From: Mustelus asterias
Lineage: Eukaryota
Reading direction: 5' to 3'
Length of the DNA stretch: 64,000 nt
Assembly (NCBI RefSeq): GCF_964213995.1
Contig: NW_027590140.1
Span: forward strand, 1,054,001 to 1,118,000
The notes under the pieces: model-generated
Told to the model about the DNA's origin: nothing
The model's database searches: none
What the model saw: the letters and a program-made list of their open reading frames with translations, nothing else
Part shown: in pieces, positions 1-64,000 of the stretch
Numbering within the stretch: position 1 is the first letter of the stretch
How the letters are laid out: the number at the start of each line of letters is the position of its first letter
Position numbers and translations under genes: made by a program

Positions 1-920
1 CAAATGTGAAATTGTCCATTTTTGCAGGAAGAATGAAAAAGAAGCATTTTGTCTAAATGGTGATAGATTGCAGAGCTCAGAGATTCAGAGGTACTTTGAG
101 TGTCCGAGTGCATAAATCACAAAACACGAATAAGCAGGTAAAGCAAGTAATTAGGAAAACTATTAGAATGTTTTCATTCATTGTGAAGGGAATTGAATAC
201 AGAACTAGGAAGATTATGCTTCAGTTGTACAGGTCACTAGTGAGACCGCATCTGGAGTACTGTGTACATTATTGATCACCTTATTTAAGGAAGGATGTAA
301 GTATGCTGGAGACAGTTCGGAGAAGGTTTATCAGACCAATACTTGAAATGATGTGGAGATGCCGGTATTCGACTGGGGTGGGCACAGTAAGAAGTCTCAC
401 AACACCATGTTCAAGTCCAAAAGTTTTATTTGGAATCACGAGCTTTCGGAGTGCTGCTCCTTCCTCAGGTGAGGAAGGAGCAGCGCTCCAAAAGCTCGTG
501 ATTCCAAATACACCTGTTGGTCTTTAACCTGGTGCTGTGAGACATCTTACAATGCCTGAAATTGATGGGCTGTGTTATGAGGAATGGTTGGACTGGCTGG
601 AGTGTATCCGCTGGAGTTTAGAAGAGTAAGTGGCGACTTGTTCCTGCAGGGTCTTGACAGGAAGGAGGCAGAGAGAATGCTCCTTCTTGTGGGATAATCT
701 AGAACTAGGGGTCACCCATTTAAAGTAGGGATGAGATTCCTTCTCCAAGTGTCGTGAGTCTTTGGAGCTCTCTTCCTGAAAAGGTGGTGGAAGCAGAGTC
801 TTTGAATATTTTAAGGCCGAGGTAGATGGATTCTTGGTAAGCAAGGGGGTGAAAGGATATTAGGGGTCAGCCGGAATAAGATTTAAGGTTACGAGCAGAT
901 TAGAGAGTAAAGGCCCATTC
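1..920 (+). mobile_element. CR1-type LINE 3' fragment (RT C-terminus), interrupted by a Penelope-derived insert at ~350-550
   Basis: Translates to ...GIEYRTRKIMLQLYRSLVRPHLEYCVHY..., a CR1 ORF2 C-terminal motif; degenerate. Confidence 0.85.
350..550. mobile_element. Penelope pLTR-derived fold-back element (~80-bp inverted arms, 387-550)
   Basis: Start tgatgtggagatgccgg matches the terminus of the Penelope copy at 4396. Arms are reverse complements centred at ~468. Flanks aatacttgaaat / aatgcctgaaat resemble a TSD. Confidence 0.8.
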
Positions 921-1262
921 TGCTCAATCTCTTCTCATTGGCAGTCCTGTCATTCCACGAAGCAGTTGGTGAACATTTCTTTCTCTTCCTCTGGGGCAAT
1001 TCTCTGGGTAAGAAGACCCAAACTCTGCAGCGTGTTCCAGGTGCGGTTTCACCAAACTCGACAAAATTGCAGAAAGATTTCCTCACTCTGAAACTGCATC
1101 CCCGGGGAATAAATGCTAACCGACCATCTGCATCCTAATGTCCTACTGTATCTACATGCTGTCTCTTTGTGATTTGAGGACAAGTATTCTCTGATTCTCT
1201 CTGAACTTTTCTCCGTCTCTCACCTCTTTCTGAACTTCCTCCTTTTCCATTCTCACTCTCAG

Positions 1263-1423
1263 TCTGTAGGGTGTTGGGAAATTCGAATCAGCTCTGGCTG
1301 CAGTATCTCGACTACTTCATCATCGACCTGTTGGGGTTGGCCCTGGCCATCTACAAGTGCCAGGTGATGGGGCTGCTGCCCACTCACGCCTCCGACTGGT
1401 TGGCATTCATCCAGCCATCCCAG
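1263..1423 (+). pseudogene. EMC4: Isolated exon of ER membrane protein complex subunit 4 (EMC4/TMEM85), probably a duplicated fragment
   Basis: Pyrimidine tract + AG at 1261-62 and GT(GAGA) at 1424. The 161-nt exon reads [53 protein letters not shown], matching the EMC4 C-terminal motif [25 protein letters not shown]. No terminal exon was seen downstream. Confidence 0.85.
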
Positions 1424-1699
1424 GTGAGAGCGGCACTCGGTATGTGAGGGGGAGCCAGGAAAATAGGAAGAGGAAACCATGCAGGGCTCTGGAGCCTGAG
1501 AGATTGAGTAGATTGTGCCAAATTTGTTTTATGCATTTGTGGGGCATGGGCATCGCTGGCTGGTCACCATTGATTGCCCATCCCCAGTTGCTCTTGTTAA
1601 TTAGATGTGTTTGAGTGGCTGACATCCTCGTTGTGATTACATCTTCCCGAGATTCTTGACAATCTCAACTGGCAGGAACCGCAGTTTCAATCGGAAGAC

Positions 1700-1738
1700 A
1701 GTTTTTGTACAGGGTTGGCGCTGTTTTCAATTACTGTG
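1700..1738 (-). other. 23-bp-spacer recombination signal sequence (RSS) of the V gene
   Basis: CACAGTA (1738-1732) + 23 nt + ACAAAAACT (1708-1700). Confidence 0.93.
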
Positions 1739-2184
1739 AGTCCCAGGGCGCAGTAATACACGGCAGCGTTAATCGGCTGCAAGTCCATGATGGTTAACCT
1801 TGTGGTGGAGTGTGACAGCTGCAGGTCTGAAGCAAAACGGTTTCCTAACGCCGAGCCTTTCCATTCCACGGTATCCCAAGACCTTCTCCATACAATAAAT
1901 TGGGGCTCCTTCGCTGGTTGCTGCAGGTACCAATGTACATAGTACCAACCTTCTGTAGTGCTATAGGTACATTTTATAGTCACGGCTTCACCTTCTCTCA
2001 CGCTCGCTGATGCCCGAGACTGAGTAACTGAATCTCCATCACTGTGACCTGCAATGTGTTCAGGAAGAAGACAAGACCGTAGGTTAACACAACACTAACA
2101 TTTCAGTTCGAATAGAACACGATTGGAATCATCCTTACCGACAATGAGTATCCCAAACACAATCCAGACTCTGAATACTTTCAT
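1739..2184 (-). CDS. T-cell receptor alpha/delta variable gene segment, apparently intact (leader exon 2184-2139, intron 2138-2049, V exon 2048-1739)
   Basis: Leader MKVFRVWIVFGILIV G|GTAAG; acceptor ttgcAG. V exon GHSDGDSVTQSRASASVREGEAVTIKCTYSTTEGWYYVHWYLQQPAKEPQF...INAAVYYCALG has Cys23, Trp41 and YYC104, no stops, and is followed by an RSS. Confidence 0.93.
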
Positions 2185-2210
2185 GGCTGCTGCGAAGTCC
2201 GAATCTCTTT

Positions 2211-2310
2211 CCCTTTATAATGTCAAACCCGAACCGGGACAAACACCTACGCAGGATTCAATTGGTTAAACTCACTTCCTCCTCCAGTGTTTTCCGGCAA
2301 TGACGCAATC
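2211..2310 (-). promoter_or_regulatory. Putative V-gene promoter
   Basis: On the minus strand: TATAAA ~30 nt upstream of the ATG, CCAAT (2261-65), ETS-like GGAAGT (2274-79), CRE-like TTGCGTCA (2301-08). Confidence 0.5.
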
Positions 2311-3913
2311 GTTAATATACCCGCCAGATATTTAAATCAGATTAAAATGAGGGCCGTGGACAGCTGAATTTCTTTCACCGACTGTATTAAATATGTACTG
2401 GTGGAACCAGTCACTCAGCGAGTACGGTCGAGTGAGCATGCTGAACTGCAGCTTTACTGAGGTCTGAGATTCATTTCCTGGGGCCGAGTTGGTCAGTTTC
2501 CGCCGCAATATTCATTCCATTCAGAGCTGGATAGTGGATTAACTTCAATGTCAAGTGCTGTTCAGGGTTACACTGACATGTTCCCCACACGACCCAGGCA
2601 TTGAGCCGGATTGTCTCTGCCCGCTCTGTAAAAGAGGAGTTGGATATTTAAGGTATCCTTTTGTCAACCACGCCATCAAGTTTCAGGATGTCCCTTGTGT
2701 ATCCAGTGATGCTGTGAGAGCGGTAGGGCGATGAATTGTCTGGCAGTGAATGTAAGTATCCAGAGCTGTGCTGCAGTCAGTGTCTGTTTCGGGGATTCAT
2801 TCCAAAGCTTTATTGGGCTTAATATTCAATGAACGAATGGTGACTTGGATGGGATCTCATTGCTGGAAGCTTGCTTTCCAGCCTAATGTAAATTGTTATT
2901 TCGTGTTCGTGGCCTCTTCGTGTTAAGTGGAAAGTGTAGAATGTAAAACTTCGAGGCAATTCTGTTCGAAAAGGACAGGGAACAATCAGCCAATGGACTA
3001 AAGGAATTTCAATTCTCACATACCTTCGAGGCAGCGCCCAGTGAGCAACAGTAAAACCACTGCGGAAATTGAACAGGCTGAATACAACCGACAACTGAAA
3101 GAAATTAGGGCGAGTTCTCAGGACGGTTGGAAACCACTAACAAGAACAGGGAGGAAACAACTCAGATGCAGAAATAAAACGAAATCAACTTGCAAATATT
3201 TCTAATAGAAGTAAAACGGTAGAATCGATGGACGGAAACAGACAATTAGCAGACAACACCTTGCAGTGTTGAACTACGGGCAAAGGTCGATCAATGACCC
3301 ACAGATATACATTGTCAGTTTGGATTAATAGGTGCGGACGAATATCTCTGCCCTGTGCTGAACCTTGATATGTACAGGGAAATAAAACTGCTGATTGTCC
3401 TTTGCGCAATCTAATCTAGACAGCAAATTATTATGTGAGAAGACTGAACATTTCTGATTTAGTTTACTGGTTCGTATTTCACCAATATATTTATTGGCAG
3501 ATATTTAATAAAAATAGAACCATACTCCGCCAAAAAAAAACACAATTATGTCAACAGTGGCAATAATTTGAAGGTGCTGCCAATGTACTCATTTGCCCTT
3601 CTTCGGTCCCCTTGGCACAGGGATCTTGTCCTGTCCCAGAAGTCCCTCTTCCCCACCTCAATTACCGTTTGAAAGTCAATGTTAAATCAGCTCCCACATC
3701 CACCCTTTCCGCTGTTCACTTCAGGTGACTGCAATTCTCTGTGAAAAAAAAGGTCTGAAGATCTGCCACTCTTGTTTATTTCCAATGATCAATGCATTTT
3801 GAAACAAATTCAATTAAACAAATTGCCGCAACAGGCAGGTATTCACCCGATTGATAAGTTTTCCCGGGGTAAACAGTGGCTAAACAAACAATCATTTTAT
3901 TTCTATCCTGCAG

Positions 3914-4212
3914 ATTCCAGCTGATCCGTGTAACCCAGTTCAATTCTCCAATCCTCTGCCGCAGGTGACAAGGTTACCTTAAGCTGTGAATATTCAGGGA
4001 ACTGTCAGCATTCTGGTACTGTCAGTCCCCAGGACAGGCTCTGAAATACTTGCTTCGGACACACACTTCGGGAGAGGGGAAGAAAAAAAATGCTGCCGGG
4101 TACAGAATTTCTGTTTATACCCATTCTTCAGTCAAAATCTGCAAGTTCGAAATCTCCAAACGACAACTGAGCGACTCTGCTGTGTATTACTGTGAACTGA
4201 GTGGACGTACGG
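3914..4212 (+). pseudogene. TCR delta V pseudogene resembling the NAR-TCR supporting V-delta (no leader, extra CDR1 Cys)
   Basis: cctgcAG acceptor. Reads FQLIRVTQFNSPIL/AAGDKVTLSCEYSGNCQH/WYCQSPGQALKYLL...ISKRQLSDSAVYYCELSGRT with two frameshifts. No hydrophobic leader exon is evident upstream. Confidence 0.8.
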
Positions 4213-4395
4213 CACAGTGACACAAAACACGGAGTGAGCTGTACAAAAACCTGGACATGGTGAGGATTACTGCCACAGTGATACAGAACACGGAGAGAGC
4301 TGTACAAACATCTGAACATGGTGCGGATTACAGACACAATGATACAGAACACGGAGAGAGCTGTACAAAAACCTGCTCATGGTGAGGATTACAGA
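4213..4395 (+). repeat. Three tandem 61-bp units, each a 23-RSS plus 22 nt
   Basis: CACAGTG(4213)-23-ACAAAAACC; CACAGTG(4274)-23-ACAAACATC; CACAATG(4335)-23-ACAAAAACC. Confidence 0.95.
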
Positions 4396-5300
4396 TGATG
4401 TGGAGATGCCGGTTTTGGACTGGGGTAAACACAGTAAAACGTCTCACAACACCAGGTTAAAGTCCAACAGATGTATTTGGTAGCACAAGCCACTAGCTTT
4501 CGGAGCGCTGTTCCTTCATCAGGTGAGTGGGATTTCAGTTCACAAACAGGGCATATAAGGACACAAATTCAATTTACAAAATAATGGTTGGAATGCGAGT
4601 CTTTACAGGTAATCAAGTCTTAAAGGTACAGACAATGTGACTGGAGAGAGGGTTAAGTACAGGTTAAATAGATGTGTATTGTCTCCAGCCAGGACAGCCA
4701 GTGAGATTTTGAAAGCCCAGGCAAGTCGTGGGGGTTACAGATGGCGTGACATGAACCCAAGATCCCGGTTGAGGCCGTCCTCATGTGTGCAGAACTTGGC
4801 TATCAGTCTCTGCTCAGCGACTCTGCGTTGTCGTGTGTCGTGAAGGCCTCCTTGGAGAACGCTTACCGGAAGATCAGAGGCTGAATACCCGTGACCGCTG
4901 AAGTGTTTCCCTACAGGAAGAGAACACTCTTGCCTGGTGATTGTCGAGCGGTGTTCATTCATGCGTTGTCGAAGCGTCTGCAAGGTCTCCGCAATATACC
5001 ATGCCTTGGGACATCCTTTCCTGCAGCGTATAAGATAGACAACGTTGGCCGATTTGCAAGTGTATGGACCGTGTACCTGGTGGATGGTGTTCTCACGTGA
5101 GATGATGGCATCTGTGTCGATGATCCGGCATGTCTTGCAGAGGTTGCTGTGGCAGGGTTGTGTGGTGTCGTGGTCACTGTTCTCCTGAAGGCTGGGTAGT
5201 TTGCTGTGGACAATGGTCTGTTTGAGGGCCTGGGCTTGCAAAATCTCGCTAACTGTCCTGGCTGGAGACAGTACACATCTCTTCAGCCTGTGCTTAACAC
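4396..5300 (-). mobile_element. Penelope-like retroelement, 5'-truncated (GIY-YIG endonuclease region + pLTR, inverted 5' segment)
   Basis: ORF 4735-5460 contains CKTC..., NVVYLIRCRKGCPKAWYIAET, LRQRMNEHR and GLNRDLGF. Segment 5227-5298 is an inverted copy of ~4650-4720. ACAGAT occurs on both sides. Confidence 0.9.
4491..4527 (-). ncRNA. Minimal hammerhead ribozyme-like core in Penelope pLTR
   Basis: Reverse complement CTCAC-CTGATGA-AGGAACAGCGCTCC-GAAA-GCTAGTG gives CUGAUGA...GAAA with a short stem II. Confidence 0.6.
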
Positions 5301-5556
5301 AGATAAACCGGATTCTGCAGAACCTACAAAATAAAGCAAAATATTTCTGTGATGCCTTTACCTGCCTTGCATGTGAGTTTGCCCGGGGAAACATAATCGC
5401 CTCCATAGCTGGCCATTTTGCCGTAATTGTTTCATTGAAGGGTGTTCGACATTTATTCACTATAGTTGGGGCGACGGTGGCATAGACGTGTTATCACTAG
5501 ATTAGATATCCAGAGATTTAGTAAGCCAAGTAATACTCTGGGGACACGGCTATGAA

Positions 5557-6522
5557 TCATAGAAACATTGATGATATGGGTAGGAGGAAGTTATTTGGTC
5601 CTGCGAGCCTGCTCCTCCATTCATTAGGATCATGGCTGATAATCCAACTCAATAGCCTGATCCTGCTTTTTCCCCATAACGTTTGATCCCATTCGCCCCA
5701 CGTGCTTTATCCAGCCGCTTCTTGAATAGATTCAATGTTTTCGCATCAACTAGTTCGCGTGGTAATGAATTCCACAGGCACACAACTGTTTGGGTGAAGA
5801 ATTGTCTCCTCACCTCCATCCGAAATGGTCTAACCTGTATCCTAACCCCAGTTTCTTGGACTCCCCCATCAGAGAACATAGAACATAGAACAGTACAGCA
5901 CAGAACAGGCCCTTCGGCCCACGATGTTGTGCCGAGCTTTATCTGAAACCAAGATCAAGCTATCCCACTCCCTATCATCCTGGTGTGCTCCATGTGCCTA
6001 TCCAATAACCGCTTAAATGTTCCTAAAGTGTCTGACTCCATATCACTGCAGGCAGTCCATTCCACACCCCAACCACTCTCTGCGTAGAAAACTACCTCTG
6101 AAATTCTTCCTATATCTTCCCCCACGAACCCTATAGTTATGCCCCCTTGTAATAGCTCCATCCACCCGAGGAAATTGTCTTTGAACGTTCACTCTATCTA
6201 TCCCCTTCATGATTTTATAAACCTCTATTAAGTCTCCCCTCAGCCTCTTCCGCTCCAGAGAGAACAGCCCTAGCTCCCTCAACCTTTCCTCATAAGACCT
6301 ACCCTCCAAACCAGGCAGCATCCTGGTAACTCTCCTCTGCACTCTTTCCAGCGCTTCCACATCCGTCTTATAGTGAGGTGACCAGAACTGCACACAATGT
6401 TCCAAATGTGGTCTCACCAAGGTCCTGTACAGTTGCAGCATAACCCCACGGCTCTTAAACTCCAACCCCCTGTTAATAAAAGCTAACACACTATTGGCCT
6501 TCTTCACAGCTCTATCCACTTT
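5557..6522 (-). mobile_element. Two adjacent CR1 LINE 3' fragments (5557-5872, 5873-6522)
   Basis: ORFs 5649-5879 and 6043-6519 (LVRPHLEHCVQFWSP, LRGDLIEVYKI); (agaacat)n-type tails. Confidence 0.9.
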
Positions 6523-6568
6523 GTGGAATTAAGATCTGATCAGAAGCAGTGTGGTGGTTGCTTCATGT

Positions 6569-6641
6569 GGGCTAGTAGTACAATGGATAACGCGTCTGAT
6601 TACGGGTCAGATGATTCCAGACTCTGTTCCTGGCTGGCTCG
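6569..6641 (+). tRNA. tRNA-Arg(ACG) pseudogene
   Basis: GGGCTAGTAGTACAATGGATAACGCGTCTGATTACGGGTCAG...CCTGGCTGGCTCG follows vertebrate tRNA-Arg-ACG; the T-loop/B-box is mutated. Confidence 0.8.
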
Positions 6642-6683
6642 ATGTAAACTTGGTGGCAGTTCGTCAACTCTCCGTTTTGAACA

Positions 6684-6750
6684 GTTTCTGCTGTGGTCAT
6701 CACATTCACCTCACACGCGAAAGATCCCGGTTCGAAACTGGGCGGAAACA
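6684..6750 (+). tRNA. tRNA-Val(CAC) pseudogene
   Basis: ...CCTCACACGCGAAAGATCCCGGTTCGAAACTGGGCGGAAACA with a deletion in the 5' half. Confidence 0.8.
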
Positions 6751-6809
6751 TTAATAAAACTTTCTCAGTTCGGTTGTGGGAAATCTGCAAGATTTCAATT
6801 TTTTATGGT

Positions 6810-7135
6810 CCACATGGTGGCACAATTGTTATTACTGCTGCCTCACAGCGCCGGGAACCCGGGGTCAGTTCCGGCATTGGCTCACTGTCTGTGTGGAGTC
6901 TGCATGTTCTCCCAGTGTCTGCATGGGTTTCCTCTGAATGCTACGATTTCCTCCCCCAGTCCCAAGATGTGCGGGTTGGGTGGATTGGCCATGATAAATT
7001 GTCCCTTAGTGTTAGGAGGACGAGCAGGGTAAATTGGTGGAGTTACGGGGATAGAGGCTGGGTGGGATTGTTGGTGGTGCAAGCTCGATGGGCCGAATGG
7101 TCTCCTTTTGCGCAGTAGGGATTCTATGATTTCTA
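6810..7135 (+). mobile_element. HE1-like tRNA-derived V-SINE
   Basis: Head ggtggcaca...ctgcctcacagcgcc, V-domain ctgtctgtgtggag...gggtttcctc, and ttctatga tail. Confidence 0.85.
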
Positions 7136-7689
7136 TCTGTAGGCCGAGTTGATGATGGAACTGTCGGTCTGATCATATTCGGCAGCCTGTTTTCTCAGCC
7201 ACTGCTGGAAACAGGTGCGTGACAGTTTGATGCAATGTTAATATGGTTTCCTCTTTGTCTATGTTTGAGGGCTGACAGCGCCAGTCCCCATTGTGGCTGC
7301 AACTGTCCACGACTCTACACTAACCACAGCAGACGTCTCGAGCTTTTGGCTAAAATTAACTATCAGATAAATCCCAAGATCAGGTGCAATGCCTTATCCT
7401 ATGAGCTTGGATCTTGTACATATCTCTTGCGGGCATCGTCAATTGGATTCAATTTAAATTTGAACTGTTGTTGGGGGCCGAATGTCCCCCTTCTAAGCCA
7501 TAAGGGTTCTATTCCTATGATTCTATGATTTATCATAAACTCCCTACGTGAGTCCTTCTTCTGATAAACTCTTCTGAATCCAATTTCTCCAGAGTGAAAT
7601 TGAGAGATGTTTGCATGCCTGAACGTTGCTGTTGCTGTTGCTTATCTCACCGATTGTTTGCAGACATGAGTAAGACTTCCTCCGAGTGC

Positions 7690-7831
7690 AGCTCATCGGG
7701 ATTAGACAATGCCAGAATAAAACAAACTCACTCCATGTAATATCATAGGTGAAACTTTTAAAAAACTACTTCTCCTTCTGTATTATCATTTGAGGGCAGT
7801 AACTCAGTGACAGATTTTCCATGACTGAGAT
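7690..7831 (-). pseudogene. Highly degenerate TCR V exon remnant (FR1-CDR1)
   Basis: tttcAG|DLSHGKSVTELLPSNDNTEGEVVF/SFTYDITWSEFVLFWHC resembles the GDSVTQ...EGE.V...CTY.T...YWY pattern of neighbouring V genes. Confidence 0.45.
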
Positions 7832-8049
7832 CTGAAATACATATTCACGTCGGAAAAAATCATATCGGAGTGTTATTAAACTCTTAAACATGATTTAGAA
7901 CTGAGATTAAATGTGTTTATTCCACAATTACCTGCCCGATACTCCCCTTCCCACCCCCATACAACTGAATTGCTCCCTTATCACATTGTCTCTGGACGCT
8001 CAATAAAAGGGAATGTAAAACAGAAAATGCTGGATAGATTCAGTAGGTA

Positions 8050-8770
8050 TTTGATTTGATTTATTATTGTGAGATGTTTTGGGATAGAGTTTGACTTTTT
8101 GCGCGCTATACAGACAAAGCATATCATGCATTGAGTACAAAGGGGAGAAGGAAATAACAGGGTGCTGAATATAATGTTACAGTCGCAGCAAGGATGTGGA
8201 GAAAAATCAACTGATATAAGGTCGGTCCATTCAAATATCTGACGGCAGCAGGGAAGAAGATTTTCTTGAGTGGGTCAGTACGTGATACGAGACATTCGTA
8301 TCCTTTTCCCAACGGTTGGAAGTGGAAGACCGCAGTGTATGGGGTCGTCATTATGCTGACTGTTTTTCTGAGGCAGCGGGAAGTGTAGACAGTGTCAATG
8401 GATGGGAGGCTGGTTTAAGTGATGGGCTGGGCTTCATTAAGAACCCTTTTCTGTTTCTTGTTGTCTTGGTCAGAGCAAGAACCATTCCAAGCTGTGATCC
8501 ATCCGAAGAGGATGCTTTCTATGGTACATCGGTAAAAATTGGTGAGACTCGTAGCGGATATGCCGAATTTCCTTAGCCTCCTGAGAACGTGGAGGCATTG
8601 GTGTGATTTCCTGGCCAGAATGTCAGCGTGGAGGGGCCAGGGCAGGTTGTTGATGATCTGGACACCCAGAAACCTGAAGCTCTCGCTCATTTCCACTGCA
8701 TATCCGTTGATGTAGGCAGGGGCATGCCCTCCACTAGGTTTCCTGAAGTCAACGACTATCTCCTTCGTTT
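8050..8770 (-). mobile_element. Rex1/Babar-type non-LTR retrotransposon 3' fragment
   Basis: KTKEIVVDFRK...FRFLGVQI...LRRLRKFG...LTNFYRCTIESIL. Confidence 0.8.
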
Positions 8771-10063
8771 TGACGAACATGTTGGATTTTTAGCTTGACG
8801 AACATGTTGGATTTTTATGAAGATGTGACTAGGGCGGTTGATGGAGGAGAACCGGTGGATGCGGTGTTTTTGGATTTCCAAAAGGCGTTTGATAAGGTGC
8901 CCCATAAAAGGCTGCTGAAGAAGATTAGGGCACACGGAGTTGGGGGTAGTGTGTTAAAGTGGATTGGGGACTGGCTATCCGACAGGAAGCAAAGAGTCGG
9001 AATAAATGGGTGTTTTTCCGGTTGGAGGAAGGTAACTAGTGGCGTGCCGCACGGATCGGTACTCGGGCCGCAAATATTTACCATTTATATAGATGTTCTG
9101 GAGGAGGGGACGGAGTGTAGGGTAACGAAGTTTGCAGACGACACAAAGATAAGTGGAAAAGTGAATCGTGTGGAGGACGGAGAAGATCTGCAGAGAGATT
9201 TGGACAGGCTGAGTGAGTGGGCGAGGATATGGCAAATGGAGTATAACGTTGATAAATACGAGGTTATACACTTTGGAGGAAATAATAACAAATGGGATTA
9301 CTATCTCAATGGAAACAAATTAAAACATGCTACCGTGCAAAGGGACCTGGGGGTCCTTGTGCATGAGACGCAAAAGCCCAGTCTGCAGATACAACAGGTG
9401 ATCAAGAAGGCAAATGGGATGTTGGCCTATATCGCGAGGGGGATAGAATATAAAAGCAGGGATGTCTTGATGCACCTGTACAGGGCATTGGTGAGGCCGC
9501 AGCTGGAATACTGTGTGCAGTATTGGTCCCCTTATATGAGGAAGGATATATTGGCATTGGAGGGAGTGCAGAGAAGGTTCACCAGGTTGATACCGGAGAT
9601 GAGGGGTTTGGATTATGAGGAGAGACTGAGGAGATTGGGTTTGTACTCGTTGGAGTTTAGAAGGATGAGGGGGGATCTTATGGAGACTTATAAGATAATG
9701 CGGGGGCTGGATAGGGTGGAGGCGGAGAGATTCTTTCCACTTAGTAAGGAAGTTAAAACTAGAGGACACAGCCTCAAAATAAAGGGGGGTCGGTTTAAGA
9801 CAGAGTTGAGGAGGAACTTCTTCTCCCAGAGGGTGGTGAATCTCTGGAATTCTCTGCCCACTGAGGTGGTGGAGGCTACCTCGCTGAATATGTTTAAAGT
9901 GCGGATGGATGGATTCCTGATCGGTAAGGGAATTAAGGGTTATGGCGATCAGGCGGGTAAGTGGTACTCATCCACGTCAGATCAGCCATGATCTTATTGA
10001 ATGGCGGGGCAGGCTCGAGGGGCTAGATGGCCTACTCCTGCTCCTATTTCTTATGTTCTTATG
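8770..10063 (+). mobile_element. Young 5'-truncated CR1 LINE (open 398-aa RT C-terminal frame)
   Basis: FLDFQKAFDKVPH, SGVPHGSVLGP, KFADDTK; (ttcttatg)n tail. Confidence 0.95.
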
Positions 10064-10319
10064 TTTTACTGACATTGTGGGAGATATTATTTTCGTCGCA
10101 CCAGATTCTCTATCTCTCTCCTTCACTCTGTCCTGTCATTGTTTGAAATCCGCCCGGCTATGGTGGTGACATCAGAAAACATTAGAATGGAGTTGGAGCG
10201 GAATTTACCTACACAGCAATTAGTGTTTCAGCAGTATAGCAAGGGGCTGAGGAAACAGCCTTTCGGGACACTGGTGTTAAGTAAAGTTGTGTTCCGTGGA
10301 TTAGGAAATCTAGGATCCA

Positions 10320-11408
10320 GTCATAAGAACATAATAAGAACATACAAACTAGGAGCAGGAGTAGGCCATCTGGCCCCTGGAGCCTGCTCCGCCATCCTTT
10401 AAGATCGTGGCTGATGTTTCTGTGGACTCAGCTCCACTTACCCGCCCGCTCACCATAACCCTTATTTCCTTTGCTGTTCAAAAATGTATCTATCTTTGCC
10501 TTCAAAACATTAAATGAGGTAGCCTCAACTGCTTCACTGGGCAGGGAATTCCATAGATTCACAACCCTTTGTGTGAAGAAGTCCCTCCGCAGCTCAGTCC
10601 TAAATCGGCCTCCCCTTATTTTGAAGCTATGCCCCTAGTTCTAGTTTCATCTGCCAGTGGAAAGAATTTCCCTGCTTCTATCCTTTCTATTCCCTTCATA
10701 ATCTTATAAGTTTCCATAACATCTCCCCTCATTCTTCTGAATTCAAAAGACTATTGCCACGGTCTACTGAGTCTCTCATCATAAGCCAACCCTCTCAGCT
10801 CCGGAATCAACCTAGTGAATCTCCTCTGCACCCCGTCCAGTGCCAGTATATCCTTTCGCAAGTAAGGAGACCAAAACTGTACACAGTACCCCAGGTATGT
10901 CCTCGCCAGCACCTTATACAGCTGCAACATAATCTCACTGTTTTTAAACTCCATCCCTCTCGCAATGTAGGTCAAAATTCCATTTGCCTTCTTAATTACC
11001 TGCTGCACCTGCAGACCAACTCCTTGAGATTCTGCACAAGGACACCCCTGTCCCTCTGCACAGCAGCATGCTGCAATTTTTTACTGTTTAATAATAGTCC
11101 ATTTTGCTGTTATTCCTACCAAAATGGATGACCTCACATTTACCAACATTGTACTCCATCTGCCAGACCCTCACCCACTTACTTAGATTACCTATATCCT
11201 TTGCAGACTTTCAGCGTCCCCCGCACACTTTGCTCTTCCACCCATCTTAGTGTCATCTGCGAATTTTGACACACTGCATTTGGTCCCCAACTCCAAACCA
11301 TCTATGTAAATCGTAAACAATTGCGGTCACAATGCTGATCCCTAAGGCACACCGCTAGTCACTGATCGCCAACCAGTTACCCCCACTCTTTGCTTTCTGT
11401 TAGTTAAC
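10320..11408 (-). mobile_element. CR1 LINE 3' fragment
   Basis: ORF 10751-11008 KKANGIL...YCVQFWSPYLRKD; aagaacat tail at ~10325. Confidence 0.9.
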
Positions 11409-11409
11409 C

Positions 11410-11738
11410 ATAGAATCATAGAATCGCTAGAGTGCAGAAATAGGCCATTCCGCCCATCGAGCCTGCACCATCAACAATCCCACCCAGGCCCTATCCCCGT
11501 AACCACATGTATTTACCATGCTAGCCGTCCTGACATTAAGGGACAATTAAGAATAGCCAATCAACCTAGCCCGCACATCTTTGGACTGTAGGAAGAAACA
11601 GGAGCGCCCAGAGGAAACCCACACAGACATGGGGAGAACATACAAACTCCACACAGACAGTTAGCCAAGGCCAGAATTGAACTCGGATCTCTGGTGCTGT
11701 GAGGCAGCAGTGCTAATCACTGTGCCACTGTGCCACCC
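11410..11738 (-). mobile_element. HE1-like V-SINE
   Basis: Reverse complement of the SINE at 6810. Confidence 0.85.
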
Positions 11739-11744
11739 AAAATA

Positions 11745-12200
11745 GAGAGGGAGGAGCCGAACTCCAGGCCACAGATTTTGGAGATGAGCATTTTTAGGCA
11801 TAATGTTATTGAAGGCTGCTTGTAGTCAATAAGTAGGAGTCTGATGTAAGTGTCCTTGTTGTCCAGTAGTTCCAGGGTTACGTGTAAGTCCAGGGAGCTT
11901 GTTTCTGCTCTGGACCTGTCCCAGCGATAGGCGAACTGTCACATATTCAGGCAATCTGGGAGACCGGAATTGATGTGTGCCACGAATCACTTTTTGAAGC
12001 ATTTCATAATGATGCATGTCAGAGCTACCGGGCGATGGTCATTAAGGCACGGTGGCAAGCTTTTCGTTGATGTTCGGCTTCTTGAAGCAGGTAAGGAACT
12101 CAGGTCAGTGTAAGGAGAGGCTAAAGGCGCCTGCAAATTCGCCCTCCAGCTGGTCCATGCAGGATCTGAGTGCCCATCCGGGTACCCAGTTCATTTCCAT
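11745..12200 (-). mobile_element. Rex1/Babar RT fragment
   Basis: Minus strand encodes CLNDHRPVALT...LDNKDTYIRLLLIDY-like RT motifs; degenerate. Confidence 0.65.
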
Positions 12201-12692
12201 GGGTTAACACACATGAACCAGTAAGGAGAATAAATGTTTAAGTGATTTGTTTGCCCATGAGGCGTAAATTATGGACCATTGCAGTCGTTGAAGTCAGGTG
12301 GTTTCCAGTGGATTTGTGGAGATGATCTTGTTCAGATCTGCACAACTTTCAAGACATTATGCCTTGTTTGCCTTGGTTATGCACTTTTTGATGAAACACT
12401 TTTTGCTTCCAGCAAGAGAGGTGATTGGTCCTGTTCTTTCTCAGTAAGGTCTTTGATGATTATCACGAACTTTCTTCCTCCTGATCCCTTTGCTTTGCTT
12501 TCCAGAGTATATTGCCGAAAAGGAATTTAATTGCCATCCCTTTCAGTCACTGTTATCCTAATCTGAGTTTCTGACCTTTTATTTCAGAAAGCTTTTCATC
12601 ACCAGCAATTCCTGGCATTGTGTTATTGAATGTCGTAAAATGAATATGTAATCTATGAATGAAACAGATTGACACCCACATCTTGGCTGCTG

Positions 12693-15600
12693 TCAGTTGT
12701 TTTCTTTATTATTCAATCGAATAATAAATGTGACCAGGTATTTCAATGCCCTCTTGAACTGTTGTCTGAACTTGGACTGAGTCACCCCGTATATAAATGT
12801 ATTTGTGCAGCAATTTAATGTCCGCAGCATAAACCCAAATTCTCCAAAGATATATAAGGAATTGTTGTAATTATTGGGATCTATTCCCGAAAAGGTATAA
12901 TATAGAAAATCTACAAAATATGTTAACCACAGAAGGATGAATGTGCCGGATATGGTGAAGAGTAAAATCATCGACTTCCTTCTGCTTTGAATTTCCTGGT
13001 CAGGTTGATTCTCTTCTCTCCTCTGACCCCTCAGTCCTTTACGGAGTCGACTGGCCACTAAAACATATCTGACTGTCAGAGTATTGAGCAATAGAATTAA
13101 AGGGAATGGAAGCAAAGGTGTTAAAACTTTATCAAGCCAGTCCAATCCAACCCATCCAGGCTCGGTATAATAACTTGGAGCATCATTGCAGAACCACGGT
13201 ACATTATTTATTACCTCTCCAGGTTCAAATGTGAAGTAGAAGGGAACATTTTTCAAACAGAGCATGACGGAGGTGGATGCTAGAACCACAGCTGCAGTTT
13301 TCTCAGTGCAATATTTTTCTTTCAGCTTCTGACAGCAAATTGCAACAAAGCGATCAAAGGAAAAAGTGATGGTGAACCAGACGGAGCAGTCTGTGGCTGC
13401 ATTAGTCAGGACGTGGATAGTCCTGCAAATCGGGGTGATGTCCAGGAAAGATCTTACGAAGTAATAAGAACTGATCTCTAACAATATGACATGAGTGACA
13501 ATGACCAGTAGATCTGCGACTGCCATGGCCACCAGGTAACGAGTGGTGCATTTGGAGAGTCCGCACTTCCCTCTGGACAGGATCAGAATGGACACTAAAT
13601 TAACTATAACAAAGGAGGGAAATGCATTAAAATTATTTATCGAAAATTTTTCACCCAAAACGCAGCCAGCCCGGGCTATATTGCAGCAGCAACAATGAAT
13701 GCGTCGGTATCTGAAAGATGTGCTGGTTAGGTGCATTGACCAGAACAGGCACCCGAATGTGGCGACTAAGAGAATTTCAAAGTAACTTCATTGCAGCGCT
13801 AATGTAAGCCTTACTTGTGACTAATATATAAACTTTACTTTATTTTCTGTTCACACTTTGAAGAACGCTTAACATGACCACTCTTTGCTTCCAACTTGTT
13901 CACTTCCACGTTCATCATATCCGGGACAATCACAAAGCAGCAGACATCACAGGACGTGTCTCAGCTTGGTAAATGTTTCAACCACGCCAGTAGCCTCTGG
14001 CTGAATCTTGCTAGCTTGTTTTCTCTTGGCATATCAGAATTACCGAGCCTCAGGAATTCTGGATGACAAGACGACGGGATGGCGGAGTATTTCCAAATAA
14101 ACAATTGCTTTTACTGAACTGCTTATTAGCTAGCATCAACAAGAATATTTCCACTGCCTCTTAAAACTATGAACTCCAGATTTTCCTCAGGCAAATTTAC
14201 CCGCATTGGGAGACTGGACGACATTCTGGGTCCGTTTTGAGTTGCTGGATTAGACCTCCTTGGTACTGCAGCCCGTTTCGCTGCCCTTAATCACTGAACT
14301 GAAGCCTAACGTCTCAGTTCAGTGACATAAACAGAAAATACTGGAAAATCTCCGGTAGCGTCTGTGGAGAAAGAACTGAACGCTGACAAATGTCATCCAT
14401 ACTCGAAACGTTGGCTCCGTTCCCTCTCCACAAACGCTGTCCGACCTGCTGGATTTTTTCGGAATTTTCTGTTTTGGGTTCAAATTCCAGCATTCACAGT
14501 ATTTTGCTTTTCTCCCAGTTCGGTGACCTTGCGTGCAGCGGACCTGCAGGGACAAACATGGCACAGGTGGATTTACAACTATACAGCTTGTGTTGAGATT
14601 TTGGCGACTGAAGCTCTGAAAAATGTTCATCCACCGCCTCCCTCCCAACCCCTCCGTAAACTATCCCTAGTGAAATAAATCCTGGTATCAATCCAAGGAC
14701 AAAATTGAGAAATTGGGACAATTGTACCAAAAAAGTAGACAATACTGAAATCTGTAAAAAGGCCAGGCAGCATCTGTGAACAGGGAAAGAATGGTAACGT
14801 CTTACCTCGAAAATCATTCATAATAAATGGACGATATGATACATGAGCAAGCTTAAAACAAAGATTGGGAAGTTTAGTGGTGCAGTGTTGGTGCCCTTGT
14901 CTCAGAGGCTGGGCTTCAAGTTCCAAACTTGAAACCAAGACCTAATGGTCATAAAGTCATAGATTCAATATGTTTACAGTGTGGAAGCAGGCTCTTCTGT
15001 CCAACTTGCCCATGCCGCCCCTTTTTTGACGTCTAAGCAAATCCCAATTGACCGCATTTGGCCCATATCCCTCAATATCCATCTCACCCATGTAAGTTTC
15101 TAAATGCTTTTAAAAGACAAAATTGTACCCGCCTGTACTACTTCTTCAGACAACTTGTTCCAGACACTCACCAACCTCTGTGTGAAACAAATGCCCCTCT
15201 AGACTCTTTTGTTCTCTCCTCTCTCACCTTAAAGCTTATGTCCTCTAGTTTTAGACTCCCCTACCATTCGGAAAAAATGTTGACTATCGAGCTTATCTAG
15301 GCCCCTCATTATTTATATAGACCTCTACAAGATCACCACTAAGCCTCCCACGCACCAGCGAAAAAAGTCCCAGTCTATTGAAACTCTCTTTATAACTCAA
15401 ACCATCAAGTCCCGGTAGCACCGTAGCAAATCTCTTCCGAACTCTCTCTAGTTTATTAATATCCGTTCTACAATCGGGTGGCCAAACTGTGCGTTGTATT
15501 CCAAGTGTGGCCTGACCAATGTCTTGTGCAACTTCAACAAGACGTCCCAACTCCTGTATTCAATGTTCTGACCAATGGAACCAAGCATGCCGAATGCCTT

Positions 15601-18600
15601 CTTCACCACTCTGTCCACCTGTGACTCAATTTTCAAGGAGCTATGAACCTGTACCCCTAGATCTCTTTGTTATTTCACTCTCCCCAACGCCATACCATTA
15701 ACTGAGTAAGTCCTGCTCTGGTTTGATCTACCAAAATACATCAACTCGCATTTATCTAAATTAAACTCCATCTGCCATTCGTCAGCCCACTGGCCCAATT
15801 GATCAAGATCCCGTTGCAATCCTAGATAACCTTCTTCACTGTCCACTATGCCACTAATCTTGGTGTCATCTGCAAACTTACTAACTGTGCCTCCTATATT
15901 CTCATCCAAGTCATTACTATAAATAACAAATAACGGTGGACCCAGAACAGATACCTGAGGCACACCGCTGGTCACAGGCCTCCAGTTTGAAAAACAACCC
16001 TCCACAGCTACCCTCTGTCTTTTGTCATCAAGGCAATTGTGTATCTATTTGGCTACCTCACCCTGTATCCTGTGAGATTTAATCTTATGCAACAACCTAC
16101 CATGTGGTGCCTTGTCAAAGGCCTTGCTAAATTCCATGTATGCAACATCAACTGCACTGCCCTCATCTACCTTCTTGATTACCCCTTCAAAAAACTCACT
16201 CAAGGAGTTGAGTTAATGGAACAGCCAAACACACTGACCAAATCCTTCAAAACTATGAAAATGATAGGTGGTAAGTTTAGCAATAATTCCTGGTCAGCCA
16301 TGTGATGTAAATGGAAAGGGACACCTATCTTCTCCATTCCATAAATCGAGTCTCAAAATGCATGTGAAAGTGAATATTACCACAGTAATGTAGGCTCGTT
16401 GAGGAGCTGATTTCGGTACTTGGCCAGTTTGGATCAGATTGGTGTCAGCAGCACGGGGTTCGTTCATCATTCATCGATAGATCATAGATAGCCTACAGTG
16501 AAGAAAGAGGCCATTTGGCCCATCGATTCTGCACTGACCACGCTCCCACCCAGGCCCTACCCCCATATCCGTACATATCTATCCACTAATCCCTCTAACT
16601 ACACATCTCAGGACACTCGGGGCAATTTTTGCATGGCCAACCAACCTAACCCGCACATCTTTGGACTGTGGGAGGAAACCGGAGCACCCGAAGGAAACCC
16701 AGGCAGACATGAGGAGAATGTGCAAACACCACACAGACAGTGACCTAAGCCGGGAATCGAACCCAGGTCCCTGAAGCTGTAAAGCAGCAGTGCTAACCAC
16801 TGTGCTACCGTGCCGGCTGGGATGAATTCGGGACGTGCCTCCTTGACCTAGCCGTGGTTAAGATGTTGGCGTTGTGGTTCAGACCTACCTTTCGCTAGTG
16901 AACTGAAAAGGAAAACAATGTGAGTGGAGTAGGAGACCTGGCTATAGCGGGAGGAAAGAAAATGGACGAAGATGATGCGATGATTTGAAAGTCAGGAATC
17001 ATTTAGTAATGAAAGTGATACAAGGTGAAAGAGAGAATTAAAGAATGGAGAGATGGTCCCAAGGAGGGCCAATCTTCTACAAAAAAACAGAGCGCCAGAC
17101 GGAAAGTTCGAAAGGAATTGTCAGAAATGTGACACAGATATACGTGGGGTAACGACCAGAGAATACAGGGTGCATCAATCGGAGATCCCCAGCAAAAATA
17201 CCAATCCTACTCCCACACTTGCACTCTCTCTCGTGCACCCATCTTCCAGTCGAAGCGTATGTTTTTCTGCGATATCTGAGCGATGGCCATGATGCCCAAC
17301 ATAATTTGATCTCATTGTTAACTCTGGCAGGTAAAAAAGATAAATCTCGCGTTGCTGCATTCTCTCTCCACAGATACTGTCAGACCTGCTGAGATTTTCC
17401 AGCAATTTCCGAAGGGATTACGGAGACACCTTAACCACAGAGTGGTGAGAATGTGGATGTCGCGAACATTTAATGAGAAGATATATAAGGTAATTAAGCA
17501 GAAAAGAAAAACGCAGAAGCTTAAACACAGATAGTCTTGGGTGAAGCTAAAGGGTGTTTAGCAAGACAATAAGCATAAACCAACTGTCCTGTATTATTTT
17601 TGAAATTCAATGTAACATGTTTGGTGATACATCAGAATGATTTGCCCTTTCATAATATTACAGATATCTTTGAAACATGGTAAATAAGGGCAGGAGTTCA
17701 GTTCGGCAAGGTTATTCGACTATTCAAATAGATCATAGTAGATCCTGCATCCACTGTGCCATTCCGCCCATTATCCCCATATACCTCATATAATTAGTAT
17801 CCGGAGGTACGTTGAATTCTGTTTTTAACATGGTCAGTCATTAAGCTTCCACTGACCTCTTGGGTAAAAGAGTTCCAAATAGGAATTAACTTTGTTGATT
17901 TGTAAATTTATTAAGTCGTTAAAGTCTTTGCTGTGTATCAATGTTTTTAGTTACTGTCGCTGAACAGATCACTGCATTAGCAGAACTGGAAATGGATATC
18001 CCTCAGTTGCGTAGATAACTCTTTGCAGCTCTACATGTAAGTGAAATAATGCTGATGTAGACACCGAGTCATATGTAGCCCGGTTTCTGATAAAGTTACC
18101 AGTTAAACAGTGGAATAAAATAACTTCAACATTCACCGTGTTAAAGAGCAAGATAATAATAAAGAAAAAAAACAGAACTCATGAGAGATCTGGACAGTAT
18201 CCAGCTTGGACTGACAAGTGGCAAATAACATTCGTACCACAGAAATGCCAGGCAATGGTCATTCAGTAAGGCATTTGACAAAGTCCCACATGGCAGGTTG
18301 GTTAAGAAGCTTAAGGCTCATGGGATACAAGGAGAAGGGGCTAGATGGGTGGAAAACTGGATTGGCCATAGGAGACAGAGGGTTGTGGTCAAAGGGTCTT
18401 TTTCCGGCTGGAGGTCTGTGACCAGTGGTGCTCCGCAGGGCTCTGTACTGGGGCCTCTGCTATTTGTGATATATATAAATGATTTGGAAGAAGATGTAAC
18501 TGGTGTAATCAGCAAGTTTGCGGATGACACGAAGATGGCTGGACTTGCGGATAGCGAAGAGCATTGTCGGGCAATACAGCAGGATATAGATAGGCTGGAA

Positions 18601-21406
18601 AATTGGGCGGAGAGGTGGCAGATGGAGTTTAATCCGGATAAATGCGAAGTGATGCATTTTGGAAGAAATAATGTAGGGAGGAATTATACAATAAATGGCA
18701 GAGTCATCAGGAGTATAGAAACACAGAGTGCAAGTCCACAAATCCTTGAAGATGGCAACACAGGTGGAGAAGGTGGTGAAGAAGGCATATGGTATGCTTG
18801 CCTTTATAGGATGGGGTATAGAGTATAAAAGCTGGAGTCTGATGATGCAGCTGCATAGTACGCTGGTTAGGCCACATTTGGAGTACTGCGTCCAGTTCTG
18901 GTCGCCGCACTACCAGACGGACGTGGAGGCGTTCGGGAGAGTGCAGAGAAGGTTTACCAGGATGTTGCCTGGTATGGAGGGTCTTAGCTATGAGGAGAGA
19001 TTGGGTAAACTGGGGTTGTTCTCCCTGGAAAGACGGAGAATGAGGGGAGATCTAATAGAGGTGTACAAGATTATGAAGGGTATAGATAGGGTGAACAGTG
19101 GGAAGCTTTTTCCCAGGTCGGAGGTGACGATCACGAGGGGTCACGGGCTCAAGGTGAGAGGGGCGAAGTATAACGTAGATATCAGAGGGACGTTTTTTAC
19201 ACAGAGGGTGGTGGTGGTGGGGGCCTGGAATGCGCTGCCAAGTAGGGTGGTGGAGGCAGGCACGCTGACATCGTTTAAGACTTACCTGGATAGTCACATG
19301 AGCAGCCTGGGAATGGAGGGATACAAACGATTTGTCTAGTTGGGCCAATGAGCGGCACAGGCTTGGAGGGCCGAAGGGCCTGTTTCCTGTGCTGTACTGT
19401 TCTTTGTTCTTTGTTCTTGTTCATCACCAATAGGAGATACGCTAACAGCCGCCCCTTGACATTCATTAGCGTTCCCATCAGTGAATGCCCCAGTGTCAAC
19501 ATCCTTAGGGTTGTCCTTGATCAGAAATTCAATTATATTTGCCACATAAACACAGTGGCTTCAAGAGCAAGTCAGAGCCGAGGAATATTGCAGTGAGTAA
19601 CTCACCTCCTGACTCCCCAAAACCTGTCCACCATCTACAAGGCACAAGTCAGGGGTGTGATGGAACAGTAGCCACATATCTGGATGGGTGCAGCTCCAAG
19701 AACAGTCAAGAAGCTTGATCCCATCCAGGAAAAAACAGCCCACTTGACTGGCACCACGTCCACAAATATCCACGCCCTCCACCATCGACGCTCACTGGTA
19801 GCAGTGTCCACTTTCTACAAGATGCACTGAAGCAATTCACCGAACATCCTTATACAGCACCTCCGAACACACGACCACTTCCTCCTAGAAGGACAAGGAA
19901 AGAGGATTCATGGGAAACCGTCACTTGCAAGTCCTCCTCCAAGCCACTCACCATACTGACTTGGAAATGTGTCACTGTTCCTTCGCAGTCGCTGGCTCAA
20001 AATCCTGAAATTCCTTCCCGAACGGCATGGATCAACCCACAGAACATGGATCGCAGCGTTTCAAGAAGGCAGCTCGCCACCATCTTCTCAAGGTCATCTA
20101 GTGATGGGAAATAAATGCTCGCGACACCGATGTCCCATGAATGCATAATAAATAACACAGGTTCTCGGGACTGTGTTAGGGCAGGGGGATCCATCAGCGC
20201 CAGAAGACACGGGCAATATAAATATCTATTGCAAGCAATGTCATTATTCACTGAATTTGAATACCACTCTCCCAATTACCTTTTAGTAAACTTGAACCTC
20301 GGATGGGGCAGTTCCGTGTGAAACGGGACAATATCATTGCCTTTCACTCGTTCGACTTATGACCAAATATCAACCAGCAGCAAAATATCTTCACTTTTTA
20401 CAATCAAATAACTTCAGGGAAGCATGAAAGGAGCCCCATGCAGTTAGGAGAGTAGCCAGGTAATAGAATAATTGCAAAATAGGACCGGCTTGTTCCACCC
20501 CATTTTGAAGCTGATGTTCAGCAAAATTAAAATTGAAAGTATTGTGTGGCCACTGGGATCAGTCGTTAATCTTCGATTCCAGATGGAGAGTCACTGTAAT
20601 AACAAATGAGAGATACTCTCAGGTACACTCTGGTACTCTCAGGTCTCTGGTTTCAGCTTTTCTAATCAGTTTGGCGACCCACAGTCAGTAAAATTCTGCA
20701 TGAACGGATGGATACTCCGAGTAATACCGGGCAATCGGACCACTTCTTCCACTCTGCTTAATGACACATACTTCATGCCACATGTTCCATGTAATACATC
20801 TTTTCCGAGTGACATGTTCCAATCTGCTAGCTACCCAATTTAGTGGAATTCTGCTCTGACAAACACATGTAAGGATACATTGACACTGGTGCCTGTGCTT
20901 TTCTTCCGCCAGTGCCCGAGACTAGGTGCGTACTACAGCGATGGAAAGTTTCATTTAGACATGCTCTCTGGAGCAAATTGTTTAACTTCAGTTATTGACC
21001 CAAACTCAGTCAGTATAAACACTGAATTATACTTCCAAATGTTTTCAGGCTTTCCTCTCTGCTTAATGACCCAGACTTGTTAAACTTCTTTAATTGCAGA
21101 CACCCCCACTAATATCTTGGATGAGACAGGCAACTGCACTGCTGTCTGGTTGAACGGCATACCATGTTCCTCTAGAAGCAAAACATTGCTAATTCAGCGA
21201 GCCTTGGAGATAGACGGACTGGCATTACATAAAATGGATAATTCTGGACTTCTGACCGAACTATCTGCTATTAGTAATCGGGCGTCCGTATAAGATATCA
21301 CTCCAGATTTGGACAGCTACAGTGGTTATTGTTACTTACCAGGAATACCAACGACAGCAAGGAACGTGTAGTACCATTTCTTGATCATGGAAAAAGGTTC
21401 CATCAT
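12693..21406 (-). CDS. GPR139-like (shark-expanded) orphan class A GPCR, 2 exons: 21406-21340 and 13603-12693; 325 aa
   Basis: Exon 1 MMEPFSMIKKWYYTFLAVVGIP G|GTAAGT splices in phase 1 to ttgttatAG|(V)NLVSILILSRGKCGLSKCTTRYLVAMAVADLL. Seven hydrophobic segments with FSFDRF and NTFIY; TGA at 12693. Confidence 0.9.
14330..14512. mobile_element. Short Penelope-derived fold-back element
   Basis: cagaaaatactggaaaatctc... pairs with ...ttttttcggaattttctg; internal ctgacaa...ctcgaaacgtt motif shared with the copies at 27214 and 54030. Confidence 0.6.
14950..16200 (-). mobile_element. CR1 LINE 3' fragment (intronic)
   Basis: TSGVPQVSVLGP, KFADDTK, LVRPHLEY ORF fragments. Confidence 0.9.
16470..16815 (-). 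mobile_element. HE1-like V-SINE
   Basis: V-domain and tRNA-like head on the minus strand. Confidence 0.85.
18180..20150 (+). mobile_element. L2/CR1-superfamily LINE fragment with a nested younger CR1 (18262-19420)
   Basis: Outer element ...gtggcaaataacattc... resumes at ~19421 (LSTIYKAQVR..., tail aataaatgct...cccatgaatg). Inner CR1 has KAFDKVPH, SVLGPLLF, KFADDTK. Confidence 0.85.
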
Positions 21407-21744
21407 TTTCAATGGGGAGAGTTCTGCCGCTCCGTCTTTAAGGCAGTCTCTCAGAAATAAAATTCGAGGGATCACAACCGCGTATTTTTATGGCCGCTGC
21501 GATCTCAGTGGGGATGTGGGTTTTGCAACATTTAACAAACAAATTAAGACAGGGAATTAATTCCCTGTTGAAACAGGATACATTTAGTTTTGAGTTTGAA
21601 ATGAAGAACCCCAAGGACCAGGCAGTTCTGAGCGCATTAATTAACAAATGAAAATTCGAAGCTGTAATCATCCAGGAATGAGATATTCTTTCTGCAAACG
21701 CTATCAGGTCAACGTCTAGACTTCATGTCCGTTCGTCTTGCATA

Positions 21745-22375
21745 CCCAGGGACCTGGTGTGCAAGTCCACAGACCCTTGAAGGTGACGTCACAGGTGGAG
21801 AAGGTGGTGAAGCAGGCATATGGCATGCTTGCCTTTATAGGACGGGGCATAGAGTATAAAAGTTGGGGTCGCCACACTACCAGAAGGACGTGGAGGCTTT
21901 GGAGAGGATACAGAGGAGGTTTAACAGGATGTTGCCTGGTATGGAGGGGCTTAGTTATGAGGAGAGATTGGGCAAACTGGGGTTGTTCTCCCTGGAAAGA
22001 CGGAGGATGAGGGGAGACTTAATAGAGGTGTATAAAATTATGACAGGCATAGATATGGTGAACGGTGGGAAGCTTTTCCCCAGGTCGGTGGTGACGTTCA
22101 CGAGGGGTCATAGGTTCAAGGTGAAGGGGGGAGGTTTAACACAGATATCAGAAGGACATATTTTACACAGAGGGTGGTGGGGGCCTGGAATGCGCTGCCA
22201 GGCAAGGTGGTGGAGGCGGACACACTGGGAACGTTTAAGACTTATCTAGATAGCCACATGAACGGAGTGGGAATGGAGGGATACAAAAGAATGGTCTAGT
22301 TTGGACCAGGGAGCGGCACGGGCTTGGAGGGCAGAAGGGCCTGTTTCCGCGCTGTATTGTTCTTTGTTCTTTGTC
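21745..22375 (+). mobile_element. CR1 LINE 3' fragment
   Basis: ORF 21863-22249 (MRGDLIEVYKIM); (ttctttg)n tail. Confidence 0.9.
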
Positions 22376-22829
22376 AACAGTGACCATTCTGTAACTAACT
22401 TTCAGCTTCTGAAGGAAATTTCTGTCATGTCTGCTTCCCTTAACTGTGAACATCCAGTTTAAACTATCTGAGCGTGAACTCAGTCCCTCAGTGAACACAG
22501 TGAATGTTTTCAGATATAATATCCAGTGACCTGCAAGTGTCTTGACGAGCTTTCTTCTTACCCCGTAGTGCAGTACACTGTCTGGGCTGATTGAATGGCG
22601 CAGGATGGTGTTAGAGCTCCGCTGTTCCTACTATTACCATTTTGCTAAGTTTAAACTGGACGCCTCAGCAAAGGGAAGCGGTTAGTGGGATTGCCGGTGG
22701 CTATGTTGCCAACGGCTCTTTCCCTATAATTTCACGTTGACAAAAGCGATCATTGCGCTTCTGTTGCGATATCTAAAAAATAATAAACTTTTCGGGCAGA
22801 AGGCAGAGTTCTTTTTTAAAATATTCATT

Positions 22830-23130
22830 CATGGCATGTGGGCGTGCCCATTCCTGAGGGCATTTAAGGGTCAACCACATTGTTATGGCTCTGGAGTTAC
22901 ATCCAGGTCGAGGCAAGGAATGCACATTTGCTTCTCTAAGGAACATCAGTGTATCAGAACGGTTTTCACCACAATCAACAACGGTTTCATGATCATCATT
23001 AGTCTTTTGATTGCAAGTAATGAATTCAAATTTCACCATCTGCCGTGTGGTTTGCGAAACCCAATTCTCAGAATATTCTGCTGTGCCTCTGGATTACTAG
23101 TCCAGCTGCAATATCACTACGCCACCACCA
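22830..23130 (-). mobile_element. Deu-domain SINE (SacSINE1-like)
   Basis: Minus strand gtggcgtagtg...ctggactagtaatccagagg...atgtggttgac; similar copies at 38670-39010, 56150-56350 and 57480-57770. Confidence 0.7.
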
Positions 23131-23702
23131 TAAAGTTGCGAGGGTAACCACAAACAAGTGCAAATAATTATCAAATAAGAACCAGGGCTGTGATCACATC
23201 ATTGCAGGGAAATAACATACAGCTGATTGTGCACACCTTCTTTGTTTATCAATGGTTTTCAGTCAATCCCATGCTCCAAGCATTCCCAGGACCCCTGGAA
23301 AATAACCCATTCGTTCCTTCACCGTCCCTTCCGGCAAACCCCTACTCCCGACTTCAAAACTCCCATTTAAACGCAGAAGATATAACAGCTGCCGTTTAGA
23401 CCATTAGGCATTAAAATATAGGAGCAGAAGTAGGCCATTCGGCCCATTGAGCCTGCTCCACCATTCGACCATGACTGATACGTTTCTCTATCCCATTCTC
23501 CCGCCCTTTGCTCATAACCTTTGATCCAATTACCAACCAAGAACCTATCTATCTCGGTGTTAAATACACTCAATTACCTGTCTTCCACAGCCTCCTGTGG
23601 CAATGAGATCCACAGATTCTTCCTTCACTTTTTTCCCTGCACTTGTTTCCTACACATTTGGAACGTAGCTGTGAGGCCCAATGGGGCGCGATGCTGTCAC
23701 TT

Positions 23703-23774
23703 GTTTCTGTAATGTAGTGGTTACCAAGTTCGCCTAACGTGTGAGAGAGCCCCGGTTCAAACCGGGCAACAACA
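23703..23774 (+). tRNA. tRNA-Val(AAC) pseudogene
   Basis: GTTTCTGTAATGTAGTGGTTACCAAGTTCGCCTAACGTG...CCCGGTTCAAACCGGGC. Confidence 0.75.
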
Positions 23775-24419
23775 TTACTTCAGATTTCACAAGTAGTGTG
23801 AGGGAAATCTATATGATTTCAGTTTGTTGCTGAACATTATCCGCATCTCGATGTAACAGCTGTACTATCTTTGCTCTGACCTCGGCCTCAAAAGCTTTCT
23901 ATTCAATTGGAAGTGGTGATTTCTTTGACGCACTGACAGGAAAGAAACGTTTATACTTTGACAACATGCACACATAAATTTTCATTTTATTTGATTTATT
24001 ATTTTCACATGTATTAGCATACAGTGAAAAGTATTGTTTCCAACGCACTATACCGACAAAGCACATCGTTCATAGAGAAGCAAACGAGAGAGTGCAGAAC
24101 GTAATATCTCGTTCAGTGTGCAACAGAAATTAATGGGGCTATAGGTACAGACTAACATAGTTAATCACCATCTGAAACATCTCTAAATCTAGTGTGTGCT
24201 GAAAAATACTGGCACTGTAAGTGAACAAGAGGAAATGGCACACATTTTCCAGAAGAATCTTTTTTTTTTAAATCGTTCTTTATAACAAACAAATGGGAAA
24301 AAACACTCAGACTCAGACTCAGTGCAGATCCACTGGACTTTCCGATAGGTCGGCGGAAATTAGGCAAGGAATGTTTCACACAGAATAAAAAAAGTTCAAG
24401 TATAACGAATGGATAATAC

Positions 24420-24515
24420 GTCTCACAACACCAGGTTAAAGTCGAACAGGTTTATTTGTAGCACAAGCATCCGGAGCGCTGCTCCTTCATCAATCCAACA
24501 CCGGCATCTCCACAT
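24420..24515. mobile_element. 96-bp Penelope pLTR remnant with perfect 12-bp TSD
   Basis: AATGGATAATAC at 24408-24419 and 24516-24527; the insert matches pLTR sequence at 4440-4520 plus an inverted terminus. Confidence 0.85.
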
Positions 24516-26030
24516 AATGGATAATACTTAAATCTCTTCCATTTAAAAAATGTTGACTTTGTTTAAAAGCAGCTATGGTCAATCTCAAATAAGCACCACG
24601 GGATCTGTATTACCAGGTGACTCGATTCCTTTTGTTGGTCAGTTATGTTTACAATTTAGTGATATTCAATTTCAGAGATATTGAATACACAATAAGGACA
24701 TGTGTTAAATAATGTATTGCATTAAATATTGAACAACGAAACAAATACTAAGTACAATTGGTTGAGATTATTCGAAGGAAGTTGACAATGATGCGTTACT
24801 GACTGAGTAGAAATCATTGCTCCCTTAGACATCTGCCAGGCGAACGCTTTTAAATTTTGAATTTCAAGGTAAGTTTAGAAATCAGGTTGCAAGTAACGGT
24901 TTTCTTCTTGAATTAAACGAAACGGGTTCTCAGTCTAACCAATGGAACCTGCAGCATCACAGCGCAGTTGAACATTACGGGCAAGCCGATTAGTTGATCA
25001 TCTGTTGGATCATTCTCACTAAGCGTGACCGAAGTCTGCATGATTTAAGTTCATTACTCTACATTTGGCGAATCTCGATGTTTATTTAACTCAAATGTTT
25101 TTAGGAAAATCAGATCTTACATTAACTCAAATGCTTTCAGCAAAATCAGAAATGCTACATTTAGGACGCAATGGCAGGAAATAAATGTTTTTTCAGTTTG
25201 TACGCATATTTGCAACTCGTTCAGTCCAGAACTGAATTTAGCGTGTTTACAGATGCAGACTAACATATTTAATCACCATCTGAAACATGTCTGATCGTAT
25301 TGCGTGCTCGTAAAGATAGACACAAGTGAAACTGTAACTGGATTAGAGGAAATGGCGCACATTTCCCAGAAGCACCTTTTTAAAATTGATTTTCATGATA
25401 AAGAAACAGGACAAACCACTCAGGCAGATGTGGAAATCGAGAATCAGTGCGGACTTGCTGGACTTTCTATAGCTGAACGAGATTTAGGCGCCTGGATGTT
25501 TCTCACACGGAATAAAGAGGGATCAAGAATAACGAACAGATCATTCTAAATCTCTTCCCAAAGACATTTGATTTCGTTGCAAAGATGATTGTGGTCAATC
25601 TCAAATAAGCACCATAGCATGTGTATTATCCAATGGTTCGATCCGTTTTGTTGGTCAGTCATGTTTGCAATTCAATGTTGTATATTTCAGAGATATTCAT
25701 TACAAAATGACGACATGTGTTAAAAAATGTATTGATATTAAATGCTGAATAATGACAAATACTGGATATAACTGGTTGAACTTATTCGACCAAAGATGAT
25801 AATGATGCATTAATGATTGAGCAGAAGTCATTGCTCCCTTCGACATTTGCCGTACGAACGTTTTTTTTTAAATTTTGAAGTACAAGGTAAGTTGAGATAT
25901 CAGGTTGAAAGTAACGGATGTGTTCTTGTAATTAGTGACAAGGGGTCTCAATCTGACCATTAGAACCTGCATGAACACAATGGAGTTGAACATTGTAGTC
26001 AAGCCAATTGGCGGTTTTGCAATGTTAGCT

Positions 26031-26096
26031 GTTTCTGGATTGTAGCGGTTATCACGTTCGCCTAACAAGTGACAAGTCCGAGACCGGGCAGAAACA
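26031..26096 (+). tRNA. tRNA-Val(AAC) pseudogene
   Basis: GTTTCTGGATTGTAGCGGTTATCACGTTCGCCTAACA... with a deletion in the T arm. Confidence 0.75.
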
Positions 26097-27093
26097 TTCA
26101 TTAAGCTTTCTCATGTAGGGTGAGGAAGACCTGGATGATTTCAGTTCGTCGCTGAGCATTATCCGAATCTCGATGTTACAGCCATAGTTTCTTTGCTCTG
26201 ACCTCGGCCTCCAATACTTTCTGTAAAATAAGAAAAGCCTAAATTTTTGACGCACTCAGGGGAAAAAAAAACGTTTCAGTGTACAACAGAATTTAATGGG
26301 TTTATAGATGCAGACTAACATAGTTAATCACCATCTGAAACATGTCTAATAGTAGAGTGTGATCAAAAAGGCAGACACAAGTGATATTGTAAGTGAACTA
26401 GAGAAAATGGCGCACATTTCCTAGAAGAATTATTTTTAAAATCGTTTTTCGTAACAAAGAAATTGGAAAAAACACTCAGACAGAAGAGGAAATCGAGACA
26501 CAGTGCGGATCAACTGGACTTTCCTATTGATGGGCAGATTTCATACGTCTGAATGTTTCACACCCATAATTTTTTTAAAATGCTCAAGTATAATTAACAG
26601 GTAATTCTTCAACCCCTTCTCTTTAAAAATAGTTGACTTTGTTTAAAAGCTGACTATGCTCAATCTCAAGTATGCACCATAGGATCTGTATTACCCAGTG
26701 ACTCGATTTCTTTTGTTGGTCAGTTATGTTTCCAATTCAGTAATATTCATTTTCAGAGATATTCTATTCATAATGAGGGCATTTGTGTTAAATAATGTAT
26801 TGATATTAAATATTGAATGACGAAACAAATAATGAGTATAATTGGTTCAGGTTATTCGAAGGAAGATCAGAATGATGCATTAATGAATCAGCAGAAATCA
26901 TTGCTCTCTTAGAAATTTGCCAGACGAATGCTTTTACATTTTGAAGATCAAGATAAGTTGAGAAATGAGGCTGAAAGTGACGGTTTTCTTCTTGAATTAA
27001 TTGACATGGGCTCTCAGTCGAACCATTGGACCCTGCAGCAACAGAGCGCAGTTGAACATTGCAGACAGGCCGATTAGCTGCAGAGAGCTTTCA

Positions 27094-27166
27094 GTTTCTG
27101 TAGCCTAGTGGTTATTACATTCGCCTCACACACGGTAAGACCCCGGTTTGAAACCGGGCGGAAGCA
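27094..27166 (+). tRNA. tRNA-Val(CAC), full length but mutated (probable pseudogene)
   Basis: 73 nt: GTTTCTGTAGCCTAGTGGTTATTACATTCGCCTCACAC...GGTTTGAAACCGGGCGGAAGCA. Confidence 0.8.
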
Positions 27167-27213
27167 ATTTTGGATCCTTCTCGTTAAGCTTGAGCGAAGT
27201 CTGCATGATTTAA

Positions 27214-27318
27214 TAAAGCTTTGACAAGGAGTCATCTGGACTCGAAACGTCAGCTCTTTTCTCTCCTTACAGATGCTGCCAGACCTGCTGAGACTTTCCA
27301 GCATTTTCTCTTTTAGTT
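27214..27318 (+). mobile_element. Short Penelope-derived insertion with ~14-bp TSD
   Basis: TCTGCATGATT(T/C)AA on both sides; contains gagtcatctggactcgaaacgtc. Confidence 0.75.
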
Positions 27319-28275
27319 TCTGCATGATTCAACATTCAGCGAACCAACTTAAATGCTTTTAGGAAAATCAGATCTTACATCAACTCAAATGCTTTGAGGA
27401 CAATCAAAAATGCTGCATTTTAGGACGCTGTGGCAGCAAATAAATGTTTGTATGGTTTGCACACATACTCGCAACTCGTTCAGTCCACAACAGAATTTAA
27501 TGGGTTTATAGCTGCAGGCTAAGATATCTAATCACCATCTGAAACATGTCTGATAGGATGGCCTCCTCATGAAGACAAACAGAAGTGAAACTGTAATTGA
27601 ATTGCAGGTAATTTCTCAGAAGCATCATTTTTAAAATTGTTCTTCATGATAAACAAATAGGATACAAACACTCAGGCAGATGAGGAAATTGCGGATCAGT
27701 GCGGACCTGCTAGACTGCCGATAGATGAACGAGATTTAGACGCCAGAATGTTTTACATACAGAATGAAGAAGGATCAAGTATAAATAACAGATCATTCAT
27801 AAATTTCTTCCCTTGGAAGATCTTTGATTTTTTAACAAAATATGGTCATTTTCAAATAAGTACCATAGGATGTGTATTACCCAGTGAATCGATTTATTTT
27901 GATGGTCAGTTATGTTTGCAATTCAATATTTTATATTTCAGAGATATTCAATTCAGAATGAGGACATCTCATTAAATAAATGCATTGATATTAAATGTTG
28001 AATAACGAACCAATACTGGATGTAACTGGTTGAAATTATTGGACGGAAGATAAGAATGATGCATTAATGATTGAGCAGAAATCATTGCTCCCTTCGACAT
28101 TTGCCAGCCGATCGTTTTTTTTAATTTTGAAGTACAAGATAAATTGAGACGTCAGGTTCAAAGTAACAGATGTGTTTTTGCATTGAGTGACATGGGCCCT
28201 CAAACGAACCATGCGGACCGGCAGCAACACAGTGGAGTTGAACATTGTAGGAAGGCCGATTGGCGGCGCTATGCT

Positions 28276-28613
28276 GCACGGTAGCACAGTGGTTAGCACT
28301 GCTGCTTCACAGCTCCAGGGACGTGGGTTCGATTTCCGGCTTGGGTCACTGTCTGTGTGGAGTTTGCACATTCTCCTCGTGTCTGCGTGGGTTTCCTCCG
28401 GGTGCTCCGGTTTCCTCCCACAGTCCAAAGGTGTGCGGGTTAGGTTAATTGGCCATGCTAAAAATAAATTGCCCTTCGTGTCCTGAGATGCGTAGGTTAG
28501 AGGGATTAGTGAGTAAATATGTGGAGGTAGGGCCTGGGTGGGATTGTGATCGGTGCAGACTCGATGGGCCGAATGGCCTCTTTCTGTACTGTAGGGTTTC
28601 TATGATTTCTATG
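28276..28613 (+). mobile_element. Young HE1-like V-SINE inserted into a tRNA-Val unit
   Basis: cacggtagcacagtggttagcactgctgc...ttctatgatttctatga; the 3' part of tRNA-Val resumes at 28617-28674. Confidence 0.9.
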
Positions 28614-29088
28614 ACTTGGTTATCACATTTACCTAATACGCAGGCGGTTCCCGGTTCCGAATAAGGAGGGAACATTCATTTAGCTTTTTCATGTAGGGTG
28701 AGAGGAATCTGTCTGATTTCAGTTTGTTGGCGGACATTATCTGAATCTCGATGTTGCAACCATATTATCTTTGCTCAGAATCCGGCCTCACATGTTTTCT
28801 CCAAAATCAGAAATGCTGAATTTGATGACGCAAAATTGTGTAAATTCTCCCAGACATTTTGGATTATGAACAAAACGTATTTGAGATTAACATTTACTTA
28901 ATGAAATTCTTTGAGTAGAATTTAACTTAAAATAGCCAGTTTCTGTTGAAAAGCAATTAGCTGACATAAATTTCTCCAGAGAAGCTGACTGAAGTTCGTC
29001 AGCATCTGTCTGAAGAGGTCGAAAGTTATTGCAGACGTTTTTTATCGAAAGTAACACGCAATTTGTGAACTTATTTTAAGTTTTACAC

Positions 29089-29161
29089 TGAACCAGCCAG
29101 GAGTAGAACATGGAACCTACTGATCTATATTGAGAGGCGTTACCTATTGCGCTACTGGCCC
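29089..29161 (-). tRNA. tRNA-Arg(ACG)-derived pseudogene
   Basis: Reverse complement GGGCCAGTAGCGCAATAGGTAACGCCTCT...CTCCTGGCTGGTTCA. Confidence 0.7.
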
Positions 29162-29559
29162 ACACGCGACCTCGTGGAAGATGTTACATATTGGTCCAAT
29201 GTTCGAAATCAGGCGCAATTTTTTTAAAATTCTGCGTTCACTTGTGAGGAAAAGTTTCATCATTGAGATTATCTTTATTCATTTACAATCATCCCTAATT
29301 GCCCTTGAATTGAATTGCTGAGTTAACCTGCCGTGTGGGAATTCAACCTGCTGTCTAAATACAGTAAGATTACCCAATCACTCACTGCTCCCCTCAGTGA
29401 ATCAACTATCGAATATTACTTGAACATAATATTTTATACACATGTGCCATTAGCTTTTACATATGCCTCAACATGTATTCAGAACAAAGAAATAGAAGTG
29501 TTGAAAATTCTCTCCACACTGAGCAGGAAAAGAAATGTTCTTATTTTGACTCAGCACAC

Positions 29560-29990
29560 ATATTATCAGTTCGTGCAGTGTCTTCAAGAGCAGGTCAGAG
29601 GCTGGGAATCCTGCAGCGAGTAACTCATCTGACTCCCCACAACCTGTCCACCATCTACAAGGCACAAGTCGGGAGTGTCAGTGAATACTCCCCACTTATT
29701 TGGATGATGCAGGAACTCACCAAATAAACTCAAGACAGCTGTTTTCAAATCCAAGACCGCAATCACCTGTAAGCTCCCCTCAAGGCAATCAACGACCTTT
29801 ACTTGGAAATATAATGACCAGGAAAATCAACCCCTGCCCCTTCGCGAACAGCACTATGGATGTACCTACACCAATACACTGTACTGCTCAAGAAGGCAGC
29901 TAACCACCACCTTCGCAAGGATAATTAGTGATGGGTAATAAATGCAGGCCCAGCCAGTGACACTCACATCTCGTGAATGAATAAAAAGAA
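29560..29990 (+). mobile_element. L2/CR1-superfamily LINE 3' fragment
   Basis: RAGQRLGILQRVTHLTPHNLSTIYKAQV; same family as 19421-20150 and 32705-33530 (-). Confidence 0.8.
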
Positions 29991-30907
29991 AAATCCGGCC
30001 AGCTGCCTGAACGGGCAACTAATGGATCCCTTGAACAGGTGAATGGTGACAAACTGAATGTCCCCTGGCAAGTCAACCCTTTTGAAAATGTTTTTCTCGT
30101 GAGGGTGTTGCGCTGATGGATTCCCTGCAGTTTGTGCTCAGGATTTCAAACCAGACCACATATTATCCAATCCTGCCGTCAGTACCTGAAAGAAATGTAC
30201 AAAACCTGCGGATGAGGCAACAAACATCAAACAGTTCGGCCGGTATGTGAACCCTAGACTTGTCGCATACTTTGACCTCAAATACCCAAAGCCAGAATCG
30301 TTCCACTCGACCAACGAGGCTACACTTGCAGTACTTCCACCAAAATCTGACTGATTTGTGTGGATCCAAAGCAACTCAGAAATCTCTTTAAAAGCCAAAA
30401 TCGTTGAAAGGACGCCGGGAATTGAACCTGTCAGTATTTGAGGGCTGAGCCGGAAGCACGTCAGCATTTGAGGACTGAAAGCACCAAGAAAATATCCGCC
30501 CATGAAAGCTAACTCGACTGTTTGGAACTGGGCGCTTCTGTGTATAAAATACACATATTACCCTTTACACTGCAGAAAGGATGCGGAGCGCTAAGGTGAA
30601 CGAACGGGAATATTTGCAGCATAGCAACAGCAATACCGACTTCGACAACTCATAACAATATATCTCATGAAAGAATATAAGTTTGCTATCAATGCTAATA
30701 TAATATTCCCATTTCGATATTTTTTTAAAAATTACATTTTCTCAATATTGTTGCTGGTCGCGGTTGTGAGTCTGGAATTCGCGCCTACACGGAACCCGAC
30801 ACGGTATCCCACTGCCCTCTGGTGGCCGCGGCATGGAATTACAAAGTGCAGCTTTCTCCCACCGATGACACTTCAGGACTCAAGCTTGTGTTCAACAATT
30901 TCCGATC

Positions 30908-31123
30908 ATGAATTCTACCACGATATTTTTAATGCCCTTTATTCATATTGTAGACCGCACCTGGGTTGGAGAATCTTTTTTGTTTTGATTCCACCTCCTC
31001 TAGACAAAGACAACCCTTTTCCAGATATGGATCATGGAGATTCTGTCACTCAACCGCTGTGCTCAGCAGTTCAGGCAGAAGGAGAAGCGGTGACTTTGCA
31101 ATGCATCTATCACACGACATTTC
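30908..31123 (+). pseudogene. Truncated TCR V pseudogene (leader remnant + FR1)
   Basis: ttttccAG (31024) then DMDHGDSVTQPLCSAVQAEGEAVTLQCIYHTT, breaking off after Cys23. Upstream ATG MNSTTIFLMPFIHI lacks a clear donor. Confidence 0.7.
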
Positions 31124-31551
31124 ACTTCCTGAAAAGGGAACATTCTGAACAAATCAATTAATTCTCTTTAGTACCTTCTTGCTTCTGAACAAATGAAACC
31201 AAATTAGTCTGTTGATCACTGACGCTATTCTGTCTGATAGCTTCGCCAATTCGTCCGAAGACTTGGCGTTCTCTCGATTTCGTTGTCTCCAGGATTTGCG
31301 CAGAGAACTCCAACAATGACTTCCACAGATTTAGCATCGTTTTCCCAAATACATATCAACACTAACAAAGTCAGTATCTGAAGGGCTCCAATTTAGATTT
31401 CTGGAGAGCATTTTTATCTTTGTATATGTTACAGTAAACCCTGAATCAACTCAACAGGAAAATCCGAGCGTTCAATGAAAAACACTTCCCGACAGACGGC
31501 GCTAAATTCAAGCCCCAGTGTCACAAACGGAAACATGAATGGATGGTAGGC

Positions 31552-31565
31552 TTGTGATGTCACAA
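31552..31565 (+). promoter_or_regulatory. CRE-like TCR V promoter decamer
   Basis: TTGTGATGTCACAA (cf. AGTGAYRTCA) ~160 nt upstream of the leader ATG at 31719. Confidence 0.5.
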
Positions 31566-31718
31566 TAGACTGACCCACCCACTCCTCCCCACTGCACCCA
31601 GACGCACACACACACACGGACTCACTCACTGGAATCAGCTGAACAGAGCACGGGTTCCCTCTTTCATGCTCAATCGCTGACTCATTCCATTCCCATTCAC
31701 TGAGAGAGATAGTCAGAG

Positions 31719-32248
31719 ATGATTTTGGTCATGCTGACGGCGCTCTTGCACAGTAAGCACTGGATAATGTTCATCAAACCGGATAAACATATTGATGGCA
31801 ACTTAATTAACAATCTAAAATATCCACGTGATGCGCAGAATGGAGGTTCCACAAACTATTGCAGATACAAACACATTTACGTTAACGCTTGATATTTCAT
31901 TCTTCTGCCTTTACAGACGGACTGTGCGTAGATCCAGTAACTCAGTCACCGGTGACAATCACCGCATCAGAAAGGGGCTTTGGTGCAGTTACATTGTAAT
32001 TATACAGACAAGGATATGCACAGCATGCAATGGTATCAGCAGAAACCGGCGCAACCACCGACATGAATTATTTAGAAAATATTAACAATGAAGGAAGATA
32101 AATTTCAGGACGATATCTGGCGATAGCTAGCAAGTCTAATCAGAACGGTTACCTTAATATCAGCCCCTTCAGTGTGGAGGACGTGTCTGTCTATTACTGT
32201 GCAATTAGGCACAACGTTAGATTACAGTTAAAACTCCGTAGAAAAACC
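31719..32248 (+). pseudogene. TCR alpha-type V pseudogene with leader (31719-31752), V exon (31917-32209) and 23-RSS (32210-32248)
   Basis: MILVMLTALLH A|GTAAG; tacAG|..DPVTQSP...LHCNYT...MQWYQQKP...EDVSVYYCAIR with frameshifts and stops; CACAACG-23-AGAAAAACC. Confidence 0.9.
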
Positions 32249-32429
32249 TCAGCCATTTTTTACAACTCCACCAAGTTTGCTTCTGCGCGGATGGTTTGTC
32301 CCCGGGTTCACGAAGGCAGTCAGATCTATTTATCGGGCATTTTGTCCTGATTGAGATCGGCAAAGAAGCAGTTTGGGAAATCGAGACGCTAATCCCCATA
32401 CCGCGATTTATATAGTGAGCACGAACCAG

Positions 32430-32660
32430 AAATATCATCAGAAGGGTGAACTCAGGTGAAAATATGGCAGAAAATTACAGGCTGTTCTTTCAGAATTGTT
32501 AGCTCAAATGAGCCCTCGGACACCGACTCTCCGGTACTCTTTCCTGTAACGAAATACTGAATGGATAAAAGTCTTAAGTTCTTAACAAATGAGATGTAGA
32601 ATAACTGCCACACAGACTCACCCAGCAACACGACTATTATTATAAATCCGGGACACAGAT
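32430..32660 (-). pseudogene. TCR V remnant (leader without ATG, 78-nt intron, FR1)
   Basis: LCPGFIIIVVLL G|GTGAGT (32622); ttacAG|GKSTGESVSEGSFELTILKEQPVIFCH (from 32543), then a stop. Confidence 0.55.
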
Positions 32661-32704
32661 GCTCACCCAGCAGCACGAAGATAGTCGATTCTCACAGCTG
32701 ACAT

Positions 32705-33840
32705 TGGTGTATTGTGTGGTGGAGAGCTGCCTTCTTGAAGCGCTGCGGTCCCCGAGATGCAGGTCCACCCACGTGCTGTTAGTGAGGGGGTTCCAGGCTG
32801 TTGACGCAGTGACCATGCAGGAACAGCGATTTATTTCCAAGTAACGATTTGGAATAACTTGGAAGGGAACCTCGAGGTTGTAGTGTTCCCATGTGCCTGC
32901 TGCCCTTGTCGATCGAGATTGTACTGGTCGTGTGTTTGGATTGTGATATCTAAAAACAAGACCTCGGTGAGTTGCTGCAGTGTATCTTATAGATGGTGCA
33001 CACGGCTGCCACTATTCGTCTGTGGTGGCAGGAAAGGATGTTTATGAAATGGGTAGCAATCAAGCGGACTGCTTTGATCTAAATCGTGTCGAGCTTATTG
33101 AGTTTTCTTCTAGCTACATTCATCCAAGCAAGTCGAGAGTATTCCATCATACTCCTGACCTGTACCTTGTAGATGGTGGACAGGCTTTGGGGAATCACGA
33201 GGCGTGTTACTCGCCGCAGGATTCATTGGATCTTCTCTCGTAGCCACTGTATTTTTATTCCTGGGTCCAGTTCAATTTTCGGTCAACTCCCAGGATGTTG
33301 ATGGAGGTGGGGGTGGAGGCGGGGGGGGGGGGGGGGGGGGGAAGGCAGGTAGGGAGGCGGGAGCAGGGGGAAGGGTTCAGCGATGGTAATGCAATTGAAT
33401 ATCAAGGAACGTTGGTTAGGTCCTCTCTTAAGAGATGGTCACGGTCTGGAACTTGCGTGACGTGAATGTTGCTTGCTTATCAGATCAAACCTGAATATTA
33501 TTCAGTACTTGCGGGATTTGGGCATAGATCAAATGCCTGATTCGAGACATAGAAACATAGAAAAAGGAGCAGGAGGAGGCCATTCGGCGTTTTGAGCCTG
33601 CTCCACCTTTCATTACGACCATGCAGATCGTCCAACTCAATTGCCCGAATCCAGCTTTATCACCATAACCTTTGATCCCATTTCCCCCAAATGCTCTCTC
33701 TCGCTGCCTCTTGAATACATTCAATGTTTTGCCATCAACTACTTCCTGTGGTAATGAATTCCACAGGCTCACCACTCTTGGGGTGAAGAAATGTCTCCTC
33801 ACCTCCGTCCTAAATGGTCTACCCCGAATCCTCACACTGT
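32705..33840 (-). mobile_element. L2/CR1-superfamily fragment (32705-33530, with G tract at ~33305-33345) and CR1 3' end (33545-33840)
   Basis: Reverse complement of the family at 19421; CR1 motif RRHFFTPRVVSLWNSLP. Confidence 0.8.
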
Positions 33841-34097
33841 AAAACAATGCAGTATAATTCTTAAATTAAAGAATGCGGATGATTTTCTCATCACAAACCC
33901 CACTCTCACTGAGTGACTGTTTCTTCAATCGGATAAATGATGCCCTGACTGTCAATATGTCTGAGCAAAGCCGCTGTCAGGAATTGCAAAGCCCTGGCAA
34001 CCGCGCTCACATACTCAATTTCCTGCTCTCGTTCTGACATGTCTTGCCTGCAGTGTGCTGTTTATTTGATCGCTGCAGCAACTGTAAACGGGCGTGA

Positions 34098-35458
34098 GGT
34101 TTTTGTACAGTGACTGCCGTCTTTACTGTCAGTGTGGGCTCTATCGCACAGTAATACAAAGCGGTATCCGCGCTTTCCATGTTTTCAATAATCAACTGGC
34201 CCCATTTGTCCGCAGTCGAAAGTTCGAATTTCAGTCTGTCCGTTCTCTAGATACATATACAACAGTACAGCACAGTACAGGCCCTTCGGCCCTCGATGTT
34301 GTGCCGAGCTTTGTCCGAAACCAAGATCAAGCTATCCCACTCCCTATCATTCTGGTGTGCTCCATGTGTCTATCCAATAACGGCTTGAAAGTTCCGAAAG
34401 TGCCCGACTCCACTATCACAGCAGGCAGTCCATTCCACTCCCCAACCACGCTCTGAGTAAAGAACCTACCTCGGACATCCCTCCTATATCTTGTACCATG
34501 AACCTTATAGTAATGCCCCCTAGTTACAGCTACATCCACCCGAGGAAATAGTCTCTGAACGCCCACTCTATCTATCCCCCTCATCATCTTATAAACCTCT
34601 ATTAAGTCGCCTCTCATCCTCCTCCGTTCTTAAGAGAAAAGCCCTAGCTCCCTCAACCTTTCCTCATAAGACCTACCCTCCAAACCAGTCAGCATCCTGG
34701 TAAATCTCCCCTGCACTCTCTACAATGCTTCCACATCCTTCTTATAGTGAGGTGACCAGAACTGCACACAATATTCCAAATGTGGTCTCACCAAGGTCCT
34801 GTACAGTTGCAGCATAACCCCACGGCTCTTAAACTCAAACCCCCTGTTAATAAACGCTAACGCACTGTAGGTCTTCTTCACGGCTCTATCCACTTGAGTG
34901 GCAAACTTCAGAGATCTGTGGATATGAACTCCACGATCTCTCTGTTCCTCCACATTCCTCAGAACCCTGCGGTTGACCCTGTAATCCGCATTCAAATTTG
35001 TCCTACCAAAATTAATCACATCGCACTTATCAGGGTTAAACTCCATCTGTCATTTTTCGGCCCAGCTCTGCATCCTATCAATGTCTCTTTGCAGCCTACA
35101 ACAGCCCTCAACCTCATCCACTACTCCACCAATCTTGGTGTCATCAGCAAATTTACTGACCCACCCTCTCTTTGCCATCCAAGAATCTGCGTATTATCCT
35201 GACCAGGTTTTTGTCTGTACCAATACATTCCCTCAAAGCTGGACATGTCATAGCTGCAGTTTATCTGTACCGAATCCCGGCTTTGGACTGTTCTCGCTGT
35301 GGGAGTTTGTGAAACTTGGTCCGAGGGACATCGATCTATAAATAAAAAACATTCAGTCAATGAGGCACTTGTATTTAAATAGCAGTCTCTACAGGTTATA
35401 GAGTGAATTTCCTCCACTTACAAATTAGTAGAACCATAATGAAATGGAACAGATTCAT
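34098..35458 (-). pseudogene. TCR V gene disrupted by a CR1 insertion: leader 35458-35422, V 5' part 35335-~35165, V 3' part ~34248-34137, 23-RSS 34136-34098
   Basis: MNLFHFIMVLLI T|GTAAGT; DQVSQTP...INCSYDMSSFEGMYWYRQKPGQ; LIIENMESADTALYYCAIE; CACACTG-23-ACAAAAACC. Confidence 0.92.
34250..35165 (-). mobile_element. CR1 LINE 3' fragment inside the V exon
   Basis: KFADDT...LVRPHLEYCVQFWSP...MRGDLIEVYKM; same subfamily as 5873-6522. Confidence 0.92.
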
Positions 35459-37073
35459 TTGCACCGTGTAATGCAAAACAAATGTCAATAGGAAAACGGA
35501 GTACAGCTCACAGCAGAAGGGCACGCAGTGAATCAACAACTTCAATATTCTGCTGATGTAAGTATATCCAGATAAACTTTCAGACACTTGAGTTTTCCGC
35601 AATCTGATTGGTTGGAATCAGACTCTGTTCTCCCGATGTGGGGATGTGGTTTGTTGATACGCTGCTGCTTCTGTTTCGGGTCACGTGTGAGCAAGTCAAT
35701 TGTCTATAAACCAGGACCCTGCTTTACTGCAGTTACTTTAATTGATACAAGTGTTTAAAGCTTAACTGTTGAACAATGATGGCATTGATTTCAAATTAAG
35801 ATAATTATTCATGTGAATTCTTCCCAAGTTGCAGTTCAAATGATCTTTTCAAATACAAGCACCTCCTCCCGCTGCTCAGGTCTGGCCCCATTAACTTCGG
35901 AAACTCGACATTGGAATTTCAGTTGAAGCATCAACGGTTTAGTTGATAGCCTGCACCATTCTGGTCATTTTTTATTCTGCGCTCATCATCCTCACCCTGA
36001 CAATAGGAATATCCTGATTTTATTTATAACGTCTCATTTTATAATTTCCCCCACGTGCTTTCCGAAATGCAAGAATTCGGAAATGTAATGTCGAATATTT
36101 GCAATTTACAAACAGCAACAGCAACATTAGCAACGCGTAGGAATACATTGCATAAAATATAAACATATTTGTGTGAATAATAGTTTATTTCCACAGCTGC
36201 TCGTTTAATTTTTTTATTTAATACAGCAACTGAACACTGTTGTGAGCCTGGAACTCTTTCCAAACATTGAACCCAAACAACCTCTCACTCCCCTCTGATG
36301 GCTCCGACATTAAAAACAAGTTACGGCGTCCAAGTATTTTCACCTCCGGGAATCAAGATTGTTTTGAACAATTACCGATCCGAAACTCGGCAACAGTTTT
36401 TGAATGTTTTCTCTTTGCATTTTAGATGGCACCTTGTGGTGACGAATCTGTTTTTTTCATGACTTAACCGCCTTCACAATTATTAATTGCTTCGTAATTT
36501 GTCCCACTGCCTTATCTTTCCCTTGCTCCATCTTCCCTTTGTCATTTAAACTTTATTACCTTCCACTGAATTGACTGACCTCCCCTTTTGCTCTTTCTGC
36601 CTTCCAGCCTTTACCTGCCACTGTACATGCTTAAAACCTCTGACAATTGTAACATTTTATTCAATTGAGGGAGGTTATGCGGCCAATTGTGGATCAATCA
36701 TTCGGAAATGTAGTTGGTCCTCCTCCCGAATGTTCCTCCAGGCATCTCCTTAAATTACCTAAAGATCGAGTCATCTTCCATTCCAGCCGGAAATTTATTA
36801 CACACGCTTAGCACTTTCTGTGAGTAAAATGGATTTCTCGAGATTATCTGATAGTGATTTTTCACGCGTTGAACCCGGGTCCAGGTTAAGTCTCAACAAT
36901 TCAATTTCGAGTAAAAGTACAGGACATGTTTTCAATACATGATGCATCTGATTCTGAAGAGGTGGCGGTCAGGGATTTGACCCGTGTCTGATTGAAACAA
37001 ATCACCTGAAAATCCAGCCTATTCCTGGCTTCACTGATGATGATTCACTAACCCCACGCTGGGCACAGCAATT

Positions 37074-37120
37074 GGCTCCATAGCTCACTGGTAAGAGCAG
37101 GTCGGATGTAATGTTGGACA
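37074..37120 (+). tRNA. tRNA-Thr-like 5' half remnant
   Basis: GGCTCCATAGCTCACTGGTAAGAGCA; 3' half missing. Confidence 0.4.
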
Positions 37121-37214
37121 GTTTAAAGTTTTAAGTGTATTTTCACTGCCACAATTAGGCTGACATTAACACTGCAATGAAGTTTCAGTGACAATTCCCT
37201 CGTCGGCACAAAAG

Positions 37215-38585
37215 GCACCTATTCGGGTACACTGAGAGAGAAATTAGCATGGCCAATGCACCTAACCAGCATACCTTTCACTCTATGGGAGTTAAAAGGA
37301 GCACCCGCAGGAAACCCACGCAACATGGGGAAAACATGGAGGCTCTGCACAGACTGTAACCAATACTGGGAATTGAACCCGGGTTCCTGGCGCTGTGGAG
37401 CAGCAGTTAGAAACAAATAGAAACATAGAAAAACTACAGCACAAACAGGCCCTTCGGCCCACAAGTTGTGCCGAACACATCCCTACCTTCTGGACCTACC
37501 TATAACCCTCCATCCTATTACGCTCCATGTACTCATCCAGAGGTCTCTTAAAAGATCGTATTGAGTTCGCCTCCACCACCACTGACGGCCGCCGATTCCA
37601 CTCGCCCACCACCCTTTGTGTGAAAAACTTACCCCTAACATCTCCCCTGTACCTACCCCCCAGCACCTTAAACCTGTGTCCTCTCGTAGCAGACATGTCC
37701 ACCCTGGGAAAAAGCCTCTGAGAGTCCACCCGATCTATGCCTCTCAACATCTTATACACCTCTATTAGGTCTGCTCTCATCCTTCGTCTCTCCAAGGAGA
37801 AAAGACCTCAGCCTATCCGCATAAGGCATGCCACTCAATCCAGGCAACATCCTTGTAAATCTCCTCTGCCCCCTTTCAATCTTTTCCACATCCTTCCTAC
37901 AGTGAGGCGACCAGAACTGAGCACAGTACTCCAAGTGGGGCCTGACGAGGGACTTATATAGCTGCATCATTAACCCCGGACTCCTAAACACGATCCCTCG
38001 ATTGATAAAGGCCAGCACACCATACGCCTTCTGAACCACCTCCTCCACCTGCGGGGCCGATTTCAGAGTCCTATGGACCCGGACCCCAAGGTCCTTCTGA
38101 TCCTCTACAGTACTAAGATTCTTTCCCTTTATATTGTACTCCTTCATCCCATTCGACCTACCAAAATGGACCACGACGCATTTATCTGGGTTCAAGTCCA
38201 TCTGCCACTTTCCACCCAGTCTTGCACCCTATCTATGTCCCTCTGTAACTTTTGACATCCCTTCAGATTATCCACAACCCCACCAACCTTCGTGTCGTCG
38301 GCAAACTTACCAACCCATCCCTCCGCTTCCTCATCCAGGTCATTTATGAAAATGACAAACAGCAAGGGTCCCAGAACAGGTCCCTGGGGCACACCACTGC
38401 TGACCGACCACCATTTTGAAAAAGACCCATCTAACCCACTCTCTGCCTCCTTTGGGCAAGCCAGTTCTGGATCCACCGGGCAGCAGCCCCTTGGATCCCA
38501 TGCCCTCTCACTTTTTCTAGAAGCCTTGCATCGGGGACCTTATCGAACGCCTTGCTAAAATCCATATAAACCACATCTACCGCCT
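37215..38585 (-). mobile_element. V-SINE fragment (37215-37410) and CR1 LINE 3' fragment (37415-38585)
   Basis: SINE V-domain; CR1 motifs SGVPQGPVLGPLLF, KFADDTK, LVRPHLEYCAQFWSP. Confidence 0.88.
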
Positions 38586-38669
38586 TGTTGCCCAAGAAGA
38601 TATGGTCTTGTTCTTAAAGGGAGAAATAGCAGACAATGTTTGAAAAGGTTACGTGGTTCTTTTTTAATT

Positions 38670-39410
38670 CTTTGGAAATGGGCGTCGCTGGCTGGCCAGC
38701 ATTTATTGCCCACCCTGGTTGCCCACGGACGGTTGAGAGTCAACGACTTTACTGTAGCTCTGCAGTCAATGCAGGCCAGACCAGATAAAGACAGCAGATG
38801 TCCTTCCCTAAAGGATATTAGTGAACCCGATGGGTCTTTCCGACAAACGACAATAGCTTCATGATCATCCGTAATTCATAATTCAAGATGGCTTTTGTTG
38901 AATACAGATTCCACCACGTGCTGTGGCAGGATTCAAAACCGGGCCCCCATAGAATTGGGTGAGTTTCTGGATTAATAGTCTAGCGATAATACCACCAGGC
39001 CATCGTCTTCCCTAGTTATAAGCGTTGATGTTGAAAGATATTTGGGAGTGTTTGTACAAGGAACGCAGGAAGTCAGCATCGAGGTGCAGCAAACAATAGG
39101 AAAGGAAATGACATTTTGCTCTGTATTGCCAGCAGATTGGTGTACAAGAATAAAAACGGCAATTTACATTTGAACAGGATTTTGTTGGGAGCACGAGTGA
39201 AATATTCTGTGCAATTTTGATATGCAGATTTCTCTTTAAAAAACCGCTATCCTTGAATTGGAAACCGCACAGTAAATGTCCACATGGCAGCTCCCTGCGA
39301 TGAGAGAGTTCTCCTGGGATGAGAGGCTGTGTAAATTGGGCTGAAATTCCCTGGAATTTAGAAATATGAGAGACAATCTAAATATTGAGAGATTGTTTCC
39401 CAGTCTCAGG
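38670..39410. mobile_element. Deu-SINE (-, 38670-39010) and old CR1 fragment (+, 39010-39410)
   Basis: Similarity to 22830-23130 and to CR1 RT C-terminal sequence. Confidence 0.65.
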
Positions 39411-39994
39411 AGGAGGACTCCTCGGTGAACTGACACATAAACACATCCAGCCAAGACTCTAATTCTTAACCTTAATATATACTAGATATAGTGTGTGTGT
39501 GTGCGGACCTTAATATATATTAGATATAGTGTGTGCGTGCGGAGGGGTGGGGCGGGGGGGGGGGGGGGGGGGAGGGGTGGGGGCGGTGTTCAAATAAAAA
39601 TACTTCCATTGCCACCCAAAGCTGCTCAGACATCTGTGGTGAAAGGTGAAATTATTGGAAAAGCTCAAGAAGTCAGGCACTGTGTGCACAAGAAAATAAG
39701 GCTTATCTTTTACCTCCATAATCTGTCAGTAAAGCTGGGAATGGTTAGAAATGCAGGAAGTTTTAAGCCAGTGATATCCAGTAGCATAACGACAGGAAAT
39801 AGCTCTATTAGGCTGGAAGTCAGTACAGATTACACGAGGGAAACAGAATTTCAAAGTTATTGCACCACATAATGGGGTAATTACTACGTTATTTACGGGA
39901 CCCAGCTGTGCTGTGGACAAAGGGGATATAATGTACTGAGATTAAACTGGAGCCACAGTGATGAGATTGAGGGCTTTGAAAATTCAAGATACAC

Positions 39995-40385
39995 TTACGA
40001 ACATATGAATTAGGAGCAGAAGTAGGCAAATTCAGCGCTTCCAGTCTGAACCGACATTCAATCAGTTCATGGCTGATATCTCCCTGGTCTCAAATCCACC
40101 TCCCCACCTGTTCCAATATCCCCTCATTCATTTTTTATTAGTAATATATCTGTCTCCTTCCTGAAACCATTTCATGATGCAGACTCCACCGTGCTATGGG
40201 TCAGCGAGTTCCACAAATTCACGACCCTCTGTTGGAAGTATTCCTCCTCATTTCGGTGACATCTCATCGACCGCCTCTCAACCTATATACGTGACCTCTT
40301 CTTCTTGATTGTGCCGTACGAGTAAACATTTGGTCTACGTTTACACTATCAATCCTTTTTCAGAATTTTATACACCTCGATCACT
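39995..40385 (-). mobile_element. Old CR1 3' fragment
   Basis: aggagcagaagtaggc...gagttccacaaattcacgaccctctg CR1 3' motifs. Confidence 0.7.
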
Positions 40386-40929
40386 TTAGCATCTTATGTG
40401 ACTATTTCACCTCACTGTCAATTTTGTGATAGAACGAACTCAATCGGTGTTGTCATTGGCTGAAGGAGGCACTTATGTTCCATCCAAACAGGACATATTG
40501 ATGGGGAATCTTGTCTCTGGTAAAAAAGATCAGAGATGAAAATAATAAAAATGGGATATAGGATAAGTCAGCTTGAAAAGCTCAGTTCACCAGTGACTCT
40601 CGGAGTCTAGTGGTTTTTGTTCAGTACTCCCCCAGTGATGTTTGTTTTCAGTTATCGCTCAGGAAAAGACTATTCATTGTTCTCAGCAAACTATTAAAAA
40701 TTATCTGATTTACTCTCTGGTCGAAAGCAGATCTAGTGGAATCAGACGACTGAGGTTTGCAAGTTTACATCAGAGCTAGAAATGTCACATGTACAACAGG
40801 TCAAGAACAAACACAGAAAAAGAAAAACAGTGATAGGCTGCAAAGCGCTGATGATAAGGATGATTGATCCCGAAAGGTATGTTGCTCTCTGGATGGTAAC
40901 AGGTCAGATGTTAGCCTTTACACTAACAT

Positions 40930-41335
40930 TAAATAATTAAACTTTCCCTCACTCAGCAATGAAAATATTTGGTAAAGGGTCTGACCGATTTCGCATTGTT
41001 AAATGCTGTCATTGGCTGAACACATCACTGGTGTTGAGGCAGGAGGCGCCATTTTGCAGAAGGAACTTGTTTTGTGGTGAAAGTGGTCTGGCGTGAAAAT
41101 CAGAGAAAACACGCACAAGCAGCGTGGATAAAGCAAATTGTCAAACACGCTGTAAGCTGCTGGTCTGTTGGTTAGAGTTTGACAGTGTCACTGCTGTGTT
41201 GATTGCAGGTCAGAAAAGGGAAATTTATTTCTATCGTCCAAACCGTGAAAACGAATGTCAGTTACTGCCTGAATGAACATAACAAACATAATGTCGCCTC
41301 GTGTCCTGAAGTGAAGACATTGAGCATTTTCAACA
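40930..41335 (+). repeat. Duplicated non-coding block, copy 1 (paralog at 46220-46635), with CCAAT and YY1-like motifs
   Basis: Shared attggctgaacac...gccattttgcagaag...aagtggtctggcgtg...aaacacgctgtaa...ttgattgcaggtcag. Confidence 0.8.
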
Positions 41336-41514
41336 AGATGGTTTCTTCTCATTTTTGGCAGAGAGATTGGGAACCAGATGGAGTGAATAACTTTTTGTTT
41401 GATTCTTCAATTAATGAAAACACGACGCACAGCGTCTGTGAAGGGAGCAACAAGGTTAACCTTCCAGCTGGATTAACTTGTATCAGAGCTGGAAATGTCA
41501 GAAATGTAACATTA

Positions 41515-43012
41515 ACATAAGAACATAAGAACTTAAGAAATAGGAGCAGGAGTAGGCCATCTAGCCCCTCGAGCCTGCCCCGCCATTCAATAAGATCATG
41601 GCTGATCTGACGTGGATCAGTACCACTTACCGGCCTGATCGCCATAACCCTTAATTCCCTTACCGATCAGGAATCCATCCATCCGCGCTTTAAACATATT
41701 CAGCGAGGTAGCCTCCACCACCTCAGTGGGCAGAGAATTCCAGAGATTCACCACCCTCTGGGAGAAGAAGTTCCTCCTCAACTCTGTCTTAAACCGACCC
41801 CCCTTTATTTTGAGGCTGTGTCCTCTAGTTTTAACTTCCTTACTAAGTGGAAAGAATCTCTCCGCCTCCACCCTATCCAGCCCCCGCATTATCTTATAAG
41901 TCTCCATAAGATCCCCCCTCATCCTTCTAAACTCCAACGAGTACAAACCTAATCTCCTCAGCCTCTCCTCATAATCCAAACCCCTCATCTCCGGTATCAA
42001 CCTGGTGAACCTTCTCTGCACTCCCTCCAATGCCAATATATCCTTCCTCATATAAGGGGACCAATACTGCACACAGTATTCCAGCTGCGGCCTCACCAAT
42101 GCCCTGTACAGGTGCATCAAGACATCCCTGCTTTTATATTCTATCCCCCTCGCGATATAGGCCAACATCCTATTTGCCTTCTTGATCACCTGTTGTACCT
42201 GCTAATGTTTTGTGCATGAGACGCTTTTGCGTCTCATGCACAAGGACCCCCAGGTCCCTTTGCACGGTAGCATGTTTTAATTTGTTTCCATTGAGATAGT
42301 AATCCCATTTGTTATTATTTCCTCCAAAGTGTATAACCTCGCATTTCTCAACGTTATACTCCATTTGCCATATCCTGGCCCACTCACTCAGCCTGTCCAA
42401 ATCTCTCTGCAGATCTTCTCCGTCCTCCACACGATTCACTTTTCCACTTATCTTTGTGTCGTCTGCAAACTTCGTTACCCTACACTCCGTCCCCTCCTCC
42501 AGATCATCTATATAAATGGTAAACAGTTGCGGCCCGAGTACCGATCCCTGCGGCACGCCACTAGTTACCTTCCTCCAACCGGAAAACACCCATTTATTCC
42601 GACTCTTTGCTTCCTGTCGGATAGCCAGTCCCCAATCCACTTTCACACACTACCCCCAACTCCGTGTGCCCTAATCTTCTTCAGCAGCCTTTTATGGGGC
42701 ACCTTATCAAACGCCTTTTGGAAATCCAAAAACACCGCATCCACCGGTTCTCCTCCATCAACCGCCCTAGTCACATCTTCATAAAAATCCAACATGTTCG
42801 TCAAGCACGACTTTCCCCTCATGAATCCATGCTGCGTCTGATTGATCGAACCATTTCTATCCAGATGCCCTGCAATCTCCTCTTTAATAATGGATTCCAG
42901 CATTTTCCCTACTACAGACGTTAAGCTGACCGGCCTATAGTTACCCGCCTTTTGTCTCCTTCCTTTTTTAAACAGCGGCGTGACATTAGCCGTTTTCCAA
43001 TCAACCGGCACC
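41515..43012 (-). mobile_element. Young CR1 LINE, near-identical to 8770-10063, inverted
   Basis: Almost identical translated segments (e.g. GIEYKSRDVLMHLYRALVRPQLEYCVQYWSPYMRKD); extends 5' to DWKTANVTPLFKKG, NYRPVSLTS. Confidence 0.95.
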
Positions 43013-43439
43013 ATAGACAGGCACGATAGATTCTGAAGATGAATGACATGACACATACATGGTACATATGTCAAATTATGCCACTTTCAAGTTGCATCTT
43101 TTAACTTCCTGCTCTCCAGCTCAGACATTTCCAGATCCATGAAATGTTTTCTACCTGAAAATGCAGCCTGTTTTACAATCCACTGAAAATGCTAAACTTA
43201 CGCTGAACTTAAATCCCTAGTCTTGGAAATCAACGTCGCGAGTTGAATTCTCGCTCGAGCTTGTGGTAGAATTCACCAGAAAAGAGTTGTAAGGGAGGCG
43301 TTGGGAGACGATGCCGACAGCTTTGATGAGTGGTCGAGATGATAGATAGGCTGTAATTTTGGAAAGTGAATAGATATTCTCCTCGTCGTAAAAGTAGAAG
43401 AGCATGACATTGTTGAAAAAGTTAAATGTTGAAATTCAA

Positions 43440-44135
43440 AGCAAAATAGGTGTTTTTGTACAAGAAATGCATAAAGCTAGCATGTCGGTGCAGCAAATAA
43501 CTAGGAAGCGAAATTACATTTTGGTATTTAATGCTGGCAGACGTGAGTACAAGAATAACGAGGTGTTGCAGCATTTAGATTTGTTGAGACCACATGTTGA
43601 ATATTCAGTGCAATTATGATATTTAATTAAGGATATGCCTTCATTGGGAACAATACAGAGAATGTTGAACAGATTGGCCCCTGGATGAGGGAGTTGTCCT
43701 GTGATGAGAGGCTGGGTAAATTGGACTGAAATTCTCTGGAGTTTCGAAGAATGGGAGGTGACTCGTTAAACCTCTACAATTCTGATTAGGATTGATAGAA
43801 TGCAGGCTAATAGATTATTTTGCTACTGCTCGGGGAATCTAACCCACTGCGGCACAGATAACGGGCTGATCATTTAGGGCTAAGATAAGGAGAAATTGCT
43901 TCACTCAAAGGGCTGAGAATATTTGGCATCCTCTGTACTTGGCAGTTATGTATGCCCCATCATCGAGCATATTTAAGTTTGGGATCAACAGGTTTCTGGT
44001 TTCTGGGGGCATTCAGGAATATAGGAAACTGGTGGAAAAACTGAGTTGTAGCTCAAGATCAGCCATGATGGCGTTGAATGGCGGAAAAGTTTCGATGGAC
44101 CGAATGGTCTGCTTCTCCTCCTATGATTCATATTA
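43440..44135 (+). mobile_element. Old CR1 3' fragment
   Basis: LLRPHVEYSVQL; CR1-type 3' UTR and tail. Confidence 0.7.
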
Positions 44136-44159
44136 TAATAAAAATGGAAAGTGCTGGAA

Positions 44160-44620
44160 TTTCTCAGTAGGGCTTGCAAAAAATGTGGAGCAAGACAGAG
44201 AGTTAAGTTTCCGAGTTCAGTATGACTCTTTTCAAACCGTAATCGAGTGTGAATTATTACAATTAGCAAAACATCGAGACTGCGAATTGAATTGGATCCA
44301 AGTAGTAAAAGCCCTGAATTTAAACTGCTGCAGGATTCCTATAGGAAACTTGTTCAGAAACGTTAGCTGCCAACTGAAAGGTTGGAGGTTTCAGAGCACC
44401 CCGAGTCAAATAGATTCCCTCAATTCCTGTTTCTACTTATATTCCGACATAGATATTCTTTGTCTCCTTCTGCAACAGGGAAATACTGTCCAAACTTTGC
44501 CAGTCTTGCTGCTATTTAGTAAGTTGTCATACAAATCGATCGATGAATATTCATTTCAAATAAAACGAGATATATTAGTTCATGCTGCTGCATATTTCCA
44601 ACCTATTAGAAATATGGGAT
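44160..44620 (+). repeat. Duplicated non-coding block (paralog at 52345-52790)
   Basis: Shared tacttatattcc-gacatag, aactttgccagtc-tgctgc, caaatcgat, ttagaaatatg. Confidence 0.7.
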
Positions 44621-45176
44621 TCACAGTAACTGATAAAATTGATGCTGTAGTTGCAGACATAGAACTGGAACGCACCATCACACCGAGTGAATCCATTGTC
44701 TGTTTAAATGTTGATCAGTGAAAATTTCGATCATCCTCTGCTGTGTAACATACGGCCATTGAGTCAATAAGCAACAGCCAGTCAAAAAGAGCTTGAATCA
44801 GTCAATCTTTCTCTCAACTTTCAAACATGTTGTTGTTCTCTGCACCATTTACCATTGAGGTATATGAATAAGTAATCGCAGTTTGTGATGGTAAAAATGT
44901 GTTCACCCCCTCTGGGAACTGAATCACATTGATGCACAGAGGAACAGAGTGACAGAGGGCTGACAAGATGCAAACACCCATAGTTCAAGGATGTCACCAA
45001 CTGGGTTCAGTGTTATTCCATTTCTGGCTGGGGTTTTGGTGAATTCAAGCTGATGAACAGAAATGAAGGAACGCGGAAGTGAAGCAGGAAAAACAGATGA
45101 GAATATTTGGAATGTTTTGATTCCATTGAACGAATAATTAATTCTACAATCACCTTCAGGAATGAATACTGAGCAG

Positions 45177-45254
45177 CGCAGTGGGTGAGGTTCAAATCTT
45201 CGTTAGAAAACAGCCATTTCAAATCCACCGCCTGAGCCGCTTGGCCACCACTGC
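45177..45254 (-). tRNA. tRNA-Ser(TGA)-like pseudogene
   Basis: Reverse complement GCAGTGGTGGCCAAGCGGCTCAGGCGGTGGATTTGAAAT...CCCACTGCG. Confidence 0.55.
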
Positions 45255-45415
45255 AACCGGTGTCAATGTGTTAGTGTTACTCATATTAAACCATTGAATA
45301 GTTCCAACAACAAAAGGGAACATTCGGTCCTAGGAGGTCACGCTGCACTTTTCATCCTTTTTTTTTCTTCCTTACAAAATGCCACTCGCCGAACAGATAA
45401 ACGAGCTGCACTTTT

Positions 45416-45497
45416 TAGCAGTGGCGGGATTTGAACACACACATTTTCAGATATTGAAGCTTAAATTTAGCAACTAAAACCATTCGGCCCCACGACC
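45416..45497 (-). tRNA. tRNA-Leu-like pseudogene
   Basis: Reverse complement GGTCGTGGGGCCGAATGGT...GTTCAAATCCCGCCACTGCTA, 82 nt with a long variable arm. Confidence 0.6.
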
Positions 45498-45785
45498 AGT
45501 CGAAGCCACGTGCTAATCGTTGCTCAGAGTGATATAGGCAACGGGTTAGAATATAATTGGGATTTTGGATAGAACATTTCGCCTCTCAAGCCCCTCACAT
45601 ATTTTGGAATCATAGCCAAGGAATTATTTTCCATCTGTTACATTTCCGACTTTTCCAGCTTTGATGAAAGATCCAGCTGCAAGATTAACTTTGTTTTTCA
45701 CTCCACAGACGCTGCCAGATCTGGCTTCATTCAACGAGAGATTGCTTTTCATGGTGTCATTTCACACAGCAACACAAACGAATTA

Positions 45786-45857
45786 CTCTCTGGCTGGGAA
45801 CTGAATCCAGGCCACAGTGATGAAAGTGCCAAATCCAAACCATTGGTCCAGCAGGGA
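45786..45857 (-). tRNA. tRNA-Glu(TTC) pseudogene
   Basis: Reverse complement TCCCTGCTGGACCAATGGTTTGGATTTGGCACTTTCATCAC...CCCAGCCAGAGAG. Confidence 0.7.
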
Positions 45858-46219
45858 AGCTGACAGTGACTTTCCCAATCAGCGGATCATCGTCATTTTA
45901 GCCATTCTCTTCCTCCTCTTCCGTCACACAATCGACAGGTTTCTCATTTAAAAAAATACTCAACTTATCTCCACATTTGTCACCTGCCATCGAGGCCATG
46001 GTCGTGAAAACGATGACTTTGCACCATTGGAAGATCCGAGTTCCGCCATCATCAGCTCAATGTTGCCTTGTCCATCATTCCTTGTGTCAAATAATACATC
46101 CTCCCTAGTTTTCTGTGCCGAACCTCACCTTCTGCCCTTTTTAAGGAGAGACCCCTGACTTCCCAATCAGAAAATGAAGGGGAAACCCATCAGACTAATT
46201 AAAATTAGCAAATATATGA

Positions 46220-46635
46220 ATAATAGAACTTTTCCCTCAGTCTGCAATGAAAATGATTTGGAAAATAAATTCTGCCCAGTTTCATGCCGTGGGAGGCGGA
46301 CGCAATAACTGTCGTAGAATCATTCCTGTAATTGGCTGAACACTTCTCTGGTGTTGAAACAGAAGATGCCATTTTGCAGAAGTTTGTGGTGCAAGTGGTC
46401 TGGCGTGGAAATTAAAAAAACGTGGACAAAGCAAATTGTAAAACACGCTGTAATCTGCTGGTCTGGTGGTTAGAGTTTGAAACTGTCACCGCTGTTTTGA
46501 TTGCAGGTCAGGAAATGAAGATTTATTGCTCTCCTCCAATGCGTGAGAACAAATATCAGTTATTTCCCGGCAGAACGCACAAATCTCAGTCTCGCCTTGT
46601 GTCCTGTCCTTTCTCAAGTGAAGACCCTGAGCAAA
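46220..46635 (+). repeat. Duplicated non-coding block, copy 2 (paralog at 40930-41335)
   Basis: Same motifs as copy 1. Confidence 0.8.
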
Positions 46636-46875
46636 TTAAACAGGAAGCCATATTGTCCTTTCTGGGAGCCAGACGAGGTTAACGACAGTGTAAATGGAGC
46701 CGGTGCTTCACTGCAGCTCATTGTGTTTCTGACTGGAGATGATTTTTGTTTGCGACACATTTCAGGATCATCTGATTCGGTTACGATTTCGTCATGGCCC
46801 ATCCCAACTCCACGGATTTGGATATATTTCAGTATTAATGCAATGAAACGACATGATTATCACGCTTTTCTGTAT

Positions 46876-46957
46876 GGTAGCATGGCCGAGCAGTCTAAGG
46901 CCCTGGAGTTAGGCTCCGGTTTCTCTCAAGATGTGGGTTCGAATCCCGCTGCTGCCA
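46876..46957 (+). tRNA. tRNA-Leu(TAG), best-preserved tRNA in the window, possibly a pseudogene
   Basis: GGTAGCATGGCCGAGCAGTCTAAGGCCCTGGAGTTAGGCTCCGG...GTGGGTTCGAATCCCGCTGCTGCCA; intact B box. Confidence 0.85.
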
Positions 46958-46984
46958 GAGTTGATGCAAGTTTTTGTCCTTGCA

Positions 46985-48118
46985 GCTTAAGTCCAACAGC
47001 TCGGGTTGAACGCAGAAGTCTGTGCGGTGTCGTTTTTTACAGACGCCCTTGTCAGAACAGGATATTGCGCTTGACTCATCGATCGACAGTTCCGACACGC
47101 CACAGCAAAACAACGCACCGACCTCCTCAGGAGACACGTACAGGATACGGCCGTCAGAGTGCCCTTCATCCTCCAGTACGTCCCCAAAGTGCAGAAACCA
47201 AGATATCTTCTTCGGAGTGGAGAAGCTATGACATCTTCTTCGGAGCCTTCAGCGTACAATCGATGAAGATGAAGATCACGCGAAGGCCATCTCCACGCTG
47301 CCACTACTTACCTTCAAAAAACAGAGCAACCTCAAACAGACCATTGTTCGCAGAAAACTGCCCAGCCTTCAAGAGAACAGCGACGACGACACCACACAAC
47401 CCTGCCACGGCAACCTCTGCAAGATGTGTAGGATCATCGACACGAATGCCATCATCACACGTCAGAACAGAATCCACCAGGTAGACGATACATACACATG
47501 CAACTCGGCCACCGTTGTCTCCCTCATACGCTGCAGGAAAGGATATTCCGAAGCATGGCACATCGCCGAGACCATGCAGACGCTACGACAACAGATGATT
47601 GGACACCGCTCGACAATCACCCGGTAAGAGTATTCCCTTCCTGTCGGGGAACACTTAAGCAGTGAAGAGCATTCAACCACCCATCTTCGGGTAAGCTTTC
47701 TCCAAGGCGACCTTCAAGACGCACGATAACGCAGAATCGCTGAGGAGACACTGATAGCCAAATTCCATACACGAGAACGGCCTCAACCGGGACCTTGGGT
47801 TCATGTCACACGACTTGTCACCCCCACCATTTGGCCTGGGCTTGCAAAATCCTACTGACTGGCCTGGCTCGAGCCAATTCACACTGCTTTAACCTGTCAT
47901 TATCCCACTTTCCACTCGCATTGTCTGTACCTGTAAAGACTAGGTTCCCTGTTAACACTTGCATTCCAACCATTATCTTGCAATTGAGTCTGTGTCATTT
48001 TATGCCCTGTTTCTAAACCCAACTCTCCACTCACCTGATGAAGGAGCAGTATTCCGAAAGGTCGTGCTACTAAGTAAGCTGATTGGACTTTAACCTAGTG
48101 TTGCGAGACTTCCTATTG
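46985..48118 (+). mobile_element. Penelope-like retroelement 3' part (GIY-YIG region + pLTR)
   Basis: YTCNSATVVSLIRCRKGYSEAWHIAETMQTLRQ; pLTR with CTGATGA...GAAA at 48035-48059. Confidence 0.9.
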
Positions 48119-48479
48119 TGAGGGAGATCAACAATGATTTTACTGAATGGCGGAACACGCCCGAATGAAGGAGCAAATGGTCCATTGCAACTCCTCTGCC
48201 CTATTCTCTGATGTCCTTCTGTACAGTTCATTGTTCTGAGAACAGATTCAAATGGTTCCTGCTCCTCTCTCTGACGTCATGAATTGGATAATGAAGACAT
48301 TCGGAGCTGATTGGATTAAATGTAGGATAAAGGAGCTGTGAGCTGATTGGGTGTCTCCTGCTGGTTAGGAATGAACCAATCACCATTGGGGCCAGATATT
48401 ACTCAACATCTTCTGAACTCTGAATTAAAACAATTGAGCTTTAACTCATTGGGTTCCCTGAGGCTTTTGCTGGAGGAAC

Positions 48480-50791
48480 GCTTTTTAATTTGGAAGTACA
48501 AAATAAGTGGATACATCAGGTTGAAAGTAACGAATGTGTTCTTGTATTAAGTGGCATGGGTTCTCAAACTAACCATGCGAACCTGCAGCCACACAGTGGA
48601 GTTGAGCATTGGAGTCAGGCCGATTGGGGGCGATATGCTGTCATTTGTTTCTGTAGTGTAGTGCTTGTAAAGGACCCCGGTCCGAAACCGGGCAGAATAA
48701 TACATTAAGGTTTTTCGTGTCGGGTGAGAGAAATCTGAATGATTTCAGTGTGTTGCTGAACATTATCCGGATCTCGATTCATATTATCTTTGCTTGACGT
48801 CGGCCTCAAATGCTTCCTGTAAAATAAATGCTGAATATTTTGACCCACTGACAGGAAAGAAATGTTTCTATTTTGACAACATGCGCATATTAGCATTTCG
48901 TTCAGCCGACAACTGAATTTAATGAGTTTATAGGTACAGACTAACATAGTTAACCACCATCTGAAATATGTCAAATAGTGGTGTGTGCTCAAAAATACAG
49001 ACATAAGTGATACTGCAACTGAACGAGAGGAAATGGCGCACAATTCCCAGAAGCATTTTTTAAAAATCGTTCTTCAAAATAAAGAAATAGGAAAAACCAC
49101 TCAGACAGGTGAGGAAATCGAGACTCCTTGCGGATCTACTGGACTTTGCTATCGATGGCCGGAATTCATGCGCCTGAATGTTTCATACCCATAATATAAA
49201 TGGCTCAAGTATAACTAACAGATAATTCTTCAATCTCTTCCACTTAAATATAGTTGACTTTGTTGAAACGCTGACTATGGTCAATCTCAAATAAACACCA
49301 TGGGATCTGTATTGCCGGGTGACTCGATTCCTTTCGTTGGTCAGTTACGTTTGCAATTCAGTGATACTCAGTTGCAGAGAAATTCAATTTATAACGAGGA
49401 CTTGTGTGTTAAATAAAATATTGACATTAAATATTGAATAACTGAGTACAATTGGTTGAAATTATTCGAAGGAAGATGAGAATGATGCATTAATGAATGA
49501 GCAGAAATCATTGATCCCCTGGGATATTTACCAGACAACCACTTTTAAGTTTTAAAGGTCAAGAAACGTTCAGAGATCATGTTGAAATTAACGGTTTTCT
49601 TCTTGAATTAAGTGACATGACTCTCAGTGTAACCATTGGAACCTGCAGCAACACAGCTCAGTTGAAGATTGTAGACAGGTCAATTTGCTGTAGTGTGCAG
49701 TCGGCTGTTTCTGAAGTGCGTTGCGAGCTATTTCTGTAGTGTCGTTTTTATCACTTTCGCTCCGACACGCAAAAGGTCCCCGGTTCAAAACCGGGCAAAA
49801 ATGCTGTTGGATCTTTCGCATTAATAGTGTGCGAAGTCTGTATGATTTAAGTTAATTGCTCAACACGATGCTAATCTCGATGTTACATCAACTCAAATGC
49901 TTTTAGGAAAATCAGAAACGCTGAATTTTAGGACGCAATGGCAGGAAATAAATGTTTGTATGGTTTGTACACTTATTCGCAACTTGCTCTGTCCACAACA
50001 GAATTTAGTGGATTTATAGATGCAGATTCGCAGAGACAATCACCATCTGAAACATGCCTGAAATTAGTGTGTGCTCATAAAGACAAGCACACGTGAAACT
50101 GTAACTGAACTCGAAGAAATGGCGCGCGTTTCCCTGAAGCATCTTTTTAAAATTGTTCTTCATGATATAGAAAGAGGAACAAACACTCAGGCAGATGAAG
50201 AAATCGAGAATCAGTGCGGACCTGCTGGACTTCCTACGGATGAATGAGATTTCGGCGCCAGAATGTTTCACACACTCAATGAAAAGGGATCAAGTATAAT
50301 TAAGAAGCAATTTTTAAATCTCTTCCCTTGAAAGATGTTTGATCTCGTTCAAAATATGATTGTGGTCAATCTCAAATAAGCACCATGGCATGTGCATTTC
50401 CCAGTGACGCGATTTTTTTTTGTTGATCAGTCATGTTTGTAATCAATGTTGTATGTTTCAGAGTTATTCAATTCAGAATTAGGACATCTGTGTTCAATAA
50501 ATGTCTCAATATTAAATGTTGAATAACGAATAAATACTGGATGTAACTCGTTGAAATTGTTCGACCGAAGATGAGAAAGACGCATTAATGATTGAGCAGA
50601 AATCATTGCTCGCTTAGACATTGGCCAGACGAACGCTTTTAAATTCGAAAATTCTTTATAATTTGAGACATCAGGTTGAAAGTAACGGTTGCCTTCTTGT
50701 ATCGAGGTACATGGACTCTCAGTCCAAAGCGGAGTTGAACAATGCGGACAGACTATTTGTACATTCGAGAGATATTAATTTCAGAATTAGG

Positions 50792-50832
<41 letters not shown>

Positions 50833-51262
50833 AAATGAATTAATATTAAATATTGAATGAAGATGGGCAGGTTAGGTGGATTGGGCACACTAAATTTCCC
50901 CTTGGGTTAGATAGATTATCCATGGGAAAGGAGTAGCGTCATGGGGGAAAACGGGAGAAAGGGCCTGGTTCCGATACTCTGTCATCGCTTCTGATTCGTT
51001 CCGTCAAATGGCCTTTTCTGCACTGTTGGGTTCCTGTGATGCAATTCTTATTCGCAGGAAGATAAGAATGAAGCATTAATAATTGAGCAGAAATCATTGC
51101 TCCCTTAGATATTTGCCGGACGAACGCTGTTTAATTTTGAAGTACAATATAAGTTGAGATATCAGGTTTAAAGTAACGGATGCGTTCTTTTATTAAGTGA
51201 CGTGGGCTCTCAATCTAACCAGTAGAACCTGCAGCAACACAGTGGAGTTGAGCATTGGTGCG
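48480..51262 (+). repeat. Second decayed tRNA-Val unit array (tRNA remnants at 48647-48698 and 49730-49802); (TA)n at ~50792-50826
   Basis: Same spacer blocks and the same two unit types as 23660-28860. Confidence 0.88.
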
Positions 51263-51274
51263 GCGACAATAATC

Positions 51275-52170
51275 TCTCCCTTATTGTCAACAAAACGGAG
51301 GAGATTGTCATCGATTTTGGGAAGCGTAGAGGACATAAGAACATAAGAACATAAGAAATAGGAGCAGGAGTAGGCCGTCTAGCCCCTCGAGCCTGCCCCG
51401 CCATTCAATAAGTTCATGGCTGATCTGAAGTGGATCAGTTCCACTTACCCGCCTGATCCCTATAACCCCTAATTCCCTTACCGATCAGGAATCCATCTAT
51501 CCGGGATTTAAACATATTCAACGAGGTAGCCTCCACCACTTCAGTGGGCAGAGAATTCCAGAGATTCACCACCCTCTGAGAGAAGAAGTTCCTCCTCAAC
51601 TCTGTCCTAAACTGACCCCCCTTTATTTTGAGGCTGTGCCCTCTAGTTCTAGTTTCCTTTCTAAGTGGAAAGAATCTCTCCACCTGTACCCTATCCAGCC
51701 CCTTCATTATCTTATAGGTCTCTATAAGATCCCCCCCTCAGCCTTCTAAATTCCAACGAGTACAAACCCAATCTGCTCAGTCTCTCGTCATAATCAACAC
51801 CCCTCATCTCCGGTATCAACCTGGTGAACCTTCTCTGCACTCCCTCCAAGGCCAATATATCCTTCCGCAAATAAGGGGACCAATACTGCACACAGTATTC
51901 CAGCTGCGGCCTCACCAATGCCCTGTACAGATGCAGCAAGACATCCCTGCTTTTATATTCTATCCCCCTTGCGATTTGGGCAACATCCCATTTGCCTTCT
52001 TGATCACCTGTTGAGGAGAACATGACCCTCTCTACATCAAAGGGGACAAAGTAGAAAGGGTCCAGAGCTTCAAGGTTTCAGGTGTCCAGATCACCAACAA
52101 CCTGCCCTGCCTCCTCCTCCCCCTTCCCCCCCCCCCCCCCCCCCCCATGCCGACACTATAGTTAAGAAAG
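51275..52170. mobile_element. Rex1/Babar fragment (+) with nested CR1 (-, ~51333-52012)
   Basis: VNKTEEIVIDFGKR...|...LYIKGDKVERVQSFKV flanks a CR1 3' fragment; gagga on both sides. Confidence 0.85.
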
Positions 52171-53046
52171 CCGGCACATTTGCAACATTTAGAGACAACT
52201 GGATGGGAACATGAATAAGGAAGAAATAGAAGGACAAGGGCCGCTTAAGGGCAGATTCTATTTTCGTATAGTTAGGACATTTGATTAGCACAGTCTTGAA
52301 GGGCCGAAGGACCTGTTCCCGTGCTGTACTTTTCTTTGTCCTTTGTTCTCAGCAGGTCTTGCAGCAAATGTGAAGCGATAAACAGATTTAAAGTTCCGAG
52401 TCCAATACGATGATTTTTCAAACTAGTAACTGGTTATGAGTAACGTCAATGAGCACAATATTGAGAGGGAGAATTGTACCCAGGCAGCTGAAGGAATGAA
52501 TCCCACCCACAGGAGCGCTTCTGCAGTAAACGTGTTTAGCGAAGTAGTAAGGTACCGAAATGCTGGAGGTTTGTGACCCGCGAGGACTAACTAATCTGTT
52601 CCTGATGTTACTTATATTCCCGACATAGTTCTGTTTTGCATCCATTAGCAACAAGAAAATATCGTCCGAACTTTGCCAGTCCTGCTGCTTTTTTCCCACA
52701 CAAATCGATTCATAAACAGACATTTTAAATCAACAGAAATATAAAAGGAAGTGAATTTGATCCAACATTCAACCGATTAGAAATATGCAGGTGGTTGTTT
52801 CTTTGTGGAAACAGTTTTTTTAAAACCAAATTTGCTGTATTCAACTGCGCTTTTCCCATCTTAGCAGGAGGGGGTAACAGGTAAACGACAACGACTGTCT
52901 GGGCGCTAAATAGTCAAGCGACTTGTTTTGAAATATAAACGCTCTAATTATAGATCAGGTTTTGTAGAAATGAAAATGCGATCGGATTGTCAGACAACTT
53001 CCTGTGACCCTGATTTATGATGTGATGTGATTGGTCAGTCGTCTCA

Positions 53047-53082
53047 GTCTCGGTGGCGCAAATCGCTAGCGCGTTCGGCTGT
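53047..53082 (+). tRNA. tRNA-Asn 5' half remnant
   Basis: GTCTCGGTGGCGCAAATCGCTAGCGCGTTCGGCTGT, truncated at the anticodon loop. Confidence 0.6.
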
Positions 53083-54029
53083 GCATTTGTATTCTTCCCC
53101 CATCAGCATTCATTGTCACAGTTCAGTGTTCCTGCGTAACAACAATAAATATCTGAAAAATGCTCCCTGCTCTGCTATCATCCGGTCTTGCCAACATTCT
53201 AATTCAATGAATATTTATCTCAAACATTTGATATTTGATAACATCTTGGTTTCAAATATGTTATTATACGCAACGATTGATCTCGAAACTAACGAGTGAC
53301 AGATCTTGGGTTGCAGTTTCCTTTTCCAGTCCACAATCCCTCATTCTCGGATAGACCAGGATTCTGTCCATTCTAGACTGAAATGTGTCCAATGGTGGAG
53401 CACGTAGAACCCTCTGGACTATAGATTTACAAAAATTCACAAAAATTTTGAGTGTCATAATTTCTCCTCAACACAGCCCTAAATGACCCGCCCTTTATCC
53501 TGAGACCATGTCCCGTGGTTTACATTTCCTCGACCAACAGAAACAGCCTCAATGCGTCCATCCTATTAACCCATTCAGCATTGTGTAGGTTTCACTGAGA
53601 TCGTCTTCCATTCTTCTGAGCTCCACAGAATTTCAACTCTTAAAATAGGGTTAAAAACTGCTTGAAATATATTGCAAAATCCAAATGCTGGAATTCATTC
53701 CAGACACTGACATTCGCTTTGTTCTATGTAAACAAATATTTTAGTGCAATTAGTTATCATGATAAAGTTTAAAAATATTTTAAAAATCATTTATTTCACA
53801 TTCTGTGGTTTACTTATTCGTTAAACATTTTAAAAAAAACCATATGCAAAGAAACCTCAAAGAATGGCTCCTGCCTCTATGTGTTGCAGCTGGATGAAAA
53901 ATTAAAAGTGCAAATAAATTGGGGAAAAACTCACCTAACAACAGCACAAATGCGGGAGGTTTTGGCACAATTGCAGCTTAGCGCTTCAGGACCGGCAGAT
54001 TTTAGAACCTCGACAGGAGGTTTAAAATT

Positions 54030-54265
54030 TGCTAAAAGCAAATTACTGCGGATGCTGGAATCTGAAACCAAAAGAGAGAATGCTGGAAAATCTCAGCAGA
54101 TCTGGCAGCATCTATAAGGAGAGAAAATAGTGATGTTTCGAGTCCAAATGACCCTTTGTCAAAGCTTTGTGAAAGGGTCATCTGGACTCGAAACATACGT
54201 TCTTTTCCCTCCTAACAGACGCTGCCAGACCTGCGGAGATTTTCCAGAGTTTTCTGTTCTGGTTT
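54030..54265. mobile_element. Penelope-derived fold-back element (~100-bp arms centred on caaagctttg)
   Basis: ctggaaaatctcagcagatctggcagc pairs with gctgccagacctgcggagattttccag; GGTTTAAAAT at both ends. Confidence 0.8.
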
Positions 54266-57200
54266 AAAATCGGCGCTCTCTCTTTCAGCGCACATGCGCA
54301 TGCGCCCGGACTTTCGTGGTGTGCCACGCGCATGTCCGGCGTTTGTTTGGGCAATTCGGACCAGAAGTTACACCCCAATGCCTATTGGATCCCTGATTTT
54401 GATGCTTACTGATCTAGCCCCCCTATCTCAACTTCTGATTTCTCCTCAGAGTCGTCATTACATTTTTCGCCCGCTCAATTTGTACATTCTTCTGATAAAA
54501 ACCCTGCCTTCGGACATTCCAATTTCTGCAGGGAGGGAAACAGCGGCATCCGCTGATACCCAAGTGGAGCCATATTGCAGAGAGTCACTTGTATGTATGA
54601 GGCGAAATAGTACAGTTCTGTTCCTGATTAATACTGACCAACATAATGTTAATTGCATGAGACACATTGGTTGCAATACCGTGACATATCAAGGAGAGGT
54701 CGGCCAAACAAAATGTCCAGACATAAATAGTTATTGTCGTTTCTTTCGGTTCCTGGATACATTTCACATGAAAGTTATAAATATTCAACGTTTCCCTATG
54801 TCCAAACAGGCTGTCCTATCGCCCGAATATGATGATGTTAAGTGTTTATTTTTGTGCAGGTTAACAATCTCTGTAACCACATGTTGCACTGTCACAAACA
54901 ATTATCATCTGAAACATTTTCTCCAAGTATTAGAGGAACAGCTGATCACCGTTTATTTATGCAGTTCGGGATTTTGATGGACGGGACAGAATTCGCGGCA
55001 AAAACTAAGGCCTAACACGGCGTATTTTTTGACATTGGGGCGAACCAAATGTTTTACAACCAGACACGCATTTTTGAGATATTGCTAATATGAAGCCAAT
55101 TTCCGTTTAACAAACCCAACCAATTGCCTTGAGGAGTGAATATGCTTCTGGCGTTGATGGAAGAGTGAATATTAGACAAGACAGCAAGATAGATGCTAAG
55201 CCATTCTTCACAAGGGCGACACAATGAGTTTTCATACAGCGACTCTATTTACGGTGCCTTCCAATAGAAAACAAAAATCCAACAGCGCAGCACTCTCGAT
55301 ACCTGCAGTGAAAAGCCAATCTTGATTAGAGTCTCTGCGTTCTGCCTGGAATTTTAATCCACACTCCTCTAGTCCCGGGGTCACATTGCTCACAAGTGAC
55401 TACACGCCCAAAACAATGCGGAAGATCCTGATCAGATCTGCTCCACAATAAATTCAGTCGTGCCTGCTTGGAGTTTTCCAGGATAAAGCAATTACGGCCA
55501 GGCCAATCCACGATGTATGTAATTGTGTGGATTGTCCCTCCGCAAACTCAATGCCGTGCTGTACTCGGCATGTTTATAGTCAATAAAACTGCGGTGCGCT
55601 AACCATTTTTACAAAAAGAGTAACAATGCTAAAATGGGTGTTTCCAAGCTTCAGAAAACCAGGAGGAACAGGATGGGCCCACGCAGAATGTCGTGGCGCA
55701 GAACTGAATATACTATTTTGATTTGATTAGCTTATAATTGTTTCCATGTATTACTATACAGTGAGTTTTTTTTTCTTGGGTGCTATACAGTCAGAGAATA
55801 CCGGACACAGAGAAGGAAAGGAGAGGGTGCTGAATGTAATGATATGGTCATAGCTAGGGTGCAGAGAAACGTCAGCTTAATATAAGGTAGTTCCATAAAA
55901 ACGTCTGATGGCAGCAGGGAAGAAACTGTTCTTTGGTCGGTTGGTGCATGACCTCAGACGTTTGTATCTGCTTCCAGACGGAAGACGGTGGAGGACAGTA
56001 TGTCCGGGGTGAATTTGGACTCAGCATACACGGATGGGGAAACAGTGTTCGAATCTAATATCATCAAAACTATTAGAGGCCTTCTCAAATGCCTTCATTG
56101 TATCTATCGAATGGAAATGTTTTGGCGGAAGGAGGGATTCATTTAAAAAACAATTCGACCAAACAATCTACAATCTGATTCACTAATTTCCTTTCAGGAA
56201 GAAAATCTGCTGTCCTTACCCGGTCTGGCCTACATGTGACTCCAGAGCCACAGCCATGTGGTTGATTCTCAACTGCCCTCGGGCAAGTAGGGATTTGCAA
56301 TAAATGCTGGCCAGCCCGTAACATCCATGTCCCACAATGAATAAAAAAGCCGTACATTTCAAAATTCTGAAACTAATTCGAGAAGTTTGAGATCTGTTTG
56401 AAGTCACTTTTCATAATGTACTTTTTATAGTGTTGTATGGAATAATATTTTCTCAGATTAATATTATATTATAAGATAACATCAGTATTATATTATAATA
56501 TAGAAATGAGCATTCAAATGTAAATGCAACTGAAACGTAAGGTGAAGTAAGAGACGTGGAATAAACTGCACACTGAAAAACTGGGCTTATGCAGACTGCA
56601 CAAAGGCTTCACCTCACATACGGAAATGTCGCACACCCTTGACATGCATATTGAATGTAACTGGCATTTACCTTTCTCCAATGAATGCACCGTCCTGAAT
56701 GGAATGTTTCTATGCAAGGCGACCTGCGCCAGTCCAAAATAAATTTCAACACGCTCAGTGGTGCCTGTCACCCCGGATATATTTACACTGCACTGAATCA
56801 GTAAGTACCAGACGCAGCCATGCTGAATATGACGTTTTCCGCACGAAGATGTGCATGCATGGACTGTTTTTAAGCGGACTGAAATGGACGATCTCCAGAT
56901 TGTGTGAGACTCTGTTTGAATGGAACATTCTATGAAAGTAACTGAACGGATTAGAATCAGTAAACACCGAATGTATCAATCCTAATCCAATGATTTTAAA
57001 CACAGCGAACAGGATTTTTCACTGAATGCAACATTGCTGACCTGCTTACTAACAGTGAACGTTGAGACATAAGATATGGACGTTTTCACAATGAATTAGG
57101 GCTGTGCGCATTGAATAGATCTGTCATGACCTGGAAATGTTCACAATCAAATAAATGATGATCTGGTGTTTTAAAATCGAAGGTAAGAGTAATGAACTGG

Positions 57201-57954
57201 ACCTGTCCCTATCAAAGAGAGGGACAGTTGTGGCAACGTTTGTTCAGGGTTTCAAGGAGGTAGTGAACAAAGTTGCATGTGAGGCTTGATCACACAGGGT
57301 GAGTAATGATCAGGAACAAAATCTTGGCCGTCTGTTCCTTTCAGAAGTAGATAACTGATCAGTTATATTTTGCACTGAGGTATATCTCCATTGCAATGCC
57401 TAATTGGATGCCGATTTCGCTATCAGATTTGCTATCCAGTCATAATTTCCCTCGATTTTTAAGTTTACTGGGACATTCTATAGGAGATTTAAGAGTCAAC
57501 CACAGTGTTTTTTGTTTGTAGTGAAAAGTAGGCCAGACTAGCTCAGGATGGCATATTTCCTTCTCTAAAGTGAAATGTTCAGTGCACCAGGTAGGAGTTT
57601 GCAACAATCGATGATAGTTTTATGGCCAGGCATGCCTGAATGTAGCTTTCACTTCAAAATTTCATTAACTGAATTAAAATTTCACCACTTTCTACGGTGG
57701 TAGTAAAATACATCTATCTTGGAGGATAGCCTCAGAGTAAGTAGTTCATCAATATAACCCCTCCGGCACCTCATTGCCTCAGATACTAAGGTTTCAGACA
57801 CGAGGATCCGGCAGGCTTCATTCACATTTTCATGACTCAATCGTCTACTCTAATTTTCATTACATTTTTAGAGATGTCAATGCGACTCTACAATGGACTT
57901 TGAAAATTTCAAATAGAACCAGTTCCGCTACTTCCATGGAAACGAGCTTCATAG

Positions 57955-58220
57955 AATCATAGAAATCATAGAAACCCTACAGCACAGAAAGAGGCCATTC
58001 GGCCCATCGAGTCTGCACCGACCACAATCCCACCCAGGCCCTACCCCCATATCCACACATGTTTACCCACTAATCCCTCTAACCTACGCATCTCAGGACA
58101 CTAAGGGCAATTTTAGCGTGGCCAATCAAACGAACCTGCACATCTTTGGACTGTGGGAGGAAGCCGGAGCACCCGGAGTAAACCCATGCACACACGAAGA
58201 GAATGTGCAAACTCCACAAC
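57955..58220 (-). mobile_element. HE1-like V-SINE (5'-truncated)
   Basis: Reverse complement of the 3' part of 28276-28613. Confidence 0.85.
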
Positions 58221-58405
58221 ATTCCCCTCCATCTGAGCATAAAATACAAGTCTGACGGCAGCTGCACTAAACCCCTGGTTAAATTTAGTCCAATAAAGTT
58301 CAAAAAATCCAAACCAGTTAATGATGTCCCTGGAGCCTGACATCACATATAAATCTGACAACTAGTGACTGGAAAAAAACAACACGTTGTGAGATTCTGT
58401 TAGAA

Positions 58406-61400
58406 ATGCACGGAGCCCCACAAGGATTGCTGTTTGCCATTTACTATCCCGTCCTTGCCGCTATCGGGGTTCCAGGTTAAGTATTTTAGCCCGGTGTTAT
58501 TTTGGGGAATGTATTGATTAGCCTGGGTCACTGCTCTTCTATACGATGCATCCCTTTCATTATATGTTCCTATCTTCCTCTGCCATTTCTGCAAGATGGA
58601 TGTCTGGTTGTGGTTTGTCATTGACACTGCTAATTTGTGTGAGTTATCAGACTGTTTGCGTAGTGTAATTGTAGTTATATTGTGTTAGATACACTGCAAG
58701 CATCTTTGAACTGTTATCGCAGTGTGACTATTTTTTCCAGTGCCTTAGCGGTATTGTGAGTGAATTACCATAAGGATGACAGGCAGTGTATGCAGCCAGC
58801 CTACTTATTTATTCACTCTACTAGCACAATTATCTTGGCTAGCATAGTACATTGTCATCAAGGTACATGCAGTTACATTATGTCCGTGTCAATGTTACTG
58901 TCATGTAATCGTCAAATTATCACTCCAGTTTACATGAAATATCAATATGTTATTCACATCCAAGCTCTAGGGGAACAACCAAACTATGATTTCGGTGTGA
59001 AAGTAGATCCATTGCGTTTTGAAAATATTCTGTAGACAAATAGTCGTACTGTGAAAACGGGGTAATTTTAATTTATTGTGTTATTAATGCTGCCCTTTGT
59101 GAATTATCGGAATCTTACCCTTGTCATGTGAATTAACAGTCACACTGTTCTCACAATATGAAAATGCGTTAGACAGTTGCTGGCGTTGTAGTCTACATTA
59201 GAATATAGCGATACTTTACTGCTCCTTCAATGAAAACATTTATTGTCATTGCAGAGGTATATGATCGTCCTGTTAGTCTTAATCTGTGCCCCCATACTTT
59301 AGATTCTCCAGCGATTGTAAACGTCTGTCAGTTTACTTCCTGTCAATGTTCTTCAGAACACTGGATGTCTCAATGAGATCAAATCTTATTCATCTAAACT
59401 TCCGAAAATATCGACAAAATGTAGTCAGCTCCTTATCATAGATGATACTCTCATAAAAGGAACAGGCATAGTGACCCTTAACTGTTCGGCCACACATTTA
59501 CGTATTTCCCCCCTTAAATTGGGGACATGATGCAAAGATGCAGTTATGGTCACGCCAAGTTCTGCACAACTTTAGAAAGACGTCTTTAATCCATCTGCTG
59601 CACAATCCTCACAAGGAAGACCAATTTTACATTGTTACATTACTGATTTATTAAATGTTGCCAATCCTCAGACTTTGTACATTTTTTTCCAACATTTGAA
59701 GCCTCTTCTTGTGACATAATGTATTCCTTTAGTTAAATAGCAAGATTCGGGTGAATATTTCTGGCTGAGCTTTTGTTTTTCAATGGCATTCATTCTTGTT
59801 GATTTTTTTGATTGTTTCTTGATTGTTTGCATGTTATTTCTGGCACTATGCTTTAATCTAATTAGCCAACACAAGTTATCCAATTTTTCCCTGATATCAA
59901 TGTTTTCGGCTTCATTCAGTTTGATTTATTTTCTGAGTAATTTAATCACATGGCCACCGCTGGAGAAGCATTTACTATCATGCTACGAATCAGTCCTCCC
60001 GCATTACACAATATCAGATGCCTGCATCATCAAGTTGTTTCTACAACATAGAAATATAGAAACGTAACATAGAAAGGAGAAGCAGGAATAGACCAATTTG
60101 CCCGGCGAGACTGCTCCACCATTCATTTTAATCATGGCTGATCTTCAGAATCGACATCGTGATCCCAGCTTCTTGCCCTATCCCCAGATCCCTTTAGCCC
60201 CAAGAGCTATCGATAATTTCTTCCTGAACTCGCACGATGTTTTGGCCTCAACTCCTTACTGTGGTAGTGAATTCCACACATTCACCATTCTCCTGGTGAA
60301 GAAATTTCTCCTCACCTTCGTCCTTAACCTCACACTATGACCCCTAGTTCTGGACTACCCCACCATGGAGACCATTCGACCTGAATCTACCCTGTCTAAT
60401 TCTGTTTGAAATTTGTAAGTTGCCATGAGATCCCCTCCCTCTCGTCTCAACTTCAATGAAGTCAATTCTAACTGATTTAGTCTCTCGTCATGTGGCAAAC
60501 CTGCCATCCCAGGAATCAGCCTGGTGAAACTCCTCTTCTATAACAAGGATATCCTTCGTCTGATAAGGACACCAAACCTGCACATAATATTCCAGCTGTT
60601 GCCTCACCATCACCATGTAAAATTTCAGGAAAACACCGCAATCCCGATAGTGAAATCCTCTCGCCATGAAGGCCATCATACCATTTGCTCTCTTTACTGC
60701 CTGCTGATAGTCTTTGTTCTCAGCTTTGATGAAGGGTCATCTGGAATCGAAACGTTTGTTCTATTATCTCCAGGCAGGTGCTCTCAGTCCCGTTTTCATT
60801 TCAGATTCCAGCAGCCGCAGAATTTTGCTTTTTGCTTTCTGCATTTCTGTATCGTATTTCTCAAGCTCTATATCTTTCTTTGTTACAGCTAACTTAGTAG
60901 TGATTGTGATCTTGTCAAGAGGAAGATGTGGTCTCTCCAAATGCATCACTTGCTATCTTGTTTCTATGGCGGCGACTGATCTACTGCTCCTTGTCAGCAT
61001 TGTGATATTGAACAGGATTGCTGGTATCTATTTCCCATTCAGTTTTCTGTCCATCACGCCAGTGTGCAGTTTTCGTTGTGTCCTAAATTATGCTGCAATA
61101 GACAGTTCCGCCTGGTTAACGGTGGCTTTCACCTTTGATCGATGTGTAGCCATTAGTTGCCAGAAGCTGAAAATCAAATACTGCACTGTGAAGACAGCTG
61201 CACGGGTCATAACAATCGTGTCCATATTGAGTTGTTTCAAAAATTCATTCCTATATTTTATATATGAACCTTTGGGCATAATTAACAATATACCCTGGTT
61301 CTGCGGCATAAAATCAATATTTTATACCGCACCTGGATGGGTTGCATTTGACTGGATTCATTGTATTTTAACCCCTTGTCTCCCATTCATTCTAATTTTA

Positions 61401-61799
61401 CTACTCAATACTCTGACTGTCAGACACATTATAGCGGCCAGTAGAGCTCGGAAGAGACTGCGGACCGGGACAAATGGAGAGAATCAGAGTGATCCAGAGC
61501 TGGAAAACAGGCGAAAATCTATTGTTTTACTCTTTGCCATTTCAGGCAGTTTCATCATCTTATATTTAATATTCTTTATAACCATCCTTTACGTCCGAAT
61601 AGCGAAAGTGACTTATTTCTCAGGTTCTAATGTCAGCCAATCTACATTTGTTCTGGAGGAATACGGATATATGCTTCAGCTTTTGAGTTGCTGCATCAAC
61701 CCTTTCATTTACGCAGGGCCCCAGAGCAAATTCAGGGAGGAGTTAAAGAACGGGGTGAAATATCCACTGTTTTTAATTGTCAAATTATGTAAGAGCTGA
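58406..61799 (+). CDS. GPR139-like orphan class A GPCR, 2 exons: 58406-58475 and 60889-61799; 326 aa
   Basis: Exon 1 MHGAPQGLLFAIYYPVLAAIGVP G|GTTAAG splices in phase 1 to ttgttacAG|(A)NLVVIVILSRGRCGLSKCITCYLVSMAATDLL. Seven hydrophobic segments with FTFDRC and NPFIY; TGA at 61797-99. Confidence 0.9.
60045..60705 (-). mobile_element. Old CR1 3' fragment (intronic)
   Basis: MVRQQLEYYVQVWCPYQTKDIL; CR1 tail at ~60050. Confidence 0.8.
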
Positions 61800-62289
61800 A
61801 AAGAATAAATCAAACATGATTTTAACATTCTAGTCCACCTGGTCTGATTTGTGTCCATGGGCTCACTTCCCATATACATGTTCACTCACTCTGTAATCCT
61901 GACCAACTATGTGAATTTATGAATGATTAACAATGCCGTGCCCATTCCATATCGTTGTCTATTCTCAGTTATTTTCAAGTTCAGTTGTTCGTGATGACTT
62001 TGGTCATGTGCTTTCCCATCAGTCTCGGTTTGCCTAAGCATTTTTCATTCATGTGAGGGCCTTAGAGCCTGACCTCTGACCAAACATGGATGACACATTT
62101 AAATATTTATTAATTCCACTTAGATCCTTCCTAGTAACAGTTTGAACATTAGGTGCATTCCAGACCTGAAACACTCATTCTGTGAAAACGTATGCATAAT
62201 CGTGTTGATTTTCGGAAGAGTTCTCTTTGTGAAGGTGCAGAAAAATTAACAGAACTTTACCAAAACTAAAAATTATACCAGGATAATAC

Positions 62290-64000
62290 CAGGCCTTGTA
62301 GCACAGAAGAGTAAGGAAAGGAGGAGGAAGGCAGTGGTGATAGGGGACTCTACAGTGAGGGGGTCAGACAGGCGTTTTTGTGGAGGAAGTCGAGAAACGC
62401 GGATGGTGGTTTGCCTCCCTGGTGCCGGGATCAGGGATGTTTCTGACCATATCCAAGAAAACCTTAAGTGGGAGGAAGAGGAGCCAGAGGCATTGGCAGG
62501 AAAAGGGAAATGGTTATGAAAAGAGAATATAAGAACTTATGTAGGGAGTTAAGAATAAGGAACGCAAAGGTTGTAATCTCGGGACTGCTGCCTGTGCCAC
62601 GAGACAGTGAGGGAAGGAACGGAATAAGGTGGAGGATAAATGCATGGCTGAGGGATTGGAGCAGGGGTCAGGGATTCATGTTCCTGGATTATTGGGACCT
62701 CTTTAGGGGCAGGTGCGACCTGTACAAAAAGGACGGGTTTCACTTAAATCCCAGGGGGACCAATATCCCAGCGGGAAGGTTTGCTAAGGCTACTGGGGAG
62801 TGTTTAAACTAGAATGGTGGGGGTGGAAATCAAAATGAAGTGACTGAGAGAGAGGAGGTTAGCTTAAAAATAAAAGGGGCTTGTCGACAGTGTAAGAGGG
62901 AGGATAGGCAGGTGACGGAGAAGGGGAGCACTCAGACCGAAGAGTTGAGATGTGTTTATTTTAACGCAAGGAGTGCAGTGAACAAAATGGATGAGCTTAG
63001 AGCGTGGATCACTACTTGGAAGTGTGATGTTCCAAGACATCATTACAGAGACTTGGTTATCTCAGGGACAGGACTGGATACTTCAAGTGCCGGGTTTCAG
63101 ATGTTTCAGGAGGGACGGGGAAGGAGGCAAAAGAGGTGGGGGAGTAGCACTGTTGATCAGGGATAGTGTCACGGCTGTAGAAAAAATGGATGCCGCAGAA
63201 GGATTGTCTACAGAGTCTCTGTGGGCGGAGGTTCGCAACAGGAAAGGGTCAATAACTTTACTGGGTGTTTTCTATAGTCCGCCCAATAGTAGCAGGGATG
63301 TGGAGGAGCAGATTGGGAAGCAAATCCAGGAGAGATGTGGTAAAAACAGAGTGGTCGTGATGGGAGATTTTAATTTCCCAAATATCGATTGGAATATCCG
63401 TAGGGTAAGGGGTTTAGATGGGGAAGAGTTTGTTCAGCGTGTTCAGAGGGCTTCCTGACACAGTATGTGGATAAGCCTCCAAGAAGAGAGGCTGTACTTG
63501 ATTTGGTATTAGGGAATGAACCTGGGCAGGTGTCAGATCTCTCAGTGGGAGAGCATTTGGGGATAGTAATCATAACTCGATCTCCTTTACATGAGCATTG
63601 GAGAGAGATAGGATCAGTCAAGCTAGGAAAGTGTTTATTTGGAGTAAGGGCAATTATGAGGTTGTTAGGCAGGAAATTAGAGGCATAAATTGGAAGGTTT
63701 CTCGGGGAAATGTACAGATGAAATGTGGCAGATTTTCAAGGAAAATTTGTGTGGAGCTCTGCACAGCAACGTTCCAATGAGACAGGGGAGTTATGGTAGG
63801 TTACGGGAACTATGGTGCGCGGAAGCTGTAACGAATTTAGTCAAGAAGAAAAGAAAAGCCTACAAAAGGTTCTGGGAGCGAGGTAATGTTAGAAATCTTG
63901 AAGAATATACAACTAGTAAGAAGGAACTTAAGAGGGAAATTAGAAGAGCCAAAAGGGGTCATGAGAAGGCCTTGGCAGACAGGATAAAGGAAAACCCCAA
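62290..64000 (+). mobile_element. CR1 LINE 5' region: ORF1 SGNH esterase and ORF2 APE endonuclease, frameshifted, running off the window
   Basis: VIGDSTVRG...VCLPGAGIRDV (ORF1); CVYFNARS, ITETWL, RGGGVALLI, MGDFNFPNIDW (APE). Confidence 0.92.

Follow-up and report, generated by a model that had tools for sequence, protein, structure and literature searches.

Tandem recombination signal sequences behind a pseudogenised NAR-TCR supporting V-delta segment of Mustelus asterias, an apparently old layout variant of its gene family

In the window, that is, the whole 64-kb stretch of Mustelus asterias DNA analyzed here, positions 4213-4395 form a tandem repeat with a period of 61 and 3.0 copies (87% matches, no indels; Tandem Repeats Finder), which directly follows a V exon at 3914..4212 (+). 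Unit 1 (4213..4273, +) is a canonical 23-RSS consisting of the heptamer CACAGTG, 23 nt and the nonamer ACAAAAACC, followed by a 22-nt linker; unit 2 (4274..4334, +) has the consensus heptamer CACAGTG, 23 nt, the variant nonamer ACAAACATC and a 22-nt linker; and unit 3 (4335..4395, +) combines the heptamer CACAATG with 23 nt, the consensus nonamer ACAAAAACC and again 22 nt of linker. Each unit thus shows the 23-RSS pattern of a CAC heptamer, a 23-nt spacer and an A-rich nonamer, and both repeat finding and motif reading confirm the original prediction of three individual 61-bp units after YYCELSGRT, including the assignment of the variant nonamer to unit 2 and the variant heptamer to unit 3. 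Matches to the consensus 23-RSS with at most two mismatches number five in the 64-kb window, vs. 0.07 expected by chance, and three of the five are the array units. In pairwise comparison, the units are identical at 52-55 of 61 positions (differences at 6-9 of 61). The copy number of three rests on two assembled contigs, as contig C71 carries a near-identical twin of the locus (3248 of 3251 positions equal).

The V exon was identified as a leaderless NAR-TCR supporting V-delta by alignment to its paralogues and by family identity. It aligns with the intact paralogue P0001, which shares 95-98% identity with the second V of two-V shark receptor models; the nearest named proteins to P0001 are labeled Mustelus asterias, and those of other sharks share 66-84%. 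A pyrimidine tract and AG precede position 3914, as a splice acceptor at the entry of the V exon. The CDR1 cysteine codon is retained at 4003-4005 (SCEYSGNC in the window V; C..SG.CQ across the paralogues), and, in excerpts of PMC1845163, a missing leader together with a CDR1 cysteine marks the NAR-TCR-associated V-delta. The gene is disabled by stops at 3922 and 3931 and by a 7-nt deletion after 4005 relative to the paralogues, in agreement with the earlier view of a dead supporting V. Its 3′ end reads YYCELSGRTAQ*, with an in-frame TGA at 4218-4220 that overlaps the first heptamer. Because the stop sits in the first heptamer, a joint at RSS2 or beyond would be non-productive in the Mustelus asterias genome, as had been predicted for RSS2 and RSS3 at this locus.

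Intact paralogues, such as those at L031, L033, and L036, are preceded by a NAR V-D-J. Their cassettes run in the order leader, NAR V (with a 22-nt-spacer RSS), 12-D-12, 23-RSS J, and supporting V with its stack; no leader was found between NAR J and supporting V in intact cassettes, and a contig from run X20 has NAR J directly joined to the supporting V exon. No NAR V-D-J was found in the 14 kb upstream of the window V, 10 kb of which lie beyond the window, or elsewhere in the window. On sequence grounds, the window V belongs to the NAR-TCR supporting V-delta family, but as an orphaned pseudogene and not as a working member. Mapping of two clusters was extended downstream, where a further V, a single D-delta and J-delta segments follow; in one of the two, five J-delta and C-delta were reached. 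TCR-delta apparently occupies several clusters rather than one translocon (C71:12.22-12.27 Mb, C71:7.08-7.12 Mb, and C96); every cluster has a NAR cassette to itself, a single D-delta and J-delta segments, and the C-delta genes differ where they were reached. In five cassettes (L042, L044, L045, L050, L053), a 12-RSS directly follows the NAR V with no separate D, which looks like a germline-fused NAR V-D. The window also contains an apparently intact TCR alpha/delta V with a leader and one RSS (1700-2184, −; FR3 NAAVYYC, not D-x-A), a V pseudogene with a single RSS that is split by an insertion of ~0.9 kb (34098-35330, −), and a further V pseudogene with a single RSS (about 32000-32250, +).

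At the end of unit 3, a fragment of a high-copy mobile element begins, on the minus strand (4396..5228, the far boundary being approximate). It is tentatively taken as Penelope-like, with a weak GIY-YIG match (E 0.058; 14.1 bits vs. a Pfam cut-off of 22.6). The repeat search gave 4525 candidates, and 38 of the 40 scored lie elsewhere, with 93-95% identity. No family was matched on the longer reading frame of the element, and no reverse transcriptase was seen in the fragment. The proposed Penelope insertion exactly at the end of unit 3 stands in that a high-copy repeat starts there, but its name is tentative. Since the arrays of the closest paralogues end at the same point, the element probably did not shorten the window array, as judged from the alignment.

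Stacked signals are widely present in the supporting-V family. A protein search of the assembly returned at least 69 family-level matches, with 150 of 1665 candidates scored; 63 copies (57 unrearranged and six joined) were scored for their arrays, and six were left out, namely four 5′ fragments, one 6-unit copy and one split array. Two to nine units follow 51 of the 57 unrearranged copies: one unit is present in 6, two in 15, three in 16, four in 4, five in 12, six in 2, and nine in 2. Intact genes carry such tails as well, since all 34 open-frame copies are stacked, with 2-6 units each, bearing out the idea that multi-RSS paralogues might exist. All six single-unit copies are broken genes, and three of these come from a subfamily in which an insertion has divided the array; where such split-array copies were fetched far enough, another five units lie 2.4 kb on. 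Many contigs are near-duplicates, and the 63 copies collapse to 16 clusters at 95%; stacks occur in 13 of the 16, and in all eight clusters with intact copies, whereas the 20 control V genes taken from the same region all lack a stack. The arrays at L040:555-857 and L047:8631-9180, with 6 and 9 units, are long and irregular, their units being spaced 59-83 bp apart.

The repeat unit starts exactly at the heptamer and comprises the RSS and 22 nt of 3′ flank; in many arrays the last RSS, too, is followed by a complete linker, which indicates that the linker is 3′ flank. This was also the ground for rejecting a derivation of the linker from the V 3′ end, to which it has weak similarity (p = 0.03). 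A splice donor in the linker (ATG|GTGAG) was rejected as well, as its GT is no better conserved than the neighboring positions.

Arrays of this kind were also detected in other sharks. Raw WGS reads of run X21, searched with the V and one unit, return the 61-bp period in 64 reads, and the unit is covered at 3.9 times the depth of the V, a ratio inflated by missed divergent V reads. Run X21 contains no read that is 99% alike; it is therefore not the same sequence, and its reads come from another shark. Contigs of X1 show the 61-bp step back as well, and those of X12 show the linker ahead of a heptamer. Among predicted proteins that read through the RSS, second units were found in Rhincodon (P0045) and Hemiscyllium (P0034) (0 of 1000 shuffles), as well as in P0056 (p = 0.005); one ENA predicted protein reads through five units, and the second unit of Pristiophorus is suggestive. 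Overall, 21 protein tails were scored (that of P0048 was scored apart from these), with a clear second-unit signal in four (P0034, P0043, P0045, P0056), a weak one in P0038 (p = 0.013) and P0050 (p = 0.033), and none in the remaining tails, several of which are too short or spliced away; the tails of Callorhinchus, Cetorhinus, Carcharodon, and Heterodontus are uninformative for this reason. A search with the translated P0043 array matched P0043 alone. The linker is partly kept in Hemiscyllium (minimum of 2-5 differences in 21 nt, vs. 11.7 for unrelated sequence). The presence of the stack in reads and predicted proteins of other sharks indicates that it is older than the carpet shark split, ~200 million years ago. 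In the carpet shark proteins P0027, P0029, P0034, and P0045, the V frame is open through 2-3 units, and an RSS2 joint in these could yield a productive, long CDR3.

Joined supporting-V copies in the assembly, which may be germline or somatic, use RSS1 in all six cases, representing four distinct junctions. In C122, an inversion between the NAR D 3′ 12-RSS and RSS1 (L035:848-877 and 6629-6630) left a precise signal joint, behind which all four units are retained; the cassette is scrambled, the D is trimmed by 1 nt, and the contig is >99% identical to its unrearranged twin. C850 and C401 contain V-D joints at RSS1, and the V of C401 is a pseudogene from a subfamily in which the first heptamer is mostly a variant and the later ones are canonical. 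C96, C119, and C436 (L032, L052, and L051, respectively) have one common V-D-delta junction, their clusters differ elsewhere and their NAR V-D-J is unrearranged; this junction is probably inherited and germline-joined. V-D joints accompanied by a still unrearranged NAR V-D-J were found at L032, L037, L051, and L052. In the X20 contig, possibly derived from RNA, NAR J is spliced to a supporting V that is joined to D at RSS1, and a search for the signal-joint pattern gave one match, also at RSS1. The assembly has 17 D-delta segments, 12 in germline form and five joined to a V end, and none is joined to a linker; likewise, none of the 57 arrays ends in a D or J joint. No joint at RSS2 or beyond was found in the paralogues and no joint at the window locus, in a sample of few joints. 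Four runs searched with D-delta/J1 gave 11, 14, 1, and 20 records with no linker-D joint, a depth too shallow to count. Three joints are free of selection, and the use of RSS1 in all of them has, as a rough estimate, p ~0.03 under equal use. In addition, D-delta 12-RSS signal joints with an ordinary V RSS and a NAR V RSS were observed at L107:5403-5404 (C71) and L135 (C110), relative to which the paralogous clusters L134, L136, and L137 keep a germline D.

First and later units differ in their conservation, although the paralogues are related rather than independent and all p values are accordingly optimistic. In intact genes, all 12 distinct first units retain the CAC and the nonamer AAA, as against 22 of 35 later units (Fisher p = 0.02); the latter fraction resembles that of later units in broken genes (15 of 28; p = 0.6). 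In later units, nonamers diverge more than spacers do (cluster bootstrap CI 0.004-0.105), the heptamers of intact genes show slightly lower divergence than the spacers (CI −0.073 to −0.004), and a permutation test found no excess conservation of the RSS motif over the spacer in later units (p 0.67-0.86). Given the decay of CAC and nonamer, later copies do not appear to be under selection as cut sites. A purely neutral reading is countered by the low divergence of the unit as a whole, which is 2-3 times below that of intron or synonymous sites. Between subfamilies, spacer and linker diverge by 0.10-0.14, intron by 0.36 and four-fold sites by 0.30; in a control family with the same degree of V divergence, the values are 0.30-0.35 for the spacer and 0.40-0.48 for the flank. 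Units are no more alike within arrays (difference 0.176) than between arrays (0.151), so local homogenization alone is insufficient to explain the low divergence of the unit; low spacer and linker divergence could come from conversion across the family or, alternatively, from selection acting on the unit. In spite of high turnover, none of the 34 intact copies has collapsed to one unit, which is not significant with just 8 independent clusters.

The best reading of these results is an old, homogenized RSS minisatellite in which RSS1 works, and on balance we hold it somewhat probable that the window contains a dead, orphaned supporting V-delta with an inherited 61-bp RSS stack, of which RSS1 is cut in every joint seen and the later units are likely passengers. 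One ancient duplication would have preceded the split of houndshark-like and carpet sharks, and subsequent slippage or unequal exchange would account for unit turnover, as close paralogues vary from 2 to 9 units. Conversion may then homogenize the ~190 units and spread the selected RSS1 sequence, so that the unit as a whole would look young even as individual later copies decay. The evidence thus leans to passenger status of the extra signals; counting against it are the low spacer and linker divergence, the absence of single-unit intact copies, the slightly better kept later heptamers, the partly kept Hemiscyllium linker and the small number of selection-free joints. It is worth noting that tail-to-tail pairs of supporting-V genes occur at L008, L011, L015, L016, L020, L026, L028, and L061, in which two arrays fuse at their linker ends, with 22+2+22 nt between the nonamers or a shortened form of this. 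All these pairs share one ancestral junction, possibly made by RAG. As the unit starts exactly at the heptamer, and as tail-to-tail arrays fuse no more than 2 nt from the expected start of the next heptamers, the stack might be a relic of RAG cutting in the germline, and a RAG-made origin in germ cells is possible (compare PMC2193156).

A different explanation would make the stack a selected RAG-loading platform, in which the extra RSS concentrate RAG and cutting is steered to RSS1, as might suit a supporting V that lacks its own promoter and has ordinary V-delta genes as competitors. The restriction of the stack to supporting V, its presence across shark orders, the lack of single-unit intact copies, the reduced divergence of the whole unit relative to neutral sites, and the V-D joints formed beside an unrearranged NAR V-D-J are all in line with this. 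However, the nonamer is the main RAG1 binding site (PMC9723617) and is the least conserved part of later units. Moreover, no mechanism was found that would block cutting at canonical later RSS: their flanks end in GA and not in the T described as inhibitory in coding flanks (excerpts of PMC7337519), and an inhibitory flank was rejected as the cause of the RSS1 preference. We therefore regard loading as plausible but unlikely, in both its steering and its competition aspects.

Use of the later units themselves, as decoys or in serial re-rearrangement, was part of the original prediction, but it finds little agreement with the joints or with the pseudogene-like decay of later units. Here, a distal RSS would be cut first, the resulting dead joint would use up a D or delay the locus, and RSS1 would then be joined to a downstream J or D. 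Candidate substrates exist: of the 79 later units in intact genes, 54 still appear usable and 16 match the canonical form throughout, with CACAGTGAT and CACAATGAT in the top quartile of a mammalian 12-RSS assay (Table 1 of PMC9723617). A second cut at RSS1 would also erase the first joint, but no trace of a first joint was found among the 57 array ends and 17 D-delta segments, in what is a small joint sample. Both mapped clusters have one D, so the RSS1 V-D joints imply direct use in which later RSS were skipped, and a dead first joint adds no further chance of a productive one; both the sequential cutting and the delaying role thus appear doubtful to us. The other proposal, slippage expansion in a dead gene, holds as far as a dead gene is concerned, with no NAR V-D-J in the 14 kb upstream of it, but not as a private event, as stacks are family-wide and found across species. 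At the family level, recent private slippage or an assembly artefact is refuted, and at the window locus, where the units differ at 6-9 of 61 positions and two contigs agree, it is highly improbable.

To our knowledge, one RSS per V is a near-universal rule, and here a whole old gene class departs from it. The arrays constitute a natural test of RAG choice between identical signals spaced at 61 bp. A linear scan starting at D would be expected to meet the last RSS copy first, and the joints seen use the first RSS, contrary to that expectation. Under selection, the stack would represent a new cis-element that orders the two NAR-TCR rearrangements; without it, the arrays show that strong RSS can accumulate unused in a rearranging locus. 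In the literature searched, which lies outside Criscitiello 2006, Deiss 2019, and Ott 2021, primary NAR-TCR locus papers that may mention the arrays, no paper on tandem RSS behind V segments or NAR-TCR was found, and one supplement of the elephant shark genome (PMC3964593) gave no match. The stacked RSS is thus apparently a real, old and undescribed variant of RSS layout, with the window copy as a dead example.

Compared with the NAR-TCR supporting V (Criscitiello 2006; features as in excerpts of PMC1845163), the genes described here have the same leaderless exon and CDR1 cysteine, and intact paralogues likewise sit 1.7-5 kb behind NAR V-D-J and upstream of D-delta, J-delta, and C-delta; by contrast, those excerpts mention no tandem RSS, and the window copy is a pseudogene without NAR V-D-J. 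The single 23-RSS of ordinary TCR alpha/delta and IgH V genes has the same heptamer, 23-nt spacer and nonamer, and RSS1 of the stack forms precise signal and coding joints as such an RSS does, whereas the stack consists of 2-9 head-to-tail copies that the control V genes lack. In VH replacement and in delta-Rec/Kde-type rearrangement, signals lie inside the V or stand alone, and a second RSS could allow later rearrangement. The stack resembles these in having a second RSS near the V, but its extra signals lie 3′ of the working RSS, and, unlike in those systems, none was seen in use among the joints in the assembly. Finally, as in the germline-joined shark Ig genes (PMC2193156), RAG-type joints are seemingly fixed in the paralogous clusters C96, C119, and C436; the Ig case concerns joined exons, whereas the stack is made of repeated signals.
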